DNA of 64,000 nt from Octopus sinensis. Lineage: Eukaryota. Positions 1 to 64,000 of this stretch are shown here, one piece after another. The DNA is taken from assembly GCF_006345805.1 (NCBI RefSeq), contig NC_043015.1:19778001-19842000 (forward strand). The letters run 5' to 3'. Position numbers and translations under genes: made by a program. Under the pieces are notes generated by a model that was given only the letters and a program-made list of their open reading frames with translations, was not told where the DNA came from and did not search any database. Positions within the stretch are counted from its first letter, which is position 1; the number at the start of each line of letters is the position of its first letter.

Positions 1-690
1 TAGACCCAGGAAGACCTGGGATGCAGTGGTGAAGTACGACCTTCTAACATTGGGTCTTACTGAGGCAATGACTAGTGACCGAGAACTTTGGAGATATGCT
101 GTGCTTGAGAAGACCTGACAAACCAAGCGAGACCATAAGCCAAGACCTATACCAGTGGGTGTAACCAGCTCACTTATGAGCACCCCTCATTCACTGGACA
201 ATAAACTTTTGAGGCAAATAAAATCAAAATCACTGATGTGGCCAATGTCAGAACATTGCTAGTGGAATGTTGAAAGCACCATCCGAGCGTTATTGTTGCC
301 AGAACCACTGATTGGCTCCCGTGCCAGTGGCACATAAAAAGCATCATTCGAGCATCATCAGTGCCAGCGTTGCCTTACCGGCATGAAAAACAGCATTCGA
401 GCGTGGTCATTGCGAGTGCAGTCAGACTGGCTCCCATGCAGGTAGCAATTAAAAAACACCTTTTGAGTGTGGTCGTTGCCAGAACCGCCTAACTGGCCCT
501 TGTGCCAGTGGCATGTAAAAGCACCCACCAGAGTCTTAGAGTGGTTGGTGTTAGGAAGGGCACCAACTGTAGAAACTTTGCCAGAACTGATTGGAGCCTG
601 GTGCAGCCTTCTGGCTTGCCAGTCCTCAATCAAACTGTCCCACCCATGCCTGCATGGAAAGTGGATGTTAAACAACAATGATGATAATGA
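1..690 (+). mobile_element. 3' end of an RTE-type LINE or its derived non-autonomous repeat, with a (GAT)n tail; truncated by the window edge
   Basis: Bases 1-230 resemble the reverse complement of the 3' end of the RT-bearing element at 40845-42612. They are followed by ~50-nt subrepeats (gtgccagtggcacataaaaagca) and the common tail ggaagggcaccaactgtagaaac...catggaaagtggatgttaaacaacaatgatgat. Confidence 0.7.
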
Positions 691-1172
691 TACACATATA
701 TAACTTTGAGCAACTAAAACTTGTCAAAAAAACAATGAGCTAAGTGTTCTACATAGTCGCTCAATCCACTAGAGATAGCAGCTAAATTCCCCTTGAAAAA
801 AGGAAGCACATAGAATGATCATATCTAGAAGTCTTTGATCATAAGATCTGAATGGCCACTAGCTTCTCTGCTACTAAACTACAATAGCATCTTCAACAAC
901 ATTTAATACTTGAGCAGTTTTTTTTCTCTGGATGTGGTTTAAGTAGTCTGTGTGTGCAACTTCAGGACCACCACTCCAGACAAGGAAGCAATACCCCACT
1001 GGGTCAGTGGTGTCAGTCACCTCATTTGACCAAATTGTGAGATTGATGGTCTATATCTGTCACTAGCCCTGCTTTTTTTCTACTGTCAAGGCACTCAACT
1101 AGCCACGTGCAAATCTACTCAGGTAACTTAGCAGGTACTTAGTCTAACGTACGATATTTATATAATTTTAGA

Positions 1173-1278
<106 letters not shown>

Positions 1279-1819
1279 ATGTATATATAACACACACACA
1301 CATCTACAGGTGTTAAACTTTAGTTAATATTTGTTGAAGGCTGAACATGCATGACACGGATTAAACTTAATTATTTCTTCAGCCTGCAACACTTGCTTTA
1401 AACACTACCAGCCTCCTTGGTACACCACCATGATGACCCACATACACTACCTCCCAAAGTGTCACTGCTAACACTTACTAATCCTAAAATTGTGTCTTGA
1501 TTTCACAATCAGGTAAGCAGCTTAGGAACAAGCTGGGAGAGGCTTTCACTTGAAAGAAGATGATTCTTACAGAATAAGAAATGAGAAACTTTAGTTTTCA
1601 TTAAAAAAAATACTCATTCATCACTCCAGTGCCCAATTCAATTTTTAATTAATTAAAATTTGGTTTGTTATTTTTTTTAAATCTTAAAAATTCCAGAAAA
1701 TACATTTGGTTTTTAATTAAAATTTCAGGGTTGTCTCCCATGCCCTTCTTTTTTTTTTACCAATCTTTTTTTATCAAGCCTTTTGTTATATTTCTATTGA
1801 AATATGCTGCATTTTGTTT

Positions 1820-3250
1820 TGATTCCCTATTCCCAATTCCTCCGTCTGCACAGGGTCTGCAGTGACAACCATGACTTTGAGACTCAGTCTCAACTCATGG
1901 TTCGCCATTTCCTCCTGCTATCCATGCTGCCCTTGCCAGAGCATGTTCCAGGGACGGTGCATCTGCTCTCTCCCCTGCACTTACCCTGCCATCACTTGTC
2001 TCCCATTTCCCCTCACCTACCACCCCTCCACCCTACCTCTCCAATGCCCCATTCTCCAAGCCTTCAAGTGACTCCACTCCAACCCCCTCCACTTCATACA
2101 TCTTTCCTAACCGACCGCTCCCCTCCTTCAAATGAGCCCACAGCCTATGTGACCACCTGGTCCACAGTTTCTTCCCTAACCCAACCTCCCAATCTGGCTC
2201 ATTCCCTTGCTCCTGCCCATGCTTCCACACTTGCCCTTATCTCTCCAACACCACCATCCTTACAGGCACCCTCCATAGACCCTATCGTATTGCTGACTCC
2301 TTCACCTGCACTTCTAGCAACATCATCAACTGCATCTTCTGCTCTTTCTGTCCTTCTTTGTACATCAGTCAAACAGGACACCACTTGACTGACTGGTTTG
2401 TGGAACACCTCCAAGACATTAGACTTGGCAACGACACCCCAGTCTCATGCCATTTCCACTCTACTGGTCATTCTTTACAACACCTATCTGTGTTCAGATT
2501 GTCCTCACATAGAGGCCATTCGGACTCCCATCTTCGCCATGAACAAGAACTAATCTTCTCTCTTTGCTCCTTTGCACCACATGGGCTCAACTCTCTTCCC
2601 CTCTTCATCTAAACCCCCTCCTCGCTCCTCTCTTCCTCTCACCTACTTCCTCCCTTCTCTCATACCTACCTCTTCTCTCTTGCTTTGACACCTACTTCCT
2701 CTCTTCACTCCAACCCACCTCCCTTGTCACCCCTACATCATTACCCCACCCCTACACATTCCATACCCACTATCCCTATGCTCCCATCTCACACCCTAAC
2801 ACCATCACCACACACCACCATACCACACCACATCACGCCATCCTGCACACACTAGCACTGACCACTTCCCAGCACCCACACTATCATCCAAACACCTACA
2901 CATGCACATGTCAAGGTCACCAGCCCCCATCCACATGCACATACATGCTCTCACACATGCACGTGCATCTTCATTTTGGGATCATCACTACTTTATTATC
3001 TCCCCTTCTTCCTAGCTCTCTTGTCTGACCATCTCTGTCCAGCATTCACCATGATTGATTGCTAGCCACTAAACCTTTTTTTATTTTCTCTCTCTGTTTA
3101 TTTCTGTGTTCCTTTCTGTTGAAGAGCCTAGGCTCGAAATGTAAAAGACTTTCTCACTTCCCGCGCATTAAACTAATACATCTGTTTGTTGTTTACACAC
3201 CCATCTTTGTCTTTTGTTTTGTTTGCTTTTTTTTTTTGTAAATTCCAACT
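1820..3250 (+). mobile_element. Degenerate Penelope-like element (RT C-terminal region, Cys-rich linker, GIY-YIG endonuclease, 3' tail)
   Basis: Reads IPYSQFLRLHRVCSDNHDF (typical PLE thumb motif). After a frameshift it reads ..FPCSCPCFHTCP..DSFTCTSSNIINCIFCSFCPSLYISQTG..FVEHLQDI..PVSCHFHSTGHS..EQELIFSLCSFAPHGLN, the GIY-YIG pattern of PLEs. A hammerhead-like motif lies in the tail at 3112-3147. Confidence 0.85.
3112..3147 (+). ncRNA. Degenerate minimal type-I hammerhead ribozyme motif in the PLE 3' tail
   Basis: CTTT-CTGTTGA-A-GAGC(CTAG)GCTC-GAAA-TG-TA-AAAG. Stem I is CTTT/AAAG and stem II is GAGC/GCTC. There is one core substitution (CTGATGA>CTGTTGA) and CG>TG in stem III. Confidence 0.65.
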
Positions 3251-3840
3251 ATATATGTATATATGTATGCATATATGAATACATATATGTATATATGTAT
3301 GTATATATGAATACATATATGTATATATGTATGAATATATATATCTGTATATATGTATGTGTATATGAATATATATATGTATATATGTATGTGTATATGA
3401 ATATATATATATGTATATATGTATATGAATATATATATATGTATATATGTATATGAATATATATATGTATATATGTATATGAATATATATAATGTATATA
3501 TGTATATGAATATATATATGTATATATGTATATGAATATATATATGTATATATATATGTATATATATATATGTGTATGTATGCATATATATATGTGTATG
3601 TATGCATATATATATGTGTATGTATGCATATATATATGTGTATGCATGCATATATATATGTATTTGCATGTATATATATGTGTATGTATGCATATATATA
3701 TGTATTTGCATGTATATATGTGTGTATGTATGTATGCATATATATATATATGTACATCCGCATATATATCTCACGACAGTTCTCATCTACCAAAATTTCA
3801 CACAACCTGTTCATATAAACACACACACACACACACACAT
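3250..3840. repeat. Compound TA-rich microsatellite (TATATG/TATGCA/TATGAA variants, then (CA)n)
   Basis: Directly visible; it accounts for the Y/I/H/M/C-rich spurious ORFs here. Confidence 0.95.
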
Positions 3841-4581
3841 GAAGTAGCCATTATGTTGCCAAATTAATAAAAGCCTCCAACAATACTAACAATAGTCTTA
3901 CAATAGCCAACAGTTAAAGTTTAATATTTCACTTGTGTATTTGTAAAACAGTTTTAGTCTTACATTCAGACTGATTCCTGTTTTCCTGGGAACCAAATAC
4001 TTCATAATGCACAAACGTCTCGATGGGTTTCCTTAAACTGACTGCACTTTATTGGAGGAATGTCTAAGAATATTCCCATCGGATGTTATTTTTGGTTATA
4101 GCCGTGAGATCTTTTATTCAATTGTTTCATGTTTTTACTTCATTTTATTTTTGCTTTGAGCATAAATTTGTTTTTATATATTTAAATTATATATATATAT
4201 ACACACACACACACACTCATATATACATATATATATATATGTACTGCTATATACTCAATTATGCTTGTAGGCCCTGTTCCCCTCCTCTCCTCCCTCTCCT
4301 GGACATGTTGTGCATTCTTCCCCATCATTTGCATCCCTCCCTCACCTCTGGTACTGCATAGCTGCTGTAGTCACCTGAGATTCCATGTGTTAACTTATTG
4401 AGGATATATATATCATCATCATCATCATTTAACAACCACCTTCCATGCTGACATGGGTGGGGCGGTTTGATATGAGCAGGCCAGGTAGAAGGCTGCACCA
4501 GACTTCTGTGACTATTTTGGCAGGATTTTTACAGCTGGATGCCCTTCCTAACATCAACCACTCAGCTGAGTAAACTAATAT

Positions 4582-4640
<59 letters not shown>

Positions 4641-5458
4641 CAAGTTTCTTTCATTTTCTATCTACCAAATCCACTCACAAGGCATTGGTCGGTGCTAGGT
4701 CTAGAAGACACTTGCCCAAGATGCCATGCAGTGGAATTGAACCCAGAGTTATATGGTTGAGGTGCAAACTTTTTACCACACAACCATGTTGATTTATTAA
4801 AATTTATTAAAATTATCTTCATCTCAAGAAATTTTGTCTTAAATCATCAAATGGCAATTAAGACCAGTTCCATATGAGAAGGCACAATAATCTCCAGAAT
4901 CAAGACTTCAAAGTTGACATTCCATTAAAGAGGAGGGCAGGTTTTTTTTGTCTGGGGATAAGAGGAGAGTCATGGACACATGTTTCTGCCACTTGGGAAT
5001 TATGACACTCCTTCTAGAGAGGGAGATAATTTTAATAAATCAAGAATTTATATTGTATGGTATTTATTATACCTGGATTTGTCTATGTTGTTCAAACACA
5101 TACCACTGGTCAGTTACTCTGAGTTATTTCTCTTAGCTCATTTTTGCACACACACACAAACAACATGCACACATACATACACACACACACACACATGCAG
5201 GAAAATGGATAAAACTGAAAGGATCTTAATCAGCTTCCATAGGGGATACTTCCATTATTCCTTCCACTAAATTCCCTTTTTAGCTGTGACTGAGCAAACC
5301 TATAATCAAAGACATTCCTACCATGATCATCCAGTCCGTTTTCCAAGCTTTGCATATTTAAGACTAAACTAACCAAAATCCCTCTTTCTTCCCAAGCCAG
5401 TATTATGTGATTCAAGGGAGTTTTAGACATTATTTTGATCAGCTCAAAATACTACCCA

Positions 5459-6215
5459 GATGAACATCAATGGAATTTGTATCTTTGTGGCACACAAGAA
5501 AACCATCCAAATGTGGCCGTAGCCAGTACCGCATCGACTGGCCTCCGTGCTGTGGGCACGTAACAAACACCATCCGATCGTGGCCGTTCGCCAGCCTCAT
5601 CTGGCACCTGTGTCGGTGGCACATAAAAACACCATCCGAAGACCCGGCAAGAATAGTCAGGCCATAACCCGTGACCCCTACCTGGGACATAGTCAGTCCA
5701 CCTGTGCATACCTTCCTTCTTGTGACACTTGTGAAGACCTGTTGAGGCAAGTGAAAATCAAAATCAAATCAAATCAAATCAAATCAAAACAAATCAAAAT
5801 AGATGAACATCAATGGAATTTGTATCTTTGTGGTACCAGTGCCGGTGGCATACAAGAAAACCATCCGAACGTGGCCGTAGCCAGTACCGCATCGACTGGC
5901 CTCCGTGCTGTGGGCACATAACAAAAAACCATCCGATCGTGGCCGTTCGCCAGCCTCATCTGGCACCTGTGTCAGTGGCACATAAAAACACCATCCGAGC
6001 GTGGCCATCTGCCAGCCTCGTCTGACACTGTGTCGGTGGCACATAAAATCACCCACTACACTCTCGGAGTGGTTGGCATTAGGAAGGGCATCCAGCTGTA
6101 GAAACACTGCCAGATCTGACTGGCCTGGTGCAGCCTTCGGGCTCCTCAGACCCCAGTTGAACCGTCCAACCCATGCTAGCATGGAAAGCGGACGTTAAAT
6201 GATGATGATGATGAT
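5459..6215 (+). mobile_element. RTE-LINE 3'-derived repeat with an internal tandem duplication and a (GAT)n tail
   Basis: gatgaacatcaatggaatttgtatctttgtgg starts near 5459 and again near 5802, each time followed by ~190 nt of near-identical sequence. It ends ggaaagcggacgttaaatgatgatgatgatg. Confidence 0.75.
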
Positions 6216-6716
6216 AAAGAGCTCTTATTAGCACCCTCCACACTTATTTTACAAAGTTGTATTTATATCCATTTTTATACCTTTCACATACGATTAAATT
6301 CCTGCTGCTTTGTCTATTTATATCAATGTGAATCTTTATTTTTTTTCTTATACATTTTCACATTACACAGCACCAAGTAGAATGTCTAGTTTTCTTTCTT
6401 TTTTCTTTTTTTTTTTGAAGTGGGGAGCAGGTTTTTTCTTTTCTTTTTCCTTTTGGTTTATCTTCATATTGTTTTCATTTGGCATTTTTATTAGTGGTTT
6501 TGTTTTTTTTGGAGTTTTTATTTATTATTTCTTTTTAATCTGGCATTTAAGTTTGTCTTTTATTTGTGTCTTTTCTACGATTGGAGCCAATTGTTTTATT
6601 GATTTATTTATTTGATGTTTCCTACCCAATTACCTCTTTCTTATCTGGCAAATTTTAGATGCTAATTCTCTTTTGTTTTTTTGTTCTTTGTGTTATATGC
6701 GGGGGTGGGGGTGCTG

Positions 6717-6818
<102 letters not shown>

Positions 6819-6896
6819 TGATAATAATAAAGGGTAAAATCATTAATGACTTTTACCATGTGGTCAGCGTGGAAATAAAACCTCATAGGTAAATTA

Positions 6897-7430
6897 TCAT
6901 CATCATTGTTTAACGTCCGCTTTCCATGCTAGCATGGGTTGGACGATTTGACTGAGGTTTGGCGGACCAGATGGCTGCACCAGAATCCAATCTTGATCTG
7001 GCAGAGTTTCTACAGCTGGATGCCCTTCCTAACGCCAACCACTCTGAGAGTATAGTGGGTGCTTTTATGTGCCACTGGCACGAGGGCCAGTCAGGCAGTA
7101 CTGGCAACAGCCAAGCTCAAATGGTGCGTTTTATGTGCCATATGCACAGGAGCCAGTCTTCACTCGAATGTTTCTTAACGTGTCACCAGCACAAGTGCTA
7201 GTAAGACAACGCAGGTAACGATCACGCTCAAATGGTGTTTTTCATGTCCACCGGCATGGAGGCCAGCTTCTTGCTCTGGCAACGATCTCACACGTATGGT
7301 ACTCTTAGCGCTCCACTAGCAACGGATGCCAGTCATCGAATTTGATTTCGATTTCACTTGCCTCAACAGGTCTTCGCAAGCAGAGTTTAGTATCCAATGA
7401 AGGAAAGGCACGCATAAGTGAACTGGTTAT
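6897..7430 (-). mobile_element. RTE-LINE 3'-derived repeat, (CAT)n on the + strand
   Basis: catcattgtttaacgtccgctttccatgctagcatgggttggacg.. is the reverse complement of the shared tail. Further copies lie near 4410, 8075, 8968, 22300, 31240, 34430, 34960, 39735, 43570, 44522, 46040, 55410, 58880, 59805, 62175 and 63338. Confidence 0.75.
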
Positions 7431-7569
7431 AGATATTTTATAATTATATACATAATTATAAAATATTTATATAGATAGATATACACATACAATATACACA
7501 CACGCACTCATAACACACACACACACACACATGATGAATGTCCATTTGTAAGCAAGGAAAACTATGTCC

Positions 7570-8010
7570 ATGTAAAATGCCAGCAGTGCCTGTGCAAGAT
7601 TTTAGATCCGATAAAGCTTTCACAACACATCCTTGATCTTCTCCACCCTATTGACATGATCCAGAGACAAGCTGGGGCAAGATATCTAACACCAATATGG
7701 GTCGCAAGCTCAAGAATGTTATAGTACCAAGATCTCAAGAGCAAGCAAAAGATCCCCATAATATCCCATGCCATTCCCTGTATATCTGGTTTAATATCAG
7801 AATGACCTTCTCCAAGAGAAGCTGAGGGGTGCCTTATGCTCGGTGGTCTTCCAGAATGCCACATACCAACCCACAAAGATTCAGAAGATAGTCTTTGTAT
7901 AACAGTTAATGTTCAAAGTGTGGATGTGTTTATGTGAGAGACACACAGACAGACATACACGCAGGAATGAAATCAAGAGACAGTTGCAGAGACTCGAAAT
8001 AAGAACTGAT
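7570..8010 (+). mobile_element. Highly decayed Penelope-like remnant (GIY-YIG fragment)
   Basis: Around 7892-7980 one frame reads SLYNS*CSKCGCVYVRDTQTDIHAGMK, resembling the PLE VVY..C..C...YVGET motif. It contains stops. Confidence 0.4.
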
Positions 8011-9487
8011 GCAAAGAAGAAGCGGTAGAGAATTCTTTAGTTCCTCTCGACAGATAACAATATCCATGATGCTAGTCATCATCATCTGGCATGGGTTGGA
8101 CAATTTGACCGGGATGGCACACTGGAAGGCTGCACCAGACTCCAGTCTGATTTGGCATGATTTTTTCTATGGCTGGATGCTCTTTCTAACTCCAACCACT
8201 CCATGAGTGTAATGGTTGCTTTTATGTTCCACTGGCATGGGTGCCATTTGCATGATACCTGGGTGCTTTTACATGCCTCTGGCGTGGGTGCCATTTGCGT
8301 TACACCATTTTACATGCCACTGGCATGGGTATCATTTGTGTGACACCTGGGTGCTTTTATATGCCACTGGCATGGGTGCCATTTGCCTGACACCAGGGTG
8401 CTTTCACGTGTCACTGGCATGGGTGCCAATTTACATGACATTGGTATCTGCCACAATTCCGATTTTGCTCAGCTTGATGGCTCTTTTCCTCAAGCACAAC
8501 ATAATGCCAAAGGTCTCAGCCATTGCCTCCATGGGGCCCAACATTGTGCAACAATAAAATGCAGTTACTGCACTCTGCAAAATGATCATTGATAGGAAAT
8601 GCATTTAACCATAGGAGACATGCCAAAGAATGAATTGCATAAATGAGAGGTGAATTCCGCAAGCCACATCCATAGACCAGCTGTCTTGAAGGGCAGCAAC
8701 CTCAAATAGGATGATGGGTAGAGAGAAATTCATTAGTTCCAGTGTTGCAATAATGTGTAACACTGTCTAGATTGTAAGTCTAGATTGTAAGACAGGCATA
8801 ATACCAATGTTGGACGGTTTTCTCTGTTGTTCTGAGTAAAGCATGATAAAGTGAGCAGTTAAATATTTTCGCACTTAAATTACAGGGATGTAAGCAAACC
8901 ATCACTGGATGTCAAGCAGTTTGGTGGGAACTAACACACAAGCACACCATCACTTACACACCTGTAATCATCATCATCATCTTTTAATATCCATCTTCCA
9001 TGCTGACACAGGTTGCACAATTTGACAAGATCCAGACAGGTTCAAAGACTACATCATACTCCAATATCTGCTTGGGCATGGTTTCTATGGCTGGATGCCT
9101 TTCCTAATGCCAACCAATCTACAGAATGTACTGTGTGCTCCTTTTGTAGCACCTGCAAAATATGTATGTATGTACATATGTATGTATGTGTTGTGTTATG
9201 TTCAATAGGCTTCTTTAGAGTTTCCATTCACCAAATTCATTCACAATACATATAGGTCAACCCTGGTGCTGTAGTGGAAGACACTTGCCCTTGGTACCAC
9301 ACAGTGAGATGAAGTTAAAATAATAGAGAACACCACTGGAAAATGCGAAAAGTAAAAGAAGCAGCAGATATGCTAGGACACAACCTCCTAAGCAGACCTA
9401 GTGCAGATATGGATAGCATATGGGAACTGGTATTAAGGCAGGATAGGAGAATATTAGATTTATAAGCCCTAAAATTCACTCCATAAT

Positions 9488-9733
9488 TGCCCATGGGTAT
9501 ATGACGTGGTGGTTAAGAGTGTGGGCTACTAACCCCAAGATTCTGAGTTTGATTCCAGGCAGTAACCTGAATAATAATAATAATAATAATAATATCGAAA
9601 AAATACCTTAGGAATGAGAACCCAGGCTCGAAATTTCCCCAAGACACCTGACAAAGGCTGGAGGGTATATCAGCCGAAATGTTGTGTTAACAACAAACAA
9701 GATGAGGTCAGATATCTGTCAAATGTAAATAAT
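9488..9733 (+). mobile_element. tRNA-headed SINE-like element with a hammerhead-containing tail (copy 1)
   Basis: A-box-like tgacgtggtgg, B-box-like gagtttgattcc and a (TAA)n spacer. The tail contains GACAC-CTGACAA-A-GGCTG(10)CAGCC-GAAA-TG-TT-GTGTT at 9643-9688. Near-identical to 12751-12980. Confidence 0.75.
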
Positions 9734-10174
9734 GTTCAAAAACATGTTTACGAAATGAATTTCTTAATGACACAGCCAAGTTTGTGCCTATGTTATGCAA
9801 CATTTATTTTAATTTTGTGCTTTTTTCCCCCCAATTAAATAGCTAATGATGAACTGATTTAAATAATTGGGAGCCCACCCTTTTCCCAGTCAAACTCTTG
9901 GCTACACCCATAATTTATGCATAAGAGAGTATGTGTTTGTCTGCTTTGATAGATTCATGTATTTTCAAAGGTACCGTTAATACTATTCAATAAGTTTTAG
10001 TAGTATTTAAACACCTGGATACAATTAATTGTAAGGTGTTTCATTAATAATAAATACATACACTCTCTACTTAATATTGTACCGAGAGCTTTTTGTTGGT
10101 TAATAGTCTCCCTGACTTTCTTTTGAGATACACTCATACACAAACACACACACACACACACAGACATATATATA

Positions 10175-10214
<40 letters not shown>

Positions 10215-10216
<2 letters not shown>

Positions 10217-10474
10217 CATTATTGGTGAATTGAAGAAATGGAGCTGAACGCAGATTGAACAGAAATCGTTTTATTTCATTCTACACGTGCCTCGAAAGGC
10301 ACAAATTACCAAAATCCGACCGAACAACGGGACCACACTGTGTCTCTCTCCTCAGGAAGAAAAAAGGAAATCCGTTGGAAAAACAAAATCACTGCTGTGA
10401 TTTTTGCTACTAAGGTATCGGTTAAACTTTTGATTAATCCACTACAAGATTATTCATCTTTCTATTTCACATAA

Positions 10475-10478
<4 letters not shown>
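10215..10478 (-). mobile_element. Short non-autonomous element inside a (TA)n tract, carrying a degenerate hammerhead motif (10279-10358)
   Basis: The minus strand reads TTC-CTGAGGA-GAGAGACACA..TGTGCCTTTC-GAGG-CACGTG-TA-GAA, with GAAA changed to GAGG. (TA)n flanks both sides. Confidence 0.55.
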
Positions 10479-10510
<32 letters not shown>

Positions 10511-11337
10511 AACACACACTCTCATATATTGTTATTTGCAAGTAACAAAAAATAAGTATGAATCAATGGATTTAGTATTATTAATGTGTGTGTGTGTGTT
10601 GTGGAAATAAATAGGTAAACAATTCTTTCTCACAGCAAAAAATATGGGAGTAGCCATGCAGAAATAAATTAGAGCTAAACATCAAACCAAGCAACAACAA
10701 CAACAACAACACACACACACACACTCTCTCTCTCTCTCTCTCACACACACACTCTCTCTCTCTCACACACACGCACTCTCTCACACATGCACTGTCTCAC
10801 ACACGCACTCTCATACACACTCCCTCACTCACTTTCTCACTCTCTCTCTCTCACTCTCTCTATCTCTACCTCCCTCCCTCCCCCCTCTCTCTCAAGTCAC
10901 CGACACACCTCAAGCCCAACACTAGAATCCAGGTGATTAAACCTTCACCATTGTCACCAATCTTATAACTTTGTCATTGTCTTCAGAGATCCAACAATAA
11001 ATTTTCATAAAAAAAAAAACATCAAAGGAATTTCTTGACCGAATATCAGAAAAATTCAAATTACCATTAATTACTCAATTTGTGAACCAAAAATTTAAAT
11101 TCTTTTTTTATTGTTCTTTCTTTCTCCCACACCCCTCCCTTCCTCCTTCTCTTCATATTTCTTTTCTCCTTTCTTTTCTTTCTATTCTTTTCACTTTGTC
11201 TTCGTCTTACACCCCACCCAAGACAACTTTATTTTATCGACCCCAAAAGGATGAAACCAAAGTCCCAGTCAAGTACTGGATTCAATGATATCAATTAAAC
11301 CCCATTCCCTAAAAATCGCTGCCCTTGTGCCTTAACC

Positions 11338-11645
11338 TAGTGCTACTCAAAGTAGTGGTCTGTGGACCGGTGCCACACCTGCCAGGACCGGTGCCACACC
11401 TGCCAGGACGCAGCGAGTTTCCAGAAAAGAAAGAAACATAGAATGCTTATAAAATGCTTATGTAATATTGTATTATTTGTTTACAAAAGAAATATAAGAT
11501 AAAAAAAAACTTGTCAACTTTTAGTATATTCATTATATATATTGTTTCTGGTATAAATTAATATTACTAAGAAATATTACCGGTCCCTGGCACATTGGTA
11601 AAAAAAACTGCTAGTATGCCACATCAGATAGTTTGAGAAGCACTG
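11338..11645. mobile_element. hAT-type MITE
   Basis: TIRs tagtgctactcaaa / tttgagaagcactg. The 8-bp TSD is ccttaacc (11330-11337) / tcttaacc (11646-11653). There is an internal ~21-bp tandem duplication of ggaccggtgccacacctgcca. Confidence 0.75.
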
Positions 11646-11651
11646 TCTTAA

Positions 11652-12116
11652 CCCATTAACTGCCAAATTTTTTATTTATATTTTTTGGCTTTGCCATGTG
11701 TATTAGGAGTTAAAATAATATATAGTATTTAAATTTTCTTCACATGTGAATTATTTTGAAAATCATGATAAATTTTTCGAAAAGTCCCAAATGGAGATCG
11801 CTGAAAAAGTATATTTATCTTTTTTATTCAATTTCAATGATAAACATTTTAGTTTTTTTGGAAACTATAATATCAAATGTGAATGTGTAAGTTTTCAAAA
11901 CGATCGATATTTTTGTAGTTCAAAAATTGTGATTTATGACATAAAATGTCCTGTAGAATTAGCCAAAGCTAATAATGATAAACTTTAACTCCTAAATATT
12001 GTTAAACACACCTCTGCAAATGCAATGCGCATAAGCAATTCACTTTAAATACAACAAACAGCCAGCAGTGAGACTTTTTAGCAGATATCCAAATTGGGTT
12101 CATGGCAGGCAATGGG
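11652..12116. mobile_element. piggyBac-type MITE
   Basis: TTAA flanks both ends (11648-11651, 12117-12120). TIRs are cccattaactgcca / tggcaggcaatggg (2 mismatches), starting with CCC as in piggyBac. Confidence 0.75.
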
Positions 12117-12609
12117 TTAATAAGAAATCATGACTATTTTTAAGGCAATGTTAACATATTGAACAAAATACTTAGCAGTGTTTCTTCCAGCTCTTTATGT
12201 GCTGAGTTCAAATCCCATTGAGGTCAACTTTTCCTTGGATTTTTTCTGGGTCAATAAGATAAAGTACCATTGAAGTACTGGGGTCAATATAATCAACACA
12301 CCCCTTTCCACCCAAAACTCTGGCCTCATGCTTAATTTAGGAACAATTATTATTGAGACAAGTAAATTGTTCCTTTCTTTGGAAATTCTTACATCTAAAA
12401 GAATCAATGATTCTTAAAGTTCACAAATTTGAATAAATCAGAAATCTTTTTTTTTTAGAGTTCCACCTTCAAGGAATGCTCAAAATATCAGGATTTTTTC
12501 TTCAAGCTTACAAACTTATCCATATCTGCAGACATTACTCAAATATTACACAATGCTTCATACATATAACTCAAATATGCAAATCTACAAACTTATCCTC
12601 ATTTAGAAA

Positions 12610-12980
12610 CATTATTTGTCCTCATCTTGTTTGTTAACACATTTAGGCTGATATACCCTCCAGCCTTCATCAGGTGTCTTGGGGAAATTTCGAACCTGGG
12701 TTCTCATTCCTAAAGTATTTTTTTATGGTAACCTCTATGCCATATGCCCATGGGCATATGGCGTTGTGGTTAAGGGCATGGGCTACTAACCCCAAGATTC
12801 CGAGTTCGATTCCAGGCAGTGACCTGAATAATAATAATAATATCGAAAAATACCTTAGGAATGAAAACCCAGGTTCGAAATTTCCCCAAGACACCTGATG
12901 AATGCTGGAGGGTATATCAGCCGAAACGTTGTGTTAACAACAAACAAGATGAGGACAAATATCCGTCAAATGTACATAAT
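12610..12980 (+). mobile_element. Fold-back copy of the tRNA-headed, hammerhead-tailed element (copy 2 plus an inverted tail)
   Basis: 12613-12722 is the reverse complement of the tail at ~12846-12962. There is a perfect 24-bp palindrome gccatatgccca|tgggcatatggc at 12739-12762, an A-box tggcgttgtgg at 12759-12769 and a B-box gagttcgattcc at 12802-12813. Confidence 0.8.
12890..12935 (+). ncRNA. Minimal type-I hammerhead ribozyme motif, core intact
   Basis: GACAC-CTGATGA-A-TGCTG(GAGGGTATAT)CAGCC-GAAA-CG-TT-GTGTT. Stem I is GACAC/GTGTT, stem III is the ACGT palindrome and the cleavage triplet is GUU. The first stem II pair is mismatched here but reads GGCTG in the other two copies. Confidence 0.75.
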
Positions 12981-13644
12981 TCCTCATCTCTTATATATAG
13001 AACTGCAAAAGGGTTAAAATCTTGTAACACAAAGGCATTTGTAAGTAGAGTATTAACTTCGAAGTAAAAACATCCACTTCTCCATGCTTGCATACTTGAG
13101 ACAGGTTTTCTACCACCAGATGTCCTTCCTGTCACCAACCCTCACCTGTTTCCAAGCAAGGTAATATTTCCCCATAACCAGACATGTTTTCACGAAAGAT
13201 TGCAAATGAAAGACAATGCCTGTATGATGGTAATACATATTTACTATTATGTGATGTCAAGACAAAGTGTTTCCCCTCTTTAATGAGAACAGTCACCTGA
13301 CTCCCCTACAGCAAGAAATCTGTTGTGCTCTGGCACCTTCTTTCTTACTTTAACCCTTCGGCATAAAGCTACATCCCTCTCTACTTAGGCTTAGTGAAAG
13401 AGGATCTTAATCTTTGCATACTGTGTAGTGACCTCACTGGTGCTGGTGCCATGACAAAAACAAACACTCAATATACACTATAAAGTGAACAAAACCTGTG
13501 TAGAAGACTGTCTTACAGCTGAGGTTCAAAGACCCAAACTCATGCTTGTTTTACTTGAGAATTACATTCATGAAGGATAGATGAGTCTGAGCCACTTCAG
13601 CCACTTTGCACTATTGGACAGGAAAGTCACTCTGTGTGTGTGTT

Positions 13645-13683
<39 letters not shown>

Positions 13684-13685
13684 GT

Positions 13686-13980
13686 GGAGGCGCAATGGCC
13701 CAGTGGTTAGGGGAGCGGACTCACAGTTGTAGGATCGTGATTTCGATTCCCAGACCGGGCATTGTGAGTGTTTATTGAGCGAAAACACCTAAAGCTCCAC
13801 ACGGTTCCAGCAGTGGGTGGTGGAGATCCCTGTTGTACTCTTGCGCCACGACTTCTGTTGGCCTGCTCGCTTAGCCACCGGGGTGGCGTCATTTGAAGGC
13901 TAAAACAATGCGAAGCGCATTGTGACCAGCGATGTCTAGCAACTTCTGATAGCCTGGTCGGTCACGGTGATCACGGTGAT
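13686..13980 (+). mobile_element. tRNA-derived SINE (family A)
   Basis: ggaggcgcaatggcccagtggttagg..gatttcgattccc (A and B boxes). Related copies lie at 18686-19068 and ~58395-58690. Confidence 0.75.
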
Positions 13981-14694
13981 ATATATACATACACACGCAC
14001 ATGCCCATACACACATGTGTGTACTATTACTTCAAGTGAAATAAACAGGGATAATATATAATATACATAAGATCGCCATACATTCAAAGTAAGAGTCATC
14101 TGCATTTTTATGTTTTTGTACCTCAGTACAAACACACACACACACATGCTTATATATATCTATATCTGTGTGTGTGTGTTTTTAACGTTTTGTTGGAACA
14201 AAAGAAATGACCAATTAGAATAACGCATATAATATAGCAGGATTAAATACAATTGTGTGTGTGTGTGTGTCATTTATTTTTCTTTTCTTAATTACTTGAA
14301 TGCTTGTGAAGAAAGAACTAGTTTTCTACCAAAGACTGATACAAGCATTGTTGGGTGATTAACAAGCTTGCTTTTGAAGCATCTGATTTCAGGTTCAATC
14401 CCACTGAATGGCACATTGGGCAAATATTTTCTACTACAACCCTGGGACAACCAAAACCTTGTAAAGAGATGTGGTACACTGAAACTAAAAGAAGCTTGTC
14501 GTGTGTGTGTGTGTGTGTATCTTTTTATCTTGACATCATCTGATCATCATCATCATCATCACACATGTAATGCTGTTCGTTTCCAGTCTTCAGTGTACAA
14601 AACATGTCTGACCATGAGAAAATATTATCCTTTTTGCAGACAGGCATATGTTGGTGACAGGAAGGGCATCCCATCCTGTCATAAAAATTGTGAG

Positions 14695-14740
14695 ACAGAG
14701 AGGTTTTTTACATTGTATTGTAGGAAAATTTGTCCTCCGA

Positions 14741-14774
<34 letters not shown>

Positions 14775-14808
14775 GTTTTTACATTGTATTGTAGGAAAAT
14801 ATGTCCTC

Positions 14809-14870
<62 letters not shown>

Positions 14871-14972
14871 GTGAGAGAGAAAGGTTTTTACATTGCATTG
14901 TAGGAAAATATGTCCTCGGAAGAGAGAGAGAAAGGTCTTTACATTGTATTGTAGGAAAATATGTCCTCGGAA
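14695..14972. repeat. Four copies of a ~42-nt unit separated by variable (GA)n tracts
   Basis: aggtttttacattgtattgtaggaaaatatgtcctcggaag recurs near 14701, 14773, 14882 and 14933. Confidence 0.9.
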
Positions 14973-15754
14973 GTCTTGTTTCAATGAAAATATGTTAGGT
15001 TTGGTTCTTAAGAATGTTAGCATGAACATCATTCACCTGTTTCAATGCAAGGTAGAATATCTCCAATAGAATTCTAATTCAGAACACACAAATACATTTA
15101 TATCTGTGTGTTTTATATTGGAGTTTTCTTTATTCTTTTTTTTTTTTTATTTATTTTATTATAATTTTATCAATTATCATAGCAAGAAAGAAAAACAATT
15201 ATTTAAAACAAAGCAAAATAACAGAAAGAACAGAATGAGGGCCACATTTACACACCACTCCTTCCTGCTTAAATATGTCTTTTTCAGGTTAGAAAAAAAA
15301 TGTAGCCATACAAATATAATAAATGAAAGAAAGAAATAACGGATTCAAATGGGTGGAAACCTGAATATATTTTTTTGTTGTTGTTGCTTTTTTTTTTTTT
15401 TGCTAATGTGGGTGGAGGGTGGGGTAGTAGTGATAGTTGTGTCCTTTAATATTTACGTTTACCTTGTGCCCACACAACTATGAACTCTGAATAAGAAATC
15501 TACTTTGGTCGAGATGCAACATTCCTATGTTTGTTTGAAACAAGACTTTTCCCGTTTTCTTGGGTTTTTTTCTTTTTGCCTTTTTACTTTTTTACCTTTT
15601 GGGAATGAAGTAGAATGTGTGTGTATGTATGTGTGTGTGAGAGAGAGAGAGAGGGGAAGAGACAGATTTTTCTCCTTTTTTTTAAGCCAATAAATGTATG
15701 TATATATATATGTATGTAGGAAAGAAAGAAACAGATTTTTTCTTAAACCAAGAA

Positions 15755-15848
<94 letters not shown>

Positions 15849-17184
15849 ACAAGAGAGACAGAAGGCAGATAGAATGAGAGAGAAAAGAGAGAGAGTTAAT
15901 TACAATACTGAACTCCACCTTGTTTAACTCACCAAACCACATACAAATGTAAAAATCTTTTAGATTGACTTCTCTCCCTGATCTGGTCTAGTCTAGTCTG
16001 ACTGGCCCGGTTCAGACCTCACCAATTTCTTTTCTTTGCAACTCAATAAAGAGTGGGTTGGCTAGCTGGTTGGCTGGTCGGTTGGTCAGTATCTATGTCA
16101 ATGACATTCTTCTTAATAATATTTTAGCTAAATTTTCTACATGAAACAACAAAAAGAATATTCTCATAAAATTCAAAGAGAACAGCAACAATAAAAACAA
16201 TCAAGAAAAACCCACAAAAACACAACTGATCCAGTGAAGTGAATTATTTATTTATTTTTTTCTTTCTCTTACCAAAATATTCATTCATTTCATTTCGCGC
16301 TCATCTTCGTTAGCAGAAGCCAGAGGTGATCTACATTTGGTTTAATCAACAACAAACAAAATTCTGCCCAAAATATTTTGGAAAAAGAAGTTTCATACCT
16401 TTGTCACACCCACATTTTAAATCTCATTTTCTCTGGAAATTTCAAAGAAAACAGGAAAAAAAATTTTAACAGATTCTTGGAGCTTTATCCCGTGTAGTAC
16501 TGAACAGTTTGATGTAGACAAAGCAGGAACTGATTCCACTGGATAATAATATATTCAAACTTGACATCTATAATATTTTTGAGGATATTTCTTGGACACA
16601 AAGATTACTTGGAAAGCTAACACATAACATTTTCTTTGAATATTTACAACAAAATATATCTCTATATTTCCCTACCTCTATTTTTCTTTATTTGTTGAAT
16701 ATTTCTAATTGTTTAAATAGCCTTGAGAGCTGTACATAAATTCTCACATGCGCACAAACACCCAAGTACACACACAAACACACGTGGACGGCCACATGTC
16801 CTTGTGAACTCATGTTTTCAGTTAATGTTGATAACATTTACTCCCATTTTTATACAGAAGGCAGTATTCATTTTATTTCTTGACAACTTAGAAGGGCCAT
16901 GTTTGTATCGAACCAATTAAGATGGAGCCACAGTTTATTATTTTAGCCCTAATTGTAAAAAATTTTAACAAACCTCTTGGAATTTATAAATTACGGGATA
17001 TAACTATTAGGTGATATAAATACTCATCAGTATTTATTATACATTACTAATTAATTAATTAAATGTCAGTTTATTTGAATAACTATAAATCAAAGAATAT
17101 TTTTAAACCAAAAAGAAACAAATTTCAAAGCTAATAAGAGATTTGTGCAAGAATTTTTAGTCTGTTGTATCCTTTGAAATAACA

Positions 17185-18499
17185 ATGTTGGGACAATCAG
17201 ACATCTTCTTCAGCATGGAAGGTGATTTTGAATCACAGAAACATTCAGAGCAAAATATATTCAATTTTGACTTCTCCCAGAAATCAAATCCTTTCAAAAG
17301 TCCATCTTTACCTGTGTCTCCAGATAAAGATCTGCCACATGCTGTCATTGGAAAATATGGAATACTCACAGATTCAGAGCATATACATGATAAATTATAC
17401 AAAGAACTCACTGAATATCTGAAAAAGAGAAAACTTCAGTCTACTAGTTACCACAATATTCCACACGAAATTGAAAAGGAAAATGATTCTCTAATGACTA
17501 GAAGACTTTCTAAGTCACTGGACAATATGGCTGATATTTCAGCTATTCGGAAAATTCTGGAGAAAACAATGCAAAAACGGTTAAATCAGAATGCTGTTTC
17601 AAACCAGGATGAAGTTGATGCCTTAAGAACAATTGACAGTGTTTTGGAAGAAGAAGAAAAAAAAGATTTACTTATAATGTCACCTATACGCTTGACAAAC
17701 ACTAAATCTATATCAAGAAACAATTCAACCAATGAGAGAATGAGTTCCACAAGTTCTTCATCAGATGAATCTGATACAATTCCAAAATCAAAGCAAGGAT
17801 TGGTTATATCTCAAACTGCAAGATTGAATTCATTTCTCGAAGATGCTAAAACAGAGCAAATGAAGCATAAATTTTACCAAAATAAAAATTCAAAGTTCTT
17901 CCAGAAAGATTCTCCAGAAGAATCAAAGGCATACGCTTACAAATTAAAATCACAAATTCCTCACAGCAGCAGCAGCAGCAGCAGTAGCAGCAGCTCAACC
18001 CAAACATCGGATGAGTTTAATTCCACGATGAAAACAGAAAGGAGAAATGCTAATATGTTTCAAAAGTCCCCATCTTTTGAGGAACAAAGACAAAAAAAGC
18101 TAATTGCCAATAAAGAATTTTTTGTCAACAATAAATTCTTTGCCAAGCACCAAAAGAATGATTTTCATGTTTCGAATGGTCAACAGGATTTTCAGAATTT
18201 TCGAAACAGATATTCACAGAACACCAAGTTATTGCCATCATCACATTCAGAAATTTATTTAAAACATAGTCACAAAAACAAGCACTATCAACCAACAAAT
18301 TACATTATTGGACGATCTAAATCTTTCACACATGAAGACCGAATCCAACATGTGCCTGTAGTGTGGCGTAGATCTTCTCCTGACAGGCCTAAATCCTGGA
18401 TGGCATCTGAAGAAAATCTTAGTTCAAGTGCTAATAATATTAAACTGATAGTAAAAAACTGCCATGTAGATAAGACTAAGCCAACTAGAATATTCTTGG
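17185..18499 (+). CDS. jbug: Filamin-like gene exon 1: low-complexity Ser/Lys/Asn-rich N-terminus
   Basis: 440-codon ORF in AT-rich DNA with acaATG start context. It ends TTG G|gtaagt, a consensus donor at 18500 whose phase 1 matches exon 2. Confidence 0.7.
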
Positions 18500-20114
18500 G
18501 TAAGTGAATGAGATTGACATTTTGTTACTTTTTCTCTCTGGTCATTTTTAGAACTTCTAAGGGTCCTGTAATAATGTGAAAATAAACCCTTAGATTTGTT
18601 TTAGTTTCACTTTATTTTTATCATATAGGAATAGTTAAGTTTTAGTATTTTCAGACATTGTTGTTAGGTAAGATATTTCATAGCTGGAGGCGCGATAGCC
18701 CAGTGGTTAGGGCAGCAAACTCGTGGTTGTAGGATTGCGGTTTTGATTCCCAAACCAAGTTGTGTGAGTGTTTATTGAGCGAAAACACCTAAAACTCAAT
18801 GAGGCTCTGGCACGGGGTGGTTCGCGAACCCTGCTGTACTCTTTCACCGCAACTTTCTCTCTTTCTTTCTGTTTCTGTTGTACCTGTATTTCAAAGGGCC
18901 AGCCTCGTCACACTCTGTATCACACTGAATCCCCTCGAGAACTACATGTTAAGGGTACACATGTTTGTGGAGTGCTCAGCCACTTGCACTTGAAATTCAC
19001 GAGCAGGCTGTTCTGTTGATCGGATCAACTGGAACCCTCATCGCCATAACTGAAGGTGTGCCACGACAATTTCATAGCTACAAAGAAAATGCAAGATATA
19101 CCAAAAAATGATGTATTCTCTTACCTTTTTAATGATAACCCCACTCCCTCACCACCCACCTTATTCTAGGATACAACTTTTTGCTTTTAAAAGATTAAAA
19201 TTCTTTTTTAGGATACAACTTTTTGTTTTAAAAAGATCTAAATTAAAACCATCAATCAAATTTTCATTTTAATTTCTGTTCCAAACATTAATTTAATAAC
19301 AGCTGAGTTAGTTTACTAAATTTTTCGTTATTTTCATAATTAATTGAAACAAAAGCAGTGAGTTTCAACAGAAATATTGCTAATGGAATGGTTAAAGTGA
19401 TTTAAATTAATTAATACCCACACTGCTCCAAACACTAGTTTAATAATGACCAAGTTATTTTACTAAATTCTTCATTATTTTAAAAGCTTAATTGAAACAA
19501 ATGTGGTATATTTTAGCAAAAATATGAGAGCAAAAAACCTGAACATTTTCAGTTAGTCTTGTTTAACCCAACCATGACATCCCTCAAATCCATGATGAAA
19601 CCACTTCAACCATATCCATCACTATTGTCCTGTCTTTCAGCACTACACAAACCATTGTCTCATAAACCTTTCCATTTTAAGACAGTACTGTGTGATTTCA
19701 AGGAAATTTAGTTGATGTTTCTAGCAGGTCAAGTGACCATACACAGGTTCCCACATTGACTCAAGTTGTTGTTGTTGTTTAACCCTGGGTCAACCCTGAT
19801 CAAGAACACTTAAGTTCAAGCATGTTCTAGTTGACAGTCTTACCTTTTGATAAAACTTTATTTTCTTGAAGATGGCTGGGTGTAATTTGAGGGAGAATTA
19901 GCTGATGTTTTTAGCAGGTTTAGGAACAATGCCAAATCTCCCGCTTTGATTTGTCTAGTAGTAGTAGTAGGAGGAGGATGAGGAGGAGGAGGAAGAGGAG
20001 GTTATATGGTCTGAACAAAGAATTTTAAAATAACCTATTTACGTCTCTGAGTTTTTCTCTCCATAGAACTCACAAATTAATAATGAATCTACCAAGTTGA
20101 ATTTATCAATGAGT

Positions 20115-20159
<45 letters not shown>

Positions 20160-20609
20160 GTAAGATCCAGGGATCGGGGTGTAGGAAGAAAGTTAGCTTG
20201 GAGCAATCCGTAGTTTATAAAAAAAACATCTTTCAGGGACAATAGTAGTTTACTGAGACAGAAATTTGTGAATTTTTTTTCGTATCAAAGTACAATAAGC
20301 TGAAAAAGCTCTTTTTATATTTCATGGTTGGCGATCAAAGATGCCGGGTGTATGAAGAAAAATACAAGAGTTATGGAATGGAGTAGGTAAGATTCTGATT
20401 GAATCTTCCATACCTCAACATGTACCTCCTTGCAACAATGTAACCTTTAATTTAATCAAGATATCCTTGGCCTGAAGAGTAGCCAGCAGTATACACCTTG
20501 CTAGGACTTTTACCACTTCTGAGGTTCTGCCTGGATCTTACCTACTCTAATCCATAACTCATGTGTGTGTGTATAATGTATGTTTCTACATAATGTGTTT
20601 GTATCTGTG

Positions 20610-20642
<33 letters not shown>

Positions 20643-23600
20643 TATGTGCGTGGATGGGTAGATAGATAGATAGATGTGACAATGTGGTTATGAAGTTTAC
20701 TTCCTAACCGCTTGGTTTTAGGTTCAATCCCATTGTGTGGCACCTGGAGCAATGATCTGAGCTTACCAAATCCTTTGTGTGTATATCCATGTGTGCATGT
20801 GTGTCCCCTTGTCTTGACACCGTATGATAGTAATAAATGAGTGCCACCATCATGCAAGCAGTGTCATTCATTTCTAAATATTCTACAAAAACATGTATTG
20901 GCAATAGGTAAGGGTTAGTGACAGGAAGAACATCAGCCCATAGAAAATCTGCCTCAATAAATTTTCATCCAAATCATGAAAACATGGAATGATATATGTT
21001 ATCCTTATATATCTTGTACAGTAGGGCACTTATCACTGTCCCTTTATTATTTTTTTAACCTCTCATCAACTGACACAAAGCCTTAATACTACTCCTTCCT
21101 CCATTCAAGGGGACTTTGTCTTGTTTAGCAAGTTACTTGGTGGCCCCACCGGCGCTGGTGCCATGAAAAAGGTACCCACTACATTCTGTAAAGTGGTTGG
21201 TGTAAGGGAAGGGTATCCAGCAGTAGAAACCATGGCAAGACAGACAATAGAGCCAGCTTGCCCGATGGCAAGTGGGGCCCTCCGCCATTATAATCCATAT
21301 ATGGGGGCCCATGTTTAGTATCTAAGGGGCCCGTCCCCTCAAGTTTGATAATTTTTTATTCACTCCTGGAAGAATGCATTATTTCAGCCTGGCTGCGTTA
21401 TAAAATGATGGCATTGTAGTTGCAGGTGGGCCCCCTTGTAGTTGGAGGTGAGCCCCCTTGTAGTTGTGGGTGGGTCCCCTTGTAGTTGCAGGTAGGTCCC
21501 CTTGTAGTTGTGGGTGGGCACCCTTGTAATTGTGGGTGGGCCTCCTTGTAGTTGCGGGAGGGCCTCCTTGTAGTTGCAGGTGGGCCTTCTTGTAGTTGCA
21601 GGTGGGTCCCCTTGTAGTTGTGGGTGGGCCCCCTTGTAGTTGCGGGTGGGCCCCCTTGTAGTTGCGGGTGGGCCCCCTTAGTATCCAATATTTTTAGACC
21701 CAGTCCACCACTGCTAATATTTATTGTATTTTTAGAAATAAAATTATAAATTAGAGGTTTTTTTTTCTTAAGATCTGTCAATTATCTTCTCATTTCATAA
21801 TTTAATGATGACAAAGTTGCTTTGCTAAATTCTTCATTATATTTCCAAGATTAATTGAAACCAAAGCTGTCCATCTCAACAGAAATATGGTAGCAAAGGA
21901 GATATTTAGTCCCATACCCCATCTGTTCAGACTTAGCAAAAAATAACAAAAAAGAAGTGTTTAATTTTTGTTTTTCTGTCTTTATTTACCTAACTACTTC
22001 ACCAGCTACCTACCTATGTACCTACTTACCTTCATATTGATCAATCTACCCACCTGTCTGTTTTGACTAAACCAGGTAAAAATATCTCGGTTAATGAAAA
22101 GTTTGACAAGGGACTGACAAATATTTGGTTTAAATACCAGTGCTGGAGATTCCTATCCCCCCTCCCCCTCATTTATTCCATCCTTATTCAGTTTCTAGAA
22201 TTTTACCCAGATTATTCTGTCAAATGTAATACTTTTTCATTCAAATTGTTTTTAATTAATCATGGATTATTTTGTAATTTCAAAATTTTGAAGATGTGAT
22301 CATCATCATCATAATCATCATTTAGCGTCTGTTGTCCAGGCCGGCATGGGTTGGATGGTTTGACTGGGCTGGCACACTGGTACGCTGCACCAGACTCCTG
22401 TCTGATCTGGCATGGTTTTCTACAGCCAGATGCCCTTCCTAACGCCAACCACTCTGAGAGTGTAATGGCATTAAAGGTTAGGTGTGACAGGTCGGATCTG
22501 GCTGGTTAAAATATAGAACAGGTAGCATATTTGGGCCGGATATGGTCGATTTAAATGCTAAATGGTTAATTACAAACCACATGAGGTTGCACTCTGATTA
22601 ACACATTCAGATCAAGATAACAAGGGAGCCTCTATACCATTGTTTCTCAAATTTTTCTTAATTGACTTATGTTCTACTTTCTCTGGTTTGCCCCCTAAAA
22701 AATTCCTACTCAGTTGAGCTACTTGCTAGAAATAGCATCTACGTTTTTTTTGGATAATCTTCTCCATCTTACTGACTGCAAAGAAACATTAGAAAATGCT
22801 GTCCTAGACACACTACAACAGAAAAAGTCATGGGTAAGTCATAACTAGAATACTTTTAGAATCCTGTTGCCTCTTACACCTCCACCTAACACTTCCGTAT
22901 GCCTCAGTCAAAGAAGGAGTGTCTGTGTGATCAGCCAGCCTTCTAAAAATAGCAGCTATATCTTTCTAATCATGTATTACATCATCATTATGTTATGTGC
23001 ACTTTTCCATGTTTACAATCAGCTCAAGATAATGAGTGAGTCCTGATACAGTTGATGAAGTTGCTAGAAATAGTAGTCAAATTTATTTCAAATAACATTC
23101 TACCATCTTACAAAAAGAAAAAACAAGGACACATTGAACAATATAATCCTAAATACACTATGACCAAAACATTTGTGAGATAGTCAAAGCTAGAATGCTT
23201 TTAGATTATAGGTCCCCAGATCAAATCAAGCAGGGGTTAAACTACGAGAATAAGATGAGATGATCAGCTGAGAACTAAGAGGAATTCCTGCCATCTTTTA
23301 TACCTCTGCTTCTACTTAACATAATTTTTATACACAAGCCAGTGAGGGAGCCTCTATGTAATTGATCGACCTGCCAGAGATAGCAGCTAAATTCCTCAAA
23401 TCCTGTTTTAAATTATCATTATATTACCATCCACTTTTCCATAATTGCATAGGTTGGACAGATTCTCTATGACTGGATACCTTTCCTGTCAACAACACTC
23501 GCCTGTTTCCAGGCAAAGTAATATTTCCCCTTGACTAGACATGGAAGATTAAAGACAAAGGACACTGCTTGTAGGGCTGTGACACTTGTTCACAACAATA

Positions 23601-26600
23601 ATGTCATGACAAGGAAACATACATACACTCTCACGCATATAACATATACACACACAAACACATAGGTGCAGGAGTGGCTGTGTGGTAAGAAGCTTACTTC
23701 TCAACCACATGTTTCTGGGTTCAGTCCCACAGCATGGCACCTTGGGCAAGTGTCTTCTACTATAGCCTCAGGCCAACCAAAGCCTTGTGAGAAGATTTGG
23801 AAAACGGAAACTGAAAGAAGCCCATCATATATATGTGTGTGTGTTTGTCCCCCACCATCACTTGACACTGATGCTGGTGTGTTTACATACCTGTAACTTA
23901 GCAGTTCAGCAAAGGAGACTGATAGAATAATTACTAGGCTTACAAAGAATAAGTTCTAAGGTTGATTTGGTTAATTAAAAGGGAGTGCTCCAACATGGCC
24001 ACAGTCAAATAATTGTAACAAAGTAAAAGAATAAAAGTATAATATACTCACACATCACACAATGCATACACGAACACACATACACACGTAAACACAAATG
24101 CACATACATACACACACACATAAACGTACTGTCTTTCAGACACACACACTTAATACTGAGTTCTCTTCCTCTTGTTTTTTCCAACATACCCTGATGAGTG
24201 TGTGTGTGTGTCTTAGTAGAATTGGTTGTGTGGTGAAGATGTTCACTTCCCAAACATGTCGTTTCAGGTTCAGTCCCACTGCATGGCACCTTGGTCAAGT
24301 ATCTTCTACTATAGCTATGATCCAACCAAAGCATGGTAGGTGGATTTAGGGGATAAGAAACTGAAAGAAGCCTTGTGTGTGTATGTGTCTGTTAATCTGT
24401 TTGTGTGTGTGTGTGTATGTGTGTCTGTTTTTTGTGTGTATGTGTGTCCTCTCCTTGTCATTTCCACAGTATGGCAGTTATAAGTAAGCATCAGCATCAT
24501 ATGAACTGTGTTGTTCATTTCAAATCTTTTGTGGAAAAACATATGTGGTCTTGGGAAAAGATCATCTTGTTCAGACGGAGATAAGGGTTAGGAACAGGAA
24601 TGAGATGTGACCATAGGAAATCTGCCACAAGTGGACATTAAAATGGTGATAATGAAAACAAGGAGAACAATTTCTCTTTAAAAAAGCAACTGTATTTACA
24701 AATCAAGACAAAGATAGTTAACATGATGTTTAGTATTTGTGTTTGAAGATATTTTGAGAAATATTGAAAAATGTTATAAATGGTTCTGCTTACATTAACG
24801 CTTTTGGAACTAACTTGCCTGAGACCACTTTGGGTTCTATGTTACACACTTCCTGATTTAAAGTGATGGAATTTAAAGCCTTCCATCAAAATTTTATGTT
24901 AATTTATGGTTTAACGTAGAACATAAATTAACTACACCTTAATAATGACAAAATTGGTTTATTCAGTTTGTCATCATTCTAAAAATTAATTGAAATAAAA
25001 GCAATATATTCCAACAGAAATATGGTAACAAAAGTGTTAAAGTAAATAACTCTTGTATAAATCTGTTTTGTAGGCTTAACTGAGGTTGATACGTTTTTGT
25101 AGAGGAGATCACACAGTAACTAACAGTCAACAGAGGTGGGGGTGGGTGTTGAAGGAAAAAAATAAAGTAGGTGAAAGAGGAAAGATGGGAAAAGTTCAAG
25201 TGAAGCAATTTCAGATGTCAACACATTTAATCTGGTAAAAATGGCAATTTCCAGTTTTGTAATAGATGCTTTTCAAAATGTCTGCATTTCCTGAATACCT
25301 CTGATCCTGTATTTAAATAGAGGTTTTGATTATGTAGGCATTTAAGAATTTTACTTTTCTCTGGACAGATCATATCTTTTACTTTCATTTTTCTAGGTTT
25401 TTTATCTTTCAATGATTTTCCATTTAAAACTGTAGTCTGAAGTGTTGGGTGATTTTGTGTGTTTGTTGCCCCTTTATGCTTAAAGGAGGATGTATGGTTA
25501 TAAAATCTTTGCTTAAATTTTCCCTCTATCACACTTGTGTAAAGTTTCCATGTCATTCTTAGGTTGGCTTCTACAGAGGTGACCTTTGCTTCATAAATCA
25601 TAGCTTCTATGCTGCAGGATTTATCTGCGTGATAAGTGTATGAGATAACATTTATGTATGTAGCTTATTTTTAGTTTGTGTCTCTTAAAGTTTTTTACAA
25701 CTATATTTGATTTTGACAGAGCAGTGCTTGTCTGTTAAGGTTAGAAAGTCTCTTGCTGTATTAAATCTAATATAATTAATATAACAGTCATGAAATATAT
25801 CCAGATATTGTGTAAATGCTAGTAACCGTCTAGAAATCAGTCCAAGGAGGTATTGATCTTCCTCACTGGTGCAACAGCATTTCTGATGGTGTGTGTAACA
25901 AGGGAGTGTCAGCATAAAACAGGTGGAATAAATACCACAAGGTATTTTTGTTTGACATACCATCTCACCAATGTGTATATCCTTCGTATACTCATATATA
26001 TATATATGATAATGTTAATGGACATTTGCCTGAGGTGCTGTACAATGGAATCATGTAGTTTGCATGGACTTTCAAATGACTGATATATCAAAAGGATATG
26101 TTATAATACTATTCCACATATACAAAAACAGTCATACCAGCAATCCAACATACCTCCATCATCAGCTGCCCCGTGGATATCATTATAGTTTTGACACTTG
26201 GACAGTACCATTCAATCCAATGGTGTCAACAGCACTAAAATAAGTGTTGTTTGGGAACAAACATACCAAACACATTTACAACCATATCAGTAAATAAATT
26301 CAGTAAGTAAATTCCAACCATATTGTTTTGGTACAAACAGGTGATAGCAATAAACAAAGATGCTGACACAATTATAGGAAACAGATGCTAACTATACTTA
26401 ACTATATAAACACACTTCAACAATATCCCTGTCTATATATCCTTCATCTTTAGCGTTTTTCAGTCATTGGACTGTGGCCATTCTGGGGCACCACCTTTGG
26501 GAAATTTTTGTTGAATGAATTAACCCAGTACTCATTTTTTAAGCCTGGTATTTATTTTAGTACCAGGCTTAAGCATGTTACAGGGACATAAGCATACCAC

Positions 26601-27515
26601 CAGTGGTCAAACGGTGATGGGAGACAAACATGGCATTAGGAAGGGCATGCGGCCAAAGAAACCATGCCCACAACAGACAGGTGGAGTCTGGACAGCTCCC
26701 TGCTAGCCAGCTCCAAGTTAAACAGTCCAACCCATGTAATATACATATATATACAGTAATCACTCACCATATCGCAGTTTACCTGTTGTGCCTGCAGTAC
26801 ATCGTGAGTTGTTCTGGTTAATATATGTAAATTTATATTGCGGACTCCACAGTATACGACGGGTTTCCGCAGCCGATAGGTATTTATATTTTTTTAGATG
26901 TAAATTTTTATCTGTGGTAAAACAAGCATTTTTACGCCTAAAAATTAATGAATTAATAAATAGTAATACAATACTACTGCACTGTGTAACACATAATTAA
27001 GATGCATTAAAAGATAATACGTAGAGTACCATCGATGAGTAAAAACAAAGAGTTGCATATACTGTATGGAAAACAAAACTCAGGAGGCGAGTGTGTGGTG
27101 TTGTTTGGCATTTATAATCAAATAAATATATACAAATAATAAAAATAATTAAAAAAATATACAGTACAGTACTGTTTCTACTTCGCAGATTCTCCCCTAT
27201 TTTGGCGGGTTTTGGCATGTAACACCCACAATAGTCGAGGGATTACTGTATGTGTGTGTGTATGTGTATATGTATTCATGTATGTATATATACATGAACG
27301 TGTGTGTATATGAGTGCATCTATGTATATATAGGCGCAGGAGTGGCTCTGTGGTAAGTAGCTTGCTTACCAACCACATGGCTCCGGGTTCAGTCCCACTG
27401 CACGGCACCATGGTCAAGTGTCTTCTACTATAGCCTCGGGCCAACCAAAGCCTTGTGAGTGGATTTGGTAGCTGGAAACTGAAAGAAGCTCGTCGTATAT
27501 GCATGTGTATATATG

Positions 27516-27549
<34 letters not shown>

Positions 27550-27567
27550 CATATATATATATATATA

Positions 27568-27608
<41 letters not shown>

Positions 27609-27925
27609 TTGTCCCCAAACATCGCTTGACAAATGATGCTGGTGTGTTTGCATCCCCGTAACTTAGCAGTTCGGGAAAAGAGACCAATAGAATAAGTCCT
27701 GGGGTCAATTTCTTCGACTAAAAAGGTGGTGCTCCAGCATGGTTGCAGTCAAATGACTGAAACAAGTGAAAGAGTAAAATAATATACATGTGTGTGTGTA
27801 TATGTGTGCATGTATGTATACATACATGTGTGTGTGTATGTATGCATGTATGTATATATATACAATTGTTTGTTTGTATTCCACCTGCCTTCGTCTTTTG
27901 TTTATTTTCATAAAGCTTCCCGTTT

Positions 27926-27958
<33 letters not shown>

Positions 27959-29048
27959 GTGTGTGTGTGTATAACTATATAATATGAATGTATAGGTGTG
28001 TGTATGTTTGTATATCCAAACAAAGCTGATGATTCATTCTGCTGTGACTCTGGGAGTTTCCCTTGTCTCTGCCATTCTTTTGTCACCTGAAAACTTGATT
28101 CAAAACAGGTAACACCTCTACATTTATTATTAAATACTTTTTCCCTACTAATATACCCCAACACACCTATTTATATATATATTACATTTATGTATCTAGG
28201 TTTAGAATATTTTCTTTTCATATTGCCGTTGATCAAGCAATTGACAATTTGTGTTTGTGAAAACAGGATTGAACGTCATAATAAAAAGCTATTTGGTCAA
28301 TGTTACATCCATTTTCTTTCATGCTGGAATGATTATGATTTGAAACAGGTTTCTCCCCTATGCAGCATCTTAGTACTATTCACAACACCTCATTGTGTGA
28401 TAAACACAGCAAAGAAAAACCACCAATTTTTGTTATTGAGTACACACCATGGTTTATTTATGTAGTTGTTCGTATGTGTGTGTTTATAAAAGGGCAACGT
28501 ATAAAGCTTTCAATCCTTGAGTTATTTTGTAATTTCTGCCAATTATAAATAAAATGCACACAAACATGTTTGGGGTCGTATTAATATTTTTGTTCAACCA
28601 AACCTAGGCACACACATACAGATATATTATATACACAGACCGACACCCTCCTAAAAATGTATAATGTGTATATGTATATATGTATGTATATGTGTGTGTG
28701 CATGTATGTAAATATATGCACATGTGTGTGTGTGAGTGTATATGTAACATTTTTGAAACTTTAGAATATTTTCTTAGCATATTACTCACATGTTGAACAA
28801 GCATTGCTATTTACATGTCATAAAATGGCTAAAACTGCTGGTGAAAATGTTTAAGTGTTAAGATGTTTGCTCCCCAACCACATGGTTTCAGGTTCAATCC
28901 TACAGCATGGCAGGTATCTTCTACAATAATCCTGGGCCATGCAAAGCCATGTCAATGAATTTGGTAGGTAGAAACTGAAAGAAACCCATTGTATGAGTGT
29001 GCCTGCATGTGTGTAATATGTATGTGTGTTTGTGTGAGTGTGTGTGTG

Positions 29049-29079
<31 letters not shown>

Positions 29080-29516
29080 TGTGTGTGTATATAGGGTAGG
29101 TGTAAAGGTATACAGTAAGTCTCACATGTTATAATACTTAATTAAAATTTTCTGGGTGTCCTGCTATTGGATGTCAGCTGGATGACTTTCCTCGGATATC
29201 TCTGGTGGTGTATTTCCAGTCTGTTGAGATCTTGTCTAAATTCTTTTATTCTTTTACTTGTTTCAGTCATTTGACTGTGGCCATGCTGGAGCACCACCTT
29301 TAGTCAAACAAATTGTAAGCCGAGTACTTATTCTATCAGTCTCTCTTGCCTAACTGCTAAGTTATGGGGATATAAACACACCAGCATCAGTTGTCAAGCG
29401 ATATGTTGTGTGTTCTCTGGTATTCAACTATTTTACACTATATTCTACACATGGAACACAACAACTTTGCTAGACATGATGATGATGGTGTTTTAATTGA
29501 AAAATATATGAGCAGG

Positions 29517-29557
<41 letters not shown>

Positions 29558-29734
29558 GGAGAGTGAATGAGTGAGTCAATGCAAAAGAGAGCAGAGGATA
29601 TGTAATGATTCAGATAGATAAATAGATTGATAGATAGACAGATATGTTGATAGATAGATAGATAGACAGATATATATATAGATAGATAGATAGACAGATA
29701 TGTAGATAGATAGATAGATAGATAGACAGATATG

Positions 29735-29773
<39 letters not shown>

Positions 29774-31634
29774 GCAGATAGATAGATATGTTTCTTTATT
29801 AGCCACACAGGGCTGCACACAGACGGGACAGATTACAAAGTAGAGCTTTTCTTTTTGGGGAGGAAAAAAAAAGTGGGGTAGGTTTTCGATCAAAAGGGAG
29901 TGTAAAAGGGGGGAAAAAAGGGAAAAAAGGGAAAGAAAAAAAAGAAAAAGAAAAAAACGATCAATAGGGATCACAGAAATGTCATGATGTAAAGTGTAAA
30001 GTGGGAAGCAGATAAGGTTTATCCATGGAAAGAAAAGTCTACGGAAAAGACCACAGTAACCTCGGTCAATAATGTTACATGTTACCACATTTGTTTGCAA
30101 GTAGGTAACCCTCTGTTTTAAATTTTTCCTGGTTCATAGGATTATGCTCAATGTGGTTTCTTCATTCATACATGCCATCCTTGCTACATTCACCCATCTT
30201 TTTTTTAAACATTCGCTAGACAAAACTTACCTCTCTATTCTCATTTTCCTTTTCAAGTGATACTTGAAGAAGTTGATGAGAGATTGACCAGAGAGGAAAG
30301 TGTTTGTCTCCAATCCTTCCAGACGTGTCCACCAGATACATTCTTTTGCCATAGCCACAAGGATGATGAAAATAGCTCTTCCTTCCCGTTTGAAGGAAGG
30401 AGGCGTGACAATATTGACAATAGACTCAGCTGATAAACCAACTCGTCCCACACATGACAGCAGTCATTTGACATAAGCCCACAGGTCGGAAATTGTTGGA
30501 CACTGCACGAGTGCGTGCAGAACAGTTTCATCGCTCTGGCCACATCTCGGGCAAGTCGGCCCCGAGTTTCTCGAGCCGTGTCTGTAGATCTTATCCAGAA
30601 CAGGTAGCGCTTCTCGGTAGCACTGCCAGGCCAGGGATCTCTGAAAGTTGTCCATGGGCCCTGGCCCGAAAGTCATCCTGAACAGGCGAGTCAGGTATTC
30701 CGATGGATAGATAGATAGATAGATAGATAGACAGACAGGCAGGCAGGCAGACGAACAGGCAGGCAGATGGATAGGCAGATAGATAGATAGATATCTGACT
30801 GAAGAAATATGAGAATGTATTGAAGTTATTGTATTGGTGAAAGACATTATCAGTAGTTTAATAAAAATATATTGACTTTTGTCTCTATAACATGTTGAGT
30901 ACTTCAAATACAACTCCATCCAAATGTGTTGAGTGGTTTTTTTTTCCAGTTTTTTTTTTCAGCTATCTGAGAAATAAATACAGAAACACACATACACACA
31001 CACATTAATGCTTGTTTCTTTGTCACGTTGTAATAAAACCAATTTAACATTAAACCGATGAAATTAATACTTTTTGTAGAGTTCATATTTTCTATGCTTT
31101 TGCAAGAAGAGAGGTGACAGTAACTTCGAAGTTTCAGTTAGCTAGCCTTCATCAGACTCTGAATCCATCAGAGGCTAGCAGGACAAAATTTTGAAATTGC
31201 AATCACTCTCACCTCTCTTCTTGTAAAAGTACAATACATATCATCATCGTCGTCGTCGTTTAACGTCTGCTTTCCATGCTAGCATGGGCTGGCGAACCAG
31301 ATGGCTGCACCAGGCTCCAGTCTTGATCTGGCAGAGTTTCTACAGCAGGATGCCCTTCCTAATGCCAACCACTCTGAGAGTGTAGTGGGTGCTTGAATTT
31401 TTTTACACATGCCAACGGCACAGGTGCCAGTAAGGCGATGCTGGTAACGATCCCACTTGAATGGTGCCTCCTACATGCAGCCCGCAAGGTAGCCAGTTAG
31501 CCGCTCTGGCAACGATCACGCTCAGATGGTGCTCTTAGCACCCTACTAGCACAGGGCACAAGTGCCAGTAAGGCGAGGCTGGCAACGATCACACTCGAAT
31601 GGTGCCTTTTGTGTGCCACTGGCACGGAAACCGG

Positions 31635-31718
<84 letters not shown>

Positions 31719-31958
31719 TGCAGGCATGGCTGTGGGGTAAGAAGCTTACTTCCCAACCACATGGTTCCAGGTTCAGTCCCACTGCAAGGCACCTTGGGCA
31801 AGTGTCTTCTACTATAGCTTCTGGCTGACCAAAGCCTTGTGAGTGGATTTGGTAGACAGATCTATCTATCTGTCTGTCTATTTATCTGTCTATCTATCAA
31901 TCTGTCTGTCTAATTGTCTATCTGTCTATTTATCTATCTCTATTTGTCTGTCTGACTG

Positions 31959-32004
<46 letters not shown>

Positions 32005-32453
32005 ACATCAGTGTGCATGTGTGTGTGTGTGTTAATACATTCCATTATTGCTGTTATTCTCATTGCTGTCCTTTCTTTTGTAGGAACACCGATTATACAA
32101 GAAGTAGGAGAGGATGTCGTGGTAACAGCTAGAGGTGAAGGACTTCGTAAAGGAGTATCAGGGAAAGAAGCCATTTTCTATATTGATTCTTCAGGCAAAC
32201 AAGGAGATATATTTGTAGAAGTTGATGGTGAGAATTGAATTAATGTTGATCTTCAAGTTTCTGGACGCAAATACCTTTGAATGTGTGTGTGTGTGTCTGT
32301 GTGGACAGGTATGTGGTCATAACATAGTTTGAGACATGTTTACATTAGTGTGTGCGTGCATGCATACTTAACATAATTTATAAACATCTGTGTGTGTTCG
32401 TGTGTACACGTATATCTAACATAGTTTATAAACATGCGTTTGAATATTAGTTG

Positions 32454-32485
<32 letters not shown>

Positions 32486-34858
32486 AGTGTGTGTATGTTT
32501 AAAACAGTTTATCAACAGCTGTGTTGTGTGCTAAGATGTCTGTGTGTGTGCATATACTTAACATAATTTATAGATATCTGTTAACATGTGTATATATGTA
32601 ACTGTTTATTTAACACACTTGATAATCATCTGTGTTTGTATGGATTTCTTTTATCAAATGGATTTCTTTGAATAAAATGTTTTTCTTTTTTGACATAAAA
32701 ATGACTAAATGGCTAAGATACTAAACAACCAGTCTGTTGATGGTGATTCATATGTCCGGTCACTGGTACTGTATACTGTATCCATGGCCAAGACAGTTAC
32801 CTCACAAATGGCTCAGTCCTTATCCACCAAAAGTTATACTTAGATACATGGCTGGTATGACCAACACATGACCCAGTTTAACACTCGCTGCATCAAGACA
32901 GGCATCCTATTTTAACCCTTTAGCATTTAAACTAACCCAACTCAACCCAAACTATTCTGTCTGTTTTTATGTTCAAACTGGCCAGATCCAACCTCTCACA
33001 CCTACCTTACAATGTCATTCTAAAAATAAACAGTCACATCATTGAAATCTCAAAGATAATGCATGATTAATTCAAAATAATGTGGATAAATAAGCATTAC
33101 ATTTGGCAGAGGAATGTGAATACCAAAGGTTTTAAATACTGACTCAGTTTCTTCTAACACATGCCAATTAGGAAAAGCAGACATAAACGCAATATTATTA
33201 TTCCCTTGCCACTTCGTGGTTCACATATAGCACTTTATTATTTAAGCTTACGTCAATTTCTCAATGGTGTTGTTTTGAATTTATAATAAAATATATACAA
33301 ATTATAAAAATAATTTTTAAAATACACAGCACAGTAGTGTTTCTACTTCGTGGATTTTCACCTGTTGCAGTGGGGTTTTGGAACGTAACACCCACAATAG
33401 TCGAGGGATTACTATAAAATATTTCATTTCTCAGAGTTCTCTAATTCACTGGCTCCTGTTAATTCTGTGAGAGCAAACAGCAACCTGTTGCCAAAGGTTT
33501 CACAGGATCTTTTTCCCACAAATTATGAGTCTTGGTACTTGGGTGTTAAGTTTCATAGAAAATATCCAACACTCAAGATCCTAGCTGTCCCTAATAAAGC
33601 AGTTTTGTGGGGCATGATTTACCCTCATGTCAATTCCAATTTCACTGATGAATTTCTCGAACTGTGTTGTTAGTACTCTAAGTGCCCCTGCAACTCCTGG
33701 GATGCCAGACACTTTCTTGCTTGGTAATGGTCTGTGTACTCATTATTATTATTATTATTATATTAGTGATGAAACCGTTCTGCACGCAATCGTTCAGTAC
33801 CCAAGTATATCTGATATATGGGTTTATGTCGAACACCTGCTGTCGCATACAGAACATGTCCACTTGTCAGCTGACTCCATCTTGAAGATTGCCCTGCCAC
33901 CTACCTTTGAGTAGAAAGGGGAGGCAATTTTTATCTGTCACATGGTTGTAGTGAAAGAGGTTGTGTGGTGATCTAGACTGAAAGGGTTGAAGATAAATAC
34001 TTTTCACTTTGGCCTACCCTTCATCAACTGTTTCAGATACCATCTGAAAAGGAAAGTGAGGGTTGAGAGAGAAGTGCTGACACAGATCATCTTCCAATGT
34101 GGTGAAGATAATCTGTGTCAACGGGTCTACTTTGAGAATACACTTTTGAGTTTCCAAGGCTGAGAGAGAGAAAGCTAGAGAGAGGGCTCATGCCCTAGTG
34201 GTCAGGGCACTTGAGGATTTTTCATGGGGTCTCCATGAGTAGCCCAGTGTTGCATGCCTCTTTTAAGCATTTTCTTTTGAGGTCAATTCCATAGTTTTTA
34301 GGTCAATTCCAGCATATGGAACTTTGGGAAATGTCTTTTACCATAGCATGAAACTGAACAATGCTTTGTGGGTAGAATTTGGTTCATGGAAAATCTATAG
34401 AAACTGTTCATGTAAAAAGCATTTGTGTGGGTGCTTAGTGTCACATGTAAAGCACCAGTCATGGTGGCATGTAAAAAATACACAGTACATTCTGTAAAAT
34501 GGTTAGTGTTAGGAAAGATACCCAGTCACAGAAACCAAGCCAAAACAGATTACATAATCTGGTACAGGCCCTGGCTTTACCAGTTCCTGCCAAACCATCC
34601 AACCCATGCCAGTTTGGGAAACAGACATTAAATGTTGATGATGATTGTAATACTAGTTTGTCTAAGTTCCATATTACTTAAAGAATCATGGCTGTATAAG
34701 ATATGACCATTTTATCTGATATCAGGAAAAGTGAGAGAGATTTGAGAAAAATTCAAGATGGCCTCTAGATGTTATATTCTAGACATTATATATTTGTATA
34801 TACTCTTTACTCTTTCCACCTATGTGGCTGCGGTCATGCTGAAGCACTACCATGATCT

Positions 34859-34891
<33 letters not shown>

Positions 34892-34895
34892 ATAT

Positions 34896-34964
<69 letters not shown>

Positions 34965-35279
34965 TCATCATCGTTTAACATCTGCTTTCCATGCTTGGTT
35001 AGACAGTTTGACTGAGAAGTGGCGAGCCAGATGGCTGCACCAGGCTCCAATCTGGTCTGGCAGTGTTTCTACAGCTGGATGCCCTTCCTAACACCAACCA
35101 CTCCAAGAGTATAGTGGGTGCTTTTACGTGCCACCAGCACGAGGGCTAATCCAGCAGCACTAACAACGACTTCGCTCGAATGTTGTTTTTCACGTGCCAC
35201 CAGAATAAGTGCCTGTAGGTGACGCTGGTAATGATCACGCTCAATTGGTGCTTTTTATGTGCCACCAGCACAGGAGCCA

Positions 35280-35313
<34 letters not shown>

Positions 35314-38300
35314 GGCTGCGTGTTGTGTTCTTGAGCAAGACACTTTATTTCACGTTGCTCCAGTTCACTCAGCTGTAGAAATGAGTTGCGACGTCACAGG
35401 TGCCAAGCTGTATCGACCTTTGTCTTTCCCTTGGATAACACTGGTGGCATGGAGAGGGGAGGCTGGTATGCATGGGCGACTACTGGTCTTCCATAAAACC
35501 TTGCCCAGACTTGTGCCTCAGAGGGTAACTCTCTAGGTGCAAACCCATGGTCACTCATGACCGAAGGGGGTTTTACCCTTTATATATAAATTTATAAATA
35601 AGGATAATATCAATATTTAAATATCGATATTATCAAGTGGCCAGCATGGGAAAAAACACCATACAAAGATAATATTTTTTACAACTAAAAATAAGGGTGT
35701 CTGAGAGACATAACTATGCCGAAATAGCAGTCAAATCCCTGACTCTAAAAACCATGTTAAATGTTCATATCGCACCATGCGATATATATATTCAGTAAAT
35801 CATACATCTGAAAGAGAAGCATTCTCTATGTTATAGAGCACTAGAGTATATAGATAAAGATAGACATGGCTGGTCTATGGTGTTACCCAGGTTTTACATC
35901 CATAAAGCACTTAACTTTACAACACTTTTTCAGACCCTACAAACAACATAGCCACATGTGTGTATGTGCATGTGTATGTGTGTGTACGCACGCGAGTGTG
36001 TATATGCATGTGTGTGTCCACCACTACTTGATAACTGGTATTGGTTGGTGTACATCCCCATAACATAGCAGTTCAGCAAAAGCAACTGATAGAATAAGGA
36101 CCAGACTTTAAAAATAAAAAAAATGTAGAGGAGTTGATTTGTTCAACTAAAACCCTTTGAGGTGGTGTCCCAGCATGGCCACAAACCAACAACTGAAACC
36201 TATAAACGATATATGAAATAAAATGCACAACACACACAAAACAAGATGGCAACAGTTTAACTTCCAACAGTTTAACTTTCAACCTAAAATCATCTTTGAT
36301 TTTCGGGGGGGGGGGGCTGTTTTTTTTCTGGGTTGTTTTTTTCTGTAAAAATACCTTTTATTTTTCCAACTTTCTTTTAAAATGTATTTTGTGTTATTTT
36401 TCATTTCTTTCCTAGGACCAAATTCTGTTGCCAAATGCAAAGTTACACCTCAATCTGATGGTACCCACAAAGTAACTTATATTCCAGTCGAAACTGGATC
36501 TTATTGTGTCACTGTCAGGTGGAACGGTAAAGATATAAAAGGTAAATCTCTGTCTTTCACAGCCACATCCAACCCCCATCTTTGCAACAGCAGTTCCCAT
36601 TAATTTTGCCTCCTTTTTTTTTTCTTTGTATGAATGTGTGTGTGTATGTATGTACATACATATGTATATATGCATGCATGTGTGTATGTGTGTATTATAT
36701 GTATATGTATATGTGTGTATGTATGCATCATCAGGTCACTGGAAGTGCTACTGGTACCATGTAGTCCAGTACAACCTGTTACATGGTCGGGTCATCGGCA
36801 ACTAAACTGGCAACCCACCTGTCAAAGGGCAGAAGAACTACAACGTAGTCAACGTGTGTCTGGAGTGCTTTGTGCGTGTGTGTTTGTGTGTGCTTTGTAT
36901 GTATCGCATTTTTTTTAAAACTCTGTATATGGTGTATATATTGCATTTTAAACTCTGTGTGTGTATATAAAATGTACATGTTGTATTGTCACTGTCCCTT
37001 GTCTCAGCCGAGGCGTTGTATCCCAGAAGAAGCGGAAGAACCATTTGGTCATCGGCTTAAATGGAATTTCGTGATCATTGGGACCTCGGTTTGATTAATG
37101 ACCAAGCAAAGGTTTATGAACTAGTCTACTCGTCATCGTCCATCAATGGGTGTGACTCCCTGATCTCGCTCTGCTGCCTTGTAGATAGACTTGTTAGTCA
37201 AAGGCTCCAGGTGGGGTCTCCTAAGCTAATCCCCTACTCCGGCCTAGGCAACCGGGTAGTATACGCCTACTGAAAACCATGGATCCTTTTCTCTCTTTTG
37301 CCATGGTTTGGATGGCATGGGCAGGAGGGGCTCATCAGCAACCCTCCTAGGAGAGGATAACTCCGACTTCAAACCTACGTCCTGAGGATCTAGCTGTCAC
37401 TGTCCCAGCTCGCTAGGCCATGGCAGATGAACCTCATGCTTAAAGGGTGGGGCCAGTTTGCACGCACTGCACTTCACCTTAAAACTCCCTAGCGCAGGCC
37501 AAAGGACATGTCCACATTCTGTGACCAGCCATCCTAAAAGCCCTGCAGCGATGTGAAAGGAGCAAATGCAGCAGGTGGAAGATGTCACTGGAAGCCGTAG
37601 TCTCAACCCTACATGTAGGCGGCTCAGGATTTTGGTCGCCTGGTTGTCGACCCGGAGGCAACAACACCACTCGGCAGCATCCTGAGCGACCAGGCAGCCC
37701 TATTTAGGGAGAGCACTGCCTGCTCCACATGAAGAGGGGCGGTAGAAAAGGTTCCCCTAAACAAAGCTCGTCTCCTCTATACCCAGTTGGCTAGCCATGG
37801 TCAACGGGCATCTTCAGAGCGGTTGAACAAACATGGAAACAAAACCGAAGAAAAGTAAGCAGGAGTTGAAAGTTGCCTACTGGAATGTCAGGACCATGCT
37901 TGACAAGGCTGACAGCAGCCACCCGGAACATCATTTGGCTCTCATAGCTCATGAACTCTCTCGTTTCAACATTGACATAGCAGCTGTCAGCAAGGTCCGC
38001 TTCACTGACGAGGGCAGCCTCAAAGAACGCGGCGCTGGCTACACCCTCTTCTGGTCCGGAAAACCATAATCTGAAAAACGTGTGTCGGGTGTAGGACTCA
38101 TGGTGAGGAATTCCATCACCTCCAAACTGGAAACGTTACCCACGGGCCACTCGGACTGCATCATATCCATGCGCCTACCACTGGAGAGCAAACAACATCT
38201 CATACTCTTTAGCGTTTATGCTCCAACTCTACTGGCAAATCCTGCGGACAAAGACAGCTTCTATTCTTATTTCTTTATTGCCCACAAGGTGCTAAACATA

Positions 38301-38336
38301 GAGGGGACAAACAAGGACAGACAAAGGGATTAAGTC

Positions 38337-38368
<32 letters not shown>

Positions 38369-39452
38369 TGCTGAAGTTGACTTTGCTTTTCACCCTTTCT
38401 GGAGTGTGTTGATGAAATAAGTACCAGTTGAGGACTGGAGTTGGAGGTGAATTAATCAACTAGCCCCTCCCCACAAAAGTTCAGGCCTTGTATCTATAGT
38501 AGAAAAGATCATTATTATTATTATTGTTGTTTTAGTTTTTATGCTTAACTAGCTTAAAACCCACACTCCTTGTGGACTTTTCAGCTGGCTCCTACGGAGG
38601 GTTAATTGGGGCTGTGACCCAAAACTATAGAAGGAAATAATAATAAAGCACTTATTGGTATCCTACCATCTCAGATTTATATCACAGAGAATCACATTTG
38701 GGGAATTTTGTATTACTGTGACATTTGGAGAGCAGCAGGATGAACAATATTTTTGGTCTTACCATTTGTTGTGAAGATGAAGAGATTGTTGCCAATTCCA
38801 AGTCTGGAACAACCAACATAGACCTGACCGACCATGGAAAAAGCATTGCTGCATGAGATGAAGTCCAACCGTTTTCAGTGATTGTCCTCAACTCTTGTTA
38901 ATTGACATTGCGAAACTAACTCTGACTGGAATTTGGAGTCTCTGGAATTCAAAGGTCAAGTCTGCTGGAGTCAGTGAAATTCTTGGAATAAACACATTTC
39001 TCTCTTTCCTTGTCTAGTGAAGATTGTTGCTTCCAAAATATGTGGATGCATTTGCCTGACAATCAGTCTTATTTCATTGCACATCTCTGGAAGATCCAGA
39101 TTTCTCAGAACAGGATTAGAACTTCTTTTTTCAATGTCAGTTTGTGAGAAGGCATTCCAGAAGGATCCAAAGAGTTAAGAACTCAATAGTTATTATAGAA
39201 GATATATACATATATATATATACATATTGGTAAAAACGGTAAGATAACAAAAGAAAGAAAGAGACCTCAATATTATGTAAATAGAGGAAATTTATCTGTA
39301 AATTAATATGTTACCATTATTCAATAGTCAAGATAAAACTCTGAGTTTCAGATGCCAAAGAGATGGTGTTGTGGATTTCCACTTCGGCATCTGAAACTCA
39401 GAGTTTTATTTTGACTATTGAATAATGGTAACATATTAATTTACAGATATAT

Positions 39453-39499
<47 letters not shown>

Positions 39500-42400
39500 T
39501 CAAAATGTGACTACATGTGGATTGTTGGCAATTTTTTTCTTTTTTTTTTCCTCTGTCCACCTTTTCTCTTGGACTTTCTTCTGTCTCCTATTTTTGAGGT
39601 AGAGCTTTGCTTGAAAAGTAAAACTAACTTTCTTTTCTTGAGCATTTGTTAATATTTTGCATGTACCATGTCCTCACGTTGTTATTTTTTTACTTGTGTT
39701 TTTTCTTCATTTTGGGGGGATTAATCATATATATAGTGGTGTTAGGAAGGGCATCCAGCCGTAGAGACATTGCCAGATCAGACTGGGCCTAGTGCAGCCT
39801 TCTGGCTTCCCAGACCCCAGTTGAACCGTCCAACCCATGCTAGCATGGAAAGCGGACGCTAAACGATGATGATGATGATGGTGATAGTGGCTTTGTGTCT
39901 ACATTTGTACCCCCACCACCGCTTGATAACTGGCGGTGGTGTGTTTATGTTCATGTAACTAAGCAGTTCGGTAAAAGAGGCCAATAAAAAAAGTACCAGG
40001 CATAAAAAAGAAAGAACTGATGTCGATCTGGTCGATTAAAATTCAAGTCGGCACCCCAGCATGGCCACAGTCTCATGACTGCAAAAAATAAAAGAACCAC
40101 TAAATTCTTTAATAAAACTTTAAGCTAAGGGAAGTAACTCTTGTACATCTATCTCAGTATACTATGGCATTGAAACTTATCATGGTCACTTTACCTGCTA
40201 GAAATAGCAGCCAAAATGCTTTTAAATCAGATGTTCAAGAACCAAATGAAGGGCAGATCTTAAATCCCAATGTCATTCTGATTCCAAAGGGGTTATAATA
40301 TGTAGAGCAAATGTAGACAGAGAAACAGGGGTCCCAGAATTTTGCTTTTATTAATATAGATGTGCTTTCTTTACAGGAAGTCCCTTCCGCCCGTATATTG
40401 TTGATCCTAGTAAAGTCTATGTAACTGGAGGTTGGCAGCATTTCATGGATCCCAATGACCGTATCCGTCTCGTTGTTAATGAGGAAAAGAGAATTCCTTT
40501 TGATGTTTCTGAAGCAGGGCCAGGTATTTCCATTAAACCATTTTCACATAACCACCACCTTCACTGCCGCCATCACCACCACCACCACCACCCTACTTCA
40601 TTGCACATTCTATACAAGCATTGTAGTTGTATGCATGCATATGTATGTGTCTTATATAAGTATGCATATTTGTGTGTGTGTATGTATGTATATATAGTGT
40701 GTGTGTGTGTATGTGTTTGTACGTTTATATGTGTGAGTATATATATATATGTGTGTGCATGTATCTGTGTGTAGTGAATGTGTATGTATAGATACATCTT
40801 TGTTTATATGTATGTGTGTGTGTGTGTGTATAGTCAGCTGCTCTGGCAATGATCACACTCGGATGGTGCTTTTAGCACTCCACTAGGATGGATACCAGTC
40901 ATTGAATTTGATTGCAATTTCACTTGCCTCAACAGGTCTTCGCTAGCAGAGTTTAGTGTCCAATGAAGGAAGGGTATGCATAAGTGGGCTGGTTACACCC
41001 CCGGCATAGGCCACGAGGTTATGGTCTCGCTTGGCTTGCCAGGTCTTCTCAAGCACAGCATATTTCCAAAGGTCTTGGACACTAGCCATTGCCTCAGTGA
41101 GGCCTAATGTTCAAAGGTCGTGCTTCACCATCTCTTCCACAGGTTTCCTCAACCTCTAGAGTGTGGCACTTTTTCACATGGCTATCCTCATCCATTCTTG
41201 CCACATGACCATACCAGCGCAGTTGTCTCTCTTGCACACTACATTTGATGCTTCTTTGGTCCAACTTTTCTTGTAAGGTGCTTGCACTCTGTCGAGTATG
41301 CACACTAACATTACACATCCATCGGAGCATACTGGCTTCATTTCTTGCAAGCTTACGCACGTCCTCAGCAGTCATGGCCCATACTTTACTGCCATGTAGC
41401 ATGGGTGTTTGTACACATGCGTCATACAGTCTACCTTTTACTCTGAGCGAGAGGCCCTTAGTCACCAGCAGAGGTAACAGCTCTCTGAACTTTGCCCAGG
41501 CTATTCTTATTCTAACAGCTACACTTTCAGTGCACCCTCCCCCACTACTGACTTGGTCACCTAGGTAATGGAAGCTATCAACTACTTCTAGTTTTTCTCC
41601 CTGGTATGTAGCAGAAGTTGTTCTCTGCACATTTCCAGTGTTTATTGCTCCTGAGCATCTGCCACATATAAAAACTATCTTTCCAGCTATCTAACTAAAG
41701 GGATTTGTGGTTTGTCTGCCTTCCTACTTATTAAGACTTTGGTTTTAGCTAGGTTGACTCTAAGGCCCTTCGATTCTAATCCTTGTTTCCACACCTGAAA
41801 CTTCTCTAGTTCTGATAGTGATTCAGCAATTAGAGCAAGGTTGTCAGCATAGAGAAGCTCCCAGGGGCATTATGTCTTGAATTCCTCTGTTATTGCCTGG
41901 AGGACTATGATAAATAGGAGGGGATGAGGACTGAACCTTGGTGGACCTACCCTACCTCTAATCGGAATTCATCACTGTACTCGTTGCCAACCCTCGCCTT
42001 GCTGACAGCGTCCCTGTACATGGCTTGCACAGCTCTCACTAACTATTCATCTGTCCCTAGTTTCCTCATTGACCACCAGATAAGGGATTGGGGACCCTGT
42101 CAAAGGCTTTCTCCACGTCAACAAAAGCCAGGTACAGAGGCTTATCTTTGGCCAAATATTTCTCCTGCAGATGTCTTACCAGAAATATAGCAGCAGTGGT
42201 GCTTTTCCCTAGTACGAACCCAAACTGCATCTCATCTAAACTGACTCTCTCCCTAGTGAGTTGGGTTATGACCCTCTCTGTGACCTTCATTACCTGATCC
42301 AACAACTTGATACCTCTGTAATTATTTGTATCTAAAGCGTCACCTTTACATTTGTAGCAGTTGACTATTATGCTGCTACACCAGTCATTGGGTATGACTC

Positions 42401-43527
42401 CTTCGTGTATCATCTGGTTAACTATACAGGTGACTTGGCTATAGCCAACACCACCAGATATTTTGAGCATCTCTGCAGTAATTCCTGATGGGCTGGGGGC
42501 TTTCCTTGTCTTCATACTCTTAATTGTTTTATCTACCAAGGTACTGTCAATTCAGATAGCTGGTCCCTCTGTTGGGTTGACATTTGGCAGACTCTCTTTC
42601 TCCCATTCATTCTCTAGATGCTGCATCATTAGAAATTTGCTTCTTAAGCACACAGTTCTAGGTTCAGTCCGTGTTTGGCAGATTGAAATGAAATACACCC
42701 TTGTATGCATATGTGTGTGTGTGTGTGTCTGTACGTAAATGTTGAATGATGAAATGAGTGCTCAACAACGCATTGGTGGATAGAATCTCTTTATTTGTGA
42801 ATTAAGGCTACCATTGGTTTCATGCTAAATAAATAGAAAAATAACTTAATTTTTTCAAGCAAATCAAATGGAGGTATATATATATGCACACACACACACA
42901 CACAACACACACACACACACTGCTTTTCTTTCTCCTTCACTTTATTTTTTGTTTAACTACCATAAGACTTCACTGAGTAGCTACACCCTACCTCCACTTA
43001 AACATATCCACTACATTTGAATCTCCGTTTCCCACCTTCCTTACAGTACAACATTTTATATTTATTTCTTAGGTGGTGACCACTTAAACTAAATGGTCAA
43101 CACTATAAATAGAGCCACTCCAACAGGTTTGACTCTCTTTCAAATTTACTGTATGTATATTTTAGGTAACCTGACGGCAGAGGTAAGGGACCCACGCAAC
43201 ACTAAGCTGCCTGTTCAAATAGACACAAGCGGTGACGGTATAAACACCCTGGTCTTTACCCCAAAGGTTGAAGGTAAGACTTACAAATTCTTATATATTT
43301 ATTTCCTGGTTTCTTTAGAAAGTGTGACTGACCAAGTTGATAGAAGTACTGAAGAATAGGGGTACTTGTCGATGGAAGTATTAATGGAGGTATTGGTCAT
43401 TCAGCATTGGTAGTTTGTATTGTGTGGCCAAGTTAATAATGGAGTGTTGGATAATCAGCCAAGGCATTATTGATTTATATAATTTGGCCAAATAGAGAGT
43501 AGATGCTTGCGACTGCAATCGTATAAC

Positions 43528-43569
<42 letters not shown>

Positions 43570-46500
43570 AGTTACTTAGTGTCTATGCTGGTGTCACGTA
43601 AAAAGCATCGAGTCCACTATGTAAAGTGGTTGGCGTGTGGAAGGTCATCCAGCTGTAAAACCTTGCCAAAACTGACCTCACCTGTGCTGGTGCCACATAA
43701 AAAGCACTGAATCCAATCTGCTGGGTGGTTGGTGTTAGGAAGGGCATCCAGCTGTAACGACTGTGCCAAAACAGACACAGAAGTTTGGTGCAGTCTTCTC
43801 CCTGGCCAGCTCCTGTCAAACCGTCCAACCCATAACTGCATGGAAGGCAGATGTTAAACGATGATGATGACGATGATACAATATGAGAGGAAGAAAATGG
43901 AATTCATGAGACTATACAGAAACACTACAATTGTTTCAATCCACTGCTACCTTGCGAGTAAGATACTGAACAAACAGTTGTGATGCATCACAGGTGCAAA
44001 TGCATCACCTCAAGTGCTGTTTCAGAAAGTATCTTGTTTCTTACTTGCCATTTCACTTATTTTTATAGCAATACATTTTGGTTATTGTAGCCTACTATGC
44101 ATTCCCATAAGGAACAGAGATATAAGATAACAATATTATTAGATAAGATATAATATAACAATTGTAGTGGTTCTGAATAAAGAGTCTTGTGGATTTCATT
44201 TTCTTTCTCTAATATTTTTATATAAACTCTACAGACGCAAAGGAATTCCAGAATTAAATCCGATGGCATATAGCCAAATACTGTGAACAGGCTTTAAACA
44301 GCATACAACAAGGCATATACCTGAATAGAAAATTATTACATATATATATATATATTGTGTGTACAGTTAAATGGTGATCCATTGTAGCTAGGTACCCAAA
44401 TGCTCTTAGATCATCCAATGCTGGGTTCCAAATAACTGCAATGGTGAAGCATTCATAGGAACTAAGTATTTCTACTGGTGTTTATCTTAATTTTTTTGTG
44501 TGTGTATATATATATATATATATCATCATCATTTATTGTCTGTTTTCCATGCCAGCATGGGTTGGACTATTTGGCAGGAGCTGGTAAGCCAGAGAGCTGC
44601 CCCAGGTTCCAATTGTCTGCTTTGGTATGGTTTCTATGACTGGATGCCCTTCCTAAAGCCGACCACTTGACAGAGTGTACTGGATGCTTTTTACATGGCA
44701 CCAGCACATCAATGATTTCATAAGTATAGAGTTTACAGCATATCAATGAGTTTGATTGCTATTAGGAAGCCAGGAATAACAAAGGTCTGGCTGTAGGCAT
44801 TCCCTAAACACAGCTGGACCATTATGTCCACCTTTCTCAAGTGTAAGACAGAAAGCTGGAAGTTTAGGATTTCCACTTGTTACAACCATTCTATGAATTC
44901 TATTTTAGATTATTATTTACTGAAAGAGGCACACTAGTTTCCTGGAATTCTGAACTTGATATTATTTCATAAATAAAATAAACTTAAATTGAAATATTTT
45001 GACATCTATTTTAATATGTTTATACAGAGTGTGATAAGAAATCTCTCAGATCCACCCTTCTTATGGTTCAGTGGTTAGAGCATCAGGCTCACAATCGTGA
45101 GGTTGCGAGTTTGATTCCTGGTACAGGCTGTGTGTCATGTTCTTAAAGAAGGTATTATATTTCACGTTGCACTAGTTCACTCAGCTGTAAAAATGAGTTA
45201 CGATGTCACTGGTGCCAAACTGTATCAACCTTTGCCTTTCCCTTGGACAACATCATTGGTGTGGGTGTGGAGACTGGTATGCATGGGTGACTGCTGGTTT
45301 TCCACAACATAAACTTGCCTAGGCTTGTGCCTCAGAGAGGAACTTCCTTGGTGCAATCCCACGGGCATTCATGACCGAAGGGGGTCTTTATTCTTAATAA
45401 GCATTTCAGTAGCAAATGTACAAGATGAACTGGCACCAACTAAGGTGCCAGTTCATTAGGTTAACTAAGCACAAAAGAAAAATGGTAAAACATTAGCTAC
45501 ATAAGGACAGCGTTACCATCTGCCCGGTTTCATAGCATCAAACCAATGAGTGTCTAAAATTTAGGGTTTTTTTTAGCCATACTCTGTACGTAAATTTTAA
45601 TCTTCCATCCTAATTTTTATTTCTTAAATTATATCCCAAATACCAGTTTCATAATGGGGAGGCTTGTTATTTTATTAATTCACTTCAGATTCATGATTAT
45701 TTAAACAATAAAAGCACATTCAATTGTGTATTTTAATTAAAACACATTGGATAGTGTGGATTTAGCCCATTAGTGGCTGCTATTTCTAATTAAATACATC
45801 TCCCATCTTTGTAAGAAACATAGCCGCAATGCATTGAAAGGAAAAGAAAAAAGAAGAGAATAAAAGAATAACAGGTTTAGCTTCTGAAGTTTCATGTTCA
45901 GTTTTTATTCAACACTTGTTGAATTTGGTATGAATTTAAATGTATTTATAATAGGGGTTTTTGTATGAAATAGGTTTTTAAGATACTAATTATAGATGTA
46001 TTTCTGGTTTAGATATTCGTAACAGTTTTGGGACTGGGGTCATGTAAAAAGCACTGGTGTTAGTGCCAAGTAAAAAGCACCCAGTTCATTCGGCAAAGTG
46101 GTTGGTGTTAGGAAGACCATCCAGCTGTAGAAACCCTGCCAAAACAGACAACAGAACTTCGTGAAGTTCCTGTCAAAACCATCCAACCCATGCCTGCATA
46201 GAAAAAAGGTGTTAAATGATGATGACTTATAAGTTAAATCATGGAATTCTGTGTGAATCACAGTCATCGACAGAGAAACATTGAAAGAGAGTGGAAGCCT
46301 ATGTGTAACCTGACATGAAGTGGAATGAAGAATTTTTATAAATTAATATAATTCACATATTTTTGTTGTTTACCATAATGAACTGTATTTGTTTTTTGTC
46401 TTTTTTTTTTCCAATCAATAGGTGATCATAATATCAACATTTATTGGTCTGACCTTCCATTGGTTGGTTCACCATTCCTTGGTTATGCTGTACCGAAACA

Positions 46501-49500
46501 GGTTACCCAAGTACCTGATGCATCGAAGATTGTGCTTGCTGGTAAAGGCCTCAAAGAAGCAGTAGTCCGGGAAGAAGCAGAATTTCGTATTGATGGCTCA
46601 AAAGCAGGCCCAGGTACCAACATCATTATTAGTAACTTGTACATCACCACAAACATTTTCTGAATGCACACATATATACACATACACACATATACATGCA
46701 TACATATATTCACATGTAATACTTCATTTTTCCTAATTTTTTTTAGGTAAACCCGTGGTTAACCTTACAGGAGTACGCACAGACATTGATGTTGACGTTA
46801 TACCTCAGGGAAACAATTGCTACCGTTGCAAATACATGCCCATAATTCCTGGTGCTTACCTTTTGAATATCACTTGGAATGACAGGCAGCTGAAGGGTTC
46901 TCCCTATAAGATCACTATCATAGCAGCACCACAACCTCAGAAAGTAATGATCACAGGAGAAGGTCTTAAAGGAGGAATGATGGGTAAAGACCTACAGATG
47001 AACATCGACACACGGAAAGCTGGACTGGGTACGTAATTGAGAAAGTTTGTGTGTACACAGACACATTCAGTTATTAATGTTTGACTTGTTTGTATATGTC
47101 TTATCTACAGGTAATAGGAAGACAATTGTCATGCTGATGATGCTTGTTGAGGCAGAAACACATGTCCACCGCTGTCCTCTTATCTCCAGCCAATAAACCT
47201 GTCCTCTTCCTTAAATGACATATCCATTTCAGAAAACTCTTGATTCTTGAGATTATCTCCCCTTTTCAAGTGGAGCTGGTCTCAACTGTCATCTTGTAAT
47301 TAGGTTACATCGTCTAGAGGCAGAGGTTTTGTTAATAAACCACACATATACATATAATATAGGCTTGGTAGAGCAAACAGGATAAACAGAACTCAAATAA
47401 ATAAATATATTCTATTATTTTTATTATTAATATTTAGCAGAAATAACAGTGACTCAAGGTTCAAGAGTTTTATGCAGTGCCAACACATGAGACTCTCAGA
47501 CCATGAGTCACTCTGTTAAATATTAATAAAAATATACATATTCTTTTATTCTTTTACATGTTTCAGTCATTTGACAGCGGCCATGCTAGAGCACCGCCCT
47601 TAGTCAAACAAATCGACCCCTAGTACTTTTTCTATCGGTCTCTTTTGCCGAACTGTTAAGTTACTGGGATGTAAACACACCAGCATCGGTTGTCAAGCGA
47701 TGTTGGACACACACACATATACGACAGGCTTCTTTCAGTTTCCACCTATCAAATCCACTCAGAAGGTTTTGGTCGGCCCAAGGCCATAGAAGACAGTTGC
47801 CCAAGGTGCCATGCAGTGGGACTGAACCCAGAACCATGTGTTTGGTAAGCAAGCTACTTACTACACAGCCACTCCTGTGCCTATACTCTTATTTTGAGAC
47901 CTATTTTTCCTGTTTGCATCAACATACCTGTATAATCTATTATTATTAATTGACAGAAACTATAAAATGATTCAAGGCCAAAAATAACTAACCCTTACAC
48001 ACACACACACACACTAATCCTGAATAAGGATCAATAACCTATTTTTCTACCAGCCTATGTATATATTATGTATAAAAACATGCCCCCCCCCCTATCTCTC
48101 TACAACCACTATCCCAATTCCACCACTGGCAATGCTGATCTAAGTAAAACATAACCAAATTGTTGCACAAAAGCCAACAACTGCTCAATGACCCACAAAT
48201 ACATGAAATTAGAAAATTTTTATGAATAAAATTTCAAAGGCCTCAAGATAAAAACTTCCCATAGCCCAACAATTGTGGGCTGTGGCTCATCTGTTGCCAA
48301 CCATTGGCCTACACATTGCTTTTAAAGTTTTACTATGTAAAATAAATAAAATTCACTTTACAGTACACACGTATGATGAAATGATGACCATATTAATATT
48401 TCATATCCAGGCGAACTGACAGCACACTGCGTTGGGCCAAACGTCGTAGCATATTGTGAGCTTGCTGACAACCATGATGGAATCTACAAGCTAACAGTAC
48501 GACCACAGGAAGCAGGTAGACATGTTTTACAGATCAAGTATGGAGGTGATCATATATTAGGTAAGCAAATGTTCTATGCATTCTTGTATCATCATCATCA
48601 TCATCATCATCACAACAGTAACAAAGAGGTATGTTTAGAGCCCAGTCAATGTTTCTCGTCTCCTTTTCAAACTGGTGTTTATAACTTTATATATGGCTGT
48701 GTGCTCTCTCTCTCTCAAGTGTAACTGCCCAAAATGGTCATGACATCTGGTACTTGACTGAAGAAGGAAGGCCACGATTGACCCGTCTTTTTTAGCTTGT
48801 CCTAATTGTTGTTTCACATATATATATATACATATATACGATGGGCTTCTTTCAGTTTCTGTCTACCAAATCCATTCACAAGGGTTTGGTTGGCCTGAGG
48901 CTATAGTAAAAGACACTTGCGCATGGTGCCACACAGTGAGACTGAACCCAGAACCATGTGGTTGGTAAGCAAGCTACTTACCACACAGCCACTCCTATGC
49001 CTATATATATATATATAAAATGAACTGTTCCATGATAGAAATATCAACAACAACAACAACAAAAATCCATCTGGTGAGAGATAAACATCATTCAAAGGAC
49101 ACAATACATGTCTTTAAGTGCTATTAATAGTTTCATATGTTGAGAAATACCTGAAACATATTCATCAGGCACAAACCACATGTCATAACGAACTATGTTG
49201 TTTGTGCTTGATGAATATTTTTGAGGCATTTCTCAACATATGAAACTATTAATAGCACTTAAAGATATGTATTGTGTCCTTTAAATAACATATATATGTT
49301 TTATCTTTCTTTTGCTGGTTTCAGTCAGAGACTGGGATCATGCTGGAGCACTGCATTTCAAAATACTTGGGTTCTTTTTTTATGCTGTTTTGTCAAGTAG
49401 TGAGTTGGGTGGAGCTCCTCTTCTTTGTGCCTCCTCCTGTGATGTGGGTTCATCTGGTATCTCAGATGAAAATTTGTTCAGATGCTCTTTGAAGACCTCC

Positions 49501-52468
49501 ACGTCTCACCTTGAAAATCTCTGAATGTGTTTGGCAGGATGCTGAACAGTTGTAGACCCCTGAAACCCAAGCTTTTACAATACAGGGTCCTTATTCAAGA
49601 CGGAGAAGACGGATCTTTGCTCTTATGCTGTACCATCTTGTTCAGTGATTAGTATAGCTTTCAGTTCCAAAGTTGAGAACTTGACCTTCTAGGATCCTCC
49701 ATATGTATACCATATGTGTATATAAAAACAGAAAAAGGGTCTGTATCACTAACCCCACAATTGGTTGTTTACTGCCCTATCAACTCAATCATTCAAATAT
49801 TAAAGTAAGACCAAAGATTGAATAAAACAGCAACTGAAATAGACAAGCAAACAAACAATCATCCTTCTATTTAATTTTTGTAATTTATTTATTTCAGGAA
49901 GTCCATATGTTTTGAAAATTGGCTCTCTTCCTGATGCCAGCAAAGTTCGTGTCAGTGGGCCTGGTGTTGAACATGGTATCTTAGCAACATATCAAAGCAA
50001 GTTCTTGGTGGAGACACGTGGAGCCGGAGCTGGACAGTTAAGTGTCCGCATCAAAGGACCAAAAGGTAAGACTTGTTTGGCATGTGAGAACCAAGTTTTC
50101 AAAATGGGAACCAAATGGATTCTTTGTGTTAGTAAACTGGCAGAACTACAATTAGACTATTTAGAGTTACGACCTTTTCCATTGAGCTCCAAATCCTTCC
50201 AAGATCATCTTTGACTGTCATCCTTCGTGGGGGTCAATAAAATAAGAAATTAGCAATTAATGCCTAGTGTTCTGTGCTTGCATGAGTCAGACAGAATTTG
50301 TTGAGGCAGAATTTCTATGGTCAGATGCCATTCCTGTTTCTACCACCCTACCCCCCACTAGATCCAAACATGGTAATATTTCCTCATGGAAGGCTAGAAA
50401 CAAGCAGCCTCCCTTGTGTGAGAGAGATGCTCACTTACAGCCATCACATGATGTCAAGACAAGGATACAAACACCTGCACACATCAGACTTCTTTCACCA
50501 TCTATCAAATCCACTCACAACGCTTAGGATACTTGCCCAAGGTGCTGTTCAGTGGGACTGAACCCAAAACCACATGGTTAGGAAGCAAGGTTCTTAACCA
50601 TACCTGTACCTGTGAAGATGAAATCTTTTTCCTTTGAAAGGTTTTATTCTTTCACTCTGTTACTTGTTTCAGTCATTTGACTGCGGCCATGCTGGAGCAC
50701 CACCTTTAGTCGAACAAATCGACTCCAGGACTTATTCTTTGTAAGCCTGGTACTTATTCTATCGGTCCCTTTTGTCGAACTGCTAAGTTACGGGGACGTG
50801 AACACACCACCGTCGGTTGTCGAGCAATGTTGGGGCGGGGGTCAAACACACACACAAACATATATACATACATATATACGACAAGCTTCTTTCAGTTTCC
50901 ATCTACCAAATCCATTTGCAAGGCTTCAGTCGGCCTGAGGCTATAGTAGAAGACACTTGCACAAGGTGCCATGCAGTGGGACTGGACCCAGAACCATGTG
51001 GTTGGTAAGCAAGCTACTTACCACATAGCCACTCCAGGTAAACTATAAAATGTTCATTTATATGTTTAGACAAAAGACTGTAGGCATGGGGCTACAATAC
51101 AATAAAACAACCTAAAAAAATATATTTCCCCAAGGAAAGTATCAATTGTTGTGTTCATAAAAGAGAAAGGATCACATGATTATTGATTTGTCAAAATGTG
51201 ACTTTCCAAGTTTGGGTGGACTCTATGTAACTGAATTTGAGATACAGTTTCTAATGAGGTCAGCACTGTGTTACATCACTCTAGGCTGTGCAGAAGGTTT
51301 TGTCCAATTCCGGTAACGATTAATAACTATTCAGTATTAATTAATTATCCATGCATTTGTTTACATTTGCATTTTATGAAAGTCACCTACTACAAGCAAT
51401 ATTGTTGTTGGTGGTGTTGTTGCTGCTGTCACTGCTTCCATCAACAAGTTATCTGCTGGCTTTGTGCTTTCAAAGACCTGTGAAATAAAAGATCCCTTAC
51501 TTGAAAATCAGAGAAGGTTTAGTGGCATGAAAGGCCTCGGTGATGCTATAATACATCTAACTCAGGCTGCCATGGACAAACAAACATAAAATGAATGAAT
51601 TTGTTTAATAATTGACAAAGATGATTCTACTAATTCCAGTTGTGACTCTCCCATTACTGAAGGCACATGGCTCAGTGGTTATACCGTCACATCATTATTG
51701 ACTCGTGCACGGACTCATATTTTCCAGTATACCATCACAATATTATGGACTCATGCACTAACTCATATATTTTCTTTTACAAAACCACTTCAAAATATCT
51801 TTCAATGATGAAACACTAAATCTTTTTTTTTTCCCTAAAAATATATAATAGTAATCCCTCACCTTATCGCAGTTTATTAGTTAAGCTTACATTGATTCCT
51901 CCATGGTGTTGTTTTGCAATTATAATAAAAATATACACAAATTATAAAAATAATTTTAAAAATCTACGATACAGTACCATCTCTTTCTACTATCGTGGGG
52001 GGTTGGGTTCAAATGTAACACCTACAGGAGTCAAGAGATTATTGTACTCATAAAATAGGTATACATCTTATGTGAATGTGTGTCTTATAGACCAGTAAGT
52101 AGAGTATATAACCTCAGTTTTACATTTTTACCTTCAACAAGATTTCATATATAATTTAAATAACTGAATCAAGTTCTTGTTTTCTCTTATCTATCACTTC
52201 AGGTGCTTTCCAAGTAGAGATGTATCGAGACAACCAGAAAGACCGCAATATCATATGCTGTTACAACCCTTATGAGACAGGTCTTTATATTATCCAAATT
52301 AAATGGTCAGGAGTAGATGTACCAGGCAGTCCCTTCCAAGTTCATATTGTAGACACCCAACAGGAATATGAGACAATCATGCAAAATACAGCAGCCTACC
52401 AACAGAATGGTTACGGATTCCCAGAGTCACCTTCAATGAGACATTCTTTCACTCATTGGAGGGAATAA
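17185..52468 (+). CDS. jbug: Jitterbug/FLN-2-type filamin-repeat protein gene (10 coding exons, 2898 nt, 965 aa, 5 filamin Ig-like repeats)
   Basis: Exons 17185-18499, 32084-32227, 36416-36541, 40377-40523, 43166-43273, 46422-46613, 46747-47028, 48411-48560, 49898-50065 and 52203-52468 join in frame with GT-AG introns, all phase 1. The C-terminal repeats ([15 protein letters not shown]; [46 protein letters not shown]) match my recollection of Drosophila Jitterbug better than canonical filamin/cheerio. Confidence 0.8.
18686..19068 (+). mobile_element. tRNA-derived SINE (family A)
   Basis: ggaggcgcgatagcccagtggttagggcagc..ttttgattccc. A probable TSD (atttcatagct) flanks both sides. Confidence 0.75.
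21413..21680. repeat. GC-rich minisatellite, ~22-nt unit, about 12 copies
   Basis: Unit cttgtagttgcgggtgggcccc with point variants. Confidence 0.9.
23663..24040 (+). mobile_element. tRNA-derived SINE (family B; ..ccttgggcaagtgtcttctactatagcc.. body)
   Basis: Head ggtgcaggagtggctgtgtggtaagaagc..gggttcagtccc. Many copies occur, e.g. near 14345, 24220, 27330, 28840, 31717, 56810 (+) and 4640, 47545, 48837, 50490, 50650, 60258 (-). Confidence 0.75.
25227..25620 (-). mobile_element. Penelope-like GIY-YIG endonuclease remnant
   Basis: [50 protein letters not shown] resembles the PLE motif IIYQATV..YIG.TEG.FKQRY.NH.SSF..LN.RSE...CRH. Confidence 0.6.
26754..27248. mobile_element. Tc1/mariner-superfamily (Tigger/pogo-like) MITE
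   Basis: TA-cagtaatcactcaccat ... atagtcgagggattactg-TA (TIRs with TA TSD). Related pieces lie at ~33200-33413 and ~51849-52045. Confidence 0.7.
27330..27780 (+). mobile_element. tRNA-derived SINE (family B, full length, with internal TA/TG microsatellite)
   Basis: ggcgcaggagtggctctgtggtaagtagc..ccgggttcagtccc..; tail ggtggtgctccagcatggttgcagtcaaatgactgaaacaagt. Confidence 0.75.
29788..30700 (-). mobile_element. Tx1/L1-like non-LTR retrotransposon 3' fragment embedded in (GATA)n
   Basis: Minus-strand peptide ..[30 protein letters not shown].. (CCHC zinc knuckle downstream of RT) continues to [14 protein letters not shown]. The 3' end ..taataaagaaacat runs into (TATC)n, and (GATA)/(GACA)n lies on both sides. 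Confidence 0.75.
31119..31158 (-). ncRNA. Minimal type-I hammerhead motif in a 133-bp fold-back element (31097-31229)
   Basis: The minus strand reads AGT-CTGATGA-A-GGCTAGCTAACT-GAAA-CTTCGAAG-TT-ACT. The core is intact, stem III is palindromic and stem II is weakened. The element ends are 21-bp inverted repeats with 1 mismatch. Confidence 0.65.
32084..32227 (+). CDS. jbug: Filamin-like gene exon 2
   Basis: ttttgtag|GAACA..GTTGATG|gtgaga; (G)[47 protein letters not shown]. Confidence 0.9.
33766..34130 (+). mobile_element. Older Tx1/L1-like 3' fragment, related to 29788-30700
   Basis: [43 protein letters not shown], paralogous to the minus-strand copy. Confidence 0.65.
35694..35740 (+). ncRNA. 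Degenerate hammerhead motif in a short TA-flanked element
   Basis: AGGGTGT-CTGAGA-GACATA(AC)TATGCC-GAAA-TAGCAG-TC-AAATCCCT. It has a 1-nt core deletion, a GUC triplet and a partial stem I (AGGG/CCCT). Confidence 0.5.
36416..36541 (+). CDS. jbug: Filamin-like gene exon 3
   Basis: ttcctag|GACCA..ATAAAAG|gtaaat; (G)[41 protein letters not shown]. Confidence 0.92.
36990..38265 (+). mobile_element. RTE-clade LINE 5' portion (5' UTR plus AP-endonuclease N-terminus), 3'-truncated
   Basis: 37833-38265 reads ..[75 protein letters not shown], an RTE-type APE with one stop. A GC-richer leader lies upstream. Confidence 0.8.
39294..39448. repeat. 63-bp inverted repeat (1 mismatch, 29-nt loop) in a TA-flanked non-autonomous element (~39225-39448)
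   Basis: Arms 39294-39356 and 39386-39448. They contain GAAA-CTC-A-GAG-TT, resembling the 3' half of a hammerhead. Same family as 52587-52743. Confidence 0.9.
40377..40523 (+). CDS. jbug: Filamin-like gene exon 4
   Basis: ctttacag|GAAGT..GGGCCAG|gtattt; (G)[48 protein letters not shown]. Confidence 0.92.
40845..42612 (-). mobile_element. RTE-type LINE, 5'-truncated reverse transcriptase region and 3' UTR (pseudogenised)
   Basis: Minus-strand peptides [59 protein letters not shown] (YADD-like) and ..[16 protein letters not shown]; frameshifts and deletions are present. Confidence 0.9.
43166..43273 (+). CDS. jbug: Filamin-like gene exon 5
   Basis: attttag|GTAAC..GTTGAAG|gtaaga; (G)[35 protein letters not shown]. 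Confidence 0.92.
46422..46613 (+). CDS. jbug: Filamin-like gene exon 6
   Basis: caatag|GTGAT..GGCCCAG|gtacca; (G)[63 protein letters not shown]. Confidence 0.92.
46747..47028 (+). CDS. jbug: Filamin-like gene exon 7
   Basis: tttttag|GTAAA..GGACTGG|gtacgt; (G)[66 protein letters not shown]. Preceded by a 133-nt intron. Confidence 0.92.
47132..47168 (+). ncRNA. Minimal type-I hammerhead motif with intact core, sense strand of filamin intron 7
   Basis: TG-CTGATGA-TGCTT(GTTG)AGGCA-GAAA-CA(CA)TG-TC-CA. CUGAUGA, GAAA and GUC are intact, stem II is 5 bp, stem III is 3 bp and stem I has only 2 adjacent bp. AATAAA follows at 47192. Confidence 0.65.
48411..48560 (+). CDS. jbug: Filamin-like gene exon 8 (not in the supplied ORF track)
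   Basis: tatccag|GCGAA..ATATTAG|gtaagc; (G)[49 protein letters not shown]. Confidence 0.93.
49094..49282. mobile_element. Fold-back element with 83-bp arms, each carrying a hammerhead motif (49118-49172 on -, 49204-49258 on +)
   Basis: The minus arm reads GTGC-CTGATGA-ATATGTT(13)AACATAT-GAAA-CTATTAA-TA-GCAC. The plus arm is the same motif with CTGATGA>TTGATGA and a few stem II/loop differences. Confidence 0.75.
49898..50065 (+). CDS. jbug: Filamin-like gene exon 9
   Basis: atttcag|GAAGT..CCAAAAG|gtaaga; (G)[55 protein letters not shown]. Confidence 0.95.
52203..52468 (+). CDS. jbug: Filamin-like gene last coding exon (10)
   Basis: cacttcag|GTGCT; (G)[58 protein letters not shown]. Confidence 0.93.
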
Positions 52469-52560
52469 TATTTAACAGAATGGAGCAATGGTATAAATTG
52501 ATTTATCAACAGAGTACTAAAAAAAAAATTTAACAACTTTCAACTATATTATGTATATAT

Positions 52561-52768
52561 TATGTGATAAATATATATATATATATATTGGTAAAAACAG
52601 TAAGATAACGAAAGAAAGAGACCTCAATATTATGTAAATAGAGGAATTTATCTGTAAATGTAATATGTGACAATTATTCAGTGGCCAAGATAAAACTCAG
52701 AGTTTTATCTTGGCTTCCGAATAATTGTCACATATTACATTTATATATATATATATATTTATCACATA
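52561..52768. repeat. Long fold-back just downstream of the filamin-like stop codon (probable 3' UTR)
   Basis: Inner arms 52655-52698 and 52700-52743 are centred on aaaactc-a-gagtttt. The outer tatgtgataaat(ta)n / (ta)n atttatcacata flanks are also inverted. Confidence 0.85.
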
Positions 52769-53308
52769 AGAATATCAATACTCAATACTAATACAATTTA
52801 TAAATAGTAAAAAAATTTAATAATTCCCCGCTCTCTCCTGTATTTTATCTATGAAACTAATTATTATTTCGGCATAAAACCAGTAGTTCTAGGGATAAGG
52901 GTGTCAGTTAATTACATTAACCCCCCAGTACGTGACAGGTATTTATTTTATTGACCCTGAAAGAATGGAAGGCAAAGTTCAAATTTCTGGAATGAGCCAG
53001 AACAAACAGTACAAAGCTTTTTTTTTTTATTATTTTTACTCTGTGCTGCACTACTTCTTGCAGCTGATGCTCTGAGTTCAAATTCCAACAAAGTCAACTT
53101 CATTTGTCATCCTTTCAGGGTCAATAAAATATATATCAAGTAGTATGGTGATGTAATCAACTGGCCCTCCACCCACCGTCTCCTCAAAATTGCAGGCCTT
53201 GTGCCAAAATATAATAATTTTCATTATAAATAAAAGAAATCATTATCGTTAGGCCCAAAGAGGGTAGAATGAGTATAAGACTGAAGTTAGGTTTATAGCA
53301 GTCAAAAT

Positions 53309-53473
53309 CAGGAGTTCCCAACCTTTTCACTACCAAGGACTCCTTTCACTGAAATGAGTTTTCCCACGGGCCCCAGGATATTGAAAGGTCTATCAGCTTA
53401 ACGTGTTCACGCAACATCAGCACTACTTTTGCAGACCACCAGGAGTCCACAGACCACAGGTTGGGAACCACTG
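53309..53473. mobile_element. hAT (Charlie/MER5-like) MITE
   Basis: TIRs caggagttcccaacc / ggttgggaaccactg; degenerate 8-bp TSD gtcaaaat / gtctagat. Confidence 0.65.
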
Positions 53474-55342
53474 GTCTAGATAATTCAATGATTTGCTGAA
53501 ATTCATTTGTCTGAGGGAGAAGCAGGGGTGTTCAATAATAATAACTAACAAATGTGTACTGGGGTTTTATACTTCAGTTTGGTTATATAAACCTAAACCC
53601 AGAAAATATGTAGCCAGGTACCTATGCAAGAAATTATTATTAGGCAACAAGCATACCATGCAAAATCATTAGCACACCAGGCAAAATGCTTAGTGGTATT
53701 TCATCTGTCGCTACATTCCGAGTTCAAATTCCACCGAGGTCAACTTTGCCTTTTATCCTTTCGCAGTCAAATTAAGTAGCAGTGAAGTACTGGAGACCGA
53801 TGTGATCGATTGTCCCCCTCCAAAAAATCCAGGCCTTGTGCCTATATTAGAAAGGATTAATTACCAACAATGTTATTTGTTAATGAAGTAAGTTGGGGCA
53901 ACAGAGTGCCAAACTTGTTGAATGCAGCGCAGTACTTAGCTCATTTGTTGTTGTTTTTTGTGAGCACCTCAACTGCCATGTTCAAATTCCTGCTGGGTTC
54001 AAACATTAACTTTTCATTCTACAAGGGTCAATAAAACAAAGAAAACTCAATGATCTATTGATTCAATGCAATCAAAATCACTCCCTCTCCCCACCACTGT
54101 CCTACTGTCCACTTTTAAATTCTCCATGGACTTATATAATTTACATCCCATGTTCAAATCCCACTGATGTTATCTTTTAGCTTTCACGAGGTCAAGGTCG
54201 ATAAAAACCAATTACCAGTCAAGTACTGTGGGGGATAGGGTCAACTTAACCCTACCTCTTCTTCAGTAATCTGACCTTATAATCATTCCATTTACGAAAG
54301 TACATGATCTGTATATTTTACCTTTTTTTGCTAATACATTTGAATATAAGACTGCTCCCCTCCACAACTTCACAGAAATGTGGCATGGAGAGAAATCTCC
54401 ATCATTACAAAAGCCAATAGACAACAAATTATAAGAGTGCCAGACTAAAAACTTACATAGAATTTAGTTCAACATTCCATGTTCAAATCCCTTTGGAGTG
54501 GGATGTTGGCTCACCAAATGACCAGGGTTTTTTCTTAATGCAGGCATTTTCTTTTTACTCAGCTATAATTCTATATCCCTACAAATTTATGATCATTTCA
54601 GAAATCATTCTCACTGTATTTTCCAACAAACAAGTTGAATTTTTCAAACCAAGATTTACAGCAAAAAAAAAAAAAAAAAAAAAAAATGGGGTTGGGGTAA
54701 GCTGACTTTGGGGGACCAAAAATTCAATGGGAAATGCAGCAGAATTTGGAAAGATGGTGACAATGTTTAAATGTTTACACTATATATATATATATAAATA
54801 ATGTCAACTTGTATGCTGGAAAATACAGTGTGTATATATACACATTACCTCCGAGTCTGCCCTGGTCAAACAAACCTATAAGTATGGTTAAACAGATTCC
54901 ACCCATGGCCATCTCATCTTTTGTTTGTTTGTTTTTTGTTTATAGTAAGGTGTAATATGAGAAAGATTGAGCTGCTATTTCTAGAAAACAGAGGCTCCCT
55001 CACTGGGTTGGCTCATCATTATTGAGGGAATCTTTCACAGCAAGGTGCAATACGAGGGAGATTTGGCTGCAACTTCTAGAACATGCAAGCTCTCTCATTG
55101 GGTTGACACATCATTATTGGGGAGGGAGAGTATTATAAAAGCTACAAATCATTTTGGCTAAATCACTGCATTCCATTAGGTTTTGGCTCTCTAATCTCAC
55201 TAATAATAATAATAATAATCAACTAAACATACCCTTCCACAATTGGAAATCATTAATTCTCCTTTAACAACAATAATTATAATTTTGATAAATTTATAAA
55301 TTAAAACTTATGATGTATTTTATATGAAATACATATTGTTGA

Positions 55343-55348
55343 AATAAA
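55343..55348 (+). terminator. Candidate polyadenylation signal of the filamin-like gene
   Basis: AATAAA followed 20-60 nt later by a T/GT-rich tract. Other AATAAA hexamers occur upstream, so this site is not unique. Confidence 0.35.
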
Positions 55349-57486
55349 AACAAAATTAAAATGTAATATTTGTTATTTTCAATGTATTGTCATTAATATT
55401 TTTTTGTCTTGCAAGTACTTGGTGACCCTATCAGTGCAGGTGCCACTTAAAAGCACCCAAGCCACACTGTAAAGTGGTTGGTGTTTGGAAGGGCATCCAG
55501 CTGTAAAAACCTTTCCAAAACTGACCTTGTCTGTGCATATGTCACATAAAAAGCACTACTGACCTTACCTGTGCCATGTAAAAAGCACTAAGTCCCACTC
55601 TGCCAAGTGGTTGATGTTAGGAAGGGCATCCAGCTGAAACACGCAGAAGTCTGGTGCTTCTGCCTGCCCGGCTTTTGTGAAACCGTCCCACCCATGTGTG
55701 CGTGGAAGATGAATGTTAAATGATGATGATGTGAGGAGCTTCTTTCATTTCCCTGTCTGGGCTATAGAAGATGCCTACCTAATGTGTCAAGCACTGAAAC
55801 ATAAATTCTTCATAGAAAAATTATTCCTGAAGGGTATTTTGATATACTGTTTAAAAATGTGTTTCACTGTCTAAAAAAAAACAAATGATTAAAAGAAAAG
55901 TTTGTGTCTGTGTATGGTGAGAACAGTGAATATTAAAACCTCAATTTTTCAAAGAATCATTAGTATTAAATTTCAAAACATCAACACATTTTACATAAAT
56001 GGGTAATTGATAAGCTGAAACGTAATAATGTAATTAATGATTTTGTAACAAGAAATACAATATCTTCCGAAACATTGGAAACTTTCTACAGATGTCTTAA
56101 ATATGTAAACAACACATCTAAGACTAAATGACATACAAATACTAATTAACTAACAGAAATACTGGAATAGAAAAGAAAATTTGTTTATTAAAAGAGAAAA
56201 AAATAGCATTAGTCAAACACTTAATTGCAATAGTATTATAATTACATAAAAAACTTAGTTAAAAAAAAAAATTGTAAAACTACTTTCATCTGTGAGCTAT
56301 TATTAAAATTAAAATTTTTTTTTTGAAAAATAGCTTTTCAAGTGTTTTCTAATTTCTTAGTTTTTCATTACAGATTCTGTTTATTATTATTGTTGTTCAA
56401 ACAGCAAGCTGGCAGAATTGTTGGCACGCTGGATGAAATGCTTAGCAGTATTTCACCTGTTGCTACACTTCAAGTTGAAATTCCGCCGAGGTCAATTTTG
56501 CCTTTCATCCTTTCAGGGGGTCGATGAAATAAGTACCAGTTATACACTGGGGTTGATGTGTTTGACTTAATCCCCTCCCCCAAGCTGCCCTTGTGACAAA
56601 TATTTGAAACTGCTATTATTAGTAGTACAACTACCACCAGTGCATCATTAAATACTTATGTTTCTCTACTGTCATAGTTCTAACAATAACATCCGTTAGT
56701 TCTCTCAGCTATTCTTTAAATGATGTCAAAGTCTTGTAAGATATTAACAGAGTAGAAGGAAGTGTTTGCCAGATTTTTTCTATGGATTTTTTTTGTCATG
56801 TCACTTGATAAGGCATGGCTATGTGGTTAACAAGCAACCACATGGTAACAAATTTAGTGCCACAGCATGGCACTTTGGGCAAGTGTCTACTATAGTCCCA
56901 GACCAATCAATGCTTTGAGAAATGAATTCAGTAGATGGAAACTGTGTAGAAGCCTTACATGTGTGTGTTTGCTCCCCACCATTGCTTGACAACTGGTGTT
57001 AGTTTATGTCCCTAAAACTTAGTGATTCAGCAAAAGAGACCAACAATAAATAGTGGAGTCAAATTTTACAACCACCACCAGGCACAGCTGCAGTCAAATC
57101 ACAAACAAGAGATGATGATAATGGAGTCTAACTTAGACAATAAGCCAAACAATGTGACCCCCACCACCAAATTACTTTCCCTCTGTTTTTGCCTTTAACA
57201 AAGACAACAATGTACCCTCATACCTATAACTTAACACAGTAACACTATATTACTTAACAGAAAAACAACCTAGTGCAACAATGTTTGTTTTGTTTTTGTT
57301 GCTTGCAATATTGTGAAAATTGTCTCAGCAGTCCTATAAAGAATTTGCAGGAATATAACACACATTGCTGATATGTTTTGAGAATGTCTAAGACCAAATC
57401 AAGGCAGACTCCCAAAAAAACTGCATGAAATTGGAAAATATGTTGATTGGAGGATCTGACCATTATTGAAAAGTCCACTAACAGTC

Positions 57487-57608
57487 TTATAAAGGTATAT
57501 TTGCATGCTTCTTCCAAGGATTGCTGACTTTCTTGTTGGACAACATTTCCAAATCTTGACAGATTCGACGACGAGTGGTATTTGGTTCTATGATGTCATC
57601 AACGAAAC
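57487..57608 (-). CDS. PCCB: Propionyl-CoA carboxylase beta chain, last coding exon
   Basis: ttttcag|GTTTC; (G)[39 protein letters not shown], the characteristic PCCB C-terminus (KHANIPL). Not in the ORF track. Confidence 0.95.
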
Positions 57609-58219
57609 CTGAAAACAGAAAGAAAGAAAAAATATGACTATTCCTTTATGCTACAACATTGAATATTTCATAAAAAAAACACTGATATAATACTATACAA
57701 ACAAAACATTTAATAAAATTATATGTAAGCTTTGTTATACACTACAAAATGCCATTTTCATAACCATTTCATTCTGAAGGGGACATTGCAAAGGTCTTGA
57801 AATGTTACTGGGCTGATTTAGAAATGTTATTGTTCCAAACTAAAAGAACTAAGATGGAAAAATAAAATATTCTCAAAAAACAAAAAAAAAAACAAAAGAT
57901 CCAAGTTGAATAGTCAAGTCTTTAATATATTTGAATGAAAAGATGTTACATACACACACACATAGAGATTGAGGTATATCTCTATCTTTGATTTAACATC
58001 CAGTGTTCCACGCTTGTACGGGTTGGATGGAATTTTCTACAGCCAGATGTCCTTCCTTGTTACCAACCTTCATTTGTTTCCAGGCAAGGTAATATTTCCC
58101 CATGGCCAGACAACACATGATATCAAGGTAAGGAGACAGTAAGACACACACATGCACACACACAGATAGACAGGCATACAGAGTGAGAGATGGAGAGATT
58201 TCAAAGTAAAGAAGTTTAC

Positions 58220-58316
58220 CTCTAGAAGCTGCTGGGAAAGGATTAGCAAACTTATCCACATATTCTGCTTCATTAGCTTGATTATCTTCACCACGGAATA
58301 TAATCTTGACGGCACC
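58220..58316 (-). CDS. PCCB: PCCB penultimate coding exon
   Basis: cttgaag|GGTGCC..TCTAGAG|gtaaac; [32 protein letters not shown](G); 97 nt, phase 0 to phase 1. Confidence 0.95.
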
Positions 58317-60575
58317 CTTCAAGAGAAAAAGTAGAATTCTGAGCATACATTGGGGATATGGACCTTCAAATGTTTTTTTTTCATTATGTGTGTGAGTGTG
58401 TGGCCTGGTGGGGGGGGGGCATGGTTTTGCACTTACAATTGCTACATCATAAGCTTAATTCCGGGACCAAACAGCACATTGTGTTCTCGAGTAAAACACT
58501 TCATTTTCATTGCTCCAGTTCACTCAGCTGTAAATGGTGGTCACCCTGCAACTGACCAGCTTTCCAATCAGGAGGGAATGTTGGCCTCCGCGCCTTGCCA
58601 GCAGCTGGCATCATGCGAAAGCTAAAACATTGTGACCAGCAACGTATAACAACATTTGATAGCCTGGTCAATCACAATCACATGATTTAGTATATATGTA
58701 TATTAAAACAAAAACTAGAAAGTCTGGCATATTTTCCAAAATATACCAAACTTTCAGGTCTTTGATTTAATATATACTTATTCTGCAAATATGACTCACA
58801 AAAATTTTCAAACCTTCAATGAGAATATATACCTCATTTAAAATAAAACATTTACATATTGAGACATATATGGAGATAGGCTCTGGGGGTATGCTGTGAC
58901 TGAGAAAACCCGACAAATAAAGTGAGTTCACAGCTGTAACCTACCAGTGTCACATAACCAGCCCACTCAAAAGTAACTTGGATTGTAGGGCGACATGCCA
59001 TGCTTGAGGAGACCTATTGAGTCAAGTACATCAAAACCAAAATCAAATGGAAATTGTAGTTGTGATTCCCATGTCGGTGGCACGTAAAAAGCACCATCCA
59101 AATGTGGCCGATGCCAGTGCCTCCTTGACTAGCTTCTGTGCCAGTGGCATGTAAAAAGCACCAATCAATCGTGATCGTTGCCAGCCTCCTCTGGCCCCTG
59201 TGCTGGTGGCACGTAAAAAGCACCCACTACACTCTCAGAGTGGTTGGCATTAGGAAGGGCATCCAGCTGTAGAAATACTGCCAGATCAGACTGGAGCCTG
59301 GTGCAGCCTCCTGGCTTCCCAGACCTCAGTCGAACCGTCCAGCCCAAGCTAGCAAGGAAAATGGACGTTAAACGATGATGATGAGGATTTGACTGCGGGA
59401 ACATGCAGATGTGCTTCATGAAGAAACAGCCTGTATTATAATCCTTTCTGTACACTATACAACATGTTATAGTTTTGAGAGCAGAAAGTAGAAGAGCAGA
59501 CCAGTTGGGCAAGAAACAGTACCAACACAACAGACATCAGTTCTGCCAACCACATATTTATACATTTATTTTGTCTAGACACAAGACAGGCTTTTGTATA
59601 ACAATAAAGAAGAGGTGTATAGTCAATTAGGTAGATTAAAACACTCAGCAACAACTTTTAAATGAAAGAAGGCATATAAGTCAAATAAAATTAGAGCAAA
59701 CAAGATTAGACTTCTGCACAAAAGATGGTGGATATAGTTAACATAGAGTTAACTGAACAGGTTAGAACTTCTTGAGAAAGTTGGTTGAAGAGGGCTCAAA
59801 AATGACATCATCATCATTTAGTGTCCATTTGTCCAGTCTGGCATGGGTTGGACAGTTTGACTCAGACCCGGTAAGCTGAGGGGCTGTACTAGACACCAGT
59901 CTGCTTTGGCATGGTTTCTATGATTGGATGCCTTTCCTAATGCCAACCACTCCGAAAGTGTAATGGGTGTTTTTATGTGCCATTTGCGTGACACCAGTAT
60001 CTGCTACTAGAATTTCCTTTTGTTTGATGGATCTTATTTCTCAAGAACAGCATATTGCCAAAGGTCTCGGTACCTGTAGTAGATAAACCAGGTAACACTG
60101 ATAAAGCATATAAGTAGTGAAGTAGTATGTAACTACCTCCTGGCCTCTTGACTACATGTAACAGTTATAAATGAGTGACACTGTCATGTCTGCCTCAACA
60201 AAATCCCCCCCAAGCCCTGCAAGCATGGAAAAGCAGGAATTAAGATGATGATCTGTACACGATGGGCGTCTTTCAGTTTCCATCAACCAAGTCCACTAAC
60301 AAGACTTTGGTCAACACAAAGTGTCAAACAAGGAAACTGAACCCAGGACCAAGTGGTTAGGAAGCAAACATCTCAACCACACAATTGTGGTTGCACTCAT
60401 TGCTTAACTGTTCTCTCAAGAAAAGTTAACCCGAGTTAACGAACAACTACATTAAAAATAATTAGCATCAATGATGCCAATGACAGCACTTCCACATGGT
60501 CACATAATCTGCTCGAAATAGCTGTCAGATCTCCCCTCCCCCAAATGACATCCTGCTGGCTCTAAAAAGAATATA

Positions 60576-61887
60576 CAAAGACATGACAGAAGTAAATAGA
60601 CACCCCATAAACCATTGTCTTATGTTTATTCTAACTTGTAAGGTTTATATTTTTTTTAATTGACTGACATTTTTATGATTCAGGTTCTATATGTGACTGT
60701 TTAATCATGCCTTCTACAAAAGAGGCCTTGGAACTGAATTTCAAAGAGGCCATATTATGGGTCATTTCGAAGGTAGACAGCATGAAATTGCCGAAAACCT
60801 TGAGACCCTGCATTCTACAGTTAATAGGGTGACTGTGCAATTCACCAGAGAGGGGAAGGAGTTCACATCACCTCACCCAGGTTGACCAAGGCTCTCTGAC
60901 AGGACCCTTCTCTTTATTAACAGAAGTGTGGAGGATAATCCTTGTTGCAAGGCCTCAGACATAGAAGAACACATTGATGGAAGTCCCAGAACAGCTGTCA
61001 GGTATCTCCACAAACTTGGTTACTATGGCAGAGCAGCAAGAAGGAAGCCACTTCTTCAACCAGCCAACATCAAGCAGAGAAAAGATTATGCCAGTGAGAT
61101 GGTGGAAAGACCACTGGCATCTTAGGACACTGTCATATCCTCTGATGTGTCCAGATTTGTTGTATTTCCTGATCAAGAATGTGATGTGAAAAGATTGCAT
61201 CCAACAATGAAATACGGCAGCTATTCTGTGATGGTTTGGGGAGCAATTTGGAGCAATGGTTGATCAGAGCTGGTGGAGTGTGAAGGAAACATAAACTCAG
61301 ATAAATATACACATATTTATCTGAGTTTATGTTTCCTTCACACTCCACCAGCTCTGATCAACCATTGCTCCAAATTGCTCCCCAAACCATCACAGAATAG
61401 CTGCCGTATTTCATTGCAGAAAGGACTCCTTCCAATCTTCTCCAGTGGTGAAATGGATTAAAGAAGACTCTTTATTTATGGAAGATGGGGCTCCTTGTCA
61501 CATGACTAAAATGACTCAAGATTTGTTGGATAAGAATGGTATTAAAAAACTTCCATGGCCAAGCCAGTCACCAAATATGAACCCTACTGAACACTTCTGA
61601 GACATAATGGACAGGACACTTCATAAAAAGAACAAGAAAGCATCTTCAAAGCCAGATCTTTTGAGATTACTGCATGAAACTTGACAAGAATTACCACAAC
61701 AGAATATTTGTCATCTGATCAGTAACATGACTAACAGGATCCTTGTGTTAAAAAATGCAAAGGGCATATCTACTAAATATTAAATATTCACATTATAACA
61801 ATTAATATATAATTTGAATGTATTATTTCAGATTTAAAGAAATTTTAATGATTATTAGGGTGTCTATTTACTTCTGTCATATCTGTG
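60576..61887 (+). mobile_element. Decayed Tc1-family (DD34E) DNA transposon in a PCCB intron
   Basis: 30-bp TIRs at 60576-60605 and 61858-61887, with TA on the left and CA on the right. Transposase relics include GRAARRKPLL, *DTVISSDVSRF, VMVWGAI, MEDGAPCH-(34 aa D-to-E spacing)-WPSQSPNMNPTEH and AKGISTKY*; multiple stops and frameshifts are present. Confidence 0.92.
61205..61416. repeat. Perfect 104-bp inverted duplication with a 4-nt loop inside the Tc1 transposase
   Basis: 61205-61308 is the exact reverse complement of 61313-61416; the loop is acac. Confidence 0.95.
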
Positions 61888-61995
61888 CATATACTGAATA
61901 ATGTAGTCTAAGATTTTTTTTTGTCAAATTAGAAAAAAAAATGAGATTACCATGGTTGGATTGCCTTTGTTCAAAGATCTAAAAGTGCACCTTAC

Positions 61996-62094
61996 CTTTG
62001 CTCCCATCACGGCAACTTCAGCTGTTGGCCAGGCATAGTTCATATCTCCTCGTAAATGTTTGGAGCTCATCACATCATATGCTCCTCCATAAGC
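61996..62094 (-). CDS. PCCB: PCCB third-from-last coding exon (the gene continues beyond the window)
   Basis: cattcag|GCTTAT..GCAAAG|gtaagg; [33 protein letters not shown], a carboxyltransferase signature. Confidence 0.96.
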
Positions 62095-64000
62095 CTGAAT
62101 GGAAAGCAAAAAGAAACATTAATGTTAAGCAAAGAGGGAAAGAAAATGTGTGTGTGCATGTATGAAAGAGAGAATCATCATCATCACCATCATCATCACT
62201 ATCATCATCATTTAATGTCTGTTGTCCATGCTGGCATGGGTTGGACAGTTTGACTGGGCTGGCACGCTGGATGGCTACAGCAGACTTCAGCCTAATTTGG
62301 CATGGTTTTCTATGGCTGGATGATCCCTCCCCAATGCCAACCACTCTGAGATTGTAATGGGTACTTTAACATGCCACCGGCACAGGGGCCATTTGTGTGA
62401 CACCAATATCTGCCACAACTGCAATTTTGTTCGGCTTCATGGGTCTTCTTCTCAAGCATGACATAATGCCAAAGGTCTTGGTCATTGCCTCTCCGAGGCC
62501 CAACGCTCAAAAGGAACTCAGCCACTTTGCCTCCGTGAGCCCAGAGAAAATGTAAGAGAGAGAGAGAGAGTATGTGATAGAGAGAAAGAAAGGGAATGTG
62601 TGCAAGAGAGAGAGAGAAAGAGAGAAGAGAGAAAGTGGGCATGATTTTCTTCTTAATTTCATTTTTTGAGTAAATGTTCTGAAGCCTCATATTCATTACA
62701 AACACTGATCTTCGAAGTTAATCCAGTGAGTGTTTTGATTACACATTATCAAACACTGAACCAAGCAATTCATTCATAACATTTCCTAGTATAATTCTAC
62801 ACTTTATAATGCACCGATGTTAACAGTTATTTCATTCAGAATGTTTTCATACAAAATGATGCAACAAATTATAAAACATCAACCTTAGCAACTAATTTAT
62901 TCATGTTTTGAATACCTTTTTTTTTATGAAGTATTTCATAAATCTCAAAAACAACTCTGACGATTAGATTAATATTACACACACACAAATTAAATGCACT
63001 CTATGACCTAATTAGAAATGCATACTCGTGGAATGCAATAGATGCAAGGTTCAAGTCATATCAGACAGCTTGTTGTTCAGATTTCCTTGTTTTATGCCAA
63101 TGCCTCAGAATGCCCACCTACCACTGAAACTAGTAATGTTTATGCAATGTTTCTGTGTGTGTGTGTGCACGCACACACGCATGTGTGTGTGCATAAAAGG
63201 CATTTATGAAAAGAAAGAGATTTTTAAAGAATGTAATATATAAATTTCAAGAATGTATCCCCAAAACAATTGGCTTTCCAAGAAAATCTGCCTGACTTTA
63301 TTCATAAGAGAGTCTATAAAACTGCCACCATTATTTGTCATCATCATCGTCATTTAACGTCCGTTTTCCATGCTGGCATGGGCTGGATGGTTCGACTGGG
63401 GTCTGGGAAGCCAGGAGACTGCACTAGACCCCAATCTGATCTGGTAGTGTTTCTACAGCTGGATGCTCTTCCTAATGCCAACCACTCCAAGAGTGTAGTG
63501 GGTGCTTTTTACATGCTACTGGCACAGGGGCCAGAGGAGCTGGCAACGACCAGCTTAAAAGGTCACTAATGGGGTGTGGCTGTGAGTTTTTAGTGTGAGT
63601 ATTTGATCTGGAAAGCTACAATGAATCATGCAGGAATAACTAACCTTAACATTATATGACTTGAATTTATGGTATTTAGGTATGGGTAGGGAAAGGTGTC
63701 TGACTGGAGTTAGGAAATTCTGGCCTAGTTTCATGGTGATTCGCAGGTTGTACAATTGATTAAACAACTTGCCTCTTTCTGATTTTACTCTGCTATGCAG
63801 TGGGTGAGAAGCTATGATTGCTGTGAATGTATTAGAAGGGCAGTTAGAAGTAAGGGCATCCTTGTAAGGAATTCTTTCAAATTTTTGAGAAGCTCCCTAG
63901 AAGTAGTGACAGCTACTGTTATTTAGGTTACTTAATAACAGTGGAAGTGGGTGCTGTGAAAGCACAGTGGCCAGAATGAGGATGGAGTGGAAAAAAGAGC

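What the first reader, a model, noticed from the sequence alone, without database searches (positions are those of the whole stretch)
9488..12980. tRNA-promoter head fused to a hammerhead tail: a candidate ribozyme-bearing SINE
Seen: two near-identical ~240-nt copies (9488-9733 and 12751-12980). Each has an A-box (tggcgttgtgg) and B-box (gagttcgattcc) tRNA-like head, (TAA)n, and a ~140-nt tail containing GACAC-CTGATGA-A-GGCTG(10)CAGCC-GAAA-CG-TT-GTGTT. A third, inverted tail lies at 12613-12722. The three tails carry different lesions, some CpG-type, so their consensus is an intact hammerhead. Known: SINEs normally borrow 3' tails from LINEs; minimal hammerheads and inverted ends are PLE traits; the Schistosoma SM-alpha repeat is a precedent for a SINE-like element with a hammerhead. 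Inference: a Pol III-transcribed, self-cleaving SINE mobilised by a Penelope-like RT. I do not know of such an element described in cephalopods.
Basis: partly seen in the sequence, partly recalled or inferred. Interest (0 to 1): 0.85.

Follow-up and report, generated by a model that had tools for sequence, protein, structure and literature searches.

The report
Penelope retrotransposon with tRNA-gene promoter
The 'SINE' is the terminal repeat of a protein-coding Penelope-type jumping gene that carries a tRNA-derived promoter-like head and a hammerhead-ribozyme motif, and it is likely transcribed by RNA polymerase III, the enzyme that normally makes short non-coding RNAs.

Summary
The ~270-nt unit is the pseudo-LTR of a ~2.65-kb Penelope/Poseidon-type retrotransposon. 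It follows the RT + GIY-YIG ORF (22 of 22 loci that reach the ORF end) and precedes the ORF body (26 of 30 loci). The 'tail' is the first 51 codons of that ORF, with a minimal hammerhead inside. Window copy 1 still carries the endonuclease end.

The head aligns without gaps to this genome's tRNA-Arg(ACG) (47/73), A and B boxes in register. In 88 position-ordered copies, 5' ends pile up at the head start (42 of 66 at risk). Two ORF-containing copies also start there. The element's sense strand has no T4 run (Pol III terminator) in 2,652 nt (P 0.01-0.09 by null); a control PLE has 8 in 1.6 kb.

Likely mechanism: Pol III transcribes from the pLTR through the ORF. Internal RT initiation then yields about 20,000 SINE-like short copies plus truncated long ones. 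A recurrent 3-nt deletion at the predicted cut site hints at in-vivo cleavage. RNA data were uninformative and Pol III use is untested. Ten literature searches found no precedent.

The parts
9304..9465 (+). Last ~160 nt of the PLE ORF (GIY-YIG endonuclease C-terminus, stop 9463-9465); copy 1 is a 5'-truncated autonomous-type copy
   Evidence: majority q2187-2627 = window 9304-9741, 91%
9466..9494 (+). 29-nt spacer between ORF stop and tRNA +1; holds an imperfect fold-back of the head start and the inferred transcription start (about -6)
9495..9567 (+). Copy 1 tRNA-Arg-like head (A box 9502, B box 9547, both with CpG-type decay)
9568..9741 (+). Copy 1 (TAA)n leader, ORF start region and mutated hammerhead (9643-9688); ends at the +244 3'-end class
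12613..12730 (-). Inverted, 5'-truncated arm of the same insertion as copy 2; hammerhead with G12->U and the recurrent 3-nt deletion at the cut site
12729..12749 (-). Short inverted copy of the head's first ~21 nt (fold-back), forming a 24-bp palindrome at the start of copy 2
12746..13004 (+). Copy 2: complete solo pLTR unit, ending at the +268 3'-end class
12752..12824 (+). tRNA-Arg(ACG)-like head, 73 nt; A box 12759-12769, B box 12804-12812; cloverleaf lost
   Evidence: (47/73 ungapped for the family majority; copy 2 is 94.5% to it)
12827..12843 (+). (TAA)n tract in the 115-nt leader between tRNA +1 and ATG
12861..13004 (+). ATG and N-terminal codons of the PLE ORF (51 codons in the majority, 48 here), in frame with the RT-EN ORF in long copies
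12890..12935 (+). Minimal type I hammerhead: stem I 12890-12894/12931-12935, core 12895, bulged A, stem II, GAAA 12923, palindromic ACGU in place of stem III, predicted cut after GUU 12930
   Evidence: architecture as in PMC4209133

Best explanation
The unit is the pseudo-LTR of an autonomous Penelope/Poseidon-type retrotransposon whose promoter region is a captured tRNA-Arg-like head, and RNA polymerase III likely transcribes from it, likely through the whole 835-codon ORF. SHOWN: the order is ORF-stop, 29-nt spacer, 73-nt head, (TAA)n, ATG, 51 codons holding a minimal hammerhead, then the ORF body (RT, GIY-YIG EN). Copies are 5'-truncated, often head-to-head inverted, and have two 3' ends 24 nt apart. 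5' ends pile up at the head start, and the sense strand has no T4 run. INFERRED: (1) Pol III starts about 6 nt upstream of tRNA +1 in the upstream pLTR of a partial tandem and reads on because no terminator is met. (2) The PLE protein starts reverse transcription internally at +244/+268, as shown in vitro for the anole Poseidon element. Starting in the 5' pLTR copies only the ~250-275 nt back to the RNA start and gives SINE-like solo units (about 20,000). Starting in the downstream pLTR gives 5'-truncated ORF copies such as window copy 1 (about 2,000 reach 170 nt into EN). (3) The hammerhead would cleave only as a dimer or with protein help, and only part of the RNA. RT jumping the cut on a 2-nt GU microhomology would leave the recurrent 3-nt deletion. 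(4) How an uncapped RNA is translated is unknown; the A-rich (TAA/CAA)n leader is a guess.
For: ORF link: 22 of 22 RT-selected loci that reach the EN end have the head next; 30 examined, 4 are near-duplicates of one locus; unit abuts the ORF body in 26 of 30; EN-unit-ORF tandems in L143, L144, L150. RT: PF00078 E 6.5e-9. Frame: 784 open codons plus 51 in the unit; 5 of 5 recurrent indels in the coding tail are 3 or 9 nt. Head: ungapped 47/73 to genomic tRNA-Arg(ACG), best score of 11 anticodon types on hand. 5' ends: per-nt hazard 4.6% at -18..+3 against 1.1% at +4..+30 and 0.1-0.5% upstream (binomial 7e-14); 17 of 20 copies with no neighbouring arm end at -7..+5. Read-through: L422 starts at -2 and runs 344 nt into the ORF body, L415 starts at +4 and runs about 910 nt (2 of 20 ORF-start loci). 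T-runs: 0 in 2,652 nt, shuffle mean 4.6 (P 0.009), synonymous shuffle 2.65 (P 0.038); natural copies 0.27/kb against 5.8/kb in a second PLE family of this genome. One master sequence for short and long copies. Cut-site deletion 38 of 307 arms (12 of 150 unbiased) against 0.7-0.8% background, scattered on a tree and unlinked to six common variants.
Against: No transcript-level support: three RNA runs showed no start pile-up at the head and no strand bias (libraries look unstranded, reads come from many old copies, and the reference copy has deletions in the unit). The T-run deficit is only modest under composition-aware nulls (Markov-1 P 0.086 on an earlier 2,596-nt majority; P 0.16 on a 429-codon part). 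The control PLE is Phe-rich, which explains most of its T-runs (synonymous expectation 7.7). A hairpin (-9.6 kcal/mol) spans the inferred start and could promote RT stops or fold-back there without any promoter. 0 of 88 head copies ran on into the ORF body, and no intact copy starting at the head and holding the whole ORF was found. Pol III RNAs are normally short and uncapped. 5' ends near the cut site are confounded by microhomology, and DNA slippage could make the 3-nt deletion. All copies seen are decayed (about 5% non-CpG divergence).
Confidence: 0.62

Rival explanations
1. Two transcription units. Pol III makes only the short unit, which multiplies as a PLE-dependent SINE (solo copies templating more solo copies), while the ORF mRNA comes from Pol II (a promoter in the pLTR or host read-through).
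For: Solo units outnumber EN-linked ones about 10:1. 0 of 88 head copies run into the ORF. Drosophila Penelope has a LINE-like internal promoter with Inr/DPE (PMC2377424, passages). Tandem solo units without ORF exist (L019).
Against: No SINE-specific subfamily: solo and EN-linked units share one majority and keep the ATG frame. Copies starting at the head do run into the ORF. The ORF itself lacks T4 runs.
Confidence: 0.22
2. The head is an inert relic: a tRNA or SINE head inserted once into the pLTR and hitchhiked. The 5'-end pile-up comes from the hairpin/palindrome at the junction (RT stop, fold-back, annealing of two cDNAs), not from a transcription start.
For: 54 of 88 head copies have an adjacent inverted arm by script (a few are only (TAA)n matches). 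The junction is self-complementary. The head is about as close to another SINE head of this genome (45/65) as to tRNA-Arg (46/67). No RNA start seen.
Against: 17 of 20 copies without any inverted arm also end at -7..+5, beyond the 3' foot of the hairpin (about +10) where a stall would be expected. A and B boxes are intact in the majority while the stems are broken. The T-run deficit is left unexplained.
Confidence: 0.11
3. One reading: an independent SINE with a tRNA head that borrowed the hammerhead tail of a separate, headless PLE.
For: Tens of thousands of short head+tail copies exist.
Against: Every ORF copy that reaches its end carries the head (22 of 22), and no headless donor sharing the tail was seen in any locus set.
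Confidence: 0.05

Closest known systems
Penelope/Poseidon PLEs, e.g. PAc (Poseidon_Ac) of Anolis (PMC11167929; first two of four text parts read) and D. virilis Penelope (PMC2377424; passages)
   Same: Single RT + C-terminal GIY-YIG ORF, pLTR partial tandems, inverted 5'-truncated arms, two 3' ends ('tail'), hammerhead overlapping the ORF start.
   Different: Here the pLTR begins with a tRNA-derived A/B-box head and the element lacks T4 runs. Penelope's mapped promoter is LINE-like (Inr/DPE). The 'tail' is 24 nt here, against 30-40 nt.
Helenus / Cassandra / Ajax ('TRIMp3'; PMC10886601, passages)
   Same: A tRNA- or 5S-derived Pol III promoter embedded in the terminal repeat of a retroelement.
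   Different: Those are non-autonomous LTR elements of at most ~1.3 kb. The author argues their autonomous partners must use Pol II and are unlikely to share the LTR. Here the promoter sits in an ORF-encoding PLE.
Schistosoma SM-alpha / Sj-alpha (via review PMC6765202 and PMC8490949, passages; originals not read)
   Same: Short repeat joining a Pol III-type promoter with a type I hammerhead.
   Different: Canonical hammerhead, non-coding, tandem; per the review single cleaved copies lose the promoter; the passages read give no link to a PLE ORF.
Non-LTR retrozymes (PMC7229834, passages; bioRxiv 10.64898/2026.07.22.740005, parts 1-3 of 5 read)
   Same: Non-coding hammerhead units related to PLE pLTRs.
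   Different: Head-to-tail arrays making circRNA, with no tRNA promoter described. Here units are dispersed, mostly solo or head-to-head.
Octopus tRNA-derived SINEs OK/OR1/OR2 (Ohshima & Okada 1994; paper not held; OR1 named a CORE-SINE in PMC4824008; tRNA-Arg origin of OR1/OR2 is recalled)
   Same: tRNA-derived head in an octopus-like genome; one SINE head from this genome is 45/65 identical.
   Different: No CORE-like body follows the head here; an ORF start with a hammerhead does. The published OR1/OR2 sequences could not be compared.

Membership tests
EN+ Penelope-like element, Penelope/Poseidon clade | Single ORF with RT and C-terminal GIY-YIG EN | tested here: met
   PF00078 E 6.5e-9; 784+51 open codons in the majority. 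The EN was recognised by motif and by homologues, one labelled GIY-YIG; Pfam gave no hit on the EN piece.
EN+ Penelope-like element, Penelope/Poseidon clade | DKG motif and CCHH finger present; CX2-5CxxC linker absent (PMC8557442) | tested here: met
   Read by eye in the translation: DKG present, two Cys between the GIY- and YIG-like motifs, no linker finger. The control family has the linker.
EN+ Penelope-like element, Penelope/Poseidon clade | pLTR/partial tandems, inverted 5'-truncated arms, 'tail' extension | tested here: met
   3' ends cluster at +235-244 (39 of 88) and +265-268 (27 of 88).
EN+ Penelope-like element, Penelope/Poseidon clade | Placement by RT phylogeny against reference clades | not tested
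   No named reference PLE set on hand; the clade call rests on motifs.
PLE minimal hammerhead (PMC4209133) | CUGANGA, one unpaired base before stem II, G10.1-C11.1, GAAA, short stem I, palindromic 15.2-16.2, NUH | tested here: met
   A monomer stem III is impossible (2-nt loop); the AACGUU self-duplex is -3.5 kcal/mol.
PLE minimal hammerhead (PMC4209133) | Self-cleavage | not testable with these tools
   Only indirect: deletion hot spot at the site.
tRNA-derived SINE (SINE2) | tRNA-derived head with A and B boxes | tested here: met
tRNA-derived SINE (SINE2) | Non-autonomous family separate from its RT donor | tested here: not met
   The same unit is the pLTR and ORF start of the autonomous element; no separate subfamily.
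tRNA-derived SINE (SINE2) | LINE-type 3' tail and target-site duplications | tested here: inconclusive
   No poly(A) or repeat tail; 2 of 7 testable solo copies share 9-11 nt between flanks.
tRNA-derived SINE (SINE2) | Pol III transcription | tested here: inconclusive
   Genomic 5'-end pile-up and T-run deficit support it; the RNA lay was uninformative.
Non-LTR retrozyme | Head-to-tail tandem arrays of hammerhead monomers | tested here: not met
   5 of 88 have an adjacent direct piece against 54 inverted.
Functional tRNA gene | Cloverleaf / covariance-model match | tested here: not met
   Window copies only.

The most novel reading that the evidence does not exclude
An autonomous, protein-coding retrotransposon transcribed end to end (~2.9 kb) by RNA polymerase III from a tRNA-derived internal promoter, purged of T4 terminators, whose internal reverse-transcription start sheds its own SINE: a LINE-like and a SINE-like element from one transcript, with genomic scars of in-vivo hammerhead cleavage.
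Probability: 0.5. Interest if true: 0.9.

Novelty: new variant of a known kind. Interest (0 to 1): 0.77.

Why it matters
The usual division is that autonomous retrotransposons use Pol II, and that Pol III promoters belong to short non-autonomous parasites (SINEs, TRIMp3); PMC10886601 states this expectation explicitly. This family puts a tRNA-type promoter directly in front of an 835-codon RT-EN ORF. If confirmed, it would be a natural Pol III-made mRNA, raising the question of cap-independent translation. It would also show a direct route by which a SINE-like family is born from the element that mobilises it, and supply a first genomic footprint of PLE hammerhead cleavage in vivo, which PMC4209133 and PMC11167929 could not show. 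Practically, about 20,000 copies that pipelines would call 'unclassified SINE' are PLE pLTRs.

Tried and rejected
Rfam and ARAGORN gave no tRNA or hammerhead call on the window copies; the Rfam hits are microsatellite-driven miRNA models.

Sequencing runs: no RNA holder listed. Laying three RNA runs and one contig set on L126 gave equal depth for both first-mate directions, depth falling toward the element's 5' end like DNA copy number, only 27 of 8,873 reads at least 99% alike in X21, and no start or end pile-up at the head or cut site. This is uninformative, not negative: the libraries look unstranded and the reference lacks parts of the unit.

5'-truncation pile-up at the hammerhead cut site: 15 arms start at +179..+190, but several are explained by microhomology with the A box or a palindrome, so this was rejected as evidence.

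The cut-site deletion being commoner in EN-linked copies: P 0.048 in all loci but P 1.0 in unbiased loci, so not supported. A sub-master origin of the deletion was not supported, though the tree is star-like and its carriers were defined loosely (2-3 gap letters near the site).

Relatives in metagenome contigs: 9 distant loci (29-51% identity); a simple A/B-box pattern matched none, so there is no evidence the head is clade-wide. The 60-67% identical ENA proteins have no DNA context here.

Head donor: tRNA-Arg(ACG) against another SINE head is unresolved; only 11 anticodon types were compared. The first two majority builds lost indels and were replaced. Earlier-findings look-ups returned nothing. 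Two papers were not held. Dfam, Repbase and SINEBase could not be searched.
Full report
OBSERVATION. The two direct copies and the inverted tail are as described. The genome is 2.7 Gb; the closest named homologue of the element's protein is an Octopus sinensis entry at 73% identity, so an octopus is likely. The family is genome-wide. Exact 18-mers occur 5,870 times for the head, 12,837 for the tail and 920 for the endonuclease end 170 nt upstream of the head, with reversed controls 0. With exact-match rates of 21/83, 38/102 and 16/37, this gives roughly 23,000, 34,000 and 2,100 copies. Four of 40 arbitrary 10-kb stretches held pieces. In 88 head occurrences from 90 loci taken in positional order along the first 60 Mb of C1 (selected only for the exact 18-mer), 77 carry the tail.

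WHAT IT IS. Eight of the first 30 loci shared window copy 1's upstream flank, which translates as a PLE endonuclease C-terminus. Walking upstream recovered RT (PF00078, E 6.5e-9) and the ORF start. Of 30 RT-selected loci (four are near-duplicates of one), 22 reach the end of the EN and all 22 have the head next; 21 also show the tail. Of 30 loci selected on the ORF-body start, 26 have the unit's 3' end directly in front, and three show EN-unit-ORF tandem junctions. A column majority of 83 fragments is 2,652 nt with 784 open codons. The in-frame ATG lies inside the unit and adds 51 codons (window 12861), and the five recurrent indels in that stretch are all 3 or 9 nt. So the unit is the pLTR: 29 nt after the stop codon comes a 115-nt leader (73-nt head, (TAA)n), then the ORF start with the hammerhead inside it, as in the anole Poseidon element (PMC11167929). 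PLE hallmarks are present: adjacent inverted arms in 54 of 88 by script (a few only (TAA)n matches) and two 3' ends, +235-244 (39) and +265-268 (27). Motifs read by eye (DKG, CCHH, no linker finger) fit the Penelope/Poseidon clade as defined in PMC8557442; no reference phylogeny was run.

THE HEAD. It aligns without gaps to this genome's tRNA-Arg(ACG), 47 of 73, the best score of 11 anticodon types on hand, with A and B boxes in register. The window copies fail ARAGORN and Rfam. A different SINE head in the genome is about as close (45/65 against 46/67), so the immediate donor is unresolved.

IS IT A PROMOTER? Among the 88 copies, 22 end at +4..+30, 42 of the remaining 66 end at -18..+3, one at -22, and 23 run into the EN. 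Per-nt hazards are 1.1%, 4.6%, 0.1% and 0.3-0.5% (binomial 7e-14). Of 20 copies with no neighbouring family arm, 17 end at -7..+5, and three inverted arms stop at -6. I infer an RNA 5' end near G(-6), 13 nt upstream of the A box, which fits Pol III (own knowledge). A hairpin over the same junction is a rival cause, but a stall would be expected near its 3' foot at about +10.

Two of 20 ORF-start loci begin at the head with no family sequence upstream and run into the ORF body: L422 from -2 for 344 nt and L415 from +4 for about 910 nt. Against this, 0 of 88 head-selected copies do so, and no complete head-to-end copy was found.

The sense strand of the majority has no run of four or more T in 2,652 nt, against 31 A-runs. 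The mononucleotide shuffle mean is 4.6 (P 0.009), the synonymous-codon shuffle 2.65 (P 0.038), and 3.9 with Phe codons freed (P 0.011). A first-order Markov null on an earlier build gave only P 0.086. Natural copies have 19 runs in 69.6 kb (58 fragments) against 216 in 37.2 kb (25 copies) for a second, Neptune-like PLE of this genome; that control is Phe-rich, which accounts for its runs. Distant relatives from other organisms have 8 in 1,170, 5 in 1,180, 0 in 490 and 0 in 300 nt, and homologous proteins have similarly low Phe (2.2-3.8%). This supports, but does not prove, Pol III read-through of the ORF. RNA-seq could not decide (see Tried and rejected).

SINE OR NOT. Comparing 82 head-start with 66 EN-linked units found no diagnostic substitution beyond alignment-edge positions and selection-biased deletions. 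The simplest account uses the internal RT initiation shown in vitro for PAc (PMC11167929): on one RNA holding two pLTRs, initiation in the first gives a solo unit ending at the RNA start, and initiation in the second gives truncated ORF copies. Solo copies keep the boxes and the initiation sites, so they may also template themselves; not tested.

THE HAMMERHEAD. The majority has the PLE minimal architecture of PMC4209133: intact core, bulged A, G10.1-C11.1, 5-bp stem I, and ACGU in place of stem III, so it would need a dimer. A 2-4-nt deletion at the predicted cut site occurs in 38 of 307 arms (12 of 150 in unbiased loci) against 0.7-0.8% per 6-nt window. It is the top window in the element apart from the fold-back junction artefact at -8, and the highest of 176 sites with the same microhomology geometry (mean 0.3%, next 5.6%). 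Counted strictly as a 3-nt loss it is 29 of 288, and 7 of 139 unbiased. Carriers are scattered (15 changes for 16 carriers among 58, shuffled mean 14.0; star-like tree) and unlinked to six common variants. RT jumping the cut on a GU microhomology would give exactly this allele; DNA slippage is the rival. Window copy 3 carries it.

COMPARISON AND NOVELTY. It is a member of the EN+ PLEs and works in part like a SINE, but fails the non-autonomy test for SINE2. The nearest analogues for a Pol III promoter in a terminal repeat are Helenus, Cassandra and Ajax, all short and non-autonomous (PMC10886601, passages). For promoter plus hammerhead, the nearest is SM-alpha (review passages). Ten full-text searches gave, by listing and the passages read, no PLE with a tRNA-derived head; (Penelope + tRNA-like + pol III + retrotransposon) returned 0 papers. 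A 2026 O. vulgaris repeat annotation has no mention of hammerheads in its text or one supplement, nor of pLTRs in the supplement; its repeat library was not available. Subscription papers, bioRxiv supplements, Repbase, Dfam and SINEBase were not searchable, so the family may be catalogued, perhaps as a SINE or a plain Penelope. PMC13725137 (abstract only) reports that ribozyme cleavage can drive cap-independent translation in viral UTRs; here the cut lies downstream of the ATG, so it does not transfer directly.

VERDICT. Architecture: near certain. RNA start at the head by Pol III: about 0.8. Pol III making the ORF mRNA: about 0.5. New variant of a known kind; interest 0.77.

Noticed in passing
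window 49081-49295: 101-bp inverted repeat whose arms hold a decayed hammerhead-like motif (core at 49168, minus strand) with a longer palindromic stem III; probably a head-to-head pLTR pair of another PLE family.
   Followed up: no
window 61187-61434: 122-bp near-perfect inverted repeat with a 4-nt spacer (93%); the sequence looks coding-derived.
   Followed up: no
window 47134 (+) and 31155 (-): Isolated CUGAUGA...GAAAC motifs without convincing stems; probably chance.
   Followed up: partly
window 13680-13900; 14336, 23662, 27330, 31714 and others: Two other abundant tRNA-headed SINE families (32 and 146 copies in the loci held); their heads are less similar to this element's head.
   Followed up: partly
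G000:C2:3.12-3.16 Mb (L395-L412): Tandem array of about 90 tRNA-Arg(ACG) matches with a ~206-bp period; tRNA-Asn matches cluster similarly at C18:42.0 Mb.
   Followed up: no
L187-L211: A second, younger Neptune-like PLE family (94-97% protein identity among the best copies, open frames up to 923 aa) with no hammerhead or A/B-box head noticed at its 3' end; used as T-run control.
   Followed up: partly
L413-L432: Many copies holding the ORF start end inside the ORF, 6 of 20 at +495..+523; may mark a further RT initiation site, but the query ended at +501, so selection may explain it.
   Followed up: no
unit +9..+22 and +182..+192: The A-box region resembles the sequence at the hammerhead cut site, and several inverted junctions join these two places by microhomology.
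   Followed up: partly
L091-L094, L126-L130: One near-full-length copy lies in a segment present at least four times at 97-100% identity including flanks (segmental duplication or unmerged haplotigs).
   Followed up: no
L173: Cluster of tRNA-Cys genes including a variant with an ACA anticodon.
   Followed up: no
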